NCBI GenBank assembly: GCA_017499595.2
Contig: CM039004.1
Location: forward strand, 992,001-1,056,000
Reading direction: 5' to 3'
DNA: 64,000 bases
Source: Psilocybe cubensis
Taxonomy: Eukaryota
Both the position numbers and the translations under genes were made by a program. The notes below the pieces were generated by a model. That model did no database searches. It was given only the letters and a program-made list of their open reading frames with translations, and was not told the origin of the DNA. Position 1 is the stretch's first letter, and each line of letters begins with the position of its first letter. Positions 1 to 64,000 of this stretch are shown here, piece by piece.

Positions 1-3000
1 GAGTTGGACGAGCATCATCTTTGCCGACGTCGACTGAGTGCAATTAAGAGCAGTCGAGAGTTGGGAGCAAAGAGAGAATAGGAGCGAACGTGGTCACCAA
101 GGGGAAGTCACTCCGCTAACCAGTGTAAATAAGACAAACTGGCCTCGGCATTTCCCGTCACCCACCAGGCATGACCTGCTTCCCTTGCGAACTTGAACCG
201 CATTCCTCCCGACTGTTATCCTGCCATGCATGCCTCTCTTGTTATTATTTCTCCACAGTCTCTACTATCTCCAATGTACATGCACGCTCCCTCTGTGCGC
301 TGCCTCTCCTTGAGAGTCTCATATCATTATCACTCCATCACCTGCACCTTTCTAGCAAGCTTATTATTATTCATTCCCCAACTTTCTCTCTATGCCCTTC
401 TCTGATCGTCACGGTGATCCTCGCTAACCAGTACTTTTCGTCTTCCTCACATGAGTAATTTTCTTGTCTCTTCCCGGGATCATATGCCGCGTACTACAGA
501 GTCATCATCATCTGTCCATCTGCATGTGTCGTCGTCACCATCGTTTCCTCTATTAAATCCCAAGCCCGGCTTCTAAAGACAGAAAAAAATCCCTTTGGAA
601 TGCACCATATCAAGACACTCTAGCTACGTGTTATCTCTCGGCTTGTCTGGAATTTCTGACTCTCACCGATGGGTATATTCCCAAGCATTAACTGATGGAT
701 CCCTTCATTTCTTACGGAATCTAATCTTTTGCCACTGATCCTCTTATCTTCTGTATATCAAGCTGTGCCGCGTAGGTGTTCGGTGCTGGTTTCTTATCAC
801 TTACGAATGAGATCCTTAAAAGTTATGCTTGTATGGGTCTCAAGCATGATTGACTGTGGAGTCTGGACTGGACCGAGTTTTTGGGTATTTCACCACTTGA
901 CAACAATGTCTTACCTTGTTTCCCAACACCTTATCTACGAATGCACGGACGGACAAGGGAGTCGGAGTCCATTACCTCTCCCTCTCCCATTCCATGTATC
1001 CTACCGCTCTTAGCAGCAGCACCAAGATGGGTGAATTTTCTCATCCACGACAACTCAAAATACCGTTGCATATTAATAACAAAACTCAATACCTACTTTG
1101 CAAGGTCTATTTCTTATTGACGTAGTCCAGTCGAGCCGGGTTATCCTCGAGGATATGCCACCCGGAGAACCCGGACCCTGTACACACTTGGCCCATGATA
1201 GCACTCAATGCGAAAGCAAGCTTCCGGGACGGCAAAAATACCCTTAAGCTCTCCATCCGCACCCACTCATGATCATCGATGAGAGCTGCTTCCCGGGCGA
1301 AGGTGTCCCCTATGCCAGCCACAATGTCGTGCAATGGCGCTTCGGAGGGCATTATTGCGGCAATTCTTCGACCACAATTCACTTTTACCGGGACGGCTAC
1401 TAGTGCTCGGGCCTGTTGAGTGCATAGTGCGTACGTGTCACAGTAATGGCCAATGGGGACTCCACCTATAGTAGGGAGCAGGACACAATTCAATACGTCC
1501 AAAGGCTATCAAGTTCCATCCGCTTGACACATATCCGACATTGCGACAGTATTAACTCTGATCGTGTATACGGACATAGCGTATGATCTCCTTCGAGATG
1601 TATTACTCGTACTCACTCACATACTAAACTAGTCATTTCAAGGTCGCTCTGGGGTTTTACCCCTTCTCCCAGGCGGCGGTGTGCATCATCTGTGAGCGCG
1701 ATGCCTGTCTTTTGATCAAGGTGAGGATGTGGCACTGACAGTGGTATCGAGTTAATTTCCCGGAGCGCATCCATTGCACATGCTTATCAGGAGATGGGGG
1801 CCCGGAGGCGCCTGTCTGTCGCTGAGACGGGCCCGATCAGGCCCAGAGCGGATGTAAATCATCAGCTGCATCTTCATTCGGGCTGCAGCGGGCCCACAGC
1901 GGCGCCGGCGCCTGTAATGGTAAACATGGAGCGATGTGGGTGTAGATGTAGATGTTGCTGTGAAAGTGGATGTGGACGTTGAATATGGATAAATCTCAAG
2001 CTATGCGTTGACCACGGAACTGTGGACGACTGACGGTGTCGCTACCCAACAATCGAAGGACCCCCACTCCCTCACTCCAAGCAAGTCGGAATGTCGGATG
2101 CGTCCAGGTGAATTGAAGACGTAAGTTTGCCCTAATTGAGGTAGGCAGCGTCTCGAAAAGAAAAGGTTGAATCTGGTTGAAAGCTAATATTTTATTCACC
2201 GTTATCCACGACTCTATGATTCGTTATCGTTTTCTCCAAATACAATTCAGTCAAAAACACAATACAAAGGTTCACTAGTACTAATTAAAGATACAAAGCT
2301 CCGGCGTCCGGAACGGACGACAACTTCTCGCGCGGCTTATGTATGCTGCAGTGTGCGTTGTGACGCAATTAACAGAGTGTATGTACGTGTCTTCCCCCTA
2401 GTGGACGACTCAACAGACTCCTGCATACCGCGGCGGACTGACGTGATACTCCACTGATCTCGACACTCTCGATTCTTCTGACTTCAGGACAAAGTGTGTA
2501 TGCCAAGCATGAATACATGGGTGACGGAAGATAATTAGAAGAAAAGACCGACGTCACTAGAACACAGATGGCTGTACTAGAACCCACTTCGCGGCAAGGT
2601 AAATCGAAGTACTGAAGGGTCCAAATTTCAAAATCTCCACATAAATAAATCGCTTACCACTAGCGCTCAGCTCAGCGCTCGCGGTATTAAAATGCCAAGC
2701 CCTTAACGAAATCTCTCAACATCCTTCCATTTCATTTTATCTTGATTTTTATCTAACGATTTCGATGAGTTCATATGGCGTACGCACACTGTACGTACCT
2801 CTTCACGCTGCGCGGCCATGTGTTCACCTCATCAGTCGGCAAGTTAATGATCACCTTTGCGCTCTTTTTAGCAACAAAAATCCGCCCAATGCGCATACTT
2901 ACGAATACTACATACTACATACGTGCAGTGAACAGGCGGGATGTGGCGGCGTCTTCTTCTTAATGACTGAATCTCAGTTTGCCGTGCGATACGCAAATTC

Positions 3001-3388
3001 AATCCCGAGTCGGAGAGAGGACAACCGCTTGTAATAGTAACGGAGAAAAGTCTGTTACAAAGCCTCGATGAAAGGCAATGTGTCAATGGTCTACAAACAA
3101 ATATGTAAGGTACACTAAGGCGAATAGTAAAGAACGACTAAGATGCCATATAGAAAAATGTCCATCTTTTTAAATCAATAGCCAGGAAGTTTGAATCTTT
3201 TAACGACTACATGATCTACCAAAAAAAACAAAAGGAAAGAAGGGCTAACGACGTAATTAACGAATGTGGGTGAAGGAGGGGTTTCTCAGAACACAGTTGG
3301 CACACATACAGGATTTTTTTTGCGATTCTCCGAGGGATTTCAATTCCCCAGGGTAAAAGTAAGAGAGTCTAAAACTTAGACGGGGAGA

Positions 3389-5401
3389 CTACGACGGCGT
3401 GTACATTGGTGGATATTCAATGATTTCTGTCGTCGGAGGTGAAGGCTGCGGCATTCTGTACCCGCTGTCCTCGTGGTTGATCACCACATTTGCACGGCGC
3501 GTCTGAGAAGGTCCGTCAAATGGTTGTTGTTGTTGCTGAGAAGCCTCAGTGTATCCAAATGCCTCATGGAATTTGGATGGACCCCGCAGTGGGAGAAGTT
3601 GGTCACTGCTTGCTGCAACGCTGGCGCTACTTGTGTACGCACTGACTGAAGAACTGAGTCTCTGACTGTCGTTGTAATTCGCTTGGCTTTGACCAAGCGG
3701 CAGTCCGGATGAGGAGGACGGGTTGAAGGTACGATTGTAGTTCGCATCCGTATCGCTGAAGGGATCAGAGGTAGATTCTGACAACATTCGAGCGCGCTTG
3801 CTGTTGCCAGCAGGAGCATAAGTATAACTTGCGCCATTGCCGTGCATCTGCCTCATCTGGTGTTGACTTTCAACAGCTACGCGGTCTGCGACTGCGCCAT
3901 TGGCTACAGCTTCTGAGCGACCCGTAGCTCCCGCTTGAGAGTACGACACCACAGACCCCCCTGTAGCGTCGGTATAGAATGGTTGCGCCTGCCGTGTATA
4001 TCCAAAGCCAGCCGGACTTTGACTTTCTCCCAAATATTCTTGAATACTAGCTGACCGCCTTGCGCGCCGTCGTCGATAAAGCAGGAGAGCAATTATGATG
4101 AAAATGACCACTGATATTCCTCCCACAACCCCACCAATGATGGGTCCAATGGAGGAAACGCTGTTGGAGCTATCAGTAGGGTTTACAGAATCAGCATCAG
4201 AGTCGACAGCCTGTCCGAGACCACTGGTGGCAGAGGCTGTAGGAGAGCTAGTGATAGTGCTTCCTGTTGAGTCTGTTGTCACAATAACGCCAACCGGGGT
4301 ACTGGTCCTGCTTGAAGTCCCAGACGTGGTGGCCGATCTGGTGGTAGATGATTGAGTTGTGCCTCCCGAGACATTTGTAGAGCCTCCAGAACTTCCGGTG
4401 TTTCCATTATTACCTGAATTTCCCCCTGCATTATCGGTCCCGTCGGTATCCTTGGGCTCCTGCAGCGAGCCGCCTTGGATAATGACATTTTGCAAGACCA
4501 AGGGTGTCAAAGACGTTCTCCCCCGGCTAGTAACCTGCAATGTGTGCGTGCGTAGCGGAAGACCAGACACTTGGAAATATTTCTGGAAGTACTGTGTCGT
4601 TGAGCCCGGGTTGCCAATGAGTTGGAAAGTTGTTGTCTGTCCATCGATCGAATACTCCGCTGAAGTAGAGCCCTGGGGAAGTTCCCTTGGAATAGTACCG
4701 ACCCAAGTAATTCCAGTTCCTGTATAATATCAATTGAATACCAAACACGGAGATACGGAGTAGGTTGAATTCGCACCATAGAAAGGAAATGTCATCACTG
4801 CACCTCCGTCCGGAGCCATAGTAGCATCTGTCCCTAGCTTCACCCATCCACTGCCATATTGTATATCAGGATTGTTAAAGGGAACAAGTATCTCGGCGTT
4901 CTGAACATTTGCTCCAGGAGAAGGCGTGTAGAGGAAATAATCAAACAAGAAGGCCTGACCGTTGCTCTTCGCCGTCACAGTGATTGTATGCCTACCCGCA
5001 GGCACTGTACTCTCGTCCCACTTGCACAAAACCCAGTTGTTTTCGGTGTATTTGAACGGGGTCTCCAATGAAATGATAGTATTGTCCACCTTGCATTCCC
5101 AAGTTGGATCTGTCACCCCGTTCGTTGTCTTGACATTGATAGTGCCATAAATTTTGCCAGCGGATCCTGAAGAATATTCGAAAAGATAAAAATTCAGCAA
5201 TGGAGCAGGGAAGCTAAGCCATCACATACCGTCGAAGGAGTATGAGAAACTCGCCTCGCCTGCTGTCGTGCGATGCAGACTACTTCGATACGGTGCTCCA
5301 AAATTCCCTTGCCTCGCATAGTCGGCGCCATCAATCAGAGACCAGTCTCCGGAATACCGAAAATTACTATCAGTATCATCCACAACCACCAGTCGAGCCA
5401 T
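3389..5401 (-). CDS. Single-pass membrane protein with two N-terminal beta-sandwich-like repeats, Ser/Thr/Gly linker, TM helix and cytosolic tail (family common in Agaricomycetes, function unknown)
   Basis: Three exons join in frame through GT-AG introns (5229-5167 and ~4776-4720). The N-terminus reads MARLVVVDDTDSNFRYSGDW and the second repeat NNPDIQYGSGW. The TM segment IIGGVVGGISVVIFIIIALLLY is followed by RRRRARR, and the protein ends EYPPMYTPS. Confidence 0.8.
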
Positions 5402-7334
5402 TCGTGTCAATGTAACGGGTATAAAAGAAGTCTTTCCTCACGGGCGAGGAAGACCTGGAGAGAGAAGGAACAAGCAATGCAGACGCTGGAGAGGCGTCGC
5501 CGCACTGACCGAAATTAACGTTAGATTTCATGCGACGTTCCCATCATGACTCCCCTGGTCGCCAATTTGTTCTAGGTTGGGCTTGGCATTATCGTCGGGT
5601 GCACTGTATCATGAGTGGTTTGTGAGAGTTTGTGGAGCGTTCATGCATGGAACGGATTAAGGTGTTTACACTGGATTTGACGAGTCAAAAGCTTACAAGG
5701 TTCAATGAGACATCTTCAAAATAAAGATTCCTCCGATGCTGCGAACGCTCAAAGACGTTGTGTGACTTGTGTTCCCAGCCTGTGCGTTAAACACGGAGGT
5801 TGTGTCGGATGTTTGCACTCGCTTAACACCAATTTGTATGATTGATCAACGTCCAGGAGACGTCAGGCGCCGGTTGTTAAAGCTCCCCAATAATGAAAAC
5901 AGTATCCAAGTTGAGAAAAAGAACGACTCCAATGTTTTTCAAACCTACACTCTTACTCCATCAGCTGTAGTGATACAGAGCGATGATCACAGTGTGGTAT
6001 GCCCGAAGTGAGTTTTGGGCAATGTTCAAAGAAATCTAACCTAGATTCCAAGAAAGTGCCGTAAGGCCTGTAACGAAGTGTTGGAACTTGCCCAGGTTTC
6101 ATTGTGAACGTCCAGATACCCAATTCGCCTTTATGAAAAAGGATGCGACATTAAGCAGACCAAGTAGACGGTGAGTGCAGAAGTTATGTCGATGACATCG
6201 ATGGACGCAGATGAAATAAGAATGGGCTACGCAAGACGATGATTCCACTTGCCTAGAATGCAAAACCTTAGCTTCCCGGCTTATGCCGATAGTTCAGGGC
6301 CAGCTTGACATGCCAATCAAGCAGATGTAACTTACACTGCGCGATGTTGATTCTTGGCGTTCTTTTTGCCTTCTTTTATCATTTCGATACCTATCGCTAT
6401 GTTTATGATGATCTGACTCTCAGCTTTATCCAACCACACATTAATGAAGCCTCGATTAGTGCCTATGATCTTTCCTTCCAACAAGCCTGAGTCCTCAAAA
6501 GCGTACTGACTGATGACTCTTGCTACATGACTCGGAAGTAAGTCCGGCTCTTAGCTTATTCTTATGGTATTACTTACTGAGTAGTAAATATTAGCCATGT
6601 TTATCCGGGGCCGCTTCTTGTAACAAGCCAAGAGGTATGCAGATCGTTCGGTTCACCTTCACTGTCATGAAGTTGAGATTGGAAAAAGGCAAAGAGGGCA
6701 GCCATTGTTAGCAATAAAATCATTGGAGAAGAATGACTTGAAACAACGATTTATTCAAATAGTGCGTCAAAGCTAAGGTTAATCCTGTGCAGAACACAAT
6801 TTTTATGTATGATCATTATTGGCAAGGGCGGTTAACTATATCCGCCGATCTTCTCTTGTTTTGTATCAGTGTTAACTCCAACCAAGATCAAATTTTATCG
6901 TATCAAATGTCCTGAATGAACAGTAAAATGACTTCCAGTATACACATAACTGAGAGAGATTCTATGCGGAATGGCTTGCTGAGCAATAGGAAACGTCCAG
7001 AAAGATTTGCTCTTGTTTTTACAACACTTACAAAATCATTGAAGCTGAGTACTACAGATAGAAAAATTGGGTCGCAACCGGCGGGTTCCGCGGGGAGACA
7101 TTTGACTATACCCACAAAGATAATATCAATCACCCCCTTCTGTAGAAAGACAACGCGGAAATCACTGCGCAAAAATTCTTGTCGGGCGTATACTTCCGTT
7201 TGCTGCGACTTGGAAGTTGCATCAAATAAGTCGGCGTGAAACCCACCCTTCCCTGACGATAAAAAAATCAGCTAAAAGTTGAGAACGGCACATATTCATC
7301 TTTGCAACTTTCTCACTGTCCTTCGCCACACCAG

Positions 7335-8839
7335 ATGCCTGCTCGCAGCCTTGCCCACCTATACGAGACAATTATCGTCGACGTCGGGAATGTTCTTTTC
7401 ACATGGTCATCCAAAGGGCTCAATAACGCCGTCGACTCCAAGATTTTTCGCAGGATGGTCAGCTCTCAGATATGGGGGGATCACGAAACGGGAAAACTTA
7501 CAAACGATGAAGCTTATGCAACTCTGGCTAAAGAGTTTAAAGTAAGCAAAGAGGATGTCCGTTCGGCCATGATCAGCACGATAGGGACACTCTCACCTCG
7601 ACAAGAAATGTTCGACCTGATTCGATCCCTCAAAGCTGGGCGCAAAATTTATGCCATGTCAAACATGTCTGAACATTCGTGGAACATAGTAAGAAACGCA
7701 GGAGCTAAGCAATGGGAGATTTTTGATGATGTCTTCATATCTGGTTCGGTTGGATGTCGTAAGCCCGAGACGCCATTCTATAAACATGTTCTTCAAAAAA
7801 CAGGCGCCAAACCTTCGCACACTATCTTCGTCGATGATACCTTGGAAAACTTGGCGACAGCCCGTATCTTTGGAATCAGACCCGTCCTTTACGATAATTT
7901 TCCCAGCGTCGAAAGAACCTTAAGGAATTTGTGTGGCGATCCCGTTTCCCGAGCTAGAGCATTCCTTGTCAACAATTCAAAAAAGCACCAGTCTTACGCT
8001 TCCACTGGCGATATCATTCACGAAAACTTCTGTCAACTGATGATACTAGAGGCCACCCAGGACCCTTCTCTGGTGGATTATCTTACTTACGAGGCGGAGT
8101 GGGACTTTTTCCAAGAGTTAAGCGGACAGTTTACAGACGCAGTATTTCCAGCCGACCTTGATACTACATCCATGGCGTGGACGGTCATTCCCGACATTAC
8201 AACAGATGCTATCAAGCACAGAGTAATGGATAGAATGGTTGCGGACTTTTTGGATAACGATGGTATTCCATTCACCTATTTCGATAGAAATCGTGCCAGA
8301 AGAGACCACGGAGTCTGCGTAAACGTCCTCACTCTATTCTACGCAAACGGACGAGGCCATGAGCTCACACGGGCAACCGACTATGTTTATTCACTCCTCC
8401 AGTCTGGTGCTTATCTAGAGGGATCAAGATACTACAGGTCTCCAGAAATATTTCTGTAGTAAGTCTTATCGTACCACGTATTGTGATATCTTGCTGATAA
8501 ATCATAAGCTTTGTCTCTCGTTTATTGGAGACGTCTCCTCTTCTTGAACGTCGTATGGGAGATTTATTCAAGGAATGCTGCCGTCAGCGTATCGGAACCC
8601 CTGCAGACCCTTTAGCACTGGCCATGCGTTTGCATTGTTGCACGCGCTGTGGTCTTGATGCTAGTACCGATTTTAAAAGGCTCCTCGATTTACAGCAGGT
8701 GGATGGCGGATGGGAAAGCGGAATACTCTATACATATGGATTGGTAAATATAACAGTAGGTAATAGGGGTTTAACGACTGCGATAGCACAAAGGGCAATC
8801 ATAGAGTACCTCACTAAATTTGGCCCCATTCCGAGCTAG
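7335..8839 (+). CDS. HAD-like hydrolase fused to a class II terpene cyclase domain (AstC/DrtB/AncC-type drimane or monocyclofarnesyl sesquiterpene synthase)
   Basis: Exons 7335-8458 and 8509-8839 with a 50-nt GT-AG intron give 484 aa. HAD motifs are IIVDVGNVLF, MSN, RKP and FVDDTLEN. The class II motif is PADLDTTS (DLDTT at 8154-8168) and there is a QW-like motif LLDLQQVDGGW. Confidence 0.85.
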
Positions 8840-11383
8840 TCAGTTACATGAAAGGCTTATCTATCAGGTCCCGTTAGCACTTAGAAACATAGCACTCGGG
8901 GTTATGTCGAAGCATAAATTCATACGCCCTTTCATCGAGCAATATTTTATCTTAGGGTTCCTAACTCTAAGGGCAGGCTTGCATCACGGGGTGACACGGC
9001 CATCGGCGCCTAAATTTTGAAGCTAATGGAAGTACCACACGAAGAATGCGTGAGCTTCAGAAAACCCGCCGGCAACGATTCGGAGATGTACACGGAAGAA
9101 GATTGCTATTGTATACAGTTTGAGGTAACTATGGATCAATTGTAGCACATATGAGAAATTCGCAGGCACAATGACCAACCTTCACTCCGTACTTCTGTAT
9201 CCCTTTTGGCAGCTTCCATAGCCATTCGTACGCTCTACATAAGGGCAGTTATTCACAGTTCCTTAGTAAAGCGTAGCAATCGATTGACCGAGCCATGTGG
9301 TATGAGTTCACCAACGGGAGAAAGACCAGACAATGCTTCTCCCGCCAGGTAAAATTTCAAAGGCTCTCAGCAGCGTGAGATAGACTGAGGGCCGGTTTCC
9401 GACTTCCTCGTCAACCCCTGGAACGTCAAAAAATTTCGGAAAGCTACGTACTATTCCCCCTAGTATTACTGTAAACGATGAAGACGATCCATAATTCAGT
9501 TGAACAAAACCTTTATCATGTACCTTATCTGACACACACACGCGGTTGATTTACGAGAAATGAGTCTTTCGGTGATAGCCATTTTACTTGGGATGGTTTA
9601 ATCCTTTCAGATCTAAGATGGCATTCCTGTTCGGCCATGGTTTTCCTACGAGGTTACTGCATGAACTGCGATAACGCTGTCAACAACTTATGACGCCTTC
9701 AAGAATCATAGAAAAACGTTGCTTAGCGAAGTAGTTCCAAAGCCGCGGTGCGGGTGTGGGTACCTAAGCCATCAATGCCCCAAAAGTGCCAAGTGTTGTA
9801 CATGAATCATCATCGGAGGCATACTGACGAAGTCGACCATGGAGCCAGGCATAACACTGTGCCGTCGCTGAAACCTGTCATGTCTTCTATCAATATCTAG
9901 AGATCAAGGCAACAAGTCGGCAAACTTTATCTGAGAAGTGCTCGACAAGTATATTTTTAGCCCGACCCTACATGGATGGTTGATTGCTTGTTGGCAAATG
10001 GAATCTTACTATCTGTTAGCATTACGAGAGAGCTAGGTTGATATCAATCAAATCCAACAGTATGCTCCCCGACGCACAAGGCGTTTAACACGTTTAATGT
10101 AGGCCACCCGTCGTGTAAAAGCATGCGCGTCGCTTCAAGGTAAGCCATAATGGTGTGCGAAAAAGATATTCTTAGAAATTATCTTGGATTTTTGAGGGTT
10201 CTTTATGATGTAGCGATAAACGCGGGAAAATCGGGATACTTCAGTACTTCAGTCTAAAGAGCAGGATAACTTACAATTTCCGCCATTTCAGAGATCTGGT
10301 AAAGAGCAGAAAAGTCCGATATAGTCAATATTCCTCCTGGGCTTGGCGTGGGAAATTTGTCTTTGTTTTCTAGGATTTTATTTTAAGCGCTTAATCGGAG
10401 GACTCCTAAAGCTGACGGTGTGAGTAAGTTCTCAGTACCTGTTCATCCTTAAATGAACTCACTAAAAACTAACGGCTAACACATTGAAGGGATGAAATTA
10501 AACATTCCATTTGACCCAGTTTTCCATGCAGATGGTGGAAGCATTGTGGTCTGATATTGATGCCGAACTATTGTTTCTCAATCACACATTAAAGGATTAC
10601 CAGAATGAAGACAGAATGAGTCCAGAACTAAAAAGAACTTTCTAATCTCTCTCCAAACGACTGGGTTCTTGTCGATGACCGATGGTTGCATGGTGAATGT
10701 TAGCCCCATAAGAATAACAAAACTGTAAACGCATCATTTGTTGCTATCTCATTCGTAAGATGGCATCGGTTTTTGACAGAAGAATACCTGCATGCGAAAT
10801 GGGCTTACAAAAACGTGTCTCGGTGTATGAGACAGATCAATATGATGATGTCTGGTAGTACATACATTCTCGCGTTCAAGGACAAGCTTGGCATTCCATT
10901 AATAGTAAATTGAAGATTGCAACCTCGAGTAGAGTCCACATAGAATGAGTAACATATTTCCAACCGACGATGAGATAAAAGTTGGTAAACAAGGTAAGTC
11001 AGCTATGTGCCCCGAACAGACTCGATAAATAGTCGGATAGTTCATGGTTCTGAAAAAATTATTCGAAACAGGATAACATAGAAGTCAACACCTCCGAGCT
11101 TCTACAGGCTTTGTATCGAGTGAGAAGACTCGTACAATAAACAGAGAGGACCCTGTGCCCGGAATATCTTTAGGCGTTCAGCTCTTCAACTCACACGATC
11201 CTGACAGGAATCCCGGATTTGGCCCGGATCCATGCATGCAAACATTGACTTCGCCTCTATTCTCTGCCTGGCGCTTGCAAAATTTACAACGTTCAATCCC
11301 ATGTATATTTCATGCTAAATATTATACAGAAACGACGAAAATGTTCTCATGTCATATTATATGCTACTGGATCTGCTGGGCGC

Positions 11384-12973
11384 TCAGAGTCTTGAATCGG
11401 CCTTCTTCCATGGGGATCTTTGCATAACTGCAGCAACGAAAGTGCCTGAGGAAGGATCAGCTGAAGACGTCGCGCTGGCGCTCGCAGAAAAATCGGCCGC
11501 TGAAGCCATTGAAAAAGTGCTGGAAGTCGATGCACTAGACATCGATGAAGACATGGAAGATGCAATGCTTGCTGCTATTGCGGCCGCGTTCATCGAGGGC
11601 GATGGAGCAACCGAAGACGCCGAGGAACCAGAGAAATCCATCATCGACATTGAAGAAGCCGCAAATGCGCTTGTTGAATAAGATGAACTGCCTACGACCT
11701 CTACGTTGAGACCAGTTGCTGAAGGAGATCCTGAAGTCATGGTGGATGACCCAGATTGGTATACCGTAACCGTACGAGTCATCGTCACAGCAGATGAACT
11801 GGGACTCCCCTGCGATACACTAGGGGAGTTGCTAATATCGGCCGCGTTTACCTTACTTGAAGCAGGGTCCCATACAAGAGTGACGTTTTGAGTGTTGACA
11901 GTCGAATCGTCCCTCGAGGCCAGTCCTGTCGATGTTGGCTGAGAACCGCCCGCTGAGCCTGTCGATGTAGAATTTGAGAGTGAAGCTGCCTGAGCGGTGG
12001 TATTCGTATTGTCCACCCAGGTCGGGCGAAGCTCATTCGACTTCGGATTGTACATAAACGTCTGGGATGTAGAAGAACCGTCGGGCGCCGTGTAGTTGTT
12101 GCACAGTTGCATCGTCATAGGCTCTGGTTTGTTTGGACTGTCGTTGTATGTGGCACAATAATCGTTGGAGTCCTGTAGTCGCGGTATCATCAGATATACT
12201 GGAGTGCTATCGTCTGCGCTAGAGTCGAATGAGCTCCTAGTGGTCGAAGGAGGAGCGTTGACCATGTAGAGCCGCGTTTCGTTATTCTCAGATGCATTGA
12301 GAGTGTAAACACCACTGGAACTTGTCAAGTACAACGAGCCTAGATTTCGGTGTCCCTGAGTTGAGTCTCTCGACTGGCTCTGTAATATAGATAAGTTACC
12401 GACAAAAAATTAATGAGTCAAAATTGTACCTGAATGCGGACAGCTCCAGGAGTTCCTGATTCTTCGCTTTGAGCGGTTGTTGTATTCCCAGCATTGGTCG
12501 TGTTTTTGTGGCCAGATATCCATTGTGGCAGAGCGGTGTCCGCACGGCGTGCATGCGACAAAAGATAGTTCTTTCCATGATCTGTTGGGATGATAATACT
12601 CTTGTGCGAGCGCTTGCGATTGCTTCTGGGATGCTTGATCCGAGACATAAATGCGTCAGCCAACCCTTTGATTGGATTTGTTGTTCTCTATCAAATGCCC
12701 ATATTATCAGCAACAATTAGGAATAATCGTCATGTATAAAGAACTAACCACCTTATGAACTCCTTTACTCTCAATGCTTTGCGAAGACCAAGGCAGTTGA
12801 TTGGAATGCGCTGTTGAATCATCAATCGACCGTGCCTCATTTGGAAGACTTGAGGATGATGCAGGATTGCGCGATATGACAGCCGCATTAACGGAAGTAG
12901 AGGGTAGTATGCAAAGAGTTGAGATGCAACAGACGACAGTAAACAAAGCAAATCGAGCATCGACAGAGAGCAT
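11384..12973 (-). CDS. Secreted Ser/Thr-rich protein of unknown function (multi-exon; splice sites approximate)
   Basis: Signal-peptide-like start MLSVDARFALFTVVCCISTLCILPS. The long last exon has a globular part (YCATY...MQLC...QTFMY) and a long Ser/Ala/Met low-complexity tail. Confidence 0.65.
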
Positions 12974-13919
12974 GATACTGGGTGATTGAAGTTGGGCTTT
13001 TTTCAGTTAACCAAGGGAGTGTGTGGCACTAGAATGTTGTGTTGACGTCAATTGGCGAAGCCTGTCGCGGTAAAAATAAGCGCGTCCTGGCGTTGACAGA
13101 AGTATATGTGTGATATAAGTTTAGGAGTATTGGATATTAAGGTATAAAGAAAAAGATCGCCTGGATCTGAAGAAGGGTAAAGCAAGAAAGGTTGGGCACA
13201 AATTCGACTGGGAGACATACTTATAGACGTCTGGCCCGTGTTCAGGCTGGTCTGTTTTCTCCTTTCCCCGTCAATCGATCACTGGTCAGCCAAATGTCAG
13301 CCTCAGAGGGTGGAGGTTGCCTTTTTGGGGCATTCACTTACCTGATTGACAATAATCCTGTCGGAGTGTCACTGTTAAGACCTAAGGCCTTAAGGGGTCA
13401 TCATATTGAATCATATCTATTAGCACTGATAAACTTCATTTTAAAGACTTAAAAAATTATCAACTAAGATTACCTGTACTTCCCGGTGTTTCATCGACAA
13501 AGCACTCCATGCCAAAGTTGGCAGTGATTAATTGCTGATCAATAAAATTCGCACTGTGATTATATTAAAGAATATATTTACAGCGTATATATTTTATAAA
13601 ATATCATTTAAAGCTGCCACCGTTATCGTTTCAAGGTTTTCCAATGGTCCAAAAGACTTCGCAACCTTATTTCTCTGTGTTCGACAATGCCAAGCCAATG
13701 GTTCGCATTTATCCGACCAACTTTACCACCATATCCGGTAAATGACATATGCCGGAATGCCGTGTGAAGATGGTTCGTTCATGTCTGCCAGGGACCGATC
13801 CACTCTTCTTTACACCACCACGACCCACTTCCACAAATCCCCCCTGTTTACGCTGCTTTTTTTTTCCGAGGCGCGTTCTTTGGACGTATTAAAGGTATAT
13901 TGGACCCTGTGAGCATCAG

Positions 13920-14994
13920 ATGGAATCTCTTCTCAGTCCACGAACGATCAAGGCGCTGCTTACTCATGCAGTCTGGAGAACCAGGCCCCGAGGTCGGATT
14001 CCATGCCTTTCGATTAGCCGTGTTCGCAATTCCTCCAGCTCGATCAGTGTCTGTCGTATCTGTCGTTATTGCCTGAGAAGATCAAAAGCCAAGCTGAAGT
14101 TCGTATTTTTAGGCACTTCAAGCAGCGTTCCGCGACCCGTCATCTCCATTTCACATACCGCCTGGTTCTACAGGTCCCGAGTCTCCCGACTCGCCACCAA
14201 CTCAAGCCCGTTTGACCACTCTGGCATCTTCGGAATCTAAAAGTGATTATCCTGATCTGCTCACAGAAGGATACGAAAAACTCCGCCGCGGGGGCTTCGA
14301 TCCAGAATCATTTTGGGAACAACGGATTGTTTGGGGTGACCATGATTCATTCCAGTCAGTCGATACTTTCTAGCAAATTCTTTCTGCTCTAATGTTTTGT
14401 AATAGGCATGTAAACAACGTACGATATGGTGAGCTTGTCAGGTATACCTGGGCTACGATTGATCTGTTAAGATTAATCCATTCTCCACAATATAGTCCGT
14501 TTCTTCGAGTCAGTGAGTGTCTTTGATTCTCAAGGAAAATTCTTTGTGCTTCCGGAGCTGACATGTGATCTCTGCAAGGCCCGTATACAGTGGCTAATGT
14601 CCCTTGGTAAAGAAATTGGAGGACCTGAAAAGGCCAAAGCAATGATCAATGGCCAAGGGATTTCATTAATACTCAAATCCATCGAAGTGAAATTTAGGCG
14701 GCCAGTGACCTATCCCGACAGTGTAAGTCAAGTTCGCTCCCCGCTCCGAACTTCCTATCTGTTTTCTTATCGTTCGTTTTGAAGCTTTTGATCGGGTACC
14801 GTCCCTTGTCATTGTCCAGTGGGGAGGATCCATCTACATTCCATGTGACTGCATCTGCATATTCTGTTGCTCAGGGAGCATACGTGGCTCACTCAAAGGA
14901 AGCACTCGTGTGGTATGATTATGACATTCTCAAGAAGTGTGATCCAGGGGAGAGGGCCATAAATGTTCTGAGAGGTCGAATGACTAAAAACTAG
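13920..14994 (+). CDS. HotDog-fold (4HBT-like) thioesterase, possibly with a mitochondrial presequence
   Basis: The spliced product contains WGDHDSFQHVNNVRYVRFFESARIQW, SLILKSIEVKFRRPVTYPDS and LVWYDYDILKKCD. The N-terminus is Arg/Ser-rich. The start codon and first donor are uncertain. Confidence 0.75.
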
Positions 14995-16958
14995 GTTCGT
15001 CCAAGTTTCCATGTACCTCTTATTGTTAACTCGGATTTCACAGATGGAACAGCGTGTTTTGGCGCGCTAGGATAAGAAATGTTCACCTTCTTTGTTTAAA
15101 AATACATTGGAACTGAACTGGAAGCGATATGTTATGAATAACGTGGAGCCCGACATGAGAAATACCTCTTGTTCGTATTCTTGGGTCTAATCTACCGTAA
15201 ATTAGATGCAGTTTAGCGTTGGTGCAGGTGTTCGTTCGATTATTTATAATCGAAACCGCAAATAACACAATCCGAATCCCAATCGCTAACGGGTGAGCAA
15301 GGTCAGGAATCCGGCGCACGTTGGCGTTAGGTCTGGAAAACTTCGGCCATAACTTTCCTGTCGAGTGTCGCTATTACGGCTCGATGAACCGTTTGTTGTT
15401 TTCTACTTTGGACAAAATTCAACCGAAAGATAGAGCCTAATAATCTGATAAGCTTGCCGTCTGGTTAGAAGACCAGCGGTCTATGCCGCTTTTTGTTTAT
15501 ACATGAAGAACGCCGCCCAGAGCGTGCTAGAATTTTATTTCAGAGTAATATGAATGGCTGGGTGGAGTGCACACAGCGCTGTAACCGAATATTGAGAAAC
15601 CATGCTCATTACGATAAGACAAAGATCAGCATGAAATTCTCTTGGCATTTAACGGGAAGCGCTGTGAAAAAAAGATATCTAGAGAATTTACCCATCAGGC
15701 AACGGCGCCGCACGGGTTCTCAGCAAGAGTTCTCGTAAGATCGGTCAGAGTTACATCAACGAGGGTAAAATTATCTGGTCAATGAGATGCGATGTGTGCC
15801 CTCCATTATTCTGCACTGAGTAAGAAGTCACGGTGAGATGACTTGGGAAAAGAAGTAAAAATTGTGAGGAGGCAGCTGCCAAAAGGTGTTGAAATTAACG
15901 GGCAAAATATGAGCGCGACCATTCCCTAGGATTCAGATCCGCCGACGAAAGGATTACATCCTATAACCTCAAAGAGGGAAACTGTATATGACGTTCGCTT
16001 TGATGCCAGGGGAGAATAGCGATTTGATTGAGGAAACTCGCAAATTTTCGTGCCCGACGCGACGAGCTACAGAAAAGGAAAGGCGCCTTGGTCAATAGGA
16101 TCAATCGCTGACTAAGTTTGACCAAACAAAGACCGGCGAAAAACGGCGGCTTCAGCAAACGCATAATGACCGTGGAAAAAGATTACATTTCAGGTGCAGT
16201 TGATTGTTGTTTGGTCCAAAAGGTCTACATGTCGGGTTGTCGCAAATGATGATTTTACAACTTAAACTAGTACCAACTTGACCAGACATCCAGAGTTTCT
16301 ACCTGTTGGTCTCGAATTGTGCGCGCATGAAAGATTTTCGAATAATAAAACTCACATCTTGGTACTGCAGCTTGTTCTGACCATCTCCTGGTTAAATAGG
16401 AGCATAGTGCATACACTGTGATTACCGCCTAAATAACCGTCGTCGGATGTGCTTATAGAACTCTAGCCAAAGGACCATCACGCTAGTGTGGACTCCCACA
16501 TGCTGACACGTAAAGGCCTTCGAAACGGACATTTCTTTTGATCTTATTGACGAATTTTTACGACACGCAAGACCCCCGCCGTTCGGGCACAGATACTGTT
16601 TTGTGGACTTGAAAACGTGAAACCCCGACGTATCACAACCCATCTCATGGATCTGCTTCTTTCCCTTGCGGAAAATTTTGAGCCATCTGGCGTCAGCGCA
16701 GAGTTCCCTCCGCCTGCCCCTTTGCCCTGATGACATATACTTTAGGAAGGCAAGATGTTAATAACCAAATAATGCCTGCGAAAGTTTACATCGTCAATCC
16801 ATGCGAGCCAGCTTCTCAAGATCGATCGCAGTTCCCATTCTTGAATCGTCCGACCAATTACCATACCTGTCCTTCGGTTCTAGTTCTTCTGCTCGCCAAA
16901 CAATCTTTTGCGTCAAGTCATAATCGGGACTGTCGTTTCAACCACGACACTATACACT

Positions 16959-16966
16959 TATAAAAG
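16959..16966 (+). promoter_or_regulatory. Candidate TATA box of the NRPS-like gene
   Basis: TATAAAAG lies ~50 nt upstream of the ATG at 17010. Confidence 0.5.
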
Positions 16967-17009
16967 GCAAGATCAACTTACAACGGATACATCGTCCTCC
17001 TGCCCGACG

Positions 17010-20000
17010 ATGACCGTCCCGCTCGCCTTTCTAGACGTAGCAACCTTGCCAAAAGGTCTTTCTCTCGGAGAACATTTTAGCAACCTCATTTCCAAGTCCC
17101 CTGTTCATTCCTTACTTGACTGTCTCGCATCTGGGGAGACCCCTGCCATTTTTTCTCCCGACATTCACAGACCTCCTTTACTGCACTCGGACCTACGTAA
17201 TTTTGTGGCTAATTTCGCGCTACCATCTGCTGCTCGTTATGGAGGTCGTCGTGCTCTCGGCAGAAATGATCGAATCATGGTGGTTTTGCCCTCGGGTCCA
17301 GAGAATGCATTGGCGCTATTGGCATTGAGTAATTATCATTCGTGCGCCCCAGTTAACGCGAGCTGCACCAGACAGGAATTGATGGACGATATGCGCCGAC
17401 TTGGAGCCAAGGCAATTATCACCACACCTGACATCGCGAAGCACCTCGACACGAAGTTGATCCAGGATGAACTCGATTGTGAGGTTATTCTTCTCCACGC
17501 ACGCTCGACAGGTCCCGCGGGGTTGTTCGACCTTTCTATTGCAGGTGGCCACCACTCTGCTATCACTCCTCCACATCCTTCCGAGGTCCATGGTCTCGAC
17601 GACATATCACTCATTCTTCACACATCCGGTACCAGTGGCAAAAAAAAGGTTGTGCGGTATTCTCTCCGAACGTTGTTGGTTGGAACTTGGTGTGTGGTAC
17701 ATTCTTGGAACCTACTTCCAAATGACATCAATTGTATGTGATCGATCCCTTCTTTCGGTTGGTTTATGCGCTAAAGTTAACTTAAGTGAATATGATGCCG
17801 CTCTTCCATGTCGGGGGGATAGTGCGGAACTTGCTTGCCCCGGTGCTCTCTGGAGGAAGCGCGATCATGTGTGCGGGGTTTGACCCCAACGCGTTCTGGC
17901 AATATGCCTTGGAACTCAGAGCTACCTGGTGCGTGCAGTTCATATCCGTAGGCCTAACATCTACCTAATCTAGTATTTTCATGTCTCTTTAAGGTATTAC
18001 GCTGCCCCGACCGTCCACCATGCAATTCTTGCATCGAAGCCAGATACAATGGTTCCATCAAAGGATCTGCGCATACGGCTCATATGTAATGCCGCAGGTG
18101 GCCTATTGCCGTCTCTTGCGTCAGAGTTGAAAGATACCTTTGATGCTACTGTATTGCCTTCATATGGGATGACAGAGTAAGCCGAGGGCCCCTCAATCCC
18201 CTGTTGGGAAAAATTTATTAACAGTTTATTCAGATGTATGCCCATCGCCACCCCTTTGACGAATTATAAATTGGATCGCCCAGGTTGTTCTGGCATTGCA
18301 TGTGGTCCATACCTCTCTATTCGATTGCCCAATGATCTCGAACGTGAAGTTGGTCCGGGGAAAACAGGGGCTGTTTGTGTTCGCGGACTTCCGACATTCG
18401 ATGGCTATGAGATTTCACCAGACATTCAAATACCCCTTGACACGTCGACCTTCTCTAGCGAAGGGTGGTTTGACTCAGGAGATGTGGGATACATGGATGA
18501 AGACGGGTATGTCTCGGCCTTAAGAAAGTATATTCCATTCTGATAAGCAGAGCAGGTATCTATACATCACGGGACGGTCCAAGGAAATTATCAACAAGGG
18601 AGGGGAGGTCGTCTCTCCGTTCGAGGTTGAAGAAGCCATTGTGACAGCAGCCAAAGATTATGTGAAGGTTTGTCTGGTGTTTTAGATTCATTCATGCCCC
18701 AAAATCTCATGGACCTTCCAACATAGACCGCCTTAGCGTTTTCTGTCGACCACGATGTCTTGCAGGAGACTATTGGAGTGGTTATTGTGCCCGATCAGAG
18801 TCAACCGCGCGTGGGTTTACGCCAGTTGCATGATATGCTCAAGTAATTATATCCCTTTCCTTCCACTGTGGAGAGCCGTGCTAACGGCAAGAAGAGGTCA
18901 TCTACATCCTTCAAAGTGGCCTTTTGCCATAGTATTCATGGACGATGTGCCCAAAAATAGGTGCCTCGATGCTTTAACGATTTAAACTTGGATTACACTT
19001 ACAATGTCTTTTTTAGTGCTGGGAAGCCTCTCCGCATAGGGTTATCGAAACGTTTGGGGATCGGTCAACTGACTGACGACCACTCTATTCTCAGTCGACA
19101 TTTCGAAGCCGTTGCACCGCCGATTACGCAGTCAATCCATAGTCCAATCCCATGCTCCACAGTCTCAGTTGATCCTAGTGTTGTCGACAGTGCTTTCCGA
19201 AACATCCCTAAGGTTGTCGACTTCGCCGTGGAGCACCATTCCGACGGCTCACTAGATGCGTATATTTCTGTTGAGCCGACCTGGTCATTCTCGGCGAATG
19301 AGGTGAAACAGTTAGTCACTCCTCGTTTGCCCGGTTACTCGATTCCAAACCAAATTCACATCGTCAACGGTCCTCTTCTTCGAGATGGCTCTGGTTCTCA
19401 TGACTTCAGGGCAATGGAAAGGCAAGCAGCGAAATCTGCAAATATCCAGATGACGAAGCGGCAGATGCTTGTGCGGGATATTGTAGCAGAGCTCCTCAAC
19501 ATCGACCCTACCCATATCCATACTGGCTCCGACTTTTTCCTTCTTGGTGGCAACTCACTTCTCCTCGGAAAACTATCACACAGTGTCAGGCGCCAGTCTG
19601 GAATTAATATTGGAATTACTGAGCTCTTTAGCGAAAGCACTATTCATGGCATTGCTGCATTGTTGGAAGAACGGGAGGCCGCAAACGCGGATACGGATAC
19701 GGAAACAAAGGCACATGGTGACCAGGAGAAAGTCAAGGACCCTAACACTCGTAATTCGTCCACCACAGCCTTTGGAGATGATTACGATTTCGAACAAGAT
19801 GCTGAATATGCTGAAACTAAAAGGTCACGAAGTCAGGACCATCCTCTATGCCTCATTGTTCAAGCCATTCCTTTTGTCTTTTTCTATCCACTGAAGACAG
19901 CCTGGACCTGTAAGTCTGCCGTTATTGACTTCTGGTTTATGCCGTGTTCTCAATTTTTTGTAGGGTCTATGCTAATTTTTATGTTGTCCTATTTGGCACC

Positions 20001-22879
20001 GTTGATTAACGGGACATATTGGGAACGAATGGTGGCATTGTTGACTTCAATCCTGGTTGCGAGAGTTACAGCACGTATCGTCTGTCCTCTTACTTCCATC
20101 CTTTTCAAGTGGATTGTCATCGGTCGGTACAAACCTGGAACCTATCAGACGTAAGGTCGCTGTTTCTTTGAATGCGTAGACAATGCTAAATGTTTTCTAG
20201 TTGGTCGACCTACTACCTCCGGTGGTGGATTGTCAACCAAAGCATCAGGTGAATAATTTATCCCATTCATAATAAGTGGTATACGTTATTTATATGCTTT
20301 GAATCTCTAGAATATCTGGAAGGGGAATTTTCGCTCTACATCCATCATTGACAACATTGTACTATCGTCTGCTAGGCGCGAAGATTGGAAAGGATGTTCA
20401 TATTGACGAAGACACTAAATTATTCGAGTGCGATCTCCTTGATCTTCGAGACGGCTGCCGCCTTCAGACATCCACCATACGCGGCTTTGCTGTTGAGAGA
20501 AATGGTTACTTCACCCTTGCACCTGTCACGATCGGACGCAAAGCTTTTGTTAACCAGTACACACACATTGCGCCAGGCTCTCTTATTGATGATGGCTCGG
20601 TATACGGGCCTCACGCTTCTTCATACGACGACCCCTCTCCCAGATCTTATGCCGCTTATAACGGCACTCTGTTGGCCAAGCCATCGCTAATCTTGCAGAT
20701 GCTTATCGCGTGGCCCATAATTCTGATCGTTGTATTCCTGTCATGTAAGCCATCCAATCTTTCGATCAACGTCATGCAACTTATTTTGGTATAGATGTAC
20801 CCTGGATGGCTGCTATTTTTGTAATGGTCAACCAAACGCATATCACTCGTGCAGGCCTGAACGACTTGGAATCAGTCATTTATTGGTTTGCAACTCCTAA
20901 ACGAGTGTTATTCCATGCCTTGTCCCGGATTGTTCGAGCCCTCCTGAGACCCATTATCAGGGTTGCACTTGGTATAATGGTTAAACGCTTGTTAGGCCTT
21001 AACTCCGAGACTACATCCTCCCGCGATTCTCAGTTGGTGCTTCTAAGGCGATATATAAACTCCATTTTATTGTCCCAATCGGAGCTCAAGGACGCATTTT
21101 CAATTGTTGGCACGCATTACGAAGTGGTTTCTGTAAGAATATTCAAATTCTTAAGTAATCATTTTCTGACCGCCACCTTTCGCTTTTCATAGATGGTATA
21201 CAGAGCAATGGGTGCCAAAATCGGGAAACGCATTTATTGGCCTGGCTCAGGCATTGCATGCATGGACCCGGAATTGCTGGAAATTGGTGATGATGTTGTT
21301 TTTGGTTCACGATCTGCGCTCGTAACGACGGATCGTCTTGGATCTGGGAAAATTGTGATCGAAAGTGGAGGTATATATTCGTGCCCGCCTATTTTTAATT
21401 TTATGTCCACTTCTGATTGCATCCGCCTTTTCTAGCAATGGTAGCCGACCGAGTAGTTTTATTGCCCGGAACGAAACTAGGGCGTCGGGCAGTGATGGGC
21501 TCCGGTTCTCTAGGAAAGCGCAACGCGGAATACCTCCCTGGTTCAACGTGGATGGGCAATGGTTAGTTGTCAAGCTTTATTGAGATATATATCGCTAATG
21601 CTGAAGGTACAATAGACAAGGGCGAAGCTGTATGTCTCGTCAAAGGCTCCAAAGAAGCAGGCAGTGGGGACACTTCCACACCTTTTGGACGGGCATTCTA
21701 CCAGAAAAAGGCAAATTACTTCGTTTTCCCATATACGATGATTCTTGCTATAAGTGTCATTATGACCGCCGTGTCAGCAGCGTACTGGTCCATCAGCGCC
21801 GTAGGGGCAGCGCAAGTGCTCAAGGATGCTCGAATTCATCGTTTCCACGTCTTCCGACCTCGCTGGTACTTGTTCGGGGTCATCTATGGAGTCATTTCTG
21901 TCTGTTTTATTGTCATTCTCACGGTTCAGGGGTTATTCTCTATCATATGGGTTATTGTAGCCAAGTGGCTCATCATCGGGAGACGTCGCCCTGGAAGGTA
22001 CGATTGGGATCAAAGCAGCTACTGCCAACGATGGCAACTTCACTTGGTCGTTTCTCGCCTCATGTACAAAGGATATGGCTATGGTGGTGTCCTTGCGCCT
22101 CTAGCGGGTTCTGCCTACATTGTATGGTATTTCCGGGCATTAGGTGCCGTAATTGGCGACAATTGTGCAATTTGGGCTGGCGGACGCCCAGGTCTAATGA
22201 CAGAGCCCGACCTCGTCGAGGTAAGCGATCCTTAATACATCTACATGTCGACGACGGACTATCTGTTAACACTGTCACTTTGTCAGCTTGGCGATGAGGT
22301 AAATTTGGATGACTGTTCTGTCGTGGCGCATATCAATTCTCGAGGAAATTTCGCACTGAATAGACTCAAGATCGGAAACCAGTGAGGCTTTTTCTTCGGA
22401 TCTTTAAATTTTCCTTCTGGTCTTCTAACACCCTGTCATCAAGGTGTGCTATGCGGTCGGGCTCGCGGCTACTATCCGGGGCCTCGATGGAGGACAGCAG
22501 TATGCTCTGCGAGCACACTCTTCTTACGTCCGGGGACGTCGCCGACGCCGGTGTAGCGTACTACGGCTGGCCAGCGAAGAGGCTGGAGGACGCAGCGGAT
22601 TCAAATGCAGGGGCTGTAAAACCTGCATTCCTGACATGCCCCATATGCCGGCGTTTTCCCAAAGACAGCGCAGTTAGTGGATGTGGGCATCTCTTCTGTC
22701 ACAGGTGAGCCTTGTTCGACGTTCTGAAAACCCCGATTACGGCCACTGAGGATGGATTTAGTTGCATTTCTCGATCGCTATCAAGAAGAAAATACTGCCC
22801 TGTATGCTTCGAACCATCTACGCTCAACCAGCTGAAGAGAGTGCACCTATCTTTCGGGGCAGAGACACCTCAGCATTGA
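17010..22879 (+). CDS. Membrane-bound NRPS-like protein: adenylation domain, carrier (T) domain, three TM/left-handed beta-helix units (Pls/polymalate-synthetase-like) and a C-terminal C3HC4 RING finger
   Basis: About 17 GT-AG introns, ~1,600 aa. A-domain motifs are LHTSGTSGKKK, MPLFHVGG, SYGMTE, FDSGDVG, ITGRSKE and PKNSAGK. The T motif is DFFLLGGNSL (19531-19560). The three repeated units read YRLLGAKIG, YRAMGAKIG and FRALGAVIG, with KWxxIGR motifs and hydrophobic helices. The RING is CPIC-x11-CGHLFCHSC-x10-CPVC. Confidence 0.85.
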
Positions 22880-23223
22880 GCCAATTTCTGACACTCACAT
22901 TTGCATTTCCCCTCTGATTTATCTGCATTGCTTTCGTTCACGGACAACCATCAATTTCACTTTTGTAACCGGGCGGGTCCACCAAGGATTTCACAGTAGA
23001 ATCTAGATTACTATACCACTTATCTCTTGGATGCCCACAACTAACTATCCAGCAGATAATAAGCCTCGAAGGTTAGCTCGACCTTCCAGGTGATGTCTGC
23101 TCTACTCGCATTCAAGGATGAGCGGTATAGCAGGATAATAGAGTAACTAATTAACGTATTTAACGTATGTGTGTACGACCAGTATGTCAAATCTCAAGTC
23201 CAATGTGTTTCTAGACCAATCAT

Positions 23224-25273
23224 TCAGTCAATGATATTGAGTTCTCGTAGACGCGCTTTTGCGAATGTATCTTTGTAGGTATTCCAAATGCTACAAAAAC
23301 AGGGGCTTTGATGAGTTGGCGATAAAAGGGCTTTACATCGTAAATGCGCACCGTAGTAATTCTTCGATATACTTTTCTTGCACGCGCACGATTTCTTCCT
23401 GACTTGGTTTATCACATTGTTGAATACGAATGGGTTTTCCAACTACAAGGGCAAAGAGGTGCGTCAGCAAATGTGTTGGACATAATAAGAGTAAATATTG
23501 GCGGTTCCGACTTACTAACTGCGACGATTTGCCGCCTGTACGGCATTAGACCAAGGTTGTCTATAGTTCCGTGAAAAGAAGTCAGAACAACAATTTTAAG
23601 AAGTTTCTCCAAATTTTCAAACTTCTGAAATACGACAACAACGTACAATTCAAGAGGCCTCTTCCATGGAAGAGAGGAAGAGTGAATCCAAACATTGACT
23701 GGAACTTCCGTTGTAACGCGTATACTGTGGTTCCCTTCTCATTGGGCATTTGTTGGTATATCTGGAGGCGATTTAGGTTAATGAAAAAAAATAGTGCGAA
23801 CAAAAAATAAAACAAATAACGAACATCATTCTCTCCAAAAGAGAACACGGGAACAAGGTCAGCTCTAAGAAAGACAAAAAAGGAACGATGAATAAACACG
23901 TCCTGGATAAAGCCATTACAGCATTGACTAACCCATGCTGAATGGCAAGCTTGATGAAGCCTAGCCTATAACCGAACAAAAACATGAGTAACTCTACACC
24001 TGACGAAAAAAAAGGTAAAGTATGCACCGTCTTCTCAAAGTAAGGTCCGCAGTGCCAGGATGAGCACTCAGACTTTCAGCAGCGCCGCCGACTACAATCG
24101 TAATAGCGGAGCCTGCTCCTGCTTTCAGAATGTTTGAGCATGATTGCCTGCTCACGCTGCAAACCCCTAGAGCAAGAAGGATGTCTCGATAGAACGGCAT
24201 TTGGAAATTCGTGGTTAAAGTCAACAAATGCGGCTTGATGCCTGGGAAGGCCGCTGAAAACCCAGTGGCTGCATCAATAGAATGAGTGTGTGTGCTTCGT
24301 TAAGAAGAAAAATAAGATTCAAATACCTTCTGTGGCGAAAGTTGCCAGGGCACCCCTGTCATAAATTAAACAAACAGAAATTTGAACGCATTGAGTCACA
24401 CGTACATTCCAATAATACCTGAAGCATTACGATGAATTTAGCTCGGAATAATCAAAGAATTAGTATATAGATGCGAACCGTGAGGATGGTAGCCAAACAC
24501 ATACGGCCTATCTGCAGGCAACTCGGCTTCCTACGGTGCCGGTGAAAGGTTAACTTCCATTTTAACACTACATCTTGGCAAATAGGTACCTTCAAGAATC
24601 TGTTTACAGGTGAGCGACCGAGAAGAAGAGATTTAGGGTCGCGACGTACGAGGCTGGGTAATAGTCCGCAAAGTATCTCCAGAATCGTGACGATCTCCAC
24701 CAATGCCAGCTACGTCCACCTCTTTCCGGAGCCTGATCAATGAAACGCGCCCATACAAAATACACGGTCAAGACGGGCCACAGAGGAGGGATAGACCTGG
24801 AGAGATGAACAAAATAAAATCAGTTATCGCCTGTCAATCAACGTGCATATGAAAAAGATTTCGCGGGATATCCGCCATGAAAGACGTCATACAGAAGCCG
24901 CAAAAAGAATGGAGGAAGAACGGCACACACCAAAGCAATAACCACGCGCATGTGGTAATCACAATCATGCACGACCATACAGCGACGGCAAGCATCTGAA
25001 GCCTCCTCTTCCTGGGTATCTTCGCCGGCACAAATCTATACATTCACATCGCAAACAAAAAGGAACAAAACCTTGTTTAGTCGACCTCCAGATGCACGCA
25101 TACATAAAAACGTACTCGATGTTCGCCTGGAGAGCAGCAACGGGATTAGGGACGCTCAGAGGTGTCGCGGCTAGCTTCGACAACCTTTCCTTTAGTGTTC
25201 CGGCAGACAATGTTCGCTGACTTGTCGATAGACCGCCCCCGGGCCTCAACGTGCTTGATTCCGTTTTGGACAT
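23224..25273 (-). CDS. DGA1: Diacylglycerol O-acyltransferase, DGAT2 family
   Basis: The spliced product has YFADYYP, FGYHPHGIIGMG, TLTTNFQMPFYRD, IVVGGAAESL, RLGFIKLAIQHG, LVPVFSFGEND and PLFHGRG. Confidence 0.92.
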
Positions 25274-25667
25274 GTTCAGTTGTATTTTCTTGGTGGCAGA
25301 CGGTGGTGGTAATCCTAATAAACGTCAAATGCGCTTCCCGAATACTTAGGACGAGTAAATGAACGAGTTTGTTTATGAAAAGAGAGTGCAAGACTGAGAT
25401 GGTGGTGGTATAAACAAGAGGTAAATCTTGCCAAGGCTTGATATCATTCATAACCACGTGAAACTGAGAAAGGAAGTGACCTCAATGATGTATGCGCATT
25501 GCGCGTTGCGCGTATGCACCTCAAGTTTTACGTTATAATAGCTCATGTCAGAGTCGGACAGACAGTTCCTGACAAAACGGAATCTAAATGAAATTTATGA
25601 CACAAGTACTACGTATGAACAATGAAAAAGAAAGCAACAGCCCCTCCAGATAAACGATTCAACTTCT

Positions 25668-28664
<2,997 letters not shown>

Positions 28665-29080
28665 GTTGTATGTGTATAGGGGATTGAAAGATTAGAGGAG
28701 AGGATGAGCTTGTGGCTCTTGAATATAAAGGAAGAAGGAAAGGACGCGCGTCCCCCGTGTGGGGAGATCAATGACCAACACAGCCAAACTCATTTACACA
28801 CGTGGTTTGTCACGTATGTCTACCGTCTACGTCCTTCGACAACTTTCTACCGTCCGACTCTTCATTTTGGCCCTTGTTCTGACTAAACTCCCAATTTATT
28901 TTCCTCGTTTAGAGTTGCTGCTTGGTCGCTATGAAGCTCGACTTACAGCTCCATGGCTTACTCACGGCTCAAACGATGATATTCCGTCCGTTTTTTGTGC
29001 TAACTTGCATTTAATACGCGCCTTCAAAACCTACAAAGTATGATGATTTAATTGCTCGGAGACCGGGGTATACATTTCCG

Positions 29081-30015
29081 TTACATTTCCTCGTCTTCAA
29101 ACTCAAGTTCCTCCACTGGATAATCACCAACTTTTACCTTCTCGGGCTTCACAAATACTCCATAATTCGGCCGACATGAGAAATATCTTTCCCCTTGCAC
29201 CCTGCACGGAACGAGGTCAAACGTCATATCGAAAATAGGAACAGTAGAATAAATGCTCACGATCCATCGTTCTTTCCAAAGGGTTCATCGTACTCGACCC
29301 CCACCCATGTTCCTTGACTGAATTTGGTTGGCCCGCAGAACCGCACAGTTCCTCGTTTGCTGAGACCTGCCTCTGCCGACTCAACCTCGCAGCGAGAACC
29401 GATGGGGACGTTAACACTTGGTCGTTCGGGCTCGGGCGTGGAATTCTGAGGTGCAAAACGACCAATCTTGTTACGTTGTTTATACGCCAGAACAGTGTCT
29501 ACGTGAAGGAAAGATATCATCAATATATTATAATAAAACGATGAAGAAAAATTGTATGAATAATACCTTGTCTTTGAGCATATTCTGCGTCCGAAAGTTC
29601 AAACTTGTCGACTTGGGTCACATCGGTCAATTGTCCCGTTAGACTGGAGGCGGGATTGGTATCCACAACCTAATGTAAATTGTCGAAACCTCAGAGAAGG
29701 ACTGTCTAAAGAGCAAACTCACTTTGATGACCTGCCAGTCTGCCAGCCCATAGAAACCCAACGGTTTTGAGTCGTCATTTAGCTCCGCGAGAACCCTTGG
29801 GTCAGATTCTGACGCAAGTATCGAGATAGCTTGGTTTGCTACTGGGACTCCAGTGATCAGCTCGAGCTTGCCCTATGAACATCTTGGTGTAATGAACAAA
29901 GTCTGAGAAGTCGTAGATGTTAGCGACTCACCTTCAACTGCTCAACACTGATATGAGGATCAATACGTCTCTCCGAGTGAGTATCAGCAGAGATCACAAA
30001 GACATTGACGACCAT
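29081..30015 (-). CDS. ALF1: Tubulin-folding cofactor B (ubiquitin-like domain plus CAP-Gly)
   Basis: The N-terminus reads [28 protein letters not shown]. The CAP-Gly region is [30 protein letters not shown] and the tail is [15 protein letters not shown]. Confidence 0.9.
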
Positions 30016-30449
30016 GTCTAAGGGTATGAAAGTACTGATCAGTGGTAAAGCTTAAAGGATGATAATGTTATGGTTCAAAAGTTGTGTTCCGCAAACATGA
30101 ACTTAATCTTATCTTATCTCAGGTGCAGATGTTGATCCTTCTATACTTACCCCTGATCAGCAGACCCCTGAGTGCTAGCCCGATCCAAAGATCTGAGCGC
30201 TTGAGGAGAAAAATTGATAGTTGATTAAACTAAAGCTGAGGCCAATGAACTTTCCACAATTTGCGATACGTGATGGTTTATTTAACACAATACATAACAA
30301 TAGTACAACAGTAGGGTCATAAATACATCAATGGTCATCCTGATCATAAATATCGTTCAACCAGCATCTCAAAGCCCGCCGAACTTTAATCTATGCAGAT
30401 CGATATTTTATCCCACTAATTTATCATACACCTCTCGTAGATGATCGCT

Positions 30450-31940
30450 TTAGCATCCAATCATAACACCATCGAAAGGGCCTAGAGTCATCGTATAAAT
30501 CATCTGCGTCTCGATAGTCTACACCAGGACAGAAACACTCACCGCTGTGATCATCGACATCACCAGCAAGGATATTGGGCACAGCATCAATAGTGCAGCC
30601 GGCATCGGTGCTGTCTTGTCCTGCAAGTAGCGCGTCAAAATATGTTCGTATAGTATTACTCAGAACTTAGACGTACCAGGGCAGGAGAGCCAGGTGCCAG
30701 AGCTGGTAATGTGGATCTCTCCCTCGGTGTGGGCGAAACCTACGAAGCGTCCAGGGACAATGGGAACAATGTCCTTCCTACAATTGTTGTTCAGCCTTGG
30801 TTTGGTACATGGTATACAATATTTGATACGTACTTGTTGTTGATTCGGACCATATCAGCTTTGGCATTGACGTAATCGGCAAAGGCTGCGTTTCCGACCT
30901 GTAGGTATAATGTTAATGATCGTGTTTAAGATATAATGAAACCCAAAAAACATACCCGGGGCGCAGCGTAGGAGACAGTCTTAACGTTGGCAGAGGGAAT
31001 GTTGACAGCTATGTGCGCGCTGCCGATGATAGCCAAAGCCCCACCTTTTAAATCCAAAAGATATAAGCAATAAAGACGACCAAAATATTAAGATATACTT
31101 CACCTAAGGAATGGCCAACGACCGTGACTTTGTTGGTAGCATAGGTAGCCATTCCCTGCCTAACGGCAGCCAGAACAGCGGATGCTGATCTGATAGAAAT
31201 GTATAAGGTAATGCATCAAGGAGGGTTACTTCAAGGGAAACTGCATACCTTTTATGAGCCTCTCCAAATCCGTTGTGTGTCTTGACGGAGGAGCTGACAC
31301 CAGGGAAGTAAGAACTCTCCAGACCGTCAAGGAAAAAGTCGGCATTAGTGACGATAGGAATGCTGAAACGAAGAATAACGTAAGTATTCCAGTAATCATG
31401 CACATTATGAGTTCATACATCTTAGATCCATCAGTTCCCTAGAGGAAAAGAACAATTATTAGTATATATCGGCAAGGACCAGCAATATATTATATACCTG
31501 GTATGCAACAATAATGGTCTAGATATGATTGTACATGTCAGAGGATTAAATTGAACATAAACGGCATGCAGAACTAACCTTCAATGTTGCATCGTACCCA
31601 ACGTACCAGTACTGAATTGCTGCTCCGTTTCCTCCAGATGCAATAGGCTTGAAGGTGGGGTTCTTAGCGCAATTGGCTAAGATGAACGTAAACAAACAGG
31701 TATTAGGTGGAGATCTAAGAAAAACAAAGGATCAAAAAATAGCTTACTGCCACAATTCCATGCCAAAGTCGAAGCAGGCTTGCAATACGCCGCACTGGCG
31801 TAATACGTATATGGCTTGTAGGACGCGATAGTGGCAGCGGAAAGGACCGATGTTGCACGAGCCTCCAATTCAACGGGCAATGCAGCGGCGTTGGCCAACC
31901 CAAAAAGAAGAGCAAGTGTGATTCCGGCGGTGTAGACCAT
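30450..31940 (-). CDS. Secreted class 3 lipase (alpha/beta hydrolase)
   Basis: Signal peptide MVYTAGITLALLFGLANAAA. Motifs are YYASAAYC, HNGF, VTVVGHSLG, APRVGN, DIVPIVP and HSGPF. Confidence 0.9.
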
Positions 31941-33561
31941 TATTGCTGATCGATTTGGGGAACTGGGAAGGCGATGAAAGGGGGTGAATCCTTAACTTTC
32001 TTAGCTCCTGGACTTCGCGTTTTAAACAACGACTGGTACTGTCAATTTACCCGCCACTACGGCCAACTTGATCATCGGGGTAGAAGCCATCAGCCAAGCA
32101 TTTGAGGACGGAGAGAACGCGTTGCTGACTGGACCATGTAATTTATTGGATAACCACTTGGGGTAGGCGTACCACCTGTGTCAATATAGACAAGGACCGA
32201 CAGAGATACCATATTCTGCCAATGCAGCATGGTATCGTCCCAGAATTTGGTTGTTCCTGGAGTTCATCACCTACTGTTCCCGTTTTTCGACTCGTGAGTA
32301 CGATAAAGTTCCGAATAGGGGGAAGAGGAAAGGCCTACGGAGTTCCAACCGATGATCATACAAAAGAACGCTCCCAGGTGACATGACCTGGTACTGTGAT
32401 TTCTGAAGTGGAGAATTCTGAATAATCGCGTTCTATAGTAAACTGTTGTCAGAAGTCAAGACTCAAATGTGTTTAAACGTTCGGTCTTATCGTCGGAGCG
32501 ACGGATTCTGTCGGAAGATGCTACTTGCGCCTCAATGTGCCAGAATTTCGAGTAAATTGGCTGTAGACTGGGGATAATAGCGAGCAATGAGCGTTGTGCA
32601 AACATAACAAATGATCAAATGCTCAAATCACATAGAAGCCAGCGCTTCTTGTGGGGGATGCCCACGTGCCTTGCAATTTTGCATGTCGCGATGACGATTC
32701 AGGCTGGATAAGGAAGTGATCCACATGTTTGACCTTGTGAGAATGCCTAAAATGTGAACAGGTGCGAACGTATAAAAACACCATTGGCCTGATGGATATT
32801 GATGACCATTGGCGAGCTTAATACTTTGGGGAATCTTTGATTCAATTAACTCCCACCTAAACCAATCACATGTGCGACAAGCCTCCAATGACAGAGATCG
32901 TGGTTTCCCCAACGAAATGGCGCACTCGCGGGCAAAGCTTTCAGATTCTGTGATAGCATGGTCGTGGAATCGAGTACTCGAGCGTGGGTGAATTGAAGTG
33001 GAGGAAAATGAACTCCAGAATAGACCCACAGCAGGTTTATATCCATTCATATACAAAAGAGTATCCAACTTGAAGGTAAACTGTTGCCCAAGGCGGCTGT
33101 CAAAAGAGCAATCTATGAAGGCCTACCATTCCAGGTCTCATGAACATACCCGCATGTAAACTATCAAGAGCTTCAGTTAAGCAACGTGTAAAGCAGGCTG
33201 CCTAAGGACTGACGATGGATAAGGACATCTTGAGTCGCAGGCGATTGTTAAACTGACATGAATAGGGATTAAAATGTCGGCAGGACGCATGTTTGCACAC
33301 AACTAAGCTGAGGAGTCGTGTGATTCGTTCTGGCAGATGGAGCTCACGGACCGGCAGAAAGAGTAACGTGGGTTGCTCGCGTAGCAGAAACTTGGGAATC
33401 TGTGTGCGCATATCATTTGGAAGTAGGATAGAAATTACGCAATAGTTCAAAAGAGTGGAAGTATCCGACAAAAATGATCAGAAAAAGGCATGCGGTAGTT
33501 GGTAAGATTGCAGGATTGTATCCAAGGACCTGAGACCGAGGTATGTTTATCCACCTAAGTG

Positions 33562-35861
33562 CTATACAGATGTCACATTTAAGTATGGATCGCAAACGTG
33601 TGGATCATTGAACTTGGATGGATCTTGGGTAAGATAACCAAGTCGAAGGCCTTCCATGTAGGACCTAGACGATATCGGTAAGATAAAGTCGCCAAGAGGG
33701 AGATATAAAAGTTACCATTGGCGAGCAGTATCGCCAGCTAAATCCGACTTCTCGATCTTAAAGTTCCAGAACTATAGAAATTTATATGAGCAGTCGATGT
33801 TTTAAGGTATTCTCCTAAAAACAGAATACTCACAATCCAGCCTGCACCCTTGCCGTAGGAAAATTTCTGAGCATCAGCCCATTTTCTCAAGAATGTATCT
33901 GAAGCGCTAAACTGAGTCGACAAGGCCCATTCTGAATAAAAAATTGTCAGCAGACAAACGATCATATAATTTTGATATTTAACCTCCAAACCAAAGGGGA
34001 GTATTCCCGAGTGCAGCATCGGCTTGGATGCGTTCAAGATCTGAAGAAAGGCGAAGATGGCTTGCACATGATAAAAGCATAGGACGAGGACGAAACCTTA
34101 CTGCACACACTAGTGAGATATGCATCTTCATTTGCGTCAGCGACCCCCTAGATGTCCTGGTTCGTGAACAAGTTTGCAATGCATCTGATACGTGAAGACT
34201 TACTCCAAAGTTAGTAAAGACATCAAGTTAGTGGCAAATTGACATACGATCTGATAATTTAATCTTACGAATAGTATAGATGATTGTCATATCCTTGAGG
34301 ACCTATTGCTGCGTCAGCGGGGTTAGCTGGAGTATTATGTTGCCAGTTAATATCCATAAAACTATTGGTAATGTCTTGAGAAAGGTCTGATGTTATGATA
34401 GAGAATATGGACGAACGAGGTGACCAGGGACCTCCTCTTTGACAATAGGGAGCTCAGGGTGGCAAGGGTAATATCTAATCTGAGTTGTGTTGAAACTTGT
34501 ACCAGGATGGGAGCAGCATCACGTAGAACTTGTTGAACTTCGCTGTTGAAGATTGATGATAATTTGGCAACACTTGACAAAGATGATGCGACATTAACAG
34601 CGGAGCTGAAGCCTGAAAAGGGCGGAATTCCCTGTACAGGAATACCCAGAGCCAATTCGACAGCCCGAACGACTTGAACGAAGTTTGTTTGAACTAGAAG
34701 TTATATGAATACTGATTATTTGTGTGATACGTAGAACTGTGACTCACAGCCACCTAGTCCGGGAGTTTGGTTGGCATCCATGATGGGTTCATTCATGGCC
34801 TCAATGCCAGCCACTGTACCGAAGTCTGGGTCGATGTGGGAAAGGACCGTCATTACCGCTGTCCAAATTAGCGCACGATGATAGTTATATGGCGTCTAAA
34901 AACATAAAAAGGTTACACTCTATACACAAACAATAGGAAAACTCATACGTAGAACTCCACATCATTGGTACACCTGCGTTATTTTATTTATAAGAACACA
35001 CGTTCCTGCGACGAAAGTAGGATATACCTTCCGGCAAACATCTGTCCTGGGGATGCAACTCCTGGTAGAGCATGATGGTCAAGAATGGCAGCAATCCCTG
35101 ACGCTTTCAGTTGCTTCAGCCCACGTTTCTAATACAACAAATATGTCACTGATCAAAGAAAAAGCATATAAAGTAGCATACCAGTTGAAGTATACCTCCT
35201 TTGGGATAAAATTCAGATGTCCTGTTAACGAGAGGCTCTACAATCCAATATCCAAGCTAACGGGATGTTTGATAAGGAAGTCCTTATATGCGGGTAAACC
35301 AGCGTCATTTGGCTTACAGGAATCCTGACAGTGTTGATCCCCGCGTCCACAAGTTGATCGACGTCAGGCTGATTGAACCAGCTCTCCCTGAAATTTCTGT
35401 TAGGATCTAGAGAGCTTCGGCAACAAGATATTCAAACGCTCACCAATGTCCATCGAAAATGGTATCTACGGTATCAGGGTATGCTTCGGCAAAGGCGCTG
35501 AAAATTCAATTGTGCACTTGTATGAAATATTGAAAAGTTCGAAGGCGTACAATTCCGAGGCGATGCATTGAGAACAGTCGTCACACTGCTGTCCACCCAT
35601 GGCGATCCATTCTAGAAGATGTTTCAACTATTAGTCCTCAAAGTAGTCATGTTTATTGTACCCGCCGGAAGCATCCATGGTTCAAGAACAAGCCTATTCA
35701 TTAAAAGCGATTTCTGATGTCAGTCTCCAGAATACAAATAAAGGCGTGGAGGCTTACCATGAACCTAAGTTAACGCCATAGATTTTGTCCGGAAGTCCAG
35801 GCAAAGCAGCGAGAACGCCCAACGCTAGAAAAGATAAGGAATAAAAGATAGTGGTATGCAT
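33562..35861 (-). CDS. Secreted glycoside hydrolase family 5 (exo-beta-1,3-glucanase-like)
   Basis: Signal peptide followed by IYGVNLGSWLVLEPWM, GINTVRIPLGYW and DHHALPG. The acid/base motif is EAMNEP and the nucleophile motif is WFGEW. The gene has many short exons. Confidence 0.88.
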
Positions 35862-37228
35862 TGCGACGAGCTTGGATTCTCCAAGTTCTTCGACAGCACA
35901 GGTCAGCTGTATATAAGTGAAGGTAAGAGAGTGATCAGAAAAGGATTTCTTAATCACGAAGTAATGCTCTGCTGGCAATGCCGTAGATCCCGATAAAGCT
36001 GACCATACCATTTGGAGATGGTGGCTTGCACCCACACTTCCTCAGTGCTTGCTGGACGCGACCATGCCATGCCATTTCACTCACAAGAGTCTGCTGATCA
36101 TTTCAGAGAAGTCGGTTCTTTAAGTGACGTTCCGGCGCATATAGGGAGAGATGTCTGGATGGCCCCAAAGGTGCTTCGATAAACAATGCCGGGCCTTGTT
36201 CGTACCACCCTGGAACTTAAGGAAGTATCACGAGGAGGAGCTGAAGAGTTTAGAGCGGAATTAAACGCAGAATAGCAATAATTATCATCATTAGATATTG
36301 GAGACATTGGGTTGTGAAATGCATTGTCATCTGCGTCTTAAACTGTAAATCTGAATTTCAGCAAGCTGTTCAAAGTTGTTGTAAATGAAAAGAACAATAC
36401 CTAATTATCAAATTCATTCAAATCATCATGATCAAGGGAGTTAGACTGCCCGGTTATGAGCACGAGCACAGTCATTGGATACTTCAAAGTGACGCCTAGT
36501 GACGCTGGCATTCTTAAAAACACGGACCTTGCCGGGACAGTGGACACGAGACAAGACACGACAATACCTCACATGCGTCCATACTTTCACCACGACCACA
36601 AATCATCTCATCTACGATTATTTGAGGAACCCTACGAGTTCCAGAAAACTGCTTGATGTAGTGGATGAGCCGCCCATACAAATAACTTGAATACTAGGTG
36701 CATCATAATCAAGTGAAGGTCCTGTCTGAACCTACAACTGTCAGTTTAATCTGTTTTCTGCAAGTTTTCTGTGACTTGCTGTCTACCTACAACAAAACTG
36801 GTGACTTCCAAACAGTTTCTTGATTTGTCGCAACTCTTTGATCTTCGCATGCATATTGTCGGCATCGACCAATGCTATGCTAATGGTGCGTCATTGAGAT
36901 TGTTGTTAGTACAGGCAATTTGTATTTATAGAACAGAGAGGGCTGTTCATGAAAAGTCTCTTCACTACAACTCTCATCATCAAAATTTGACGATGATCCC
37001 GCACATGGCAGTTGATGGTTGAATAGCTGTCTCGTCCTGCAACACATATAGACATGGACATGGTTTCGCTGGTTTGATCGGTGTTCCTGCCTGCCTTCCT
37101 GTACTTTCCCTTCGTTTTCCCTTTCCTTTCCTTTTTCTTCGCCTTTGCTTGTAGGCTAGCCCTACTTTTATAAGTTATTTTACGTCCAGGAGACTTCGAA
37201 TCTTGCATTCCCTCCATCCGAAATTACG

Positions 37229-38586
37229 ATGTCTCGTTTCACGCAGTTTTTCAACTTGGGCCTCACGGGGGCAGCAATTCTCGGCCTTGGAAATGCTATG
37301 CCATTGCGTCGCAGCAGTACCACCTCCTTTAGCACTCTTTCTGCTTCTCAAATCTCCAGTTTCAAGCCTTTCAGTTTCTACGCTGCCATGGCCTACTGTC
37401 AGCCATCACAGATTCTAGATTTGTCTTGTGGCCGTAAGTCTTTTATGACCCTTCTTGGAATCTCGCCCTCAGCCTGGAAATAGAAAATTGCGATGCAAAC
37501 CCGACATTCCAGCCTATTGCATCAGGAGGGGATGGTGTAGATGTACAGTTTTGGTATGTTGGTGTCGACCCGACTCTCGAGGTAAATCATTATGCTTTTC
37601 CCTCTTTCCGTGCAACATCAATCAACTTTTTGTAGACAGTCATCGTGGGACACCAGGGCACTGATCCATCAAAAATGTAGGTTTTTACTAGCAATATATC
37701 AGAATTTAGGATTTGCTAACCAAAAGTCTTAGTGTACCGTTGCTGACGGACGCCGACTTCTTCCTGAAAAACTTGAACTCCACGTTGTTCCCAGGAATTG
37801 ATCCCTCTATACAAGTCCATAACGGCTTCGCAGACGAACATGCCAAGTAAGTTCAGGATGGTTTTTCTCCCTCATGGGCATGGTTAAAGCCATTTATAGA
37901 ACAGCGGATTCTGTCCTTGCTGCGGTACAAACCGCCATTCAACAAAGTGGAATCAACAAAGTCACTATGGTTGGACATTCACTAGGTACGAAAAAATGTA
38001 TCTTTCATTATTTGGCGCCTATCTAATTTTACGGCAGGTGCTGCGCTTGCCCTCCTTGAGAGTGTCTACTTGCCCTTGTTCATCCCCGATGCCACTTTCA
38101 AGACTATCGGGTACGGAATGCCTAGAGTGAGCAGAAAGATATATGCAAACTGTAACATTGCTAATATGACGCATATTATATTTTTCTTTTGACAGGTGGG
38201 CAATCAAGCATTTGCTACCTACATCGACAACAACGTCGATCTCGACCACGTAAACAACAAGTAAGCGACTAGCCACATACATGATAAATAGCTAAACTGT
38301 TTTCTACAGACAGGATTTGGTTCCCACGATTCCTGGTCGGTTCCTTGGTTTCCATCATCCCCAGGGAGAAAAGCACATTCAAAACGACCTCTCATGGGTG
38401 GCTTGCCCAGGAGAGGACAACACTGACAGCAGATGTAGCACTGGCGACGTCTCAAACGTATTCGAGGGTAAAATCGGAGATCATGACGGTAAACTCAGTT
38501 TAACAAATTTTATAGAGCATGTCTTCACAAAATTATCTATAGGGCCATACGATGTAGTCACAATGGGCTCTGCTACTTGTAATTAA
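37229..38586 (+). CDS. Secreted class 3 lipase (paralog of 30450-31940)
   Basis: Signal peptide followed by FYAAMAYC, VGHQGT, HNGF, MVGHSLG, MPRVGN, DLVPTIPG and DHDGPY. Confidence 0.9.
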
Positions 38587-39416
38587 AGTGGACAAAATGT
38601 GCTTTGTAAATGCGGATAAGTTGATTTTGATGCATCATTCCCTTTTTGTTGCCTCCAGCTAGTCTGAACAAGCTCTGGTCACTAATTGATGTTGAATTTA
38701 ATGAGAGCGATGAAGTTCATTGCTTCGGCTTGCGTGATAATATGTCATCCCGAAGGATGATCAATCTAGTCAACCGCAACATAGTCGAGGAGTTTCCAAG
38801 TCAGCAAAAACAAGTGACCAATATTTCTTCTTCGACTCCCATATACAACCTATGACATTAATAAACGAAAAGATGCAGCGGGCGCTGCCTATTGATATCA
38901 TGGACACAATCATCGACGCAGTCGGGGAACAAGTTTTGACCTCGAGTACATCCCACGAAGCTCAAGCATACTGGCAAACACTCCTATCATTTCATGCCAC
39001 ATCAGTAGAATGTCATCGCCAATCCATGGCACATATCCTTAAGCGTGTCTCAATAACGCTCACTGGCTATGGGGGGTGTAGGAATCGCCTCACAGAATTG
39101 TGTGAGCTTATGAACACTTCGCTTTCCTTGGGAATGGGAGATATTGCACGGCACATCAAAGACGTCGAGTTGGTTTTTGAATCATCAATTCGACCAGTAC
39201 AGGGGGCCTTACTTGGGCTAATGGAGTGCTCACCAGTTGAACACTTGATGAATGACGAAATCGTTTCCGACTTCCTCACCCGATTACATGGGCCAGTATA
39301 CGGAGTTGAAAACCTCTCATTAGTCGTTCATTCTAAGGAGACTCAAGGGTTCTTTCCCAGAAAGAAGGGGATACACTGGTCAACTCTATCCGCCAGATTT
39401 CAAACAGCCTTCCGAC

Positions 39417-39809
39417 TGTTGGAATACGGACTTGACATTCACTCACTCTTTTATTTCCACCTTTCTTTTCCTTTCCATTTTTATACCATAACTTTCCTCA
39501 TTCGACATTCGGGACATTGGGCCCGAAAGCCCCTGTTCATTCATGAATCCAGTAGTCCTCCTTCCTATTGCGTTCAACGCATCACCTTCCATATCCCTCA
39601 TCAACTTCTGTAGCTACGAGAGGCTCACATATACGGACCAGTTCTGTTCTTAGTACCTCAGTCTTTCTTCCCTTCGACTGAGGTACATTTACTTTTCCAT
39701 TGTTCGTACAGAGTAGCTAACGTAGTCTACAGGCTTACCGTGTCATTAGGTTAACAATATAGTCTTTCTTCCCTTCGACTGAGGCTTACCGTGTCATTAG
39801 TTTTCTTCA
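39417..39809 (+). repeat. 5' LTR (393 bp)
   Basis: TGTTGGAATACGG...TTTTCTTCA; no difference from 44629-45021 was seen by eye. Confidence 0.97.
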
Positions 39810-39821
39810 GGTTATGGGCCC
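39810..39821 (+). other. Primer-binding site of the half-tRNA-iMet type
   Basis: GGTTATGGGCCC directly abuts the 5' LTR and resembles the copia/Ty5-type PBS complementary to the tRNA-iMet anticodon region. Confidence 0.8.
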
Positions 39822-39940
39822 CGAACGCGCCTGAATCAAACAAGACACCATCGGACTCAGTTATCAGACTCACCTAGCATATTTTCAAGAGATCTCAATT
39901 CTCTCTAGCATCAAACCCAGACTCACTCTTATTTCTTAAA

Positions 39941-42900
39941 ATGTCGGCCATGGCAGGGGATGTCCCAAATACTGCCCATACGACCATCAATAACATCACG
40001 ATGAGCACAAAAATCACCCCGGCAAATGCAAAAGTCGATCATATTGTCAATCTTGAAGGAACATCAAACTTTATTGCTTGGAGAGACGACATGCGGAATA
40101 TTTTGAAAGATTGTGGAGTCTATGGGCATATAGAGGGATCCGAGAAGAGGACTGCGCGATATCCAGTCTCGCCAAAACCCACAGAACCCGCAGACGACGC
40201 TTCAGACGATGTGATTGCAGCCTATCGGAAATGGTGGAGCGATGATGACAGTGCGAAAACACTGATAACCAGAAAGGTGTCGGCACTTGTTAAATCGAAC
40301 TTGAATGCAGGAGAAGATGTAACCGCGCGAATGGTATGGAACCAGATAATGACCAGATACGCGCGTGTAGACATCAACGCTCAGTTCGCCATTAAAGAGA
40401 GGTTAGCGTCAATCAAGCTCAAGGATTATACCGAGATCGAGAAGTACCTTGGCGAATTTCGCAGTGGCAGAGAACGACTTAAGGATATGGGTGTTGAATA
40501 CCCTGAAGGGGACATTATTCATCATATCATCCGGGGCTTACCATCGTCGGGCGCCTGGCCAAACTTCAAGCAGCTTATGATCCAACTCTACCAGGACACA
40601 CTGGACCGCGACAAAGCAGCAACGGATGAAGGGCGCAATCCATCAGCACCAAATACCGCTTTAGAAAGGATCACAGCACGACTTACCATCGAATGTCAAC
40701 GTCTTGAGGCAGAGGCCGGGTCAAAGCGACATCCACCAGGATCCGAGTACTCCAACTTTTCAAACGACAATCGTCCCATTGCTAAACATGTCAATAATCC
40801 AAATGGCGTGAGATGCACAAACTGTCGTAATCGCTCTCACGATAAAGATCATTGTTGGGCAAAAGGTGGTGGGATGGAAGGTCAAGGCCCAGCTTATCGG
40901 GCGGCGCTTGCAGCTAAAAAGACAGAGTCGGCGTCTGTTGCAATTGAAGCTGGTTCCCTGGAAAGTGGAGAAATCTCTTGTGCACTTATTGAAGAATTTG
41001 TTGATGACGACGTACAATCACCTATTGCGGCATCCGCAAACACAAGATCCTTTCTGTCGACGTCAATCCTGTTGGACTCTGGTGCAACATCCCATATAAT
41101 CAAATCGCGTTCATTATTCCACACATATTCCGAGAGTGATGCTCGAAATGTCACAACAGCGAACCTTGGGACTTTGAGAACTCAAGGAGGAGGGACGTGC
41201 ATACTTAATGTCACTTACAGGGGAAAGTCCATCAAACTCAGGCTAAACAACTGCCTTCATGCTCCCTCCGCCGCAGTCAATCTGCTCTCCGTCAGTCGTC
41301 TTTTCATCGCGGGCATTGGTTGCAACTTTCAACCCGAAACGGGCATTCACCTTTCTAAAAAGGGTGTCGCGTTTGCTTCCGCCTCGCTAATCAATGGCCT
41401 ATTTGCAATGGACCATACTACATTTGTTCCTACAAACAATGATTTTGCTGCTGAGCGTGCAATGTATGTGAAAGTACCGGAGACACTTCACCTTCAACAT
41501 CTTCGGTTGGGGCACCCTGGTGAACAGGCGACGCGTATGCTTGTCCAGAGAGTCATGAAAATCCAAGTTAAGGACGAGAACATCAAATGTGAGCCTTGCA
41601 TTATTGCCAAGCATACGGCTACTCCACATCCGCCAAGATCACTTGGCCAGCGCGCTTATCAACCACTTGAACTTATTGTGGCCGATACCTGCGGTCCTTT
41701 CCCTGTGCAAACGCCTCATCACAAAGAATTCTTTGTTGCTTTCCGTTGTTCTGGTATGAAAGTTAATAACATACAACTTACTGCAGACAAAACGGCCGAT
41801 ACAATGCTGGAAGCCTTTAAGATTGTTCAGGCCCGCTGGGAGACACGCACTGGGTTCAAAATTCAGAGGTTTCGATGTGATGGTGGACCAGAGTGGAAAG
41901 GATCTTTTGCAGCTTACCTACTGGAGCAAGGTATCGAACAAGAGGTCACGCCGGCACGTGAACATTGGATGAACGGGGAAATAGAACGCTTCATGCGTAC
42001 AGTCCAAGGTCGAATGCTAGCCATGTTAACAACTGCTCAACTACCTTTGACTTACTGGGGTGAAGCCGCGTTGACTGCCTCGTATCTTCTCAACATCACA
42101 TCCACCGACGAACACGGCATCACTCCCTTCGAAAATATGTACCACAGGCCGCCCAATTTGTTGCATCTTCGTGTGTGGGGATGTCGGGCATTTGTTCATG
42201 TCCCGGAAGAGTAGCAATCAAAGTTGGGCGCGAAATCTGTTCAATGCCGGTTCATGGGTTATCCTCCAGGCGGAAAAGGCTACAGGTTTCGTCATCTTGA
42301 AAGTGGACATTTTTTTGACTCCTCAAACGCTATGTTCGATGAGAACATGCCGTCCGTTTCTGCTGTTAATAATGCTTCTTCTCCAATAGATTATTCATCC
42401 TTACCCTTTTATTCTGAAATTTTGCATTCTTCTGATTCTACCTCTTCTTCTTCTGTTCCGAATTTTGTTTCAAATTCAGTTCCAAATCTTGTTTCTACCC
42501 CTTCCGACCTAGATGCACCCGAGCTACTTCGCTCTTCTTCTTACCCTTCCTCTTCCTCTATTTCTTCTGTAGATATTGAAGTCGTTCCTCCCACAACTCC
42601 TGTCCAGTCATCCTCTCAAAATATTCCCCAAACCCCTGCCCCTCGTTGTGTCTTACCACCGCCTCGCTCTTCCTCCAGAGAACGTCATCCATCATCTCGC
42701 GGACTGCTTTACAATCAGCTTCGAGAGACTGAAAAGGCAAAAAGCGATTCTATTATTGCATCTCGCAGGGCCACAAGTGCTGAACGGTCCGCGACGGTTC
42801 CACCATCCAACGAGCAAGGGGGCGAGTCAAATCCGTTTACATCTCTCTGCTCCGTTGGATTGCTCAATTCTTCATCTCCCTCATATGACATCAGCTCGGA

Positions 42901-44621
42901 TACCTCGTTCGTGTCCCTCGATGTTGAAGATTATCTTGCAAGGGACAAAGAAGCCTTTTTTGAAGCCCTTCTACTCTCAGTCAGGAGCGAGCACAGACGA
43001 AACCCCAATTCTCCAAATTACGATCTCAAAATCCCACCTGCAAATTATGTCGAGGCAATGCAACGTCCAGATGCAGATCAATGGAGAAATGTCATCCAGA
43101 AAGAACTCGACATGTTCAAATCAATGAATGTATACGTTGACGAAGAACTTCCACTAGGCGAACATACGATTGGGTGTCGTTGGGTCTTTGAGTTTAAAAT
43201 CGACGATAATGGACAACTGATATACAAAGCCAGACTTGTTGCGCAGGGCTTTTCTCAAAAGTATCTCATCGATTATCACGAAACTTTCGCACCTGTGTCA
43301 AAATCTGTCAGCACCCGCGCCATAGTGGTACATGCAACACTGAACGGATGGCATATCGAATGCTTTGACGCCACGAGAGCCTTCCTGTGGGGGGATTTAA
43401 CGGAGGTGATTTACATGAAATGTCCTTCGGGGTATTCTTCACCATTCCCGAAGGGTGTCTGGAGACTAAAGAAGTCACTGTATGGGTTGAAACAGGCAAG
43501 TAATGTGTGGTATGTCCTCATCCGTTCAACGCTGCAGAACATTGGCTTCAAACGGTCGGAAAAGGATCACGCCACCTTTATTTTTGAAGGAGTATGGAAT
43601 GGGGAACAGGTCAAGTGCTGGCTATGTATTCATGTCGATGACGGTTTAGGGGCGTCCAATTCCAAGATGTTTCTTGATCACACCAAATCCGAAGTCAACA
43701 AGCGTTTTGGCATCAAGGATCTTGGTCCATTGCGATCTTACCTAGGAGTGCAGTACGAGCGGAACATGGATACTCGTGAACTCTGGATTCATCAAACTCC
43801 CTACATTGAGAGCGTCCTCGATGAATACGGTCTCCTCAATTGTAGTCCCGTTTCAACACCACTCGATGCCAACAACGTATTTGGCCGTGACGACGACGTC
43901 TTCCCAGAGATTCCAGACATTAAAATCACCTTCCAGCGTCTCATCGGCTCTCTCCTTTTTATTCAACGACACTCCCCGCCCTGACATTTTGATAGCCGTC
44001 CTGCTTTTGTCTCAACACGCATCAAATCCCCAACCAAAGCACTTCGCTACAGCCAAACGTGTACTTTGATACTTGAGTGGTACTCGCAATTATCGCTTAT
44101 ACTACGGTGGAAAAATGGCATCGCACCGCTTACAGGGTTACTCTGATGCTGACTGGGCTGGCAATAAGGACTCGCGTGCATCCATTTCAGGTTTTGTATG
44201 GATGATTGCTGGAGGGCCGCTGAGCTGGTCTTCTAAAACTCAGACCTGCATAGCCACAAGCTCCACGGAATCTGAATACATTGCGCTAACGCGAACTGTA
44301 CAGGAAGGGTTGTGGTTATCATCCTCGCTTTTGTGTCTTCGCATCGATTGCCCAAATCCGCTAGTGGTCGCCACCAACAACGAGGGAGCCAAATCTCTGT
44401 GCGAAAACGATTCATCCCATTCGAAAGCAAAACATATCGACATCAGATATCACTTCATTCGATCCCACATTGAATCAAAATCTTTCAGCATCCTTCACAT
44501 CCCAGGAAAAGAAAATCCGGCAGACATACTCACCAAATCTCTTCAACGAGTCAAGTTTCTCGAAGGTGTCACCAGACTTGGACTTATTGATCCTAAAGCG
44601 GTTAAGGAGGCGATGCGTTGA
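39941..44621 (+). pseudogene. Copia gag-pol polyprotein, interrupted
   Basis: Contains the zinc knuckle CTNCRNRSHDKDHC, protease LLDSGATSH, integrase D(ADTCGP)-D(RCDGGPE)-E(NGEIER), RT YKARLVAQG/KSLYGLKQ/HVDD and RNase H YSDADW/SSTESEY/KHIDIRYH. Lesions are TAG 42212-42214, a +1 frameshift in the C-run 43974-43977 and TGA 44067-44069. Confidence 0.93.
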
Positions 44622-44628
44622 GGGGGCG
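44620..44628 (+). other. Polypurine tract
   Basis: GAGGGGGCG lies immediately before the 3' LTR. Confidence 0.75.
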
Positions 44629-45021
44629 TGTTGGAATACGGACTTGACATTCACTCACTCTTTTATTTCCACCTTTCTTTTCCTTTCCATTTTTATACCA
44701 TAACTTTCCTCATTCGACATTCGGGACATTGGGCCCGAAAGCCCCTGTTCATTCATGAATCCAGTAGTCCTCCTTCCTATTGCGTTCAACGCATCACCTT
44801 CCATATCCCTCATCAACTTCTGTAGCTACGAGAGGCTCACATATACGGACCAGTTCTGTTCTTAGTACCTCAGTCTTTCTTCCCTTCGACTGAGGTACAT
44901 TTACTTTTCCATTGTTCGTACAGAGTAGCTAACGTAGTCTACAGGCTTACCGTGTCATTAGGTTAACAATATAGTCTTTCTTCCCTTCGACTGAGGCTTA
45001 CCGTGTCATTAGTTTTCTTCA
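44629..45021 (+). repeat. 3' LTR (393 bp)
   Basis: Direct repeat of 39417-39809, followed by the TSD CCGAC. Confidence 0.97.
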
Positions 45022-45295
45022 CCGACATGCTATTGAATCTCCATGTCTGACATATCTGGGCGTCAGAAATATCTTGGACCTTCCTTATGAGATTCTTCGT
45101 GGAACAAAAGTAAAAGTTTTGAGTTGGAACCTGGATGATAATATACTGCGGAGCCACCCTCGGGATCCGGTAGATTGGTCTCCATTTTCAGCTTCTTCAA
45201 GTTATTTGCCCTACCCGGATATCGAATACCTTGATACAAATTGCTTGCACACGCTACCTGAAAATCCCGCTCATAAGTCCATAGAAGGGTTGAAA

Positions 45296-46074
45296 CAAGG
45301 GGGTGCCGGTGTTCAAAATTCGGACACCACCTAGGTAGGTAGGTTGGCCGATCAGCCCCGAAAAAAAAAAATGTACCATATTTTTTTGTTTAATTTTTGA
45401 GGAATTTCACGGTCCAAAGTTGTCTGTGATCAAGTTTAGAGCATTTTGGACTGTATTTCATAGACAAATTATGTTTTTTAAACAAACACAATACCAATCT
45501 CGTTGAAATTCAGGTTAAAATCTTCATGATAGGTGGCCGGGCTTCAAGCAACACAGATATTTGACCTGATTTTGACTGAGATCATTGATTTACCATCTGG
45601 ACGACTGCTCAATCTGGCGGATGGGTACGCAATCTGCCCTGACTTGCCAAAAGGCTATTAAGTGTGGTCCTGGAGGATCAAAGAACCTAAATCTACGCCA
45701 TCGAGGAACAGCCAAATGTAAAGCTGCAGCAGCAAAGCTATCCACAAAGCCCAAGTTGAAGGACTCGTCACTCAAAGGTTTTTTTATGAAACGAGGACCA
45801 GCATTAGTCCGTGTACCTACTACAACAACTCTTCCAGTAATCCTACCCAAAGACACTCCACTTTGCGAGACCACAACAACCGACAATGTTCCGAGCCAGC
45901 CGCCCCTCTGTAACCCCAGAACCCGAACTTTTCAATGTCTTGGCCCTTGGCAATTCCCATTTTAGGCGATTTTTGATCATTATGTAATGGTCACGAGGTA
46001 GGTAGGTTGCCCAAATTACCGCGACATAAAAAATATGAGGTCGTGTTTTTTTTTTGAACCCCGGCACCCCCTTG
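45296..46074. mobile_element. Non-autonomous TIR DNA transposon, 779 bp with an 8-bp TSD (hAT- or P-like)
   Basis: The 23-bp TIRs are CAAGGGGGTGCCGGTGTTCAAAA and TTTTGAACCCCGGCACCCCCTTG (1 mismatch). The TSD GGTTGAAA is at 45288-45295 and 46075-46082. AGGTAGGTAGGTTG occurs near both ends. Confidence 0.92.
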
Positions 46075-48191
46075 GGTTGAAAGGACTTGCAGTTAGCGAA
46101 CATTATGATGGCAATCCTGTCAGCATCTTCAAAAAGATTGTTCCCATCTGCGGGTTATCAATCAGGCTACTAGAAGTAAGCTTCAACTTCGGTGAGTTAG
46201 AGTCATGTTACATAGATATTGCTTCGACTTATCCTTTTTATGCCCAAGGTTTACTTGACTTTAGGAATGTGCGATTAAGCGCAACCCCAAATCTCCAACT
46301 ATTTATCCTACATCAGAAAGGTCCGATGTCTTCTTCAATCAACGGCATTCCGCATTTTGACCTCGAAAGTTTGGCTGAACTTCTCGACGTGGAAAAAGAA
46401 ATGACCCAACTCGCGGAGATCCGATTATATCTTTCCGTTGCAGTGAGCAATCACGGACCCATAAACAATCCGGCATGGGGTACCATCAGCTACCTGCTAT
46501 CCTCCAAGTATCCTAAAAAATATCTGGACGCGCAATTTTCCCAATTCGTTGAAAACAATCAAATCGCCTTCGATATTGATTTTGATTGCGACATAGAATC
46601 AGTTTATTGATTCCATTGATCCTTCAGGAAGGAGGGAGGAGTCTTAGTGGCTTGAACTATGATTTTTGTAAAGGAACTGTGATTTTTTTCGATTTAAAGC
46701 GCGACATTATACAGCTGAGACGCACCCTGGACGTATTTTAATCGCGTCACGCCATGTTAAAGTTCTTCCAGGAGAGACTATCCTGAACGAAACCCCTAAG
46801 AAGTTCAACGCGTCAATTTAGAAAATCACATGACCGTATGCATCCCTTCGACGCTGGACGATCATCGATGTGCAAACATTAAACTCCACTTGAAATTCAC
46901 CACACAAAACTGCGCAATACCTGTGGCAAGGTAGCTATTTGGGGTATCATTTATAAATAATATACAGAGCGGCTGGGTTTTGTTCTCTATGTAGCCTATA
47001 ACAAAAAAGAGAAAAGAAGAAGACAAAAAGAAAACGAGCTGCAGTGGCCGTGACGAGAGTGCAGTCCTGGGCGTGGACTCGAGACCCGCCACCCATCTCC
47101 ATGCCAGATTCCTACTACAGAAGGCGGGGAATATATGGATAATTGTCCAATTTCGAACGACTTCTACAGAAGTAGAATGGCGAGGTCCCAGATGAAAGAA
47201 TACGAGTATGTATCATCAAAGGGTGGAGGAGATTGTTGAATGGCAATGTTGGTCTGGAGAGAATGGATGAGATGACGTTGACGATGACGATGATGATGGT
47301 ATTGGATTGTGGTATGTATGGACGGATGCGTTGATGATAGACTGCCGAGGAAAGACACCGAAGCCAGAAGTGGACAACAACCAAACATAAAAGGGAAAAA
47401 AAGAAAGGAAAAGAAAAAAGAAAGAATCGGAGGGTATAATCGAAACGAAACAGAACACATGGGAATCATCTCGGTTACGCATACAGGTAGAGGTAGGCAG
47501 AGGTGAGGTTGAGTGTTGGTCAGGGAATCATTTTTCTGCCAAGGTATCCAACTAACGACGATGTGGAAGCTGCCAAACAAAAACAAAAAAAAAGGAAGAA
47601 CAGAGTTCTTGTGGTTTTATATATAGTTCTTTGTCTATGGAGGTGATGTAGAGAAACAAGCAGTTTGATAACACATGGTTGGTTGAGTGACGACGAGAGA
47701 GAAATAGAGAGAGAGAGAGAAAACGGATAGGGATATAGGATACACCGCCCCATCGGATTTTTTTATGCTTTAGAGGAGGAGGGGGGGATCATTTCCAACG
47801 AGAGGAAAGAAAAGACGAGTAAAGACCGAGGACGAAAAGCGAACGATGGCAATGAAACTGGCCGTGTAAATGTCCCAAAAAGTGTATATGTGTGTGTGAG
47901 AGAGAAAAAAGCAAAGATGCAGTCCGAGGCGGTGTAAACAACAGAGCAGAATGAAGCTAAAAGAGAAGAAAAAAAAGCAAGAGGACGACGAGAGAATATG
48001 TTTATCGGTTCCAAAGTTTGTTTTGAGCATATGGGCATATGTTTTTTTGGCATAGTAGTGGCCGCCTTCAAAGTGTAAAAGCAAAAAATGTGCGGCCCAT
48101 CATGTATCTTCCTGCGCGCCAGGACGACGAACAAGAAAGAGGGAGAAGAATCCATTGGCTTGGCCCAAGGTTATAAACGGGGGATTCATCA

Positions 48192-51100
48192 TCACCGTCC
48201 GTTCAAATCGCCATCAGCAGTGGTAATCGAAAGCAGCGGTGTGCTCGCGTTATTGTTCCTGGTCATTGTCCCAATGTTCGGGATACCTCTAGGGACCAAC
48301 CCGCTCCCACTCCTCGGCCTGCCGACACCGCCCTGCTGCCCAGGACCCCCGCCGCCCGACGAGAGCCCGCCCTGCTGCCACAACGCAGCACCATACCCCA
48401 GCGGTGCACTATCGCTCCGCGCTCGACTGGACTTCTTCGGCACAGTTAAGCTCGAGATACCGGGCCCTGTGCCAGATCCAGGCGACGACACGGACGACAT
48501 CAGCGATATCGAGTCTGACGAGTTGTTAATACCATTTGCGGTACCATTTTCATCAAGCCTCTGCCGCTTGGTGCTGCCACGCCCAGAGGGTATATTGTCC
48601 GACGAGCCATCGTCAAACAGTTCCATGGATATCGACCCAGGCGATGACGGCAATGGCGTCGAGGATGTGCTGTCCCCACGGAAGCCATTGACGTGTTGGA
48701 AGCTATGTTGCCGCGACAGTGCATGTCCATGATGCATATGCGATGGGAAATCTGCAGCAGTCGGACTTGAGTTTGGACTGTTGAGCGTGTGCATCGTGTG
48801 CATGTTCATGGAAAGGGGTGGTGGATACCGCGATGTCGACGTCGGCGAGGTGATGTAGATGTTCGGACTATCCGAGTCCAAAAGTTCCGATGGGAATTGT
48901 GGCAACACTATTCAGGGAGGTAAGAAAATAATGAACATTGTACAAATGTAAAAACCACTAACAGACTTGGCCGCCAGGATAGTTATTCTTCACAACTTCC
49001 CAAAGCCGACCAACAACGTTGACCAACTTCTCGACCTTACGCCGCTCAGCAGCAAGCTGATCCCACATTCTGATGTTATCCTCTCTCATCGAGTTAAGTT
49101 GCGCCGCAACCTGAACCAGTTGGTGTGAATCGAAGAAGAGAAAAAAAGAAAAAAAAATCATCAGTAAGTATCCAACGGATCCCCAATCCCAAACCAATAA
49201 CAAGAAAACCATAAAACACTCACTTCTCCTGGCAGCTCAACGCGATGCTTCATACCCGGATCAGGTTCGAGTGCCTTGCGCTTGATCTCGTCCAAGAGAT
49301 CCTGACGTCCACGAAGGAATTTGCTGTGCGAAAACTCCCACGTCTGTGCGTCCGTCGATGTCCTTTGGGCTCGAGGTGTCTAACGAATGAAAATAAGCGG
49401 TCAAAAAAATGAGGTCAGGTAAAAGGTGGCAGGAAAGCCTACCCTGTTGATTTTATGGAACCCATACATATTGAGTTGCCGCACAAAACTCGAAAACTGC
49501 GTACAAAAAAATGCATCAGTCAAAGGTTCATTAAAGAACAAGCACAGCGCATGAAAAGAAACAAAGCGTACGTTATTGTGCTTGAAATGGGAGCCCAAGA
49601 TGCTCCTGCTAAACTCTCCAACATTGGACACAACAAAGGACGTTCCAAGTTCAGTCCATGCGATGAACTGTGCAGATTTGGGATCGCTGATCATCCTATA
49701 GAGAGGGGTAAGACATGGGTTAGCATCGAGGTCACCTTAACCATTGTAGCTAGCGCATCATGAAGGCACAGCAAGGTAGGAAATTAGAAAGAAACAAACA
49801 GAAAAACAGAAAGAAAAAAAGGCGAAAAGCATAAACCAAAAAAAGCGAAAGAAGAGCAGAAAAAAAAATCAAATTCCAAGAAAGGACCCATCCATCCCTT
49901 CATCGCGCCACAGCGACATCGCAGAAGCAGCCGTCACACATACGAACGAAAGAAAAGTTCTTCGAGCACGCATTCCAATTTCCATGCAACGCCGACGACG
50001 CAGAGAAAAATACTTTTTCTCGCCTCGCCAAAAAAGATCTGCCCATCTCCATGGAAACCGCCCCGGGATGATGATGATAGATGGATGGATGGACGGATGT
50101 GGATGGGACGAATGATTCGTGAGCTCTATCTCTCCGTCCAGAAAAAGCATGACCATAACATAACGCTCCTTCTCCCCACCGGCAGTCGAGGGCAAAAAGA
50201 AAAATTATGCACGAATAACCACACCCTTTCAACCTCTTCATCCGTCACCGGCGTGGACCACGACGAACGGAGCATGGGTACCCGCTCAGCGTACACACGC
50301 ACACACACAGAGGGGTGCACCTGACCCCTCCAATCCCAACGCAGACGTTTCCTGTGCCCTCCAAAGACGGAAAAAGGGACGGCTATTCGACAGATGCAAA
50401 AAGATGCGAATTATCGGTCCGTTGCAATACACGGAAAGAATAGGCCTATATGCACACTTGGATTGGTCCGGGGAGTCGGAGACAGGCAAGAGAGCGAGAA
50501 GGGGGGTGGGTGGAAAGGAATGAAAATGGGTGTAGGTGGGGCATACGTATGTTGACGACGACGGATTGGGATGTACAGTGTATATACATTGACTTTTTTC
50601 GGAGGCTTTTTAATCGTTCGTTTCGGTTTCGGTTTTGAGCCAGCGGACGCATGACGGATCTCCACTTCATTATAAAAAGGAATGGACAATAAGCTATGAG
50701 CAAGCGAGAAGCAAGCAAGCAAAAAGTTTAACATTAACAAAACGTCCTTGTCTTGTCCTTGTCGAAAAGGTAAGTAGATGGTGTCTTGGAGTCATCGCAG
50801 AAGATCAGCGCGTAGGCAGAGGTCGTAGCAGCGCGTCACAAGACCAGATCCTCATCATCCAGTGACACCAACCCCCATATACCCCACCTCATCCCAACAA
50901 AGTACCGAGAACCGCAAAGACCACGAGCACGAAGAGCACGAGATTAGATTCGCCATATTTTACCCACTTTTCCACACTGTTTCGAAACAAAAGCACCCGA
51001 GCCGAAAAAGAAGGGCGAAAGAAGAAAGTCCACTGTCCGAGTGTTCTGGATCCTCTTCCCCGCAATTAATCAAAACCTTGATTTCATGTTACGCTGTTGG

Positions 51101-54100
51101 CGGATGGCCCCGTTGACTGGTTGGCTAGTAAGACGATGGGTGTGCGACCGTTTCCTGATAGATAGATACGGACGGGTACAGATACAGATATAGACGGCCA
51201 CCGTCCGCGAGGAAAGGAAAGGTAATCAGGAAAGACAAGAAAAGGAAAACAAGCACGCGTCAAACGCAACATTTTTCCCTCTTCCAACCATCAAGGGATG
51301 AGACGCAAGTGGCAAACTTCGGGGGCGAGTGGTAAGGGGAGAGGGTATCTTTGATGTCAAGTGTATCCTATTTCGACCTGTCTTTGAGAGGAGGGGCGGT
51401 CCGTCCGTGAATACGGATGTCCTTCCTTCCCTTCCCTTCCTTCTCTTGGATACATTGGTATCTAACCCATGGAGATGTAGCTGGAGGTGTGCGTGGGTCG
51501 CATCCAAAAGGCCGCACCTTTGGCCAAAGTCAGAGTCGACCTCTCTTCCTTCTGTCTTCATATCTTCTCGCGTGAAGGCCAGCAAAAACACCCGAACGGA
51601 TACGTCCCATGGACAATACGAAACACAATGCAACACATTGTCAGCCCAAAAAAGGCATCCGTAAACACAGTGTCGTGCTTATAACTGTGGGCAAAAAGGA
51701 AGACCCTCGGAAAGGGAAGGACCGACAAATGAATGGATGGATGTATGGCGAGAAAGGCAGCAGGCGACCGAGACGACCAAAGCAGGATGAGACCAGACCA
51801 GGTATAGACATGGAAGATGCAGATGGATACGGACAAAAATGCTTGAAGGAACGGGGAAAAGGAGCCTCAACCATTGAAAAGGACAACATGGCATCCAGGG
51901 GGAAGAAAGGAGGTGATTTACATCGCCACCACCCCAGCCTCCTATATTACCCCGCGTTCGTACCCCATACCCCACATCACGAGCGAGCGAGCGGGCGCAC
52001 GGACACAGGGCGCTAGCTATTGAATTGCGCTCCACGACAACTGATTGTCACTCGCTCGCTTGTTTTTCGGTGTCGTGCGTATACTTGCATGCAATTTCGT
52101 TGTCGTCATGTTCAATGATGCCGGGCCCGAGGGGGCGTGTATTGATGAGTTGGTCAGAAACCGAAGCAACTTTTCCCTGCCCTGCCTGTCAAATAAACAA
52201 CGACTCTGTCGTCCGTTTCCGAGGGATACTAATGTGGGTGTGGTGTGAAGTATAAAAGGTGAGCGCATGTTCTGAAATTTTCATCCCGTGTTACGCCTAT
52301 AGCTTGCATCCATAATCCGTGAATTTTTGAAGCCTTGTGATATCGTCCACGACGCAGCCCCTAAGAAGCCTTCCCCAATACTACCCTCGCAGGTCCTCGT
52401 TCGCATGTGGCCCGGCTTTCGCCTTTTTCAGCACGCGTGGATGCAGCGTCGACGAGAGTCCGAAATCGACGCCGCAAGCAGGCTAGAACGCGAGGCATTG
52501 ATGGATGTGATGACGTATGTCTGGTGCTAGTTTGGTCCGCCGGTTCGCCTCACCAGCGGTTGCGAGTGAAGACGCAGATAGCCTCTCCCTAATTGAACGC
52601 GATACGATGCGGCGCGGTGGTATGAAAGTGGGCTAAAACCAGTCCATCGCCGAACAGAACGAAAAAAAATGTGCATGAAAAGAGCAAGCAACAGCCACGG
52701 TTAAGGCGGAGCCAAAGCGCACGAATACATCCATAGACGGGAAGATTCTTTCCCAATCCAATCTGCATCGCGGCCCCTCAACGTTTGATCAGGGTCCTCG
52801 CACATAACCACTAAACCTCCATTTGTCCGACAAGCCCCTATATAGTGCATGGCGCATACGCATACATCCACCACGTTCGCAGGACGGGCGCAAAAAAGAA
52901 ACCAGGGCCAGAAAAAAAAGGCATGCGCATGTCTGGGCGGGTAGGTATACTATGCACCACACGAAGCGAGGCTCGTGGTCGTGGTTCGATCATAATCGAC
53001 AACCAACAACGGAAGGCAGGGTCCGTAAAAATAAACGAAGCCATCCATCCCCGGAGGGTACAATTTAAATCCGCGCGGGTACGCATATAAACACCAGTGC
53101 GGAAGCAAATCAAAAAAAGGTCGAAAAGGAATAAACGGGGTCCATAAAAAGAGACGGAACAGAAAAAACGAAAATGAACGGAGAAAAAAAAAGAGAAAGG
53201 AAGAAATAGAACAGGAAAAAGTACGCAGAAAGACAAAGAGAGAGAGATAAACGTACTGATAGAGCTTGGTGACAAAATTGTTTGTCGCGATTGGCTTGCC
53301 TAGGATGTTCATCGTCCCTCCAACGCCCCCGCCTCCACTGCCGATAATGCCAAAGGACTCCTCTGCCCCGCTTGTGCTCCCACTGCCGTCAACAGGGCTG
53401 CCGCCACTGCCTCCTGCGCCAGGACCGGGCCGCGCGCATCCCTCATACCCGTTGCGCACGTCCAGATCGTCGTAAGACGCTGCGGATGCCAGCTCCATGG
53501 CCGAGTCCCGCGCCTCGTCATCGTACATGCCCTCTTCGACGAGCGGTGGGTTGACGTTCACGTTGATGCTGAGACCACCTGACTGACCAGCGGCTGCACT
53601 GGGAGGACCACCGTTACTGTTCTTGACTGCACTGCTGTTGGCACCGTTTGGGTTTGCAGAGAAGCTGCGTTTGCGAGGGAGCTGGGAGGCAGATGCGCCC
53701 GAGGAAGAGGACCGCGAGGGTGCAGGAGTGCGGCGTGTGTCGTAGCCTGCTGATGAGCCTGGAGGTGGGGCCTGGTCGTCGTAGTGGTGGGGACTCTGCT
53801 GGCCAGATGCGCCCTGGCTGGGATCATAGGAGAAGGGCGAGGTCTGGATATGATGGGGGTGGCTGTGGGCGTGGACGCCGTGGAGATGGTGATGCTGCTG
53901 CTGGGAGCCTGCGAAAGGGTTGGTGGACGGACTGATGGGGGTCGCTGGGGAGAGCGCCGCCGCCGCCACTGCAGAAGGGCCGTTGATGGGGGAGAGATTG
54001 GTGGGGGACGCCACACTGAGGGAAGAGAGATTGAGGGAGAGGGAGGACGTGGCTCTGTTCATGGGGTCAGCGCCCTGGGCCCTGTCTGGCTGTTGCTGCT

Positions 54101-54290
54101 GCTGTTGCTGCTGTTGCTGCTGCTGGGCGACATGGGCCTGAGCCTGTGTCTGGAAGAATGGGGGATAGTGGTGGCCGTGGTCGCTGCCTGGCGGTGAGGG
54201 GAAGGAGGACTGGGGATGCGGGGGCAGGAGATGGCTGGGCCAGTGCTGGCGCTGAGAGTAGTCTGTAGAGTAGCTGTCCATGTGTGCCAT
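48192..54290 (-). CDS. HSF-type DNA-binding transcription factor
   Basis: The spliced DBD reads NNFVTKLYQ|MISDP..IAWTELGTSFVV..HFKHNN|FSSFVRQLNMYGFHKINR..WEFSH..FLRGR. A coiled coil (MREDNIRMWDQL) follows. The N-terminus is Q/S/H-rich and the first intron spans 53256-49696. Confidence 0.9.
54091..54126 (-). repeat. CAG/CAA polyglutamine tract in HSF exon 1
   Basis: (TGC/TGT)n on the + strand encodes about 12 Gln on the - strand. Confidence 0.85.
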
Positions 54291-57200
54291 TGTGGGGAAT
54301 AGAGCGAGCTTGTGTGGCTTTTACCTGTGCGCCATGCAGCAGAGGATCCTCCGTAGAAAGCAAGAAAGAGGCAGGCGGAAAATACGATTTTACAAAAAAG
54401 GGCGTGTAATTCGGAGCGAAGGTAATACCCGATCTGAGATCAATAATATTCAATAGACGTAAATCCCACAGTCAACCCAACCCAAACCACCCCCCGGCTG
54501 CCTCCGTCTCTCAACCAAACCACCTGCAAACCAAAGCCCACAATCCATCCACTCGTTCTCAGAATCCCACATATCCTGTCCAATATCTATATGCGTCGCC
54601 TATAGCACATAGTACCAATACATAGCTCTCTTTGCAAATCTCATGAACCACTTCGACGCTAGCGTAAATCTCATTTTTTAACTATCATTCAAGCGGCGGC
54701 ACTCCTTACGCGATCCTCGATCCTGTCTTCGCTTCCTCTTCCTTCTCTGCTTCGCAGCAGTCTCGAGGTGCCCGTGTCAATTCAAACCAGTTCCCACATC
54801 CCTCTAAATTCACCTTCTGTTTGTTGCTGCCTTTGTCCAATGTCAAGAAATCTAAACCTCCTGCCGGTGACGCGCATATACGTACGTACGCACGTACGTA
54901 GGGCGTCGCCAGTCATTTCCGGCCGACGACCACATCAGTAAACGTACCCATATCATATCAAAACATAGCATACTTATCACACCTTGCTCAGATGACCTTC
55001 AAGTTCGAGAAAGGACCCTCTTTTGCTCTAGGTACGCGTACCTGGCGCGTATTGGTGTCCTGCAGTGCAAAAGGACACAAGGTGCGCCATCAGGTAGATA
55101 TATGCGCATTTTGACCCGCTATCTTGACAATTCTATTGCGCTTTGCAGGGACAATCTGCAGTGTCCAATTAAGGTCAAGCCGACACGCAAATTTCACGCC
55201 AAACTTGCATACATGGGGATAAAAGTTATAAACCCACAATTATGGATGGATCCATAATGAGACCGCAAGTACCAGAGACTAAAAATCCTGACGAATCCGA
55301 ATAGCAGGCTTATTTTCATTCCTCTTTGCTTAGCAAGTCGAACTCTGCCCGAATAGACTGGGTTCTAGGACATCATACTTAAACTTGATGCCACCTTTAT
55401 CAGGAAACCAGACGATGACCCATACCGTACCGCCAAGCCAAGCCATCTTATAGGCCGCCGTTCGGGCGAGAAGAAGGAGGCGATATATCGACATCACCGG
55501 GAAGATATCGACTTGTAAATAAGTAACTAAACGAGCTCGGAGGCCGCCTTGGGGTTCGGGTCCAAATACCAGAAACACACCCCAATTTTGGGTACTGCAC
55601 TCTTCGGGAAACCAATGCCAATTTTTAGCAATCTGCACAACCTCTGGGTAGTTCAACAGTATAGCTTTGGAGATGGTTTGTTGAAAACACAGCCTTCCAG
55701 CAGTTTCTGTCGACATCAAGGACCATCGGAGGCACTTATTTATTAAATACCATCAAAACCTCGATGCCATCATCCGTTCTTGTCAATCGACGAGCTCGAC
55801 GCGGACTTGCTCAAGTATCAATGGCAAAAAACCAACAAGAGTGTGATGCAGACGCAAGTATCATACCTCCGAGTCCGAGCCGATCAATCCACTGATGGAA
55901 CGAGGATGTGCTGGGTGATACACCAATAGGTAAAAAACGCAAAGTGTAGTTTGCAATGTCTGGCTACCTAGATCATAAAACCTTACTTATAAAGACATCA
56001 TGACCATCCTGATATCATGCAACTTAAATCGACCGAAATATCCAAGATATATCCTTACGCCCTTAGCAAAGCCGCGAACAGCGACCTCAGAGGAACATTA
56101 CGGGCAATACCACTGACAATAAATATACAGTAACAATTTTTGCCGTCCGACCAGCGCCCCGTCCAACCCTCTGTTCCACTGGGTCGGCCAGTAGCTATTA
56201 ATCTCCTCGACCCCGGTAAGCTACCAGAACCTCTTCCCACCCCTGTAGGCCTGATGATCAGCAGCTCAGCAGCTCAGCGGCCTGCCATCGTGCTCTCTGA
56301 ATCAATCTGAGCGCAGGCCTGCTGCCCGAGGGTCGAAAAACCCAATGCTCATTCCGACCCCATTTCCGAAGCGAGGCTTTGCCTAGGTTCATGGTGACTC
56401 GTCCGACCGAGACTGCGCTGGAGTGTATAAGTATACACGCATCAATCAGCTTTGAGCTTTGAAACTATGAGCTTTGGACTTTGGCCGGAAAGCAAAGATT
56501 GTAGCCGAAAGCATCATCATCCAGTACACTGCGATCAAAAAAAAAGTCAAAACCCAAAGCTCGAAGAAGTATTTACTTGCATCCACCACCCACGGGTCTG
56601 TCCAAATTGACTCTTACCACCACTAGCCACCCATGCTGATGCGTTTCCCTAGTTCCCCAACAGGCCCGGGTTAAGGTTTGGTTAAACGCTTTCAGCACTT
56701 GGAGCCTCATGGCCAGAAGAGGCTACGGCCAACTCTAAATTTTTTTTTGACGCTGGGCATATTGTATTAACTCGATCGGGCGCCTTTATTTATAGATCCC
56801 GGGGGCCCGCGAACCTTTGAGGTTTTGAGTTATACATACACACGCGAGGCTAAGTTATAACATTCCACCCGAGGCGGACATTCAGGATGGCTTTGTACTA
56901 CACGAAGTTTTCCTGTCTATGCTTTGGCTTTGATTGGCCTTGAACTGATGAACAAAGCCCATGGTCTCGTTTAACTACTAGGTCGATTGAGCCACGGAGA
57001 CTCCGTCTTCAGTTCATTCTACTTGAAAAGCTTCGCAGGTAAGTGAGTGGTAACCTTCACCGTCTCGCTCGGGCTCAGAGTGATTGACATCAGTACTCCG
57101 CCCTCGACCCCTTCGTTGGGTGTTGGGTGTTGGCTGCTGTTACCCACTGCGGTCTGCCCACTCCGCTCGTTGAGTGGGCAACCAGGCTCTCATGGAATCG

Positions 57201-60200
57201 AACCGGCTCTGTCTCTGCCTAGTGCCACTGACTTTGCAGAGGCGTTACGTTTCAACCCACCCGCGCCACGCGGTGCGGTCATGTTACACAGCGACGTGCT
57301 GCTAAGTAAGTACATACCACACTGTGATCTCTGACAGGCGCCCGCAGTATACTACACTCGGAGCCCACCCGTACGTGTACTGGTACAACTGGTATCCAGT
57401 TGACCATGGAAACCGACTGGTGAACTGTACGCTACGAGTTACCATTACATTTACGGCACACGTTCACGTTTGCCGCTTTGCGCGCGTTTTTTTTTTTTGC
57501 GAGCGTGCGATGGAGCAGTTGGTTTGGATGGATGGCTTTTGACGGGCATCATTGGTAATGTATCACCTCGTCCGATGGGAATGAAATCAGTGGGACTCTC
57601 GGCGGATGACACACTTGTGCGCATTGTACATACAGCTATTACAAGGTCGGATTTTAGGGTGTTGGTAATCCTGCGGACTGCGTTTGTAAACCCATCCACA
57701 TCAATGTCCGGTTATCCTGCTTATGGGTGGGTGGGTGAGTATGTATGGTATTATGTAGATAGGTAGGTAGGTTGGATCATGTTGCTGGATAGAGTTGAAG
57801 TGTCCTTTATTAATTATTGATGTTACATTAGACTTTCGATAGCTCAATAATGATACAGACTCTGAGGAGTCTGTCCGGAGAAACGACCACAGGTGTACGC
57901 CGACACCATACTATGCTTTTCAAATCAAGTTGCTGAATAACAGTCAAAGAAGTTGGCATAGAATCCAACTGACTGGCTACATGTCGGGGAGCCCCTCAAT
58001 GATCTGCGCAGGCGACATCTAACAGCGACGTCAATGTGTCGGAAGGTGGGTTTTGAAGATAAATCCGAGCAGGGTTGATTAAGGAGTGGAATCCACTTAT
58101 GTACACACAGAGGCACATCGATCGAAACAGCCGTGTGCTTTCCCACTCTATATTTATTGCAATCAACTTTGCAAGATCACGAAGTTGAATGTGATATAGC
58201 GTTAAAATAAGCCTCGAAAAAGCAAGTTGGCACTCGAGTCGTTTTTTTATTGCTAGTACATGACATACCTAGACAGTTGTCGACACTGGCAGTGACCATG
58301 ATAGGCACGACAAGTTTTCAGTGTCAAACATCTATTGGCATTGAGTACCGAAGATTACAACTATAATGAAATGCCTTGTCAAAACTTCTGTGTATTTTTC
58401 TAATGATATGTACGCTTATATTGTCCGACTCGAGTAGTGGTAGTACTAGTACTTGTAGTTACCAGATAAAAACCCCTACTTGCATTTCAGCTAATGAACA
58501 ATAATGGTGCCTCTTCGATGTATAGCTCGCGGTATTCCCATATACATATGGTAATTGGCTTCCTGTGGCATGATGCATAACAAGGACGACACGACTCGAC
58601 TGGACATCCGTACGTGCCGGCCCCTGATTCTAAAAATAGAATAAGCGTTGTTTCTTTACACTTTGTGCAGTTTGTCAGAAAAAGTTCGTATTTGTTTCAA
58701 GGCTAAGTTTATGCATAAACTAGCACATCTGAATCTTTGATACACAGCGCTGTAAGCTACCACGCAGAGCCTCCGCATATTCAAAGTTACTCTGGGACTC
58801 TTTCATCTTTTTGGGGGCTGAAGTGGCCCCATCATTTGATATGGAGGTTCGTTTTGGCTGTGCGCCCATTCTACAGAGGGCTCCACCATCTGCTCTGAGC
58901 TGATATACAGAAACCTGATTACACGTACATTTACTGAGACTCGAGCTATAGGCATCCTATACGTGCCGTATTTTGAGGAACACCATTAGCAAATATAAGA
59001 TCATGCAATTTTTTCATTACCATCACCATTCTTTTCAGAAAGCTTGGTCCTACATCTATAGTAGCCCGCTGCCCTCACCAGCAGACAACCTAGACCGCAT
59101 ACAGTCATTGAAGGTATTATGGTGCATAGCAGTCTCCGGACCGGGACGGTCCTCATGCTGTTAATGGCTTTCCTTCAGGATTTTCTTGGATTTGCACTAG
59201 AGAATGGAAAGAAGTCTGAACAACTTCTTTCTGCCATACCTTATGAATTGTGTATCGACGCTGGTGATCCCTTCAAGATCAGCATTAATTATCAACGCCC
59301 CGCCACGGAGCCCCACGAGGCTGGGAACAACGACAGTGAGTCGACAAGTAAGTATTGTAAAAACGATTTGTGAGTTAAAAAATACGAAAAATTACACTAC
59401 GAGCTAGACTAAGCCTTCTAGTGAATGTGTGCTCTCTCATCGAGCTCACTGATAAGGAGAGGCTCAACAAACGTGGCCATTCCCAGAGGTTATTGCATTG
59501 AAATTTCTGGTCCCAGGTGTATATTAGAAAACGAGGCATTAATTGACGTTGAGTCAAAATGCAGATCAATGTACAATGGTTCCTTTAGAACTACAACTGG
59601 AAGAAGTATGATAAATGTGCATATGGGTTTCTCGGGAGAACCACCAGCCGCTTGAAGAAACTGCTTAAAAGAAGACCGCCAAGAAGCACCGTCAATAGTA
59701 GGACATCATTGACACTCATTTTCTAGAGTGGAAATGTACGAGGAATGTACTACAGATAAATGCTGTAATAGTACCTATTTATTTGCAAGCCTGTTCGTCT
59801 TAGATCTTGTTATAGTAAGTAGATAGACAAGTTAGGGGTGGCACATTCCCGTTTTAGATCATGTCCCTCGCCACATGTGCCGAGATGCCGTAGACTCACC
59901 TTCATGAAGATAAACGAGCTTTGAAAGCAAGCAGCAGAACACAATCAAGGATTGAGTTAGATTCGAACTTCGAACACGGACAACAGTGGGATGCCATCTG
60001 GGGTAAAGACGTTTAAAAGTTGGGGTTGGTTCTTGGACCTGGCTCACTTTGAGGTACTTTGTTCAAGTCAAACCAATGCGAACTGAGTTAAAATTGCGAG
60101 CCTCATTCGGCCGCCTAAAGACTGATATAAAATCCAGGATTGGCAAAGGATGAGATTGACCAGTTGACATAGCCCAGAGATCTGGCAAACCTTTATGGTT

Positions 60201-61050
60201 CCGGAGTGTCGCCGTGCGGTATGATTCTGTGGGATTGTGTGCTCCAACAAGTGCGATGAAGCGGCTTGCAGCAGTAAGAGCGCGGATGCAATGGTCCCTG
60301 GAAATTTAAAAATCTGAAACGCCAGTCAACATGTTACCTATAAGCGCCGCGGCTTCTCCAGACCCCACGTTTGTTATCAAATGTAGGCTATCAGGCGTTA
60401 ATCATAGGCACTACAAACGAGTACAAACGGTGTAAAAGGAGAAGACCAGTGAATGTTACACGACAGAAAGCCTACATCGGTCAACATCAGTTCATATGAT
60501 CAGTGTCCATGGATCATAATTACACGGAGCCTGTAAGTGGCGCGTGGTGAACCCGGCGCGTACTCGTTCTCTGGGACAGGGTCGAGGGGTGATAACGCCA
60601 CGTTATTGTCGCGTGCGCGAGGAAATAAACGCACATGGGCGGCAATGACCTCGATCAGCTTCTCAGGTAGTCTCGACTCCAGACAATCCGGATATACCAG
60701 GTTTCACACGGTATACTCCGTAGATAGTCTGGTGGGGTTTAACCGTAAGGCAGTACATGAGAGCGAGCCTTGGCACATTTTGGCTGAAATAGGGAATAAA
60801 AGGTGCACGTGCAAGGCCTTGGCCAAACACCATCATTTATACTACCTTGGCGTCGACGCGTCGTTAATTAGCACCCCTAATCTGTTTAATAGTATTGAGA
60901 TGTACAGAGCAGAATGGCTTTGGAAAAGTAATCTATGCAGTATTTTTACCAGGTCGGATGATTTGAATTGAGACTGGTCAGCCAATATGTGTACGAAAAC
61001 ATTGGTGTAGCTATGTTTCAAATCTCAATTTTTCTTACTCCATCTTCGAA

Positions 61051-63221
61051 ATGCCTATTTCTTCAAAGGTTCAACAGTACAAAGGAGACGAAGCCCTTTT
61101 GAACATTCTTAGCGATCTCTCATGGAAAATACTTTGCAAAAGACCTTTCCGATGGCAATTAATAGCTGCCGAGGCAATTTTGCAAGGAAAAGATGTGGTT
61201 CTTGATGTTGGCACGGGTTGCGGGAAATCACTGTGCTTCTTGCTGCCACTGATGCTATGTAAATCTGATATGTCAATCACCGTATCACCATTGACTGCTC
61301 TGATGATTGACCAAGTACGTATCAAATTTTGTAATAGGAGAATTAATATGTTATTAATAATTCATTGGACACCTACTAGACATCAAGCGCTGTGTTAAAC
61401 ACTGTAGCTGTTTGTGCACAGACAGTTTCTCAAGTCGGAAAAGATCAGCTGTATTCCGACATTCTTAGAGGGGTGTTTCAACACATTATGGTCTCGCCAG
61501 AGATTGCAGCTTCACCTGAGTTTCACAAATTTGTCTGGTCGAAGCCAGAAATCACAGACCATCTTCGGTCTGTAAACATTGATGAAGCCCACTGTATTAC
61601 CATGTGGGGTGGTAGCTTTCGGCCAGATTATGGCAACTTGGGCATCTTGCGAGGTCGAATTCCTGTCAATGTACCCATTTTAGCGGCATCGGCAACATTA
61701 CCAGACCATGTTCTCAGCGATGTCTTAGGAAAGCTACGTTTGGCAAATCCAAAAATGGTCAGGGTTAGTAACGCTCGACCAAACATTGCATTATCTGTCC
61801 GTACCATGGAGTTTGACAATGCGTCAAAGGCTGATTTGCGGTTTTTAATTCCACAAAACGCAAATAACTCGGACGACATACCTGTTACTCTTGTATATTG
61901 CAATCAGCGTGCAACAACAGAGGACTGTGCTGATCGACTTCGAGATTGGGCAGAAGAGCAAAGCATACCTCGCAATACCATTGCTTTCTACCATTCTTGC
62001 GTTGGAAATGACCGTAAACGCGAAATTGAACAGCTGCTTTCTGATAATAAAATCCGGATTGTCATCTGTACAGAGGCATTAGGAATGGTGCGTCTGTATG
62101 ATTTAATTTTACCAAATCTAATAACATACCTCAGGGATGCGACCTCCGCAATATTGCTCGAGTTGTCCTATGGGGGTTGCCTGAAACCTTCTGTTCTCTT
62201 GTACAGAGAATTGGTCGTGCAGGAAGAGACCTCAATACAGATGCTGAGGCAATACTAATTGTTAATCCAGGAATAGCAAAGGGTGAAATTACTGAGGATG
62301 CATTTAACGATACTATTGTCATGGCGGCTGCTGAAGGCGAGGCATTAAATCGGCCTATTAGTGAACAAGAACTGGATCGCTCTGTCGAAGCACTAGATGA
62401 AGAAGGAGTCCGAATTGCAAATGCAGCTGAGTCAGATAACGAAGACGCTGATGCTACGTTTGCGATGACACCTTCTGTACGGCACTCCAAAGGCAAACGG
62501 AAAGTGCAAACAAAAACAAACACTCACCTGCAAGAAACTCGGGCCTTGCTAAATTTTGTGATCACAAAAGAGTGCCGCCGAAAGATCTGGGATGCATTCT
62601 TTAATAATGCAAGCAAACGTGAGTGTCAAGTTTCTTTTATTCTAATATTGTATAGTACTTACCTGAACATTAGTTCAGCTTATATATCAGGAAACGACAA
62701 CGTATAACCCCACTACACATACTTCACGGTGCTGTGACAACTGTCAGCCTCATTTATTTCCATTGGACAATATAGTGCGACATCAACTCACCAGCTTAAA
62801 GCGTGGACGCAAGAAAAAAATGCCAGAAGAAGAACAGAACTATATTCGAAATAAACTCTTCAAGTTCCGAGAGCATAATCTGATGGACGCGGTTTACAGC
62901 AACCTATCAAGCTTTTCAAGTAGTATGATTATCTCCGATGAGGTAATTAATAAGATTGCAAGCTGTGGCGAGCTAATCAGAGATTATTCTCACCTCCGTC
63001 AAATTGTGCGATGGGGATTTGGCCATGATTCAAGCATTGATGGACCTAACAAGTGGGGCTTAATGCTTATGGAGGAACTAGAGAATATCAACAATGCTCT
63101 TGAGAACAGGCGAGTAGAAAGTTCAGAAAAGGAGAAGTCGAAGGACTCAACAAGTGTGCCTGCACCGTATGCTTCGATATCATTTGCAGATATATTGACA
63201 CCAGAAAACTTTTGTGATTAG
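61051..63221 (+). CDS. Compact RecQ-like SF2 helicase (probably transposon-borne)
   Basis: Four exons (introns 61315-61379, 62088-62134 and ~62619-62674). Motifs are GTGCGKS, SPLTAL, IDEAHC, ASATL, FYHS, CTEALGMGCD and QRIGRAGR. The RecQ Zn ligands are CRR..CCDNC. Confidence 0.9.
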
Positions 63222-64000
63222 TTGTATATACTTAACTCGTTTGCGATGCCCTGTACAATTGATACATAATAATCACCATCTGCACCTATAGGAAACTCTT
63301 CGTTGTCCATCAACAAATCCTCTATACTCATACAAAGATCTGAACCAATATCAATATCATTTCCGTCCTCAAACACACCTTTGTCATTCGCATTTTCGTA
63401 TACCGACTCTTCTGATAAATTTGATGATTTAGTCCCTCGATGCGTAGTCTTAATCTTTGCATACTTGAAGTTATGATATGCTGACGGTTTGTTTGCATAT
63501 TCCGAGCCGGCTTGAAGAAGGTCACGCGCTTCAACACAGTCGTCATTATTTTCACGTTTTGGTGTATAGGTTTGCAATGATTGAGCTTCCAAATGGGTAC
63601 GCAAGGTGGCAATGTCTGTTGCTGTTGTCGGAGTGGTGTGGCTAATGCTATTAAAAGGAGTGGAGTACTCCTTGTGCATGCGCCGCATCACATCGCGTAA
63701 TGCAAAAATGCAAACGGAGACCATTGAAAGCCACTGCCAACTGCGGTTTGACCCTTTGGCACTATAAATAATCTCATAACAAAAATCAGCCCATGATACA
63801 CAGAATACTATTGACTGACTGACAACCGACTCACTTTTAGCCAGAAGTTTTGATGCTCCTGCAATAGATCCATTTCTTTGAACCCATCCACTTTGCCACT
63901 GAGATTTGCAAGCCAGTTGTTGAGCCATGCGTCTCTGACAAAAACACAGTTAGCGAGGCGATATTGAAAATCACAACAACAACTTACCGAAGTGTCGAAT
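63218..64000 (-). CDS. 3' part of a DUF6589-like putative transposase protein (truncated by the window edge)
   Basis: The spliced reading is DAWLNNWLANLSGKVDGFKEMDLLQEHQNFWLK|IIYSAKGSNRSWQWLSMVS..H..DIATL, followed by an acidic tail. I recognise this pattern from DUF6589-type proteins found next to RecQ-like helicases in basidiomycetes. Confidence 0.65.

Follow-up and report, generated by a model that had tools for sequence, protein, structure and literature searches.

A predicted leader intron and an exact intronless copy of its flanking exons within the LTR of a Copia-type retrotransposon from a mushroom fungus

Retroelements are copied from RNA, and their progeny therefore lack any intron that had been spliced out by the time the RNA was packaged. 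In mushroom-forming fungi, genes without introns are poorly expressed, and Lugones et al. reportedly found in 1999 that efficient expression of transgenes in this fungal group depends on an intron. Drosophila copia is another Ty1/Copia element with splicing, besides those considered below.

Several described systems come close to the arrangement reported here. Foamy viruses carry the major splice donor in R. U1 bound at the 5′ LTR prevents use of the poly(A) site there, and in the 3′ copy a stretch of 13 U3 nucleotides (-13 to -1) changes the fold so that the donor is masked (PMC3694450). In the split-intron retroviral vectors of Ismail et al. 2000 (reviewed in PMC3182074), an intron is rebuilt via LTR copying. 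The plant Copia element BARE has two TATA boxes and separate translated and replicated RNAs, only one class of which has R (PMC3735527), and in EVD and other plant Copia elements introns of the coding region are spliced for gag expression (PMC5580714). These accounts, and the comparisons made with them below, follow excerpts of the papers cited.

Here we describe a Ty1/Copia element with a complete predicted intron in its LTR and, 11 nucleotides further on, a copy of the two flanking exons joined without it. No description of a complete LTR intron together with its own processed copy was found in the main texts of open-access papers and bioRxiv preprints. Like BARE and EVD, it would belong to the Copia-type elements that rely on host splicing and have to exclude spliced RNA from replication. 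However, introns of the BARE/EVD type lie in the coding region and give a gag-only mRNA, and none is reported, in the excerpts used, inside an LTR or with a genomic copy of its spliced form. The joined copy also resembles a processed retrocopy, as it would be an exact cDNA, free of the intron, of a template that contained one; unlike the products of retroprocessing, source and processed copy stand 11 nucleotides apart in one LTR and are replicated together in a mobile element.

The element occupies positions 39417-45021 of the window (the whole stretch of DNA analysed, 64,000 nucleotides) and is bounded by two identical 393-bp LTRs with TG..CA ends and by a target-site duplication (TSD), CCGAC. 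The LTR extent is corrected here to 39417-39809, 393 bp. The 5′ and 3′ LTRs are identical at 393/393 positions by blastn, with 0 differences across 392 positions in a direct comparison. The features of the element are as follows.

39412-39416, no strand: TSD CCGAC, left copy; the same 5 bases stand at the right end, and a single CCGAC is found in run X7 (see below)
45022-45026, no strand: TSD CCGAC, right copy, read from the sequence
39417-39809, + strand: 5′ LTR, 393 bp, TG..CA, identical to 44629-45021
39630-39633, + strand: TATA-like motif of putative function, 30 nt upstream of the presumed start
39653-39663, + strand: 5′ arm of an inverted repeat, GTACCTCAGTC, 11 bp, containing the presumed transcription start (TSS) A39660
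39660-39682, + strand: E1, putative first exon, 23 nt, with A39660 in an Inr-like TCAGTCT
39676-39686, + strand: 3′ arm of the inverted repeat, GACTGAGGTAC, spanning splice-donor positions -7 to +4
39683-39732, + strand: predicted 50-nt intron, with GTACAT donor, GCTAAC branch 12 nt before its end and CAG acceptor
39733-39749, + strand: E2, 17 nt, from sequence comparison
39750-39760, + strand: spacer GTTAACAATAT, 11 nt, placed by its position between E2 and the processed copy
39761-39800, + strand: processed copy, E1 joined to E2 without the intron, 40/40 identical
39801-39809, + strand: LTR end (U5 end), TTTTCTTCA, between the processed copy and the PBS
39810-39827, + strand: primer-binding site (PBS), placed by its position directly 3′ of the LTR
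39941-44621, + strand: gag-pol of Ty1/Copia type, interrupted, from Pfam matches
44620-44628, + strand: polypurine tract GAGGGGGCG, abutting the 3′ LTR, assigned by position and composition
44629-45021, + strand: 3′ LTR, identical to the 5′ LTR, with its parts at +5212
44865-44875 and 44888-44898, + strand: hairpin arms of the 3′ LTR, twin of the 5′ LTR stem
44895-44944 and 44973-45012, + strand: intron and processed copy of the 3′ LTR, respectively, as +5212 copies

Pfam matches to Retrotran_gag_2, Pol_BBD, gag_pre-integrs and SH3_retrovirus were found upstream of RVT_2, in keeping with the order gag, protease, integrase, reverse transcriptase and with Copia-type families; the integrase core family failed to reach an E value of 0.001 in this copy and was present in the precomputed results of some homologues. 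The gag-pol frame is broken by an in-frame TAG (42212-42214), a frameshift at about 43865-43981 and an in-frame TGA (44067-44069), and the window copy is a defective, non-autonomous one despite its undiverged LTRs. Neither the gag-pol translation nor the Pfam matches reveal an intron within the coding region. Among named homologues, the nearest to the gag-integrase part come from Psilocybe, with 66% and 77% identity; the host is therefore an Agaricales mushroom fungus, in line with the Agaricomycete host that the initial annotation had guessed. We take the PBS to be complementary to the anticodon arm of initiator tRNA-Met. No tRNA gene was found within the 64-kb window, and no further copies of the element were found elsewhere in it. 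About 20 candidate host introns, heuristic and unverified, were picked out in the window, with lengths of ~48-60 nt and, in noisy hexamer counts, enrichment of GTTAGT and GTAAGT.

The layout of the LTR had been given in the initial annotation, and all of its coordinates (TATA, TCAGTC with A39660, E1, intron, E2, spacer and copy) hold when read from the sequence. The intronless E1E2 at 39761-39800 is exact (40/40) and is present in both LTRs at +5212, and the only part missing from it is the 50-nt segment 39683-39732. A deletion of this segment can be placed in four equivalent registers, owing to an AGG microhomology, and one of the four is GT..AG. As a measure of chance, 400,000 random 50-nt segments were drawn from this window and scored in any equivalent register. 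GT..AG occurred in 0.55% of them and GT..YAG in 0.23%; GT..YAG with a CTRAY 8-30 nt from the 3′ end occurred in 57 (0.014%, ~1 in 7,000), and GT..YAG with CTAAC at the right distance in four (0.001%). The segment has the characters of a U2-type intron, namely GT..AG, a CTRAY branch 8-30 nt from a YAG acceptor and a short fungal length, with a donor (GTACAT) that departs at +5 from the presumed GTRNGT consensus. Because a chance match is so rare, the missing 50 nt bear the signature of a spliced intron (GT..CTAAC..CAG), far above chance as far as the canonical look noticed before is concerned, and the downstream copy has the form of the corresponding cDNA.

The limits of the processed copy are equally precise. 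On the left the copy begins at the A of TCAGTCT, 30 nt downstream of the TATA motif, and on the right it runs on into the LTR end and the PBS; these are the limits expected of a complete minus-strand strong-stop cDNA of the spliced RNA. If the copy did arise as such a cDNA, the 5′ end of the RNA can be read from the base at which it begins. Transcription would then start at A39660, a position to which the TATA motif at -30 and the Inr-like TCAGTCT point as well as the left edge of the copy. The polarity also fits, the unspliced copy lying towards U3 and the spliced one towards the PBS. This is the polarity to be expected, since the PBS-side part would come from the 5′ end of a spliced RNA and the rest from an unspliced 3′ end. 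No source of the spacer GTTAACAATAT was found in the window at up to 1 mismatch. Taken together with the AG before it, the LTR end TTTTCTTCA is similar to the opening 11 nt of E1 apart from one missing base, and a match of this kind to the E1 start (edit distance up to 1) occurs at only three unrelated sites in the window on both strands. Judged by its resemblance to E1, the LTR end may offer a mis-annealing site, which would leave the spacer unaccounted for. As a poly(A) signal, AATATA at 39756-39761 is a speculative candidate.

The composite LTR was also found in other sequencing runs. In run X7, which has the same species label and comes from another study, a 34-kb contig joins 39416 directly to the 3′ flank through one CCGAC, and therefore the site of the window is empty in that strain. 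The same run has a 366-nt contig equal to 39445-39810 with 0 differences, at 1.8 times the flank depth. It is joined upstream to two different sequences and downstream to one; GCATC is shared by one of the upstream junctions and the downstream junction, so that X7 has a solo LTR with its own TSD; no internal element sequence was found in X7. Run X6, of another species label, has the full element, with a 370-nt contig equal to 39441-39810 (0 differences) and a 751-nt contig corresponding to 39781-39990. Raw Illumina reads of X12 cover 39425-39799 evenly (~49-76 per bin versus ~32 in the flank); the mean depth of the LTR is ~59, ~1.9 times that of the flank, and that of the intron is 56-58. No joints were found in the X12 LTR reads at the listing threshold of at least 5% of reads, and no intronless or expanded LTR variants were seen in X12, which has the same downstream junction as X7 and a depth of only 2-9 over the internal leader. 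Run X10 (another species label, 0.10 of words) gave no sequence placed on the window.

The composite LTR is thus present, unchanged, at at least three insertion loci, that is, the window plus two or more others, and reverse transcription has therefore reproduced it unchanged several times. This faithful copying carries low statistical weight because only about three loci were observed. Absence of the duplication from sister copies, as after a one-off strand-transfer accident, would according to the initial annotation have spoken against its reading; the same LTR is present at two or more other loci in other strains. The family is very young and low-copy. An assembly artefact is ruled out by the independent X6 and X7 contigs and the even X12 reads, and a multicopy introner by the X12 depth over the intron, which equals that of the LTR.

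Reads of X12 also provided a view of related families. Block 39797-39836, consisting of the LTR end and the PBS, has ~3 times the LTR depth in X12 and is common to other Copia families. In the foreign X12 reads, the 30 nt upstream of this block fall into three consensus types that each show homology to the intronless E1E2; in these three related families the ..CTGAG|A.. junction is contiguous and PBS-proximal. Since all three consensus types have it, the intronless PBS-proximal block is the arrangement conserved across this set of Copia families. No simple ancestor of the form ‘U3-E1-intron-E2-LTR end’ was found among the three related families detected in X12; therefore the intron-bearing copy could be an add-on, or the relatives may share the tandem design. 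A 61-nt contig of X6, with 8 differences over 39630-39689, hints at a diverged sister in which E1 is followed by the intron start. A metagenome scan with the 19-nt LTR-end/PBS motif gave eight loci and no relative with an E1E2-like block; six of the eight are evidently unrelated coding DNA, and two (L004 and L007) are perhaps other PBS sites. Viral contigs, searched with protein-guided scans (a single protein and a 16-sequence alignment), gave no relatives.

A further feature, missed in the initial annotation, is an 11-bp perfect inverted repeat, GTACCTCAGTC and GACTGAGGTAC, with a 12-nt loop. The 5′ arm consists of the last 7 nt of U3 plus +1 to +4, and the 3′ arm of donor positions -7 to +4. 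Besides its 3′-LTR twin, it is the sole perfect stem of at least 10 bp (loop 3-20) in the 64-kb window. With U3 present, 39640-39700 is predicted to fold at -18.5 kcal/mol (z -6.3; none of 200 shuffles did as well), and an RNA starting at 39660 at -3.7 kcal/mol (z -0.16); shifting the RNA 5′ end from 39653 to 39660 costs ~16 kcal/mol of predicted stability. The predicted mean unpaired probability of donor positions -3 to +6 is 0.20-0.22 for RNA starts up to 39653 and 0.44-0.52 for starts at 39659-39664 (~0.47 at 39660), an accessibility contrast of about two-fold, with the donor in the 5′ context still about half paired in the predicted ensemble. The second, processed copy has neither of the two complementary flanks. 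By these predictions, the stem can form only in 3′-LTR RNA, where the last 7 U3 nt are transcribed, and the hairpin would supply the asymmetry between 5′ and 3′ ends that is needed if an intron is to be kept. It could instead be a palindrome that acts at the DNA level.

Foamy viruses offer points of comparison. As there, the donor would lie inside R, here 23 nt after the presumed start, and upstream of the likely poly(A) site, and a few U3 nucleotides, transcribed in the 3′ copy only, would alter the fold of the donor; in the present case these are -7 to -1, by prediction. The expected outcome is also that described for foamy viruses (PMC3694450, in excerpt), a donor open to use in the 5′ copy and hidden in the 3′ copy. 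Unlike in foamy viruses, a whole 50-nt intron with donor, branch and acceptor lies inside the LTR, not the donor alone; the element is a fungal one of Ty1/Copia type, and the structure is a simple 11-bp hairpin, again by prediction. Foamy viruses, as far as the excerpted account goes, have no processed spliced-leader copy in the LTR, such as is present here.

Considering these data together, we favour a genuine leader intron that is gated by RNA structure, accompanied by a heritable fossil of spliced-leader cDNA, and we put the probability of this reading at about one half. The layout of the LTR, the chance estimates for it, its occurrence at several insertion loci and the context dependence of the hairpin, as predicted, are what the data show; the transcription start, the splicing, its gating, the poly(A) site and the origin event are inferred, as follows. 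RNA initiated in the 5′ LTR would miss the greater part of the 5′ arm, which would leave the donor open and let the leader intron be spliced; in addition, U1 may be retained on this RNA and the poly(A) site of the LTR kept from use. Read-through RNA of the 3′ LTR would contain the whole arm, the donor would be closed and the intron retained, and polyadenylation would proceed. The leader intron would be the sole intron of an otherwise intron-free 5-kb mRNA. The 40-mer plus TTTTCTTCA next to the PBS would represent the reverse-transcribed spliced leader, that is, a complete minus-strand strong-stop cDNA. In an aberrant first-strand transfer, this cDNA may have landed downstream of R and not on E1, with 11 nt of filler; the adjacency of a spliced cDNA part to an unspliced 3′-end part is what makes the junction look like the footprint of such a misplaced transfer. 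The composite LTR would then have become part of R-U5.

How the composite LTR fares in later cycles would depend on the splicing of the template. If the leader is unspliced, the copy would be faithful. If only the first intron is spliced, a full-length strong-stop cDNA would either prime on the 40-nt copy, adding an extra unit, or on E1, losing the intron; an early transfer within the PBS-proximal block would still give a faithful copy. A faithful copy would also result if both this intron and a second one, proposed at 39750-39800, were spliced. The three or more integrations would have been copied faithfully, most simply from unspliced-leader RNAs or by early strand transfer. Since replication from unspliced-leader RNA also copies the architecture faithfully, the duplicate need not be functional. 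The intron may also carry a cost, if it is a weak one, because stalled spliceosomes on transposon RNAs trigger RNAi in Cryptococcus (Dumesic 2013, as cited in an excerpt of PMC6643885).

The interpretation put forward in the initial annotation gives the duplicate a role. It regards the spliced, translation-competent RNA as the template itself: its strong-stop cDNA would anneal to the pre-spliced copy as a working R, and the intron copy at the 3′ end would be inherited unspliced, like U3, so that each cycle rebuilds the intron-containing LTR and the duplicate is an adaptation. The intron signature, the strong-stop limits, the polarity and the sister loci all stand on its side, as do the topology and the 40/40 identity of the copy, the unchanged architecture at three or more loci and the lack of an intronless or expanded variant in X12. 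The hairpin, as modelled, would protect the 3′ intron copy and sequester both ends of the upstream E1, and therefore the cDNA would be steered to the unstructured 40-nt copy. Efficient transgene expression in Agaricomycetes is reported to depend on an intron (PMC4935854, PMC7017817 and PMC8379801, in excerpt). The split-intron retroviral vectors provide an engineered precedent (PMC3182074, in excerpt): as in this cycle, splice signals from the 3′ end reappear in the 5′ LTR through reverse transcription, and the integrated copy has an intron though the 5′ end of the transferred RNA need not. Those vectors differ in that they are engineered, with only the donor moved and the acceptor outside the LTR, that their purpose is removal of the packaging signal, and that the excerpt describes no pre-spliced duplicate serving as homology.

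The weak part of that interpretation is the second intron, 39750-39800. This segment belongs to a repeat with a 51-nt period, for which 20 registers are equivalent and one is GT..AG, a result expected by chance in 6.9% of cases. Neither its GTTAAC donor nor its CTGAG branch agrees well with the presumed consensus, GTRNGT and CTRAY. The cycle needs this second splice, however, as the first splice alone would lead to the added unit or the lost intron described above. It also requires a poly(A) site after 39800, no long-term conservation is visible in so young and low-copy a family, and replication from unspliced-leader RNA accounts for the same data. Because the second intron is weak, we rank a real leader intron with a fossil above the regenerating cycle, which we consider doubtful though possible; that the 40-nt copy now serves as a working R is likewise a tentative proposal.

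It is unlikely that the element uses two starts and two RNA pools in the manner of BARE, with 39660 giving the translated, intron-bearing mRNA and 39761 the genomic RNA. The 40-nt copy would then be R, and the intron-bearing copy therefore simply part of U3. In its favour, AGTC also opens the duplicate, the intronless block by the PBS is conserved in the related families as an R-U5-like part, and BARE separates its translated and replicated RNAs by different starts within the LTR, with two TATA boxes (PMC3735527, in excerpt). However, there is no TATA ~30 nt upstream of 39761, and the ATAT before 39761 fits the Inr pattern less well than the bases before 39660. An intron in U3 would still need protection in the genomic RNA, which the hairpin could give.

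More improbable still is a gain of the intron, in which the contiguous E1E2 is ancestral, R was tandem-duplicated and the upstream copy later took up the 50-nt intron, for instance through reverse splicing into RNA fixed by the element's own reverse transcription. Such a history would suit the contiguous block by the PBS in all three related X12 families and the GAG|G junction, which resembles a proto-splice site. Against this, the X12 intron depth of 56-58 is that of the rest of the LTR, which leaves no donor copy at 85% identity or more in the X12 genome, and no similar sequence was found elsewhere in the window. The first 4 intron nucleotides lie in the 11-bp stem with U3, pointing to co-adaptation and not to a fresh arrival, and the loss of an intron via spliced RNA is far easier for a retroelement. 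Finally, a slippage indel between tandem copies, made by a polymerase or reverse transcriptase at AGG and carrying splice signals by coincidence, could use the 3-nt AGG microhomology flanking the segment and is nevertheless rejected, as the intron signature is too rare among the random segments scored above and 50 nt lies within the length range of the short, unverified candidate host introns.

On the reading that we favour, a leader intron with a fossil of its cDNA, the LTR would be a DNA record that the leader intron was spliced, that the spliced RNA was reverse-transcribed and where the RNA 5′ end lay, to the base. The hairpin gives a testable rule by which two identical LTR copies of a donor may be treated differently, as in foamy viruses, and by analogy suggests convergent solutions in very distant retroelements.

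The arrangement could also show how a retroelement keeps an intron. That it is in fact kept by the combination of an LTR intron, a U3-dependent donor mask and a pre-spliced landing site by the PBS is a possibility we hold only tentatively. If so, a spliced, well-expressed RNA would still yield intron-bearing progeny, and the element would be a natural counterpart of split-intron vectors, evolved where mRNAs need introns. Were the duplicate functional, it would represent a new replication strategy, with a design that may be of use for intron-carrying retro-vectors and Agaricomycete expression cassettes. Even as a passive scar, it would be an uncommon natural trace of a first-strand transfer that went astray between the ends of spliced and unspliced RNAs.

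The Copia element is flanked on both sides by a 5-bp target duplication, CCGAC, and lies among multi-exon host genes, at the following positions in the window:

39412-39416 and 45022-45026, CCGAC target duplication, left and right flank of the element
7263-8459, neighbouring host gene, multi-exon
16884-22300, neighbouring host gene, multi-exon
25953-28583, minus strand, neighbouring host gene, multi-exon
61380-62258, neighbouring host gene, multi-exon

In a 34-kb contig from X7, a sequencing run of another study under the same species label, the left flank runs directly into the right flank with a single CCGAC; therefore the site is empty in X7. The insertion is polymorphic between runs. The internal part of the element is also missing from the raw Illumina reads of run X12. 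A 290-codon open frame (38741-39613) passes from host DNA into the LTR, and the element may have landed within or beside a host gene; a Pfam search returned no family for the host portion of this frame. The host neighbours include an AMP-binding and PP-binding (NRPS-like) gene, an AAA ATPase, a DEAD-box helicase and a HAD hydrolase. In these neighbouring genes, candidate introns are about 48-60 nt long, and some of them have putative donors that depart from the consensus, for example GTTAAA or GTTTGC.

The two LTRs share 100% identity despite lesions that break the gag-pol frame, namely an in-frame TAG (42212-42214), a frameshift at about 43865-43981 and an in-frame TGA (44067-44069). This copy arose either through mobilisation of a defective RNA in trans or from a master copy in which the lesions were already present. 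The PBS (39810-39827) presumably pairs with the anticodon arm of initiator tRNA-Met instead of with a tRNA 3′ end; if this pairing holds, priming would be by a half-tRNA, as in Drosophila copia. No tRNA gene was found in the 64-kb window. An upstream ORF of six codons (39813-39833), its ATG lying within the PBS, ends at TGA and precedes the gag start (39941) in all leader forms.

The block covering the LTR end and PBS (39797-39836) is common to at least three other Copia families, with an X12 depth of about 190 reads versus about 59 for the LTR; in these families the 30 nt upstream of it show homology to the E1E2 block that lacks the intron, the processed 40-nt copy of the inferred exons. The first 11 nt (39660-39670) of E1, the inferred first exon, recur minus one base at 39799-39808, where AG is followed by TTTTCTTC, the last LTR bases; just three unrelated sites in the window match the E1 start as closely. 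This likeness may represent a partial third copy or a site at which strong-stop cDNA mis-anneals.

Follow-up and report, generated by a model that had tools for sequence, protein, structure and literature searches.

A predicted position-dependent hairpin over the splice donor of an intron inside a Ty1/copia LTR

Every LTR element must make two identical repeats act differently at the two ends of its RNA. HIV-1 uses an upstream enhancer in U3 and a poly(A) hairpin, and we know of no strategy of HIV-1 or HTLV-1 in which a U3 anti-donor stem acts on an intra-LTR intron. Hairpins that sequester a splice donor are familiar from cellular pre-mRNAs, among them artificial hairpins in yeast, tau exon 10 and SMN2, where a local stem lowers U1 access and splicing; these hairpins are present in every transcript of the gene. 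The closest described viral case is that of prototype foamy virus. In the part of Schrom et al. 2013 (PMC3694450) drawn on here, the splice donor of this virus lies in R and U1 binding to it suppresses the 5′ poly(A) site; polyadenylation at the 3′ end is activated by 13 nt of U3, which change how the RNA around the donor folds (PMC3694450). The masking principle is therefore already known, because it has been published for foamy viruses. A limited literature search returned no description of an intron within a retrotransposon LTR, of the processed copy of such an intron-bearing unit, or of donor masking by U3 in LTR retrotransposons.

Here we describe a hairpin in a retrotransposon LTR located in the window, by which we mean the whole 64,000-nucleotide stretch of DNA that was analysed. 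We give roughly even odds (a probability of about 0.5) to the reading that this hairpin is a conserved RNA switch lying across the U3/R border of a Ty1/copia LTR, where it would mask the LTR's own splice donor according to the position of the repeat in the RNA.

The element and its intron-bearing LTR

The hairpin is housed in both LTRs of a Ty1/copia LTR retrotransposon of 5,605 bp (39417-45021), whose LTR termini read TGTTGG...TTCA. Its parts are:

39417..39809, + strand: 5′ LTR, 393 bp, TG...CA, 100% identical to 44629-45021
44629..45021, + strand: 3′ LTR, carrying the second copy of the hairpin at 44865-44898
39412..39416, with the second copy at 45022-45026, no strand: target-site duplication CCGAC, 5 bp, by direct reading
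39810..39835, + strand: primer-binding region GGTTATGGGCCCCGAACGCGCCTGAA, abutting the LTR end
39941..44621, + strand: gag-pol in copia order (gag, protease barrel, pre-integrase, integrase SH3, RVT_2)
44620..44628, + strand: polypurine tract GAGGGGGCG, directly before the 3′ LTR

The paired TG...CA LTRs with their target-site duplication, together with the domain order, identify the element as Ty1/copia (Pseudoviridae-type). The Pfam domains Retrotran_gag_2, Pol_BBD, gag_pre-integrs and SH3_retrovirus all precede RVT_2; the integrase core and RNase H gave no Pfam detection at E <= 0.001. The gag-pol frame is broken twice, by an in-frame TAG at 42212-42214 and by a frame change between 43984 and 44073. 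For the element's reverse transcriptase, the closest cluster in the protein atlas is mostly basidiomycete, a weak hint as to the host. Blastn found no further copy of the LTR or of the element in the 64-kb window.

The 26-nt primer-binding block that follows the LTR is common to several families of the same genome, as seen in a read depth peak at 39776-39843 and loose ends at 39835/39836, and it recurs at the 19 metagenome LTR junctions introduced below. It may be complementary to the anticodon arm of initiator tRNA-Met; no tRNA genes were found in the window or in 20 loci. The half-tRNA priming described for Ty5 and Drosophila copia, in the part of PMC5371799 drawn on here, is a likeness in that these elements belong to the copia-type group. 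A second likeness is the primer-binding site next to the LTR, which here starts GGTTATGGGCCC and whose complement has a CAT that would be flanked as in the initiator-tRNA anticodon loop. This likeness to Ty5 and copia (PMC5371799) concerns the element and not the hairpin.

Relatives were collected by scanning metagenome contigs with a 19-nt pattern that spans the LTR end and the primer-binding site (PBS) and is blind to the hairpin. The scan yielded 24 loci, comprising 19 LTR-PBS junctions, four GC-rich chance matches outside LTRs and one locus of unclear class; the same junction pattern had no match in viral contigs or prokaryote genome contigs.

L011, L012, L013, L017, L022 (n=5): LTR-PBS junctions with the intron design
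L001; L007 and L009; 11 loci of a short-LTR family (n=14): LTR-PBS junctions without the intron design
L003, L010, L016, L019 (n=4): GC-rich non-LTR chance matches
L014 (n=1): class unclear

The five junctions with the intron design share the window's LTR order, which runs TATA, C[CT]TCA(+1)GT, A1, a GT..AG intron of 55-57 nt, B1, spacer, A2-B2 and PBS. They are far from the window in protein sequence, at 21-33% identity over gag-PR-INT and 28-40% over RT, and their U3 regions, loops and introns cannot be aligned with its own. L011 and L013 are nearly the same sequence, and L017 shares 89.6% identity with L022; the five loci therefore amount to three further independent families only, one of them with two sub-lineages.

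In the window, the relevant part of the LTR is laid out as follows:

39627..39634, + strand: TATA-like box ACATATAC, with TATA about 30 nt upstream of 39660
39660..39682, + strand: unit A1, predicted first exon, 23 nt, repeated exactly at 39761-39783
39683..39732, + strand: predicted LTR intron, 50 nt, GTACAT...GCTAAC...TACAG, bounded by GT and AG, with CTAAC as branch motif; 101 nt further downstream the flanking units are joined exactly without it
39733..39749, + strand: unit B1, 17 nt, pyrimidine-rich, ending in TAG and followed by GT, repeated at 39784-39800
39750..39760, + strand: spacer x GTTAACAATAT, rich in A and T and containing a TATATA-like motif, proposed as candidate poly(A) signal; its first bases resemble those of the PBS (GGTTA)
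39761..39800, + strand: A2-B2, an exact copy of A1 and B1 in spliced form, followed by 9 nt and then the LTR end

In its GT...AG ends, branch motif and length, and in the trace of its removal that the A|B junction would represent, 39683-39732 looks like a spliceosomal intron. Its predicted donor, GTACAT, has no G at +5 and is thus weak. The same intron layout occurs in the three further families, with introns of 55-57 nt, and the exact intron-less A-B junction is present in every family. Despite the wide divergence among families, A1/A2 and B1/B2 within one element differ by 0-1 mismatch, and six substitutions that separate L017 from L022 are mirrored in both copies of the units. These exact junctions and the concerted evolution of the units suggest that the LTR intron is spliced now or was so recently. 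The homogenisation of A and B further implies that the processed copy is frequently renewed; reverse transcription of a spliced leader would be the simplest route. The TATATA-like motif in the AT-rich spacer is present in four of the five families.

Two other arrangements were considered and rejected. A large intron that would stretch from the first donor through A2 fails as a general rule, since A2 of L011 ends in AA and not AG. The leader motif GGACTCAGTT (39858-39867), considered as a conserved partner of the exon end, has a complement of at least 6 nt in the window only and no consistent partner in the relatives.

Where transcription begins decides how much of the hairpin lies in U3. The first-pass annotation had placed a putative start site at 39660, and the TATA spacing, the start motif and the 5′ edge of A2, which agree in 5/5 families, all lend indirect support to a predicted start there, as distinct from an observed one. 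In 5/5 families the distance from an upstream TATA box to the equivalent A is 30-34 nt. The motif C[CT]TCA(+1)GT is found at 6/6 intron-bearing loci versus 0/14 intronless loci, and CTCA(+1)GT presumably matches the initiator consensus. In 5/5 families A2 starts exactly at the A of this motif with a different base before it; in the window the base preceding A1 is C and that preceding A2 is T, so the homology of the two units starts at 39660. With its 5′ edge at the predicted +1, A2 resembles a cDNA copy of an RNA 5′ end. Across families, this start would put 5-7 bases of the stem in U3.

The hairpin and its conservation

The hairpin is composed of three parts:

39653..39663, + strand: left arm, with 39653-39659 in U3 and 39660-39663 as the first four predicted transcribed bases; it includes the start-like motif CCTCA(+1)GT
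39664..39675, + strand: loop, 12 nt, all-pyrimidine
39676..39686, + strand: right arm, spanning -7..+4 of the 5′ splice site GAG|GTACAT (GT at 39683-39684)

The left arm GTACCTCAGTC (39653-39663) is the exact reverse complement of the right arm GACTGAGGTAC (39676-39686), and the 12-nt loop TTTCTTCCCTTC is pyrimidine throughout. The perfect 11-bp inverted repeat over positions -7 to +4 of the donor at 39683, reported in the first-pass annotation, is thus matched exactly in the sequence, and it is matched again in the 3′ LTR, where the arms lie at 44865-44875 and 44888-44898. In another strain, 29 of 95 reads carry a 1-nt deletion at loop position 39670, and the length of the loop is therefore variable.

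As RNA, the 34-mer folds at -17.0 kcal/mol (z -5.47, equalled by 0/200 shuffles) and, with flanks (39640-39700), at -18.5 kcal/mol (z -6.33, 0/200 shuffles). RNA beginning at 39660 retains a 4-bp stem only, at -2.0 kcal/mol for a 27-mer and -4.4 kcal/mol (z +1.44) for a 61-mer. The same annotation had set a 4-bp stem in RNA from 39660 against the full stem in RNA that contains U3, and the computed folds of -2.0 to -4.4 versus -17.0 to -18.5 kcal/mol agree with it. In a 293-nt 3′-LTR context the stem is present in both the MFE and the centroid fold, and the structure of a 286-nt 5′ RNA is not significant (z +0.69).

The two LTR copies are the sole perfect inverted repeats of at least 11 bp with a loop of 3-20 nt in the 64 kb, and such a repeat is found there twice because the hairpin sits in a repeat. 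One occurrence per 64 kb would be unremarkable, since 45 of 200 dinucleotide shuffles of that length contain at least one (mean 0.32). Within a 393-nt LTR it is rare, arising in 10 of 20,000 shuffles. What truly speaks against chance is that distant relatives carry the hairpin at the same place. A search of Rfam across 39350-40000 returned no family at E <= 1, and a bacterial promoter and terminator scan, whose models are not relevant to a eukaryote, also found nothing. A covariance model of the hairpin retrieved only its training sequences, their reverse strands and weak matches in the A2 copies.

All five intron-bearing relatives carry a hairpin at the same place, with stems of 8-11 bp, and at 6/6 intron-bearing LTR loci, counting the window, it is longer than any other perfect inverted repeat of the final 250 nt. 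By comparison, none of the 14 intronless junctions has an inverted repeat of at least 7 bp inside the LTR; the 8-bp repeat of L007 and L009 falls outside it. For the comparative folds, RNA with 15 upstream bases was set against RNA from +1:

Window: stem 11 bp; -18.5 kcal/mol with upstream bases, -2.3 from +1
L012: stem 8 bp, a bulge, then 3 more; -14.5 kcal/mol with upstream bases, -4.5 from +1
L017: stem 11 bp; -20.2 kcal/mol with upstream bases, -7.8 from +1
L022: stem 11 bp; -19.1 kcal/mol with upstream bases, -7.2 from +1
L011 / L013: stem 10 bp; -14.6 kcal/mol with upstream bases, -5.4 from +1

The folds of the four relatives have z-scores of -3.8 to -4.4; 1, 1, 0 and 0 of 200 shuffles reach the same stability. 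If the RNA begins at +1, the pairs that disappear cover donor positions -3..+2 in L012, L017 and L022 and -3..+4 in the window and L011. The expectation that the stem be kept in related LTRs that keep the intron is thus borne out at 5/5 loci of the hairpin-blind scan, each of them far more stable with the U3 bases.

In an alignment of the stems, 84.6% of 65 cells are paired, as against 29-41% when the partners are slid by 1-3 columns. Three of the 13 stem pairs are changed on both sides and 7/13 never vary. Within the core, the pair formed by U3 -3 and the last exon base is U-A in L011 and C-G in the others; further out, the pair of U3 -6 and intron +3 is U-A in the window and C-G in L011. The 8-bp core ACCTCAGT / ACTGAGGT is invariant in four of the five distinct sequences. 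Because 7/13 pairs never vary, the covariation rests on few events among five distinct sequences. The compensatory changes sought in related LTRs are borne out in part: three stem pairs are altered on both sides, but the column-shuffle control is not significant, as the observed pairing is equalled or exceeded in 102 of 500 shuffles and the count of both-side changes in 170 of 500. Each family adds 2-3 Watson-Crick pairs to the core at differing positions, with a simulated chance of 0.10-0.22 per family. Between L017 and L022, 0/22 stem bases differ, compared with 3/16 loop bases.

Two further loci bear on the stem. In loose ends of another LTR family of the same genome, AGTC of the window's left arm is replaced by AGCC, and GACT in the A2 copy of its right-arm bases by GGCT; on the assumption that both ends come from one LTR, a further compensatory pair would result. 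The stem is gone from L001, a relative of L011 with one intron-less unit, where the base at position -1 is G and inverted repeats of at least 6 bp are absent. It is, as a single case, an apparent natural control for the association of stem and intron. The arms also overlap motifs that could be constrained for other reasons, namely the start motif on the left and, on the right, the exon end and donor and possibly the branch-like ACTGAG in the A2 copy.

Position-dependent masking and its alternatives

Taken together with the predicted start, the fold suggests that processing of the two identical LTRs differs between the ends of the RNA. The final 5-7 bases of U3 would serve as an anti-donor, complementary to -3..+2 (or +4) of the LTR's own 5′ splice site, while the first 3-6 transcribed bases would pair with exon bases just upstream of the donor. 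RNA made from the promoter of the 5′ LTR, with its inferred start at the predicted +1 (39660), would be without the anti-donor; its donor would be open to U1 snRNP binding and the 50-nt intron removable, and we infer that such splicing takes place in the present day. Where U3 is part of the RNA, as in the 3′ LTR or in read-through from outside, a stem of 10-11 bp would form once the donor is made, within a dozen bases, and would hide the donor and so block splicing. One pay-off would be that the intron copy of the 3′ LTR is retained in RNA destined for reverse transcription. A second, by analogy with foamy virus and through a putative link to the poly(A) site, would be that U1 suppresses the LTR poly(A) site at the 5′ end and that this suppression is relieved at the 3′ end only. 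Control of the poly(A) site or strand transfer, neither of which figured in the first-pass annotation, may be the real pay-off.

A more tentative extension, which we think somewhat unlikely, holds that each round of replication rebuilds the LTR from a single RNA whose 5′ end has been spliced and whose 3′ end has not. The 5′ leader would lose intron 1 (39683-39732) and a putative intron 2 (39750-39800, that is, spacer x plus A2 plus B2), leaving A-B-U5-PBS. This leader would be identical to A2-B2-U5-PBS, and strong-stop cDNA could anneal to A2 at the 3′ end of the RNA. A2-B2 would thereby be freshly copied from A1-B1, and the hairpin would keep U3-A1-intron-B1-x of the 3′ LTR intact. Such rebuilding would explain why the spliced copy starts at +1, why A and B evolve in concert and why the U3 anti-donor is indispensable. 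In 5/5 families a GT follows B1 and the pyrimidine-rich B2 has YAG at its end; no G stands at +5 of the putative second donors, and the spacer is similar to the first bases of the PBS. Five reads of X11 and one X7 contig contain a joint of 39770 to 39671, a step back of 100 after which the second unit is again followed by the intron start. Speculatively, both this joint and the single-unit L001 fit the rebuilding of the LTR, and recombination between repeats explains both equally well.

If the hairpin has a role in replication, that role might also be direct. It could close A1 in the 3′ LTR so that strong-stop DNA anneals to the open A2, or act as a pause or transfer signal for reverse transcriptase, with its overlap of the donor being secondary. 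A1 and A2 are indeed identical acceptor candidates, of which the long stem closes A1 only, A2 forming 4-5 bp; products of transfer to the wrong unit exist in the form of L001 and the 39770 to 39671 joint, and the concerted evolution of A and B implies copying of these units by reverse transcription. Recombination between direct repeats could yield the same by-products, however, and the stem reaches the donor to at least +2 in every family and to +4 in two, which is needless for hiding A1. The two families that reach +4 moreover differ on both sides at U3 -6/intron +3 and form the -7/+4 pair differently. We consider this account distinctly unlikely. Transcription might instead start upstream of the stem. 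Every RNA initiated in the LTR would then begin with a TAR-type hairpin that adjusts donor use or translation in general, and the 5′ and 3′ LTR would behave alike. The start at 39660 is only predicted, and the spacing of 24-27 nt between the TATA box and the first base of the stem falls within the start-site range of many eukaryotes; in L017, the 7 nt before A2 match those before A1 at 5/7 positions. This reading, which we regard as unlikely, is opposed by the beginning of A2 exactly at the A of C[CT]TCAGT after a differing base, and by the TATA-to-A spacing of 30-34 nt, each in 5/5 families. Strong cap-proximal stems are, in addition, expected to hinder translation, and one of -15 to -20 kcal/mol would be expected to do so for gag.

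The least probable of the alternatives, in our judgement, is that the hairpin has no function as RNA and that conservation acts on each arm by itself, or on the two as a palindrome in the DNA (with a start motif in the left arm and the exon end and donor in the right, or with a protein site or an antisense start motif), the pairing being partly coincidence. Most of the pairing is, after all, sequence conservation, given an 8-bp core that is invariant in four of the five distinct sequences; the shuffle controls are not significant, and the right arm read on the opposite strand gives the same start-like motif. Yet L011 alters both partners of one core pair together, the stem extensions are specific to each family and fall at differing positions, and no consistent TATA box was seen on the opposite strand in an inspection by eye of the window LTR and the relatives' sequences. 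Exon positions -4 to -7 of a donor are normally unconstrained, which also argues against separate conservation of the right arm. For the left arm, the start motif occurs in 0/14 intronless LTRs with the same PBS, and a generic promoter need therefore does not explain it. Masking of the donor by position remains the reading that we prefer.

Relation to described systems

About 35 bases seem to solve the asymmetry of the LTR, in that a few bases of U3 mimic the pairing surface of U1 and close over the LTR's own donor. This masking would be tied to a particular LTR design, with an intron and its processed copy kept identical by concerted evolution. LTR annotation and gene callers can be led astray by LTRs that have introns inside them and exon copies in tandem. 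If the rebuilding of the LTR were true, this would be a retroelement life cycle that requires position-dependent splicing inside its own LTR.

Unlike the donor hairpins of cellular pre-mRNAs, the stem described here would form or not depending on where transcription began. HIV-1 and HTLV-1 face the same problem of identical LTRs that need different reading. The LTR of HTLV-1 likewise carries a splice donor, according to the part of the preprint drawn on here (bioRxiv 10.1101/2023.01.28.526022), whereas the donor of HIV-1 lies outside the LTR and is hence absent at the 3′ end, as set out in the portion of PMC3694450 considered.

The likeness to prototype foamy virus, again within the part of PMC3694450 drawn on here, extends to three features. 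In both cases the donor lies inside the LTR downstream of the start (predicted here) and is thus present at both RNA ends. In both, a few U3 bases (-13..-1 there, -5..-7 here) reduce access to the donor in U3-containing RNA, in our case in silico, where the fold around the donor depends on U3 in 5/5 families (-14.5 to -20.2 versus -2.3 to -7.8 kcal/mol). Finally, the same DNA behaves differently at the two ends, as it would here. The systems differ in that the output measured in foamy virus is the choice of poly(A) site via U1, with no short intra-LTR intron in the account given (PMC3694450), and in that the fold there consists of two stem-loops whose rearrangement was shown by SHAPE (PMC3694450). 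Here, by contrast, one simple predicted hairpin in a copia retrotransposon would act on an LTR intron of 50-57 nt that lies beside its spliced copy. If confirmed, it would extend a mechanism so far documented only in foamy viruses to deep-branching, probably fungal, copia retrotransposons.

Tandem units and variant LTR layouts

In both LTRs of the window's Ty1/copia element (39660-39809 and 44872-45021), as well as in the metagenome loci L012, L017, L022 and L011/L013, we observed an intron-bearing unit in which the predicted exons flank the intron (A1-intron-B1), followed by a short AT-rich spacer and then by an exact spliced copy of the unit (A2-B2). Despite the divergence among families, the two unit copies within each of these elements differ by only 0-1 mismatches, and six substitutions that distinguish L017 from L022 are mirrored in both copies. 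The unit copies therefore show concerted evolution, a pattern that requires them to be re-copied repeatedly.

Positions 39750-39800 of the window form a possible second intron in the LTR. Directly after B1 lies a GT, as part of GTTAAC in the window and of GTAATC, GTATAA, GTATAA and GTAGCT in its relatives, and B2 is pyrimidine-rich with a YAG at its end in all five families. The candidate donors carry no G at +5. In addition, the start of the spacer, where the candidate intron would begin (39750), resembles GGTTA, the start of the primer-binding region (PBS). Removal of this putative second intron would yield a leader identical to A2-B2-U5.

Related elements display other arrangements. Five reads of sequencing run X11 and one 130-nt contig of run X7 contain a joint from window position 39770 back to 39671 (100 nt), so that here the second A unit, too, is followed by the intron start. 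The relative bearing this joint is diverged, with 19 differences in 100 nt, and is a tandem variant whose two units each carry the intron. In L001, a relative of L011, the TATA box and start motif of the LTR (oriented 1290-1380) lead straight into just one A-B unit, which lacks an intron, and the hairpin that covers the intron donor in the window (39653-39686) is absent from this LTR. The loci L007 and L009 present the terminal part of pol, a polypurine tract, a 176-bp LTR and, directly after it, a PBS. This LTR begins TGTTGGAATG, as does that of the window, and lacks the intron design; both loci are thus two elements in tandem with one shared LTR.

Insertion site, pol frame and neighboring genes

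Three other runs labelled as the same species carry the left flank (39300-39416) at single-copy depth and in long contigs that continue past 39416, and the leader of the window's element (39844-39945) is almost absent from them, at a depth of ~6 versus ~30. An LTR piece identical to the window's (39445-39810, 0 differences) occurs in these runs at ~2x the flank depth. Taken together, these observations suggest that the insertion is polymorphic and that further copies of the LTR lie at other sites. Insertion may have taken place within the 3′ part of a gene. One ORF spans the boundary between flank and element and has no Pfam match:

38852-39613, ORF of 253 aa, crossing from flank sequence into the 5′ LTR

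The pol frame contains an in-frame TAG (42212-42214) within the integrase SH3-like domain and changes between 43984 and 44073, ahead of the last ORF. Despite this interrupted frame, no difference separates the two LTRs (100% identity), and both copies of the target-site duplication are preserved. Two readings fit: a very recent move of a defective copy assisted in trans, or some form of read-through at the pol interruptions.

Elsewhere in the window, ORFs with AMP-binding and phosphopantetheine-binding domains at 17010-20154 constitute an NRPS-like gene split by introns. Two further features are as follows:

7335-8459, HAD hydrolase
63218-63928, DUF6589 piece

A shared LTR end and primer-binding region

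The LTR end together with 26 nt of the primer-binding region (39799-39835) is common to several otherwise different families of the same genome. Reads cover this segment at 5-6 times single-copy depth and show loose ends at 39799 and 39835/39836, and the same LTR-end/PBS junction is found in 19 metagenome LTR loci. One family (L002, L004, L005, L006, L008, L015, L018, L020, L021, L023 and L024) combines the window's PBS with a short LTR of ~130 bp that begins TGTTGAGA. Even in loci of 8-12 kb, tblastn at 1e-5 detected no similarity of this family to the window's gag-pol, and it may be non-autonomous.

The PBS looks complementary to the anticodon arm of an initiator tRNA, which would make it a putative case of the 'half-tRNA' priming that Ty5 and copia use.
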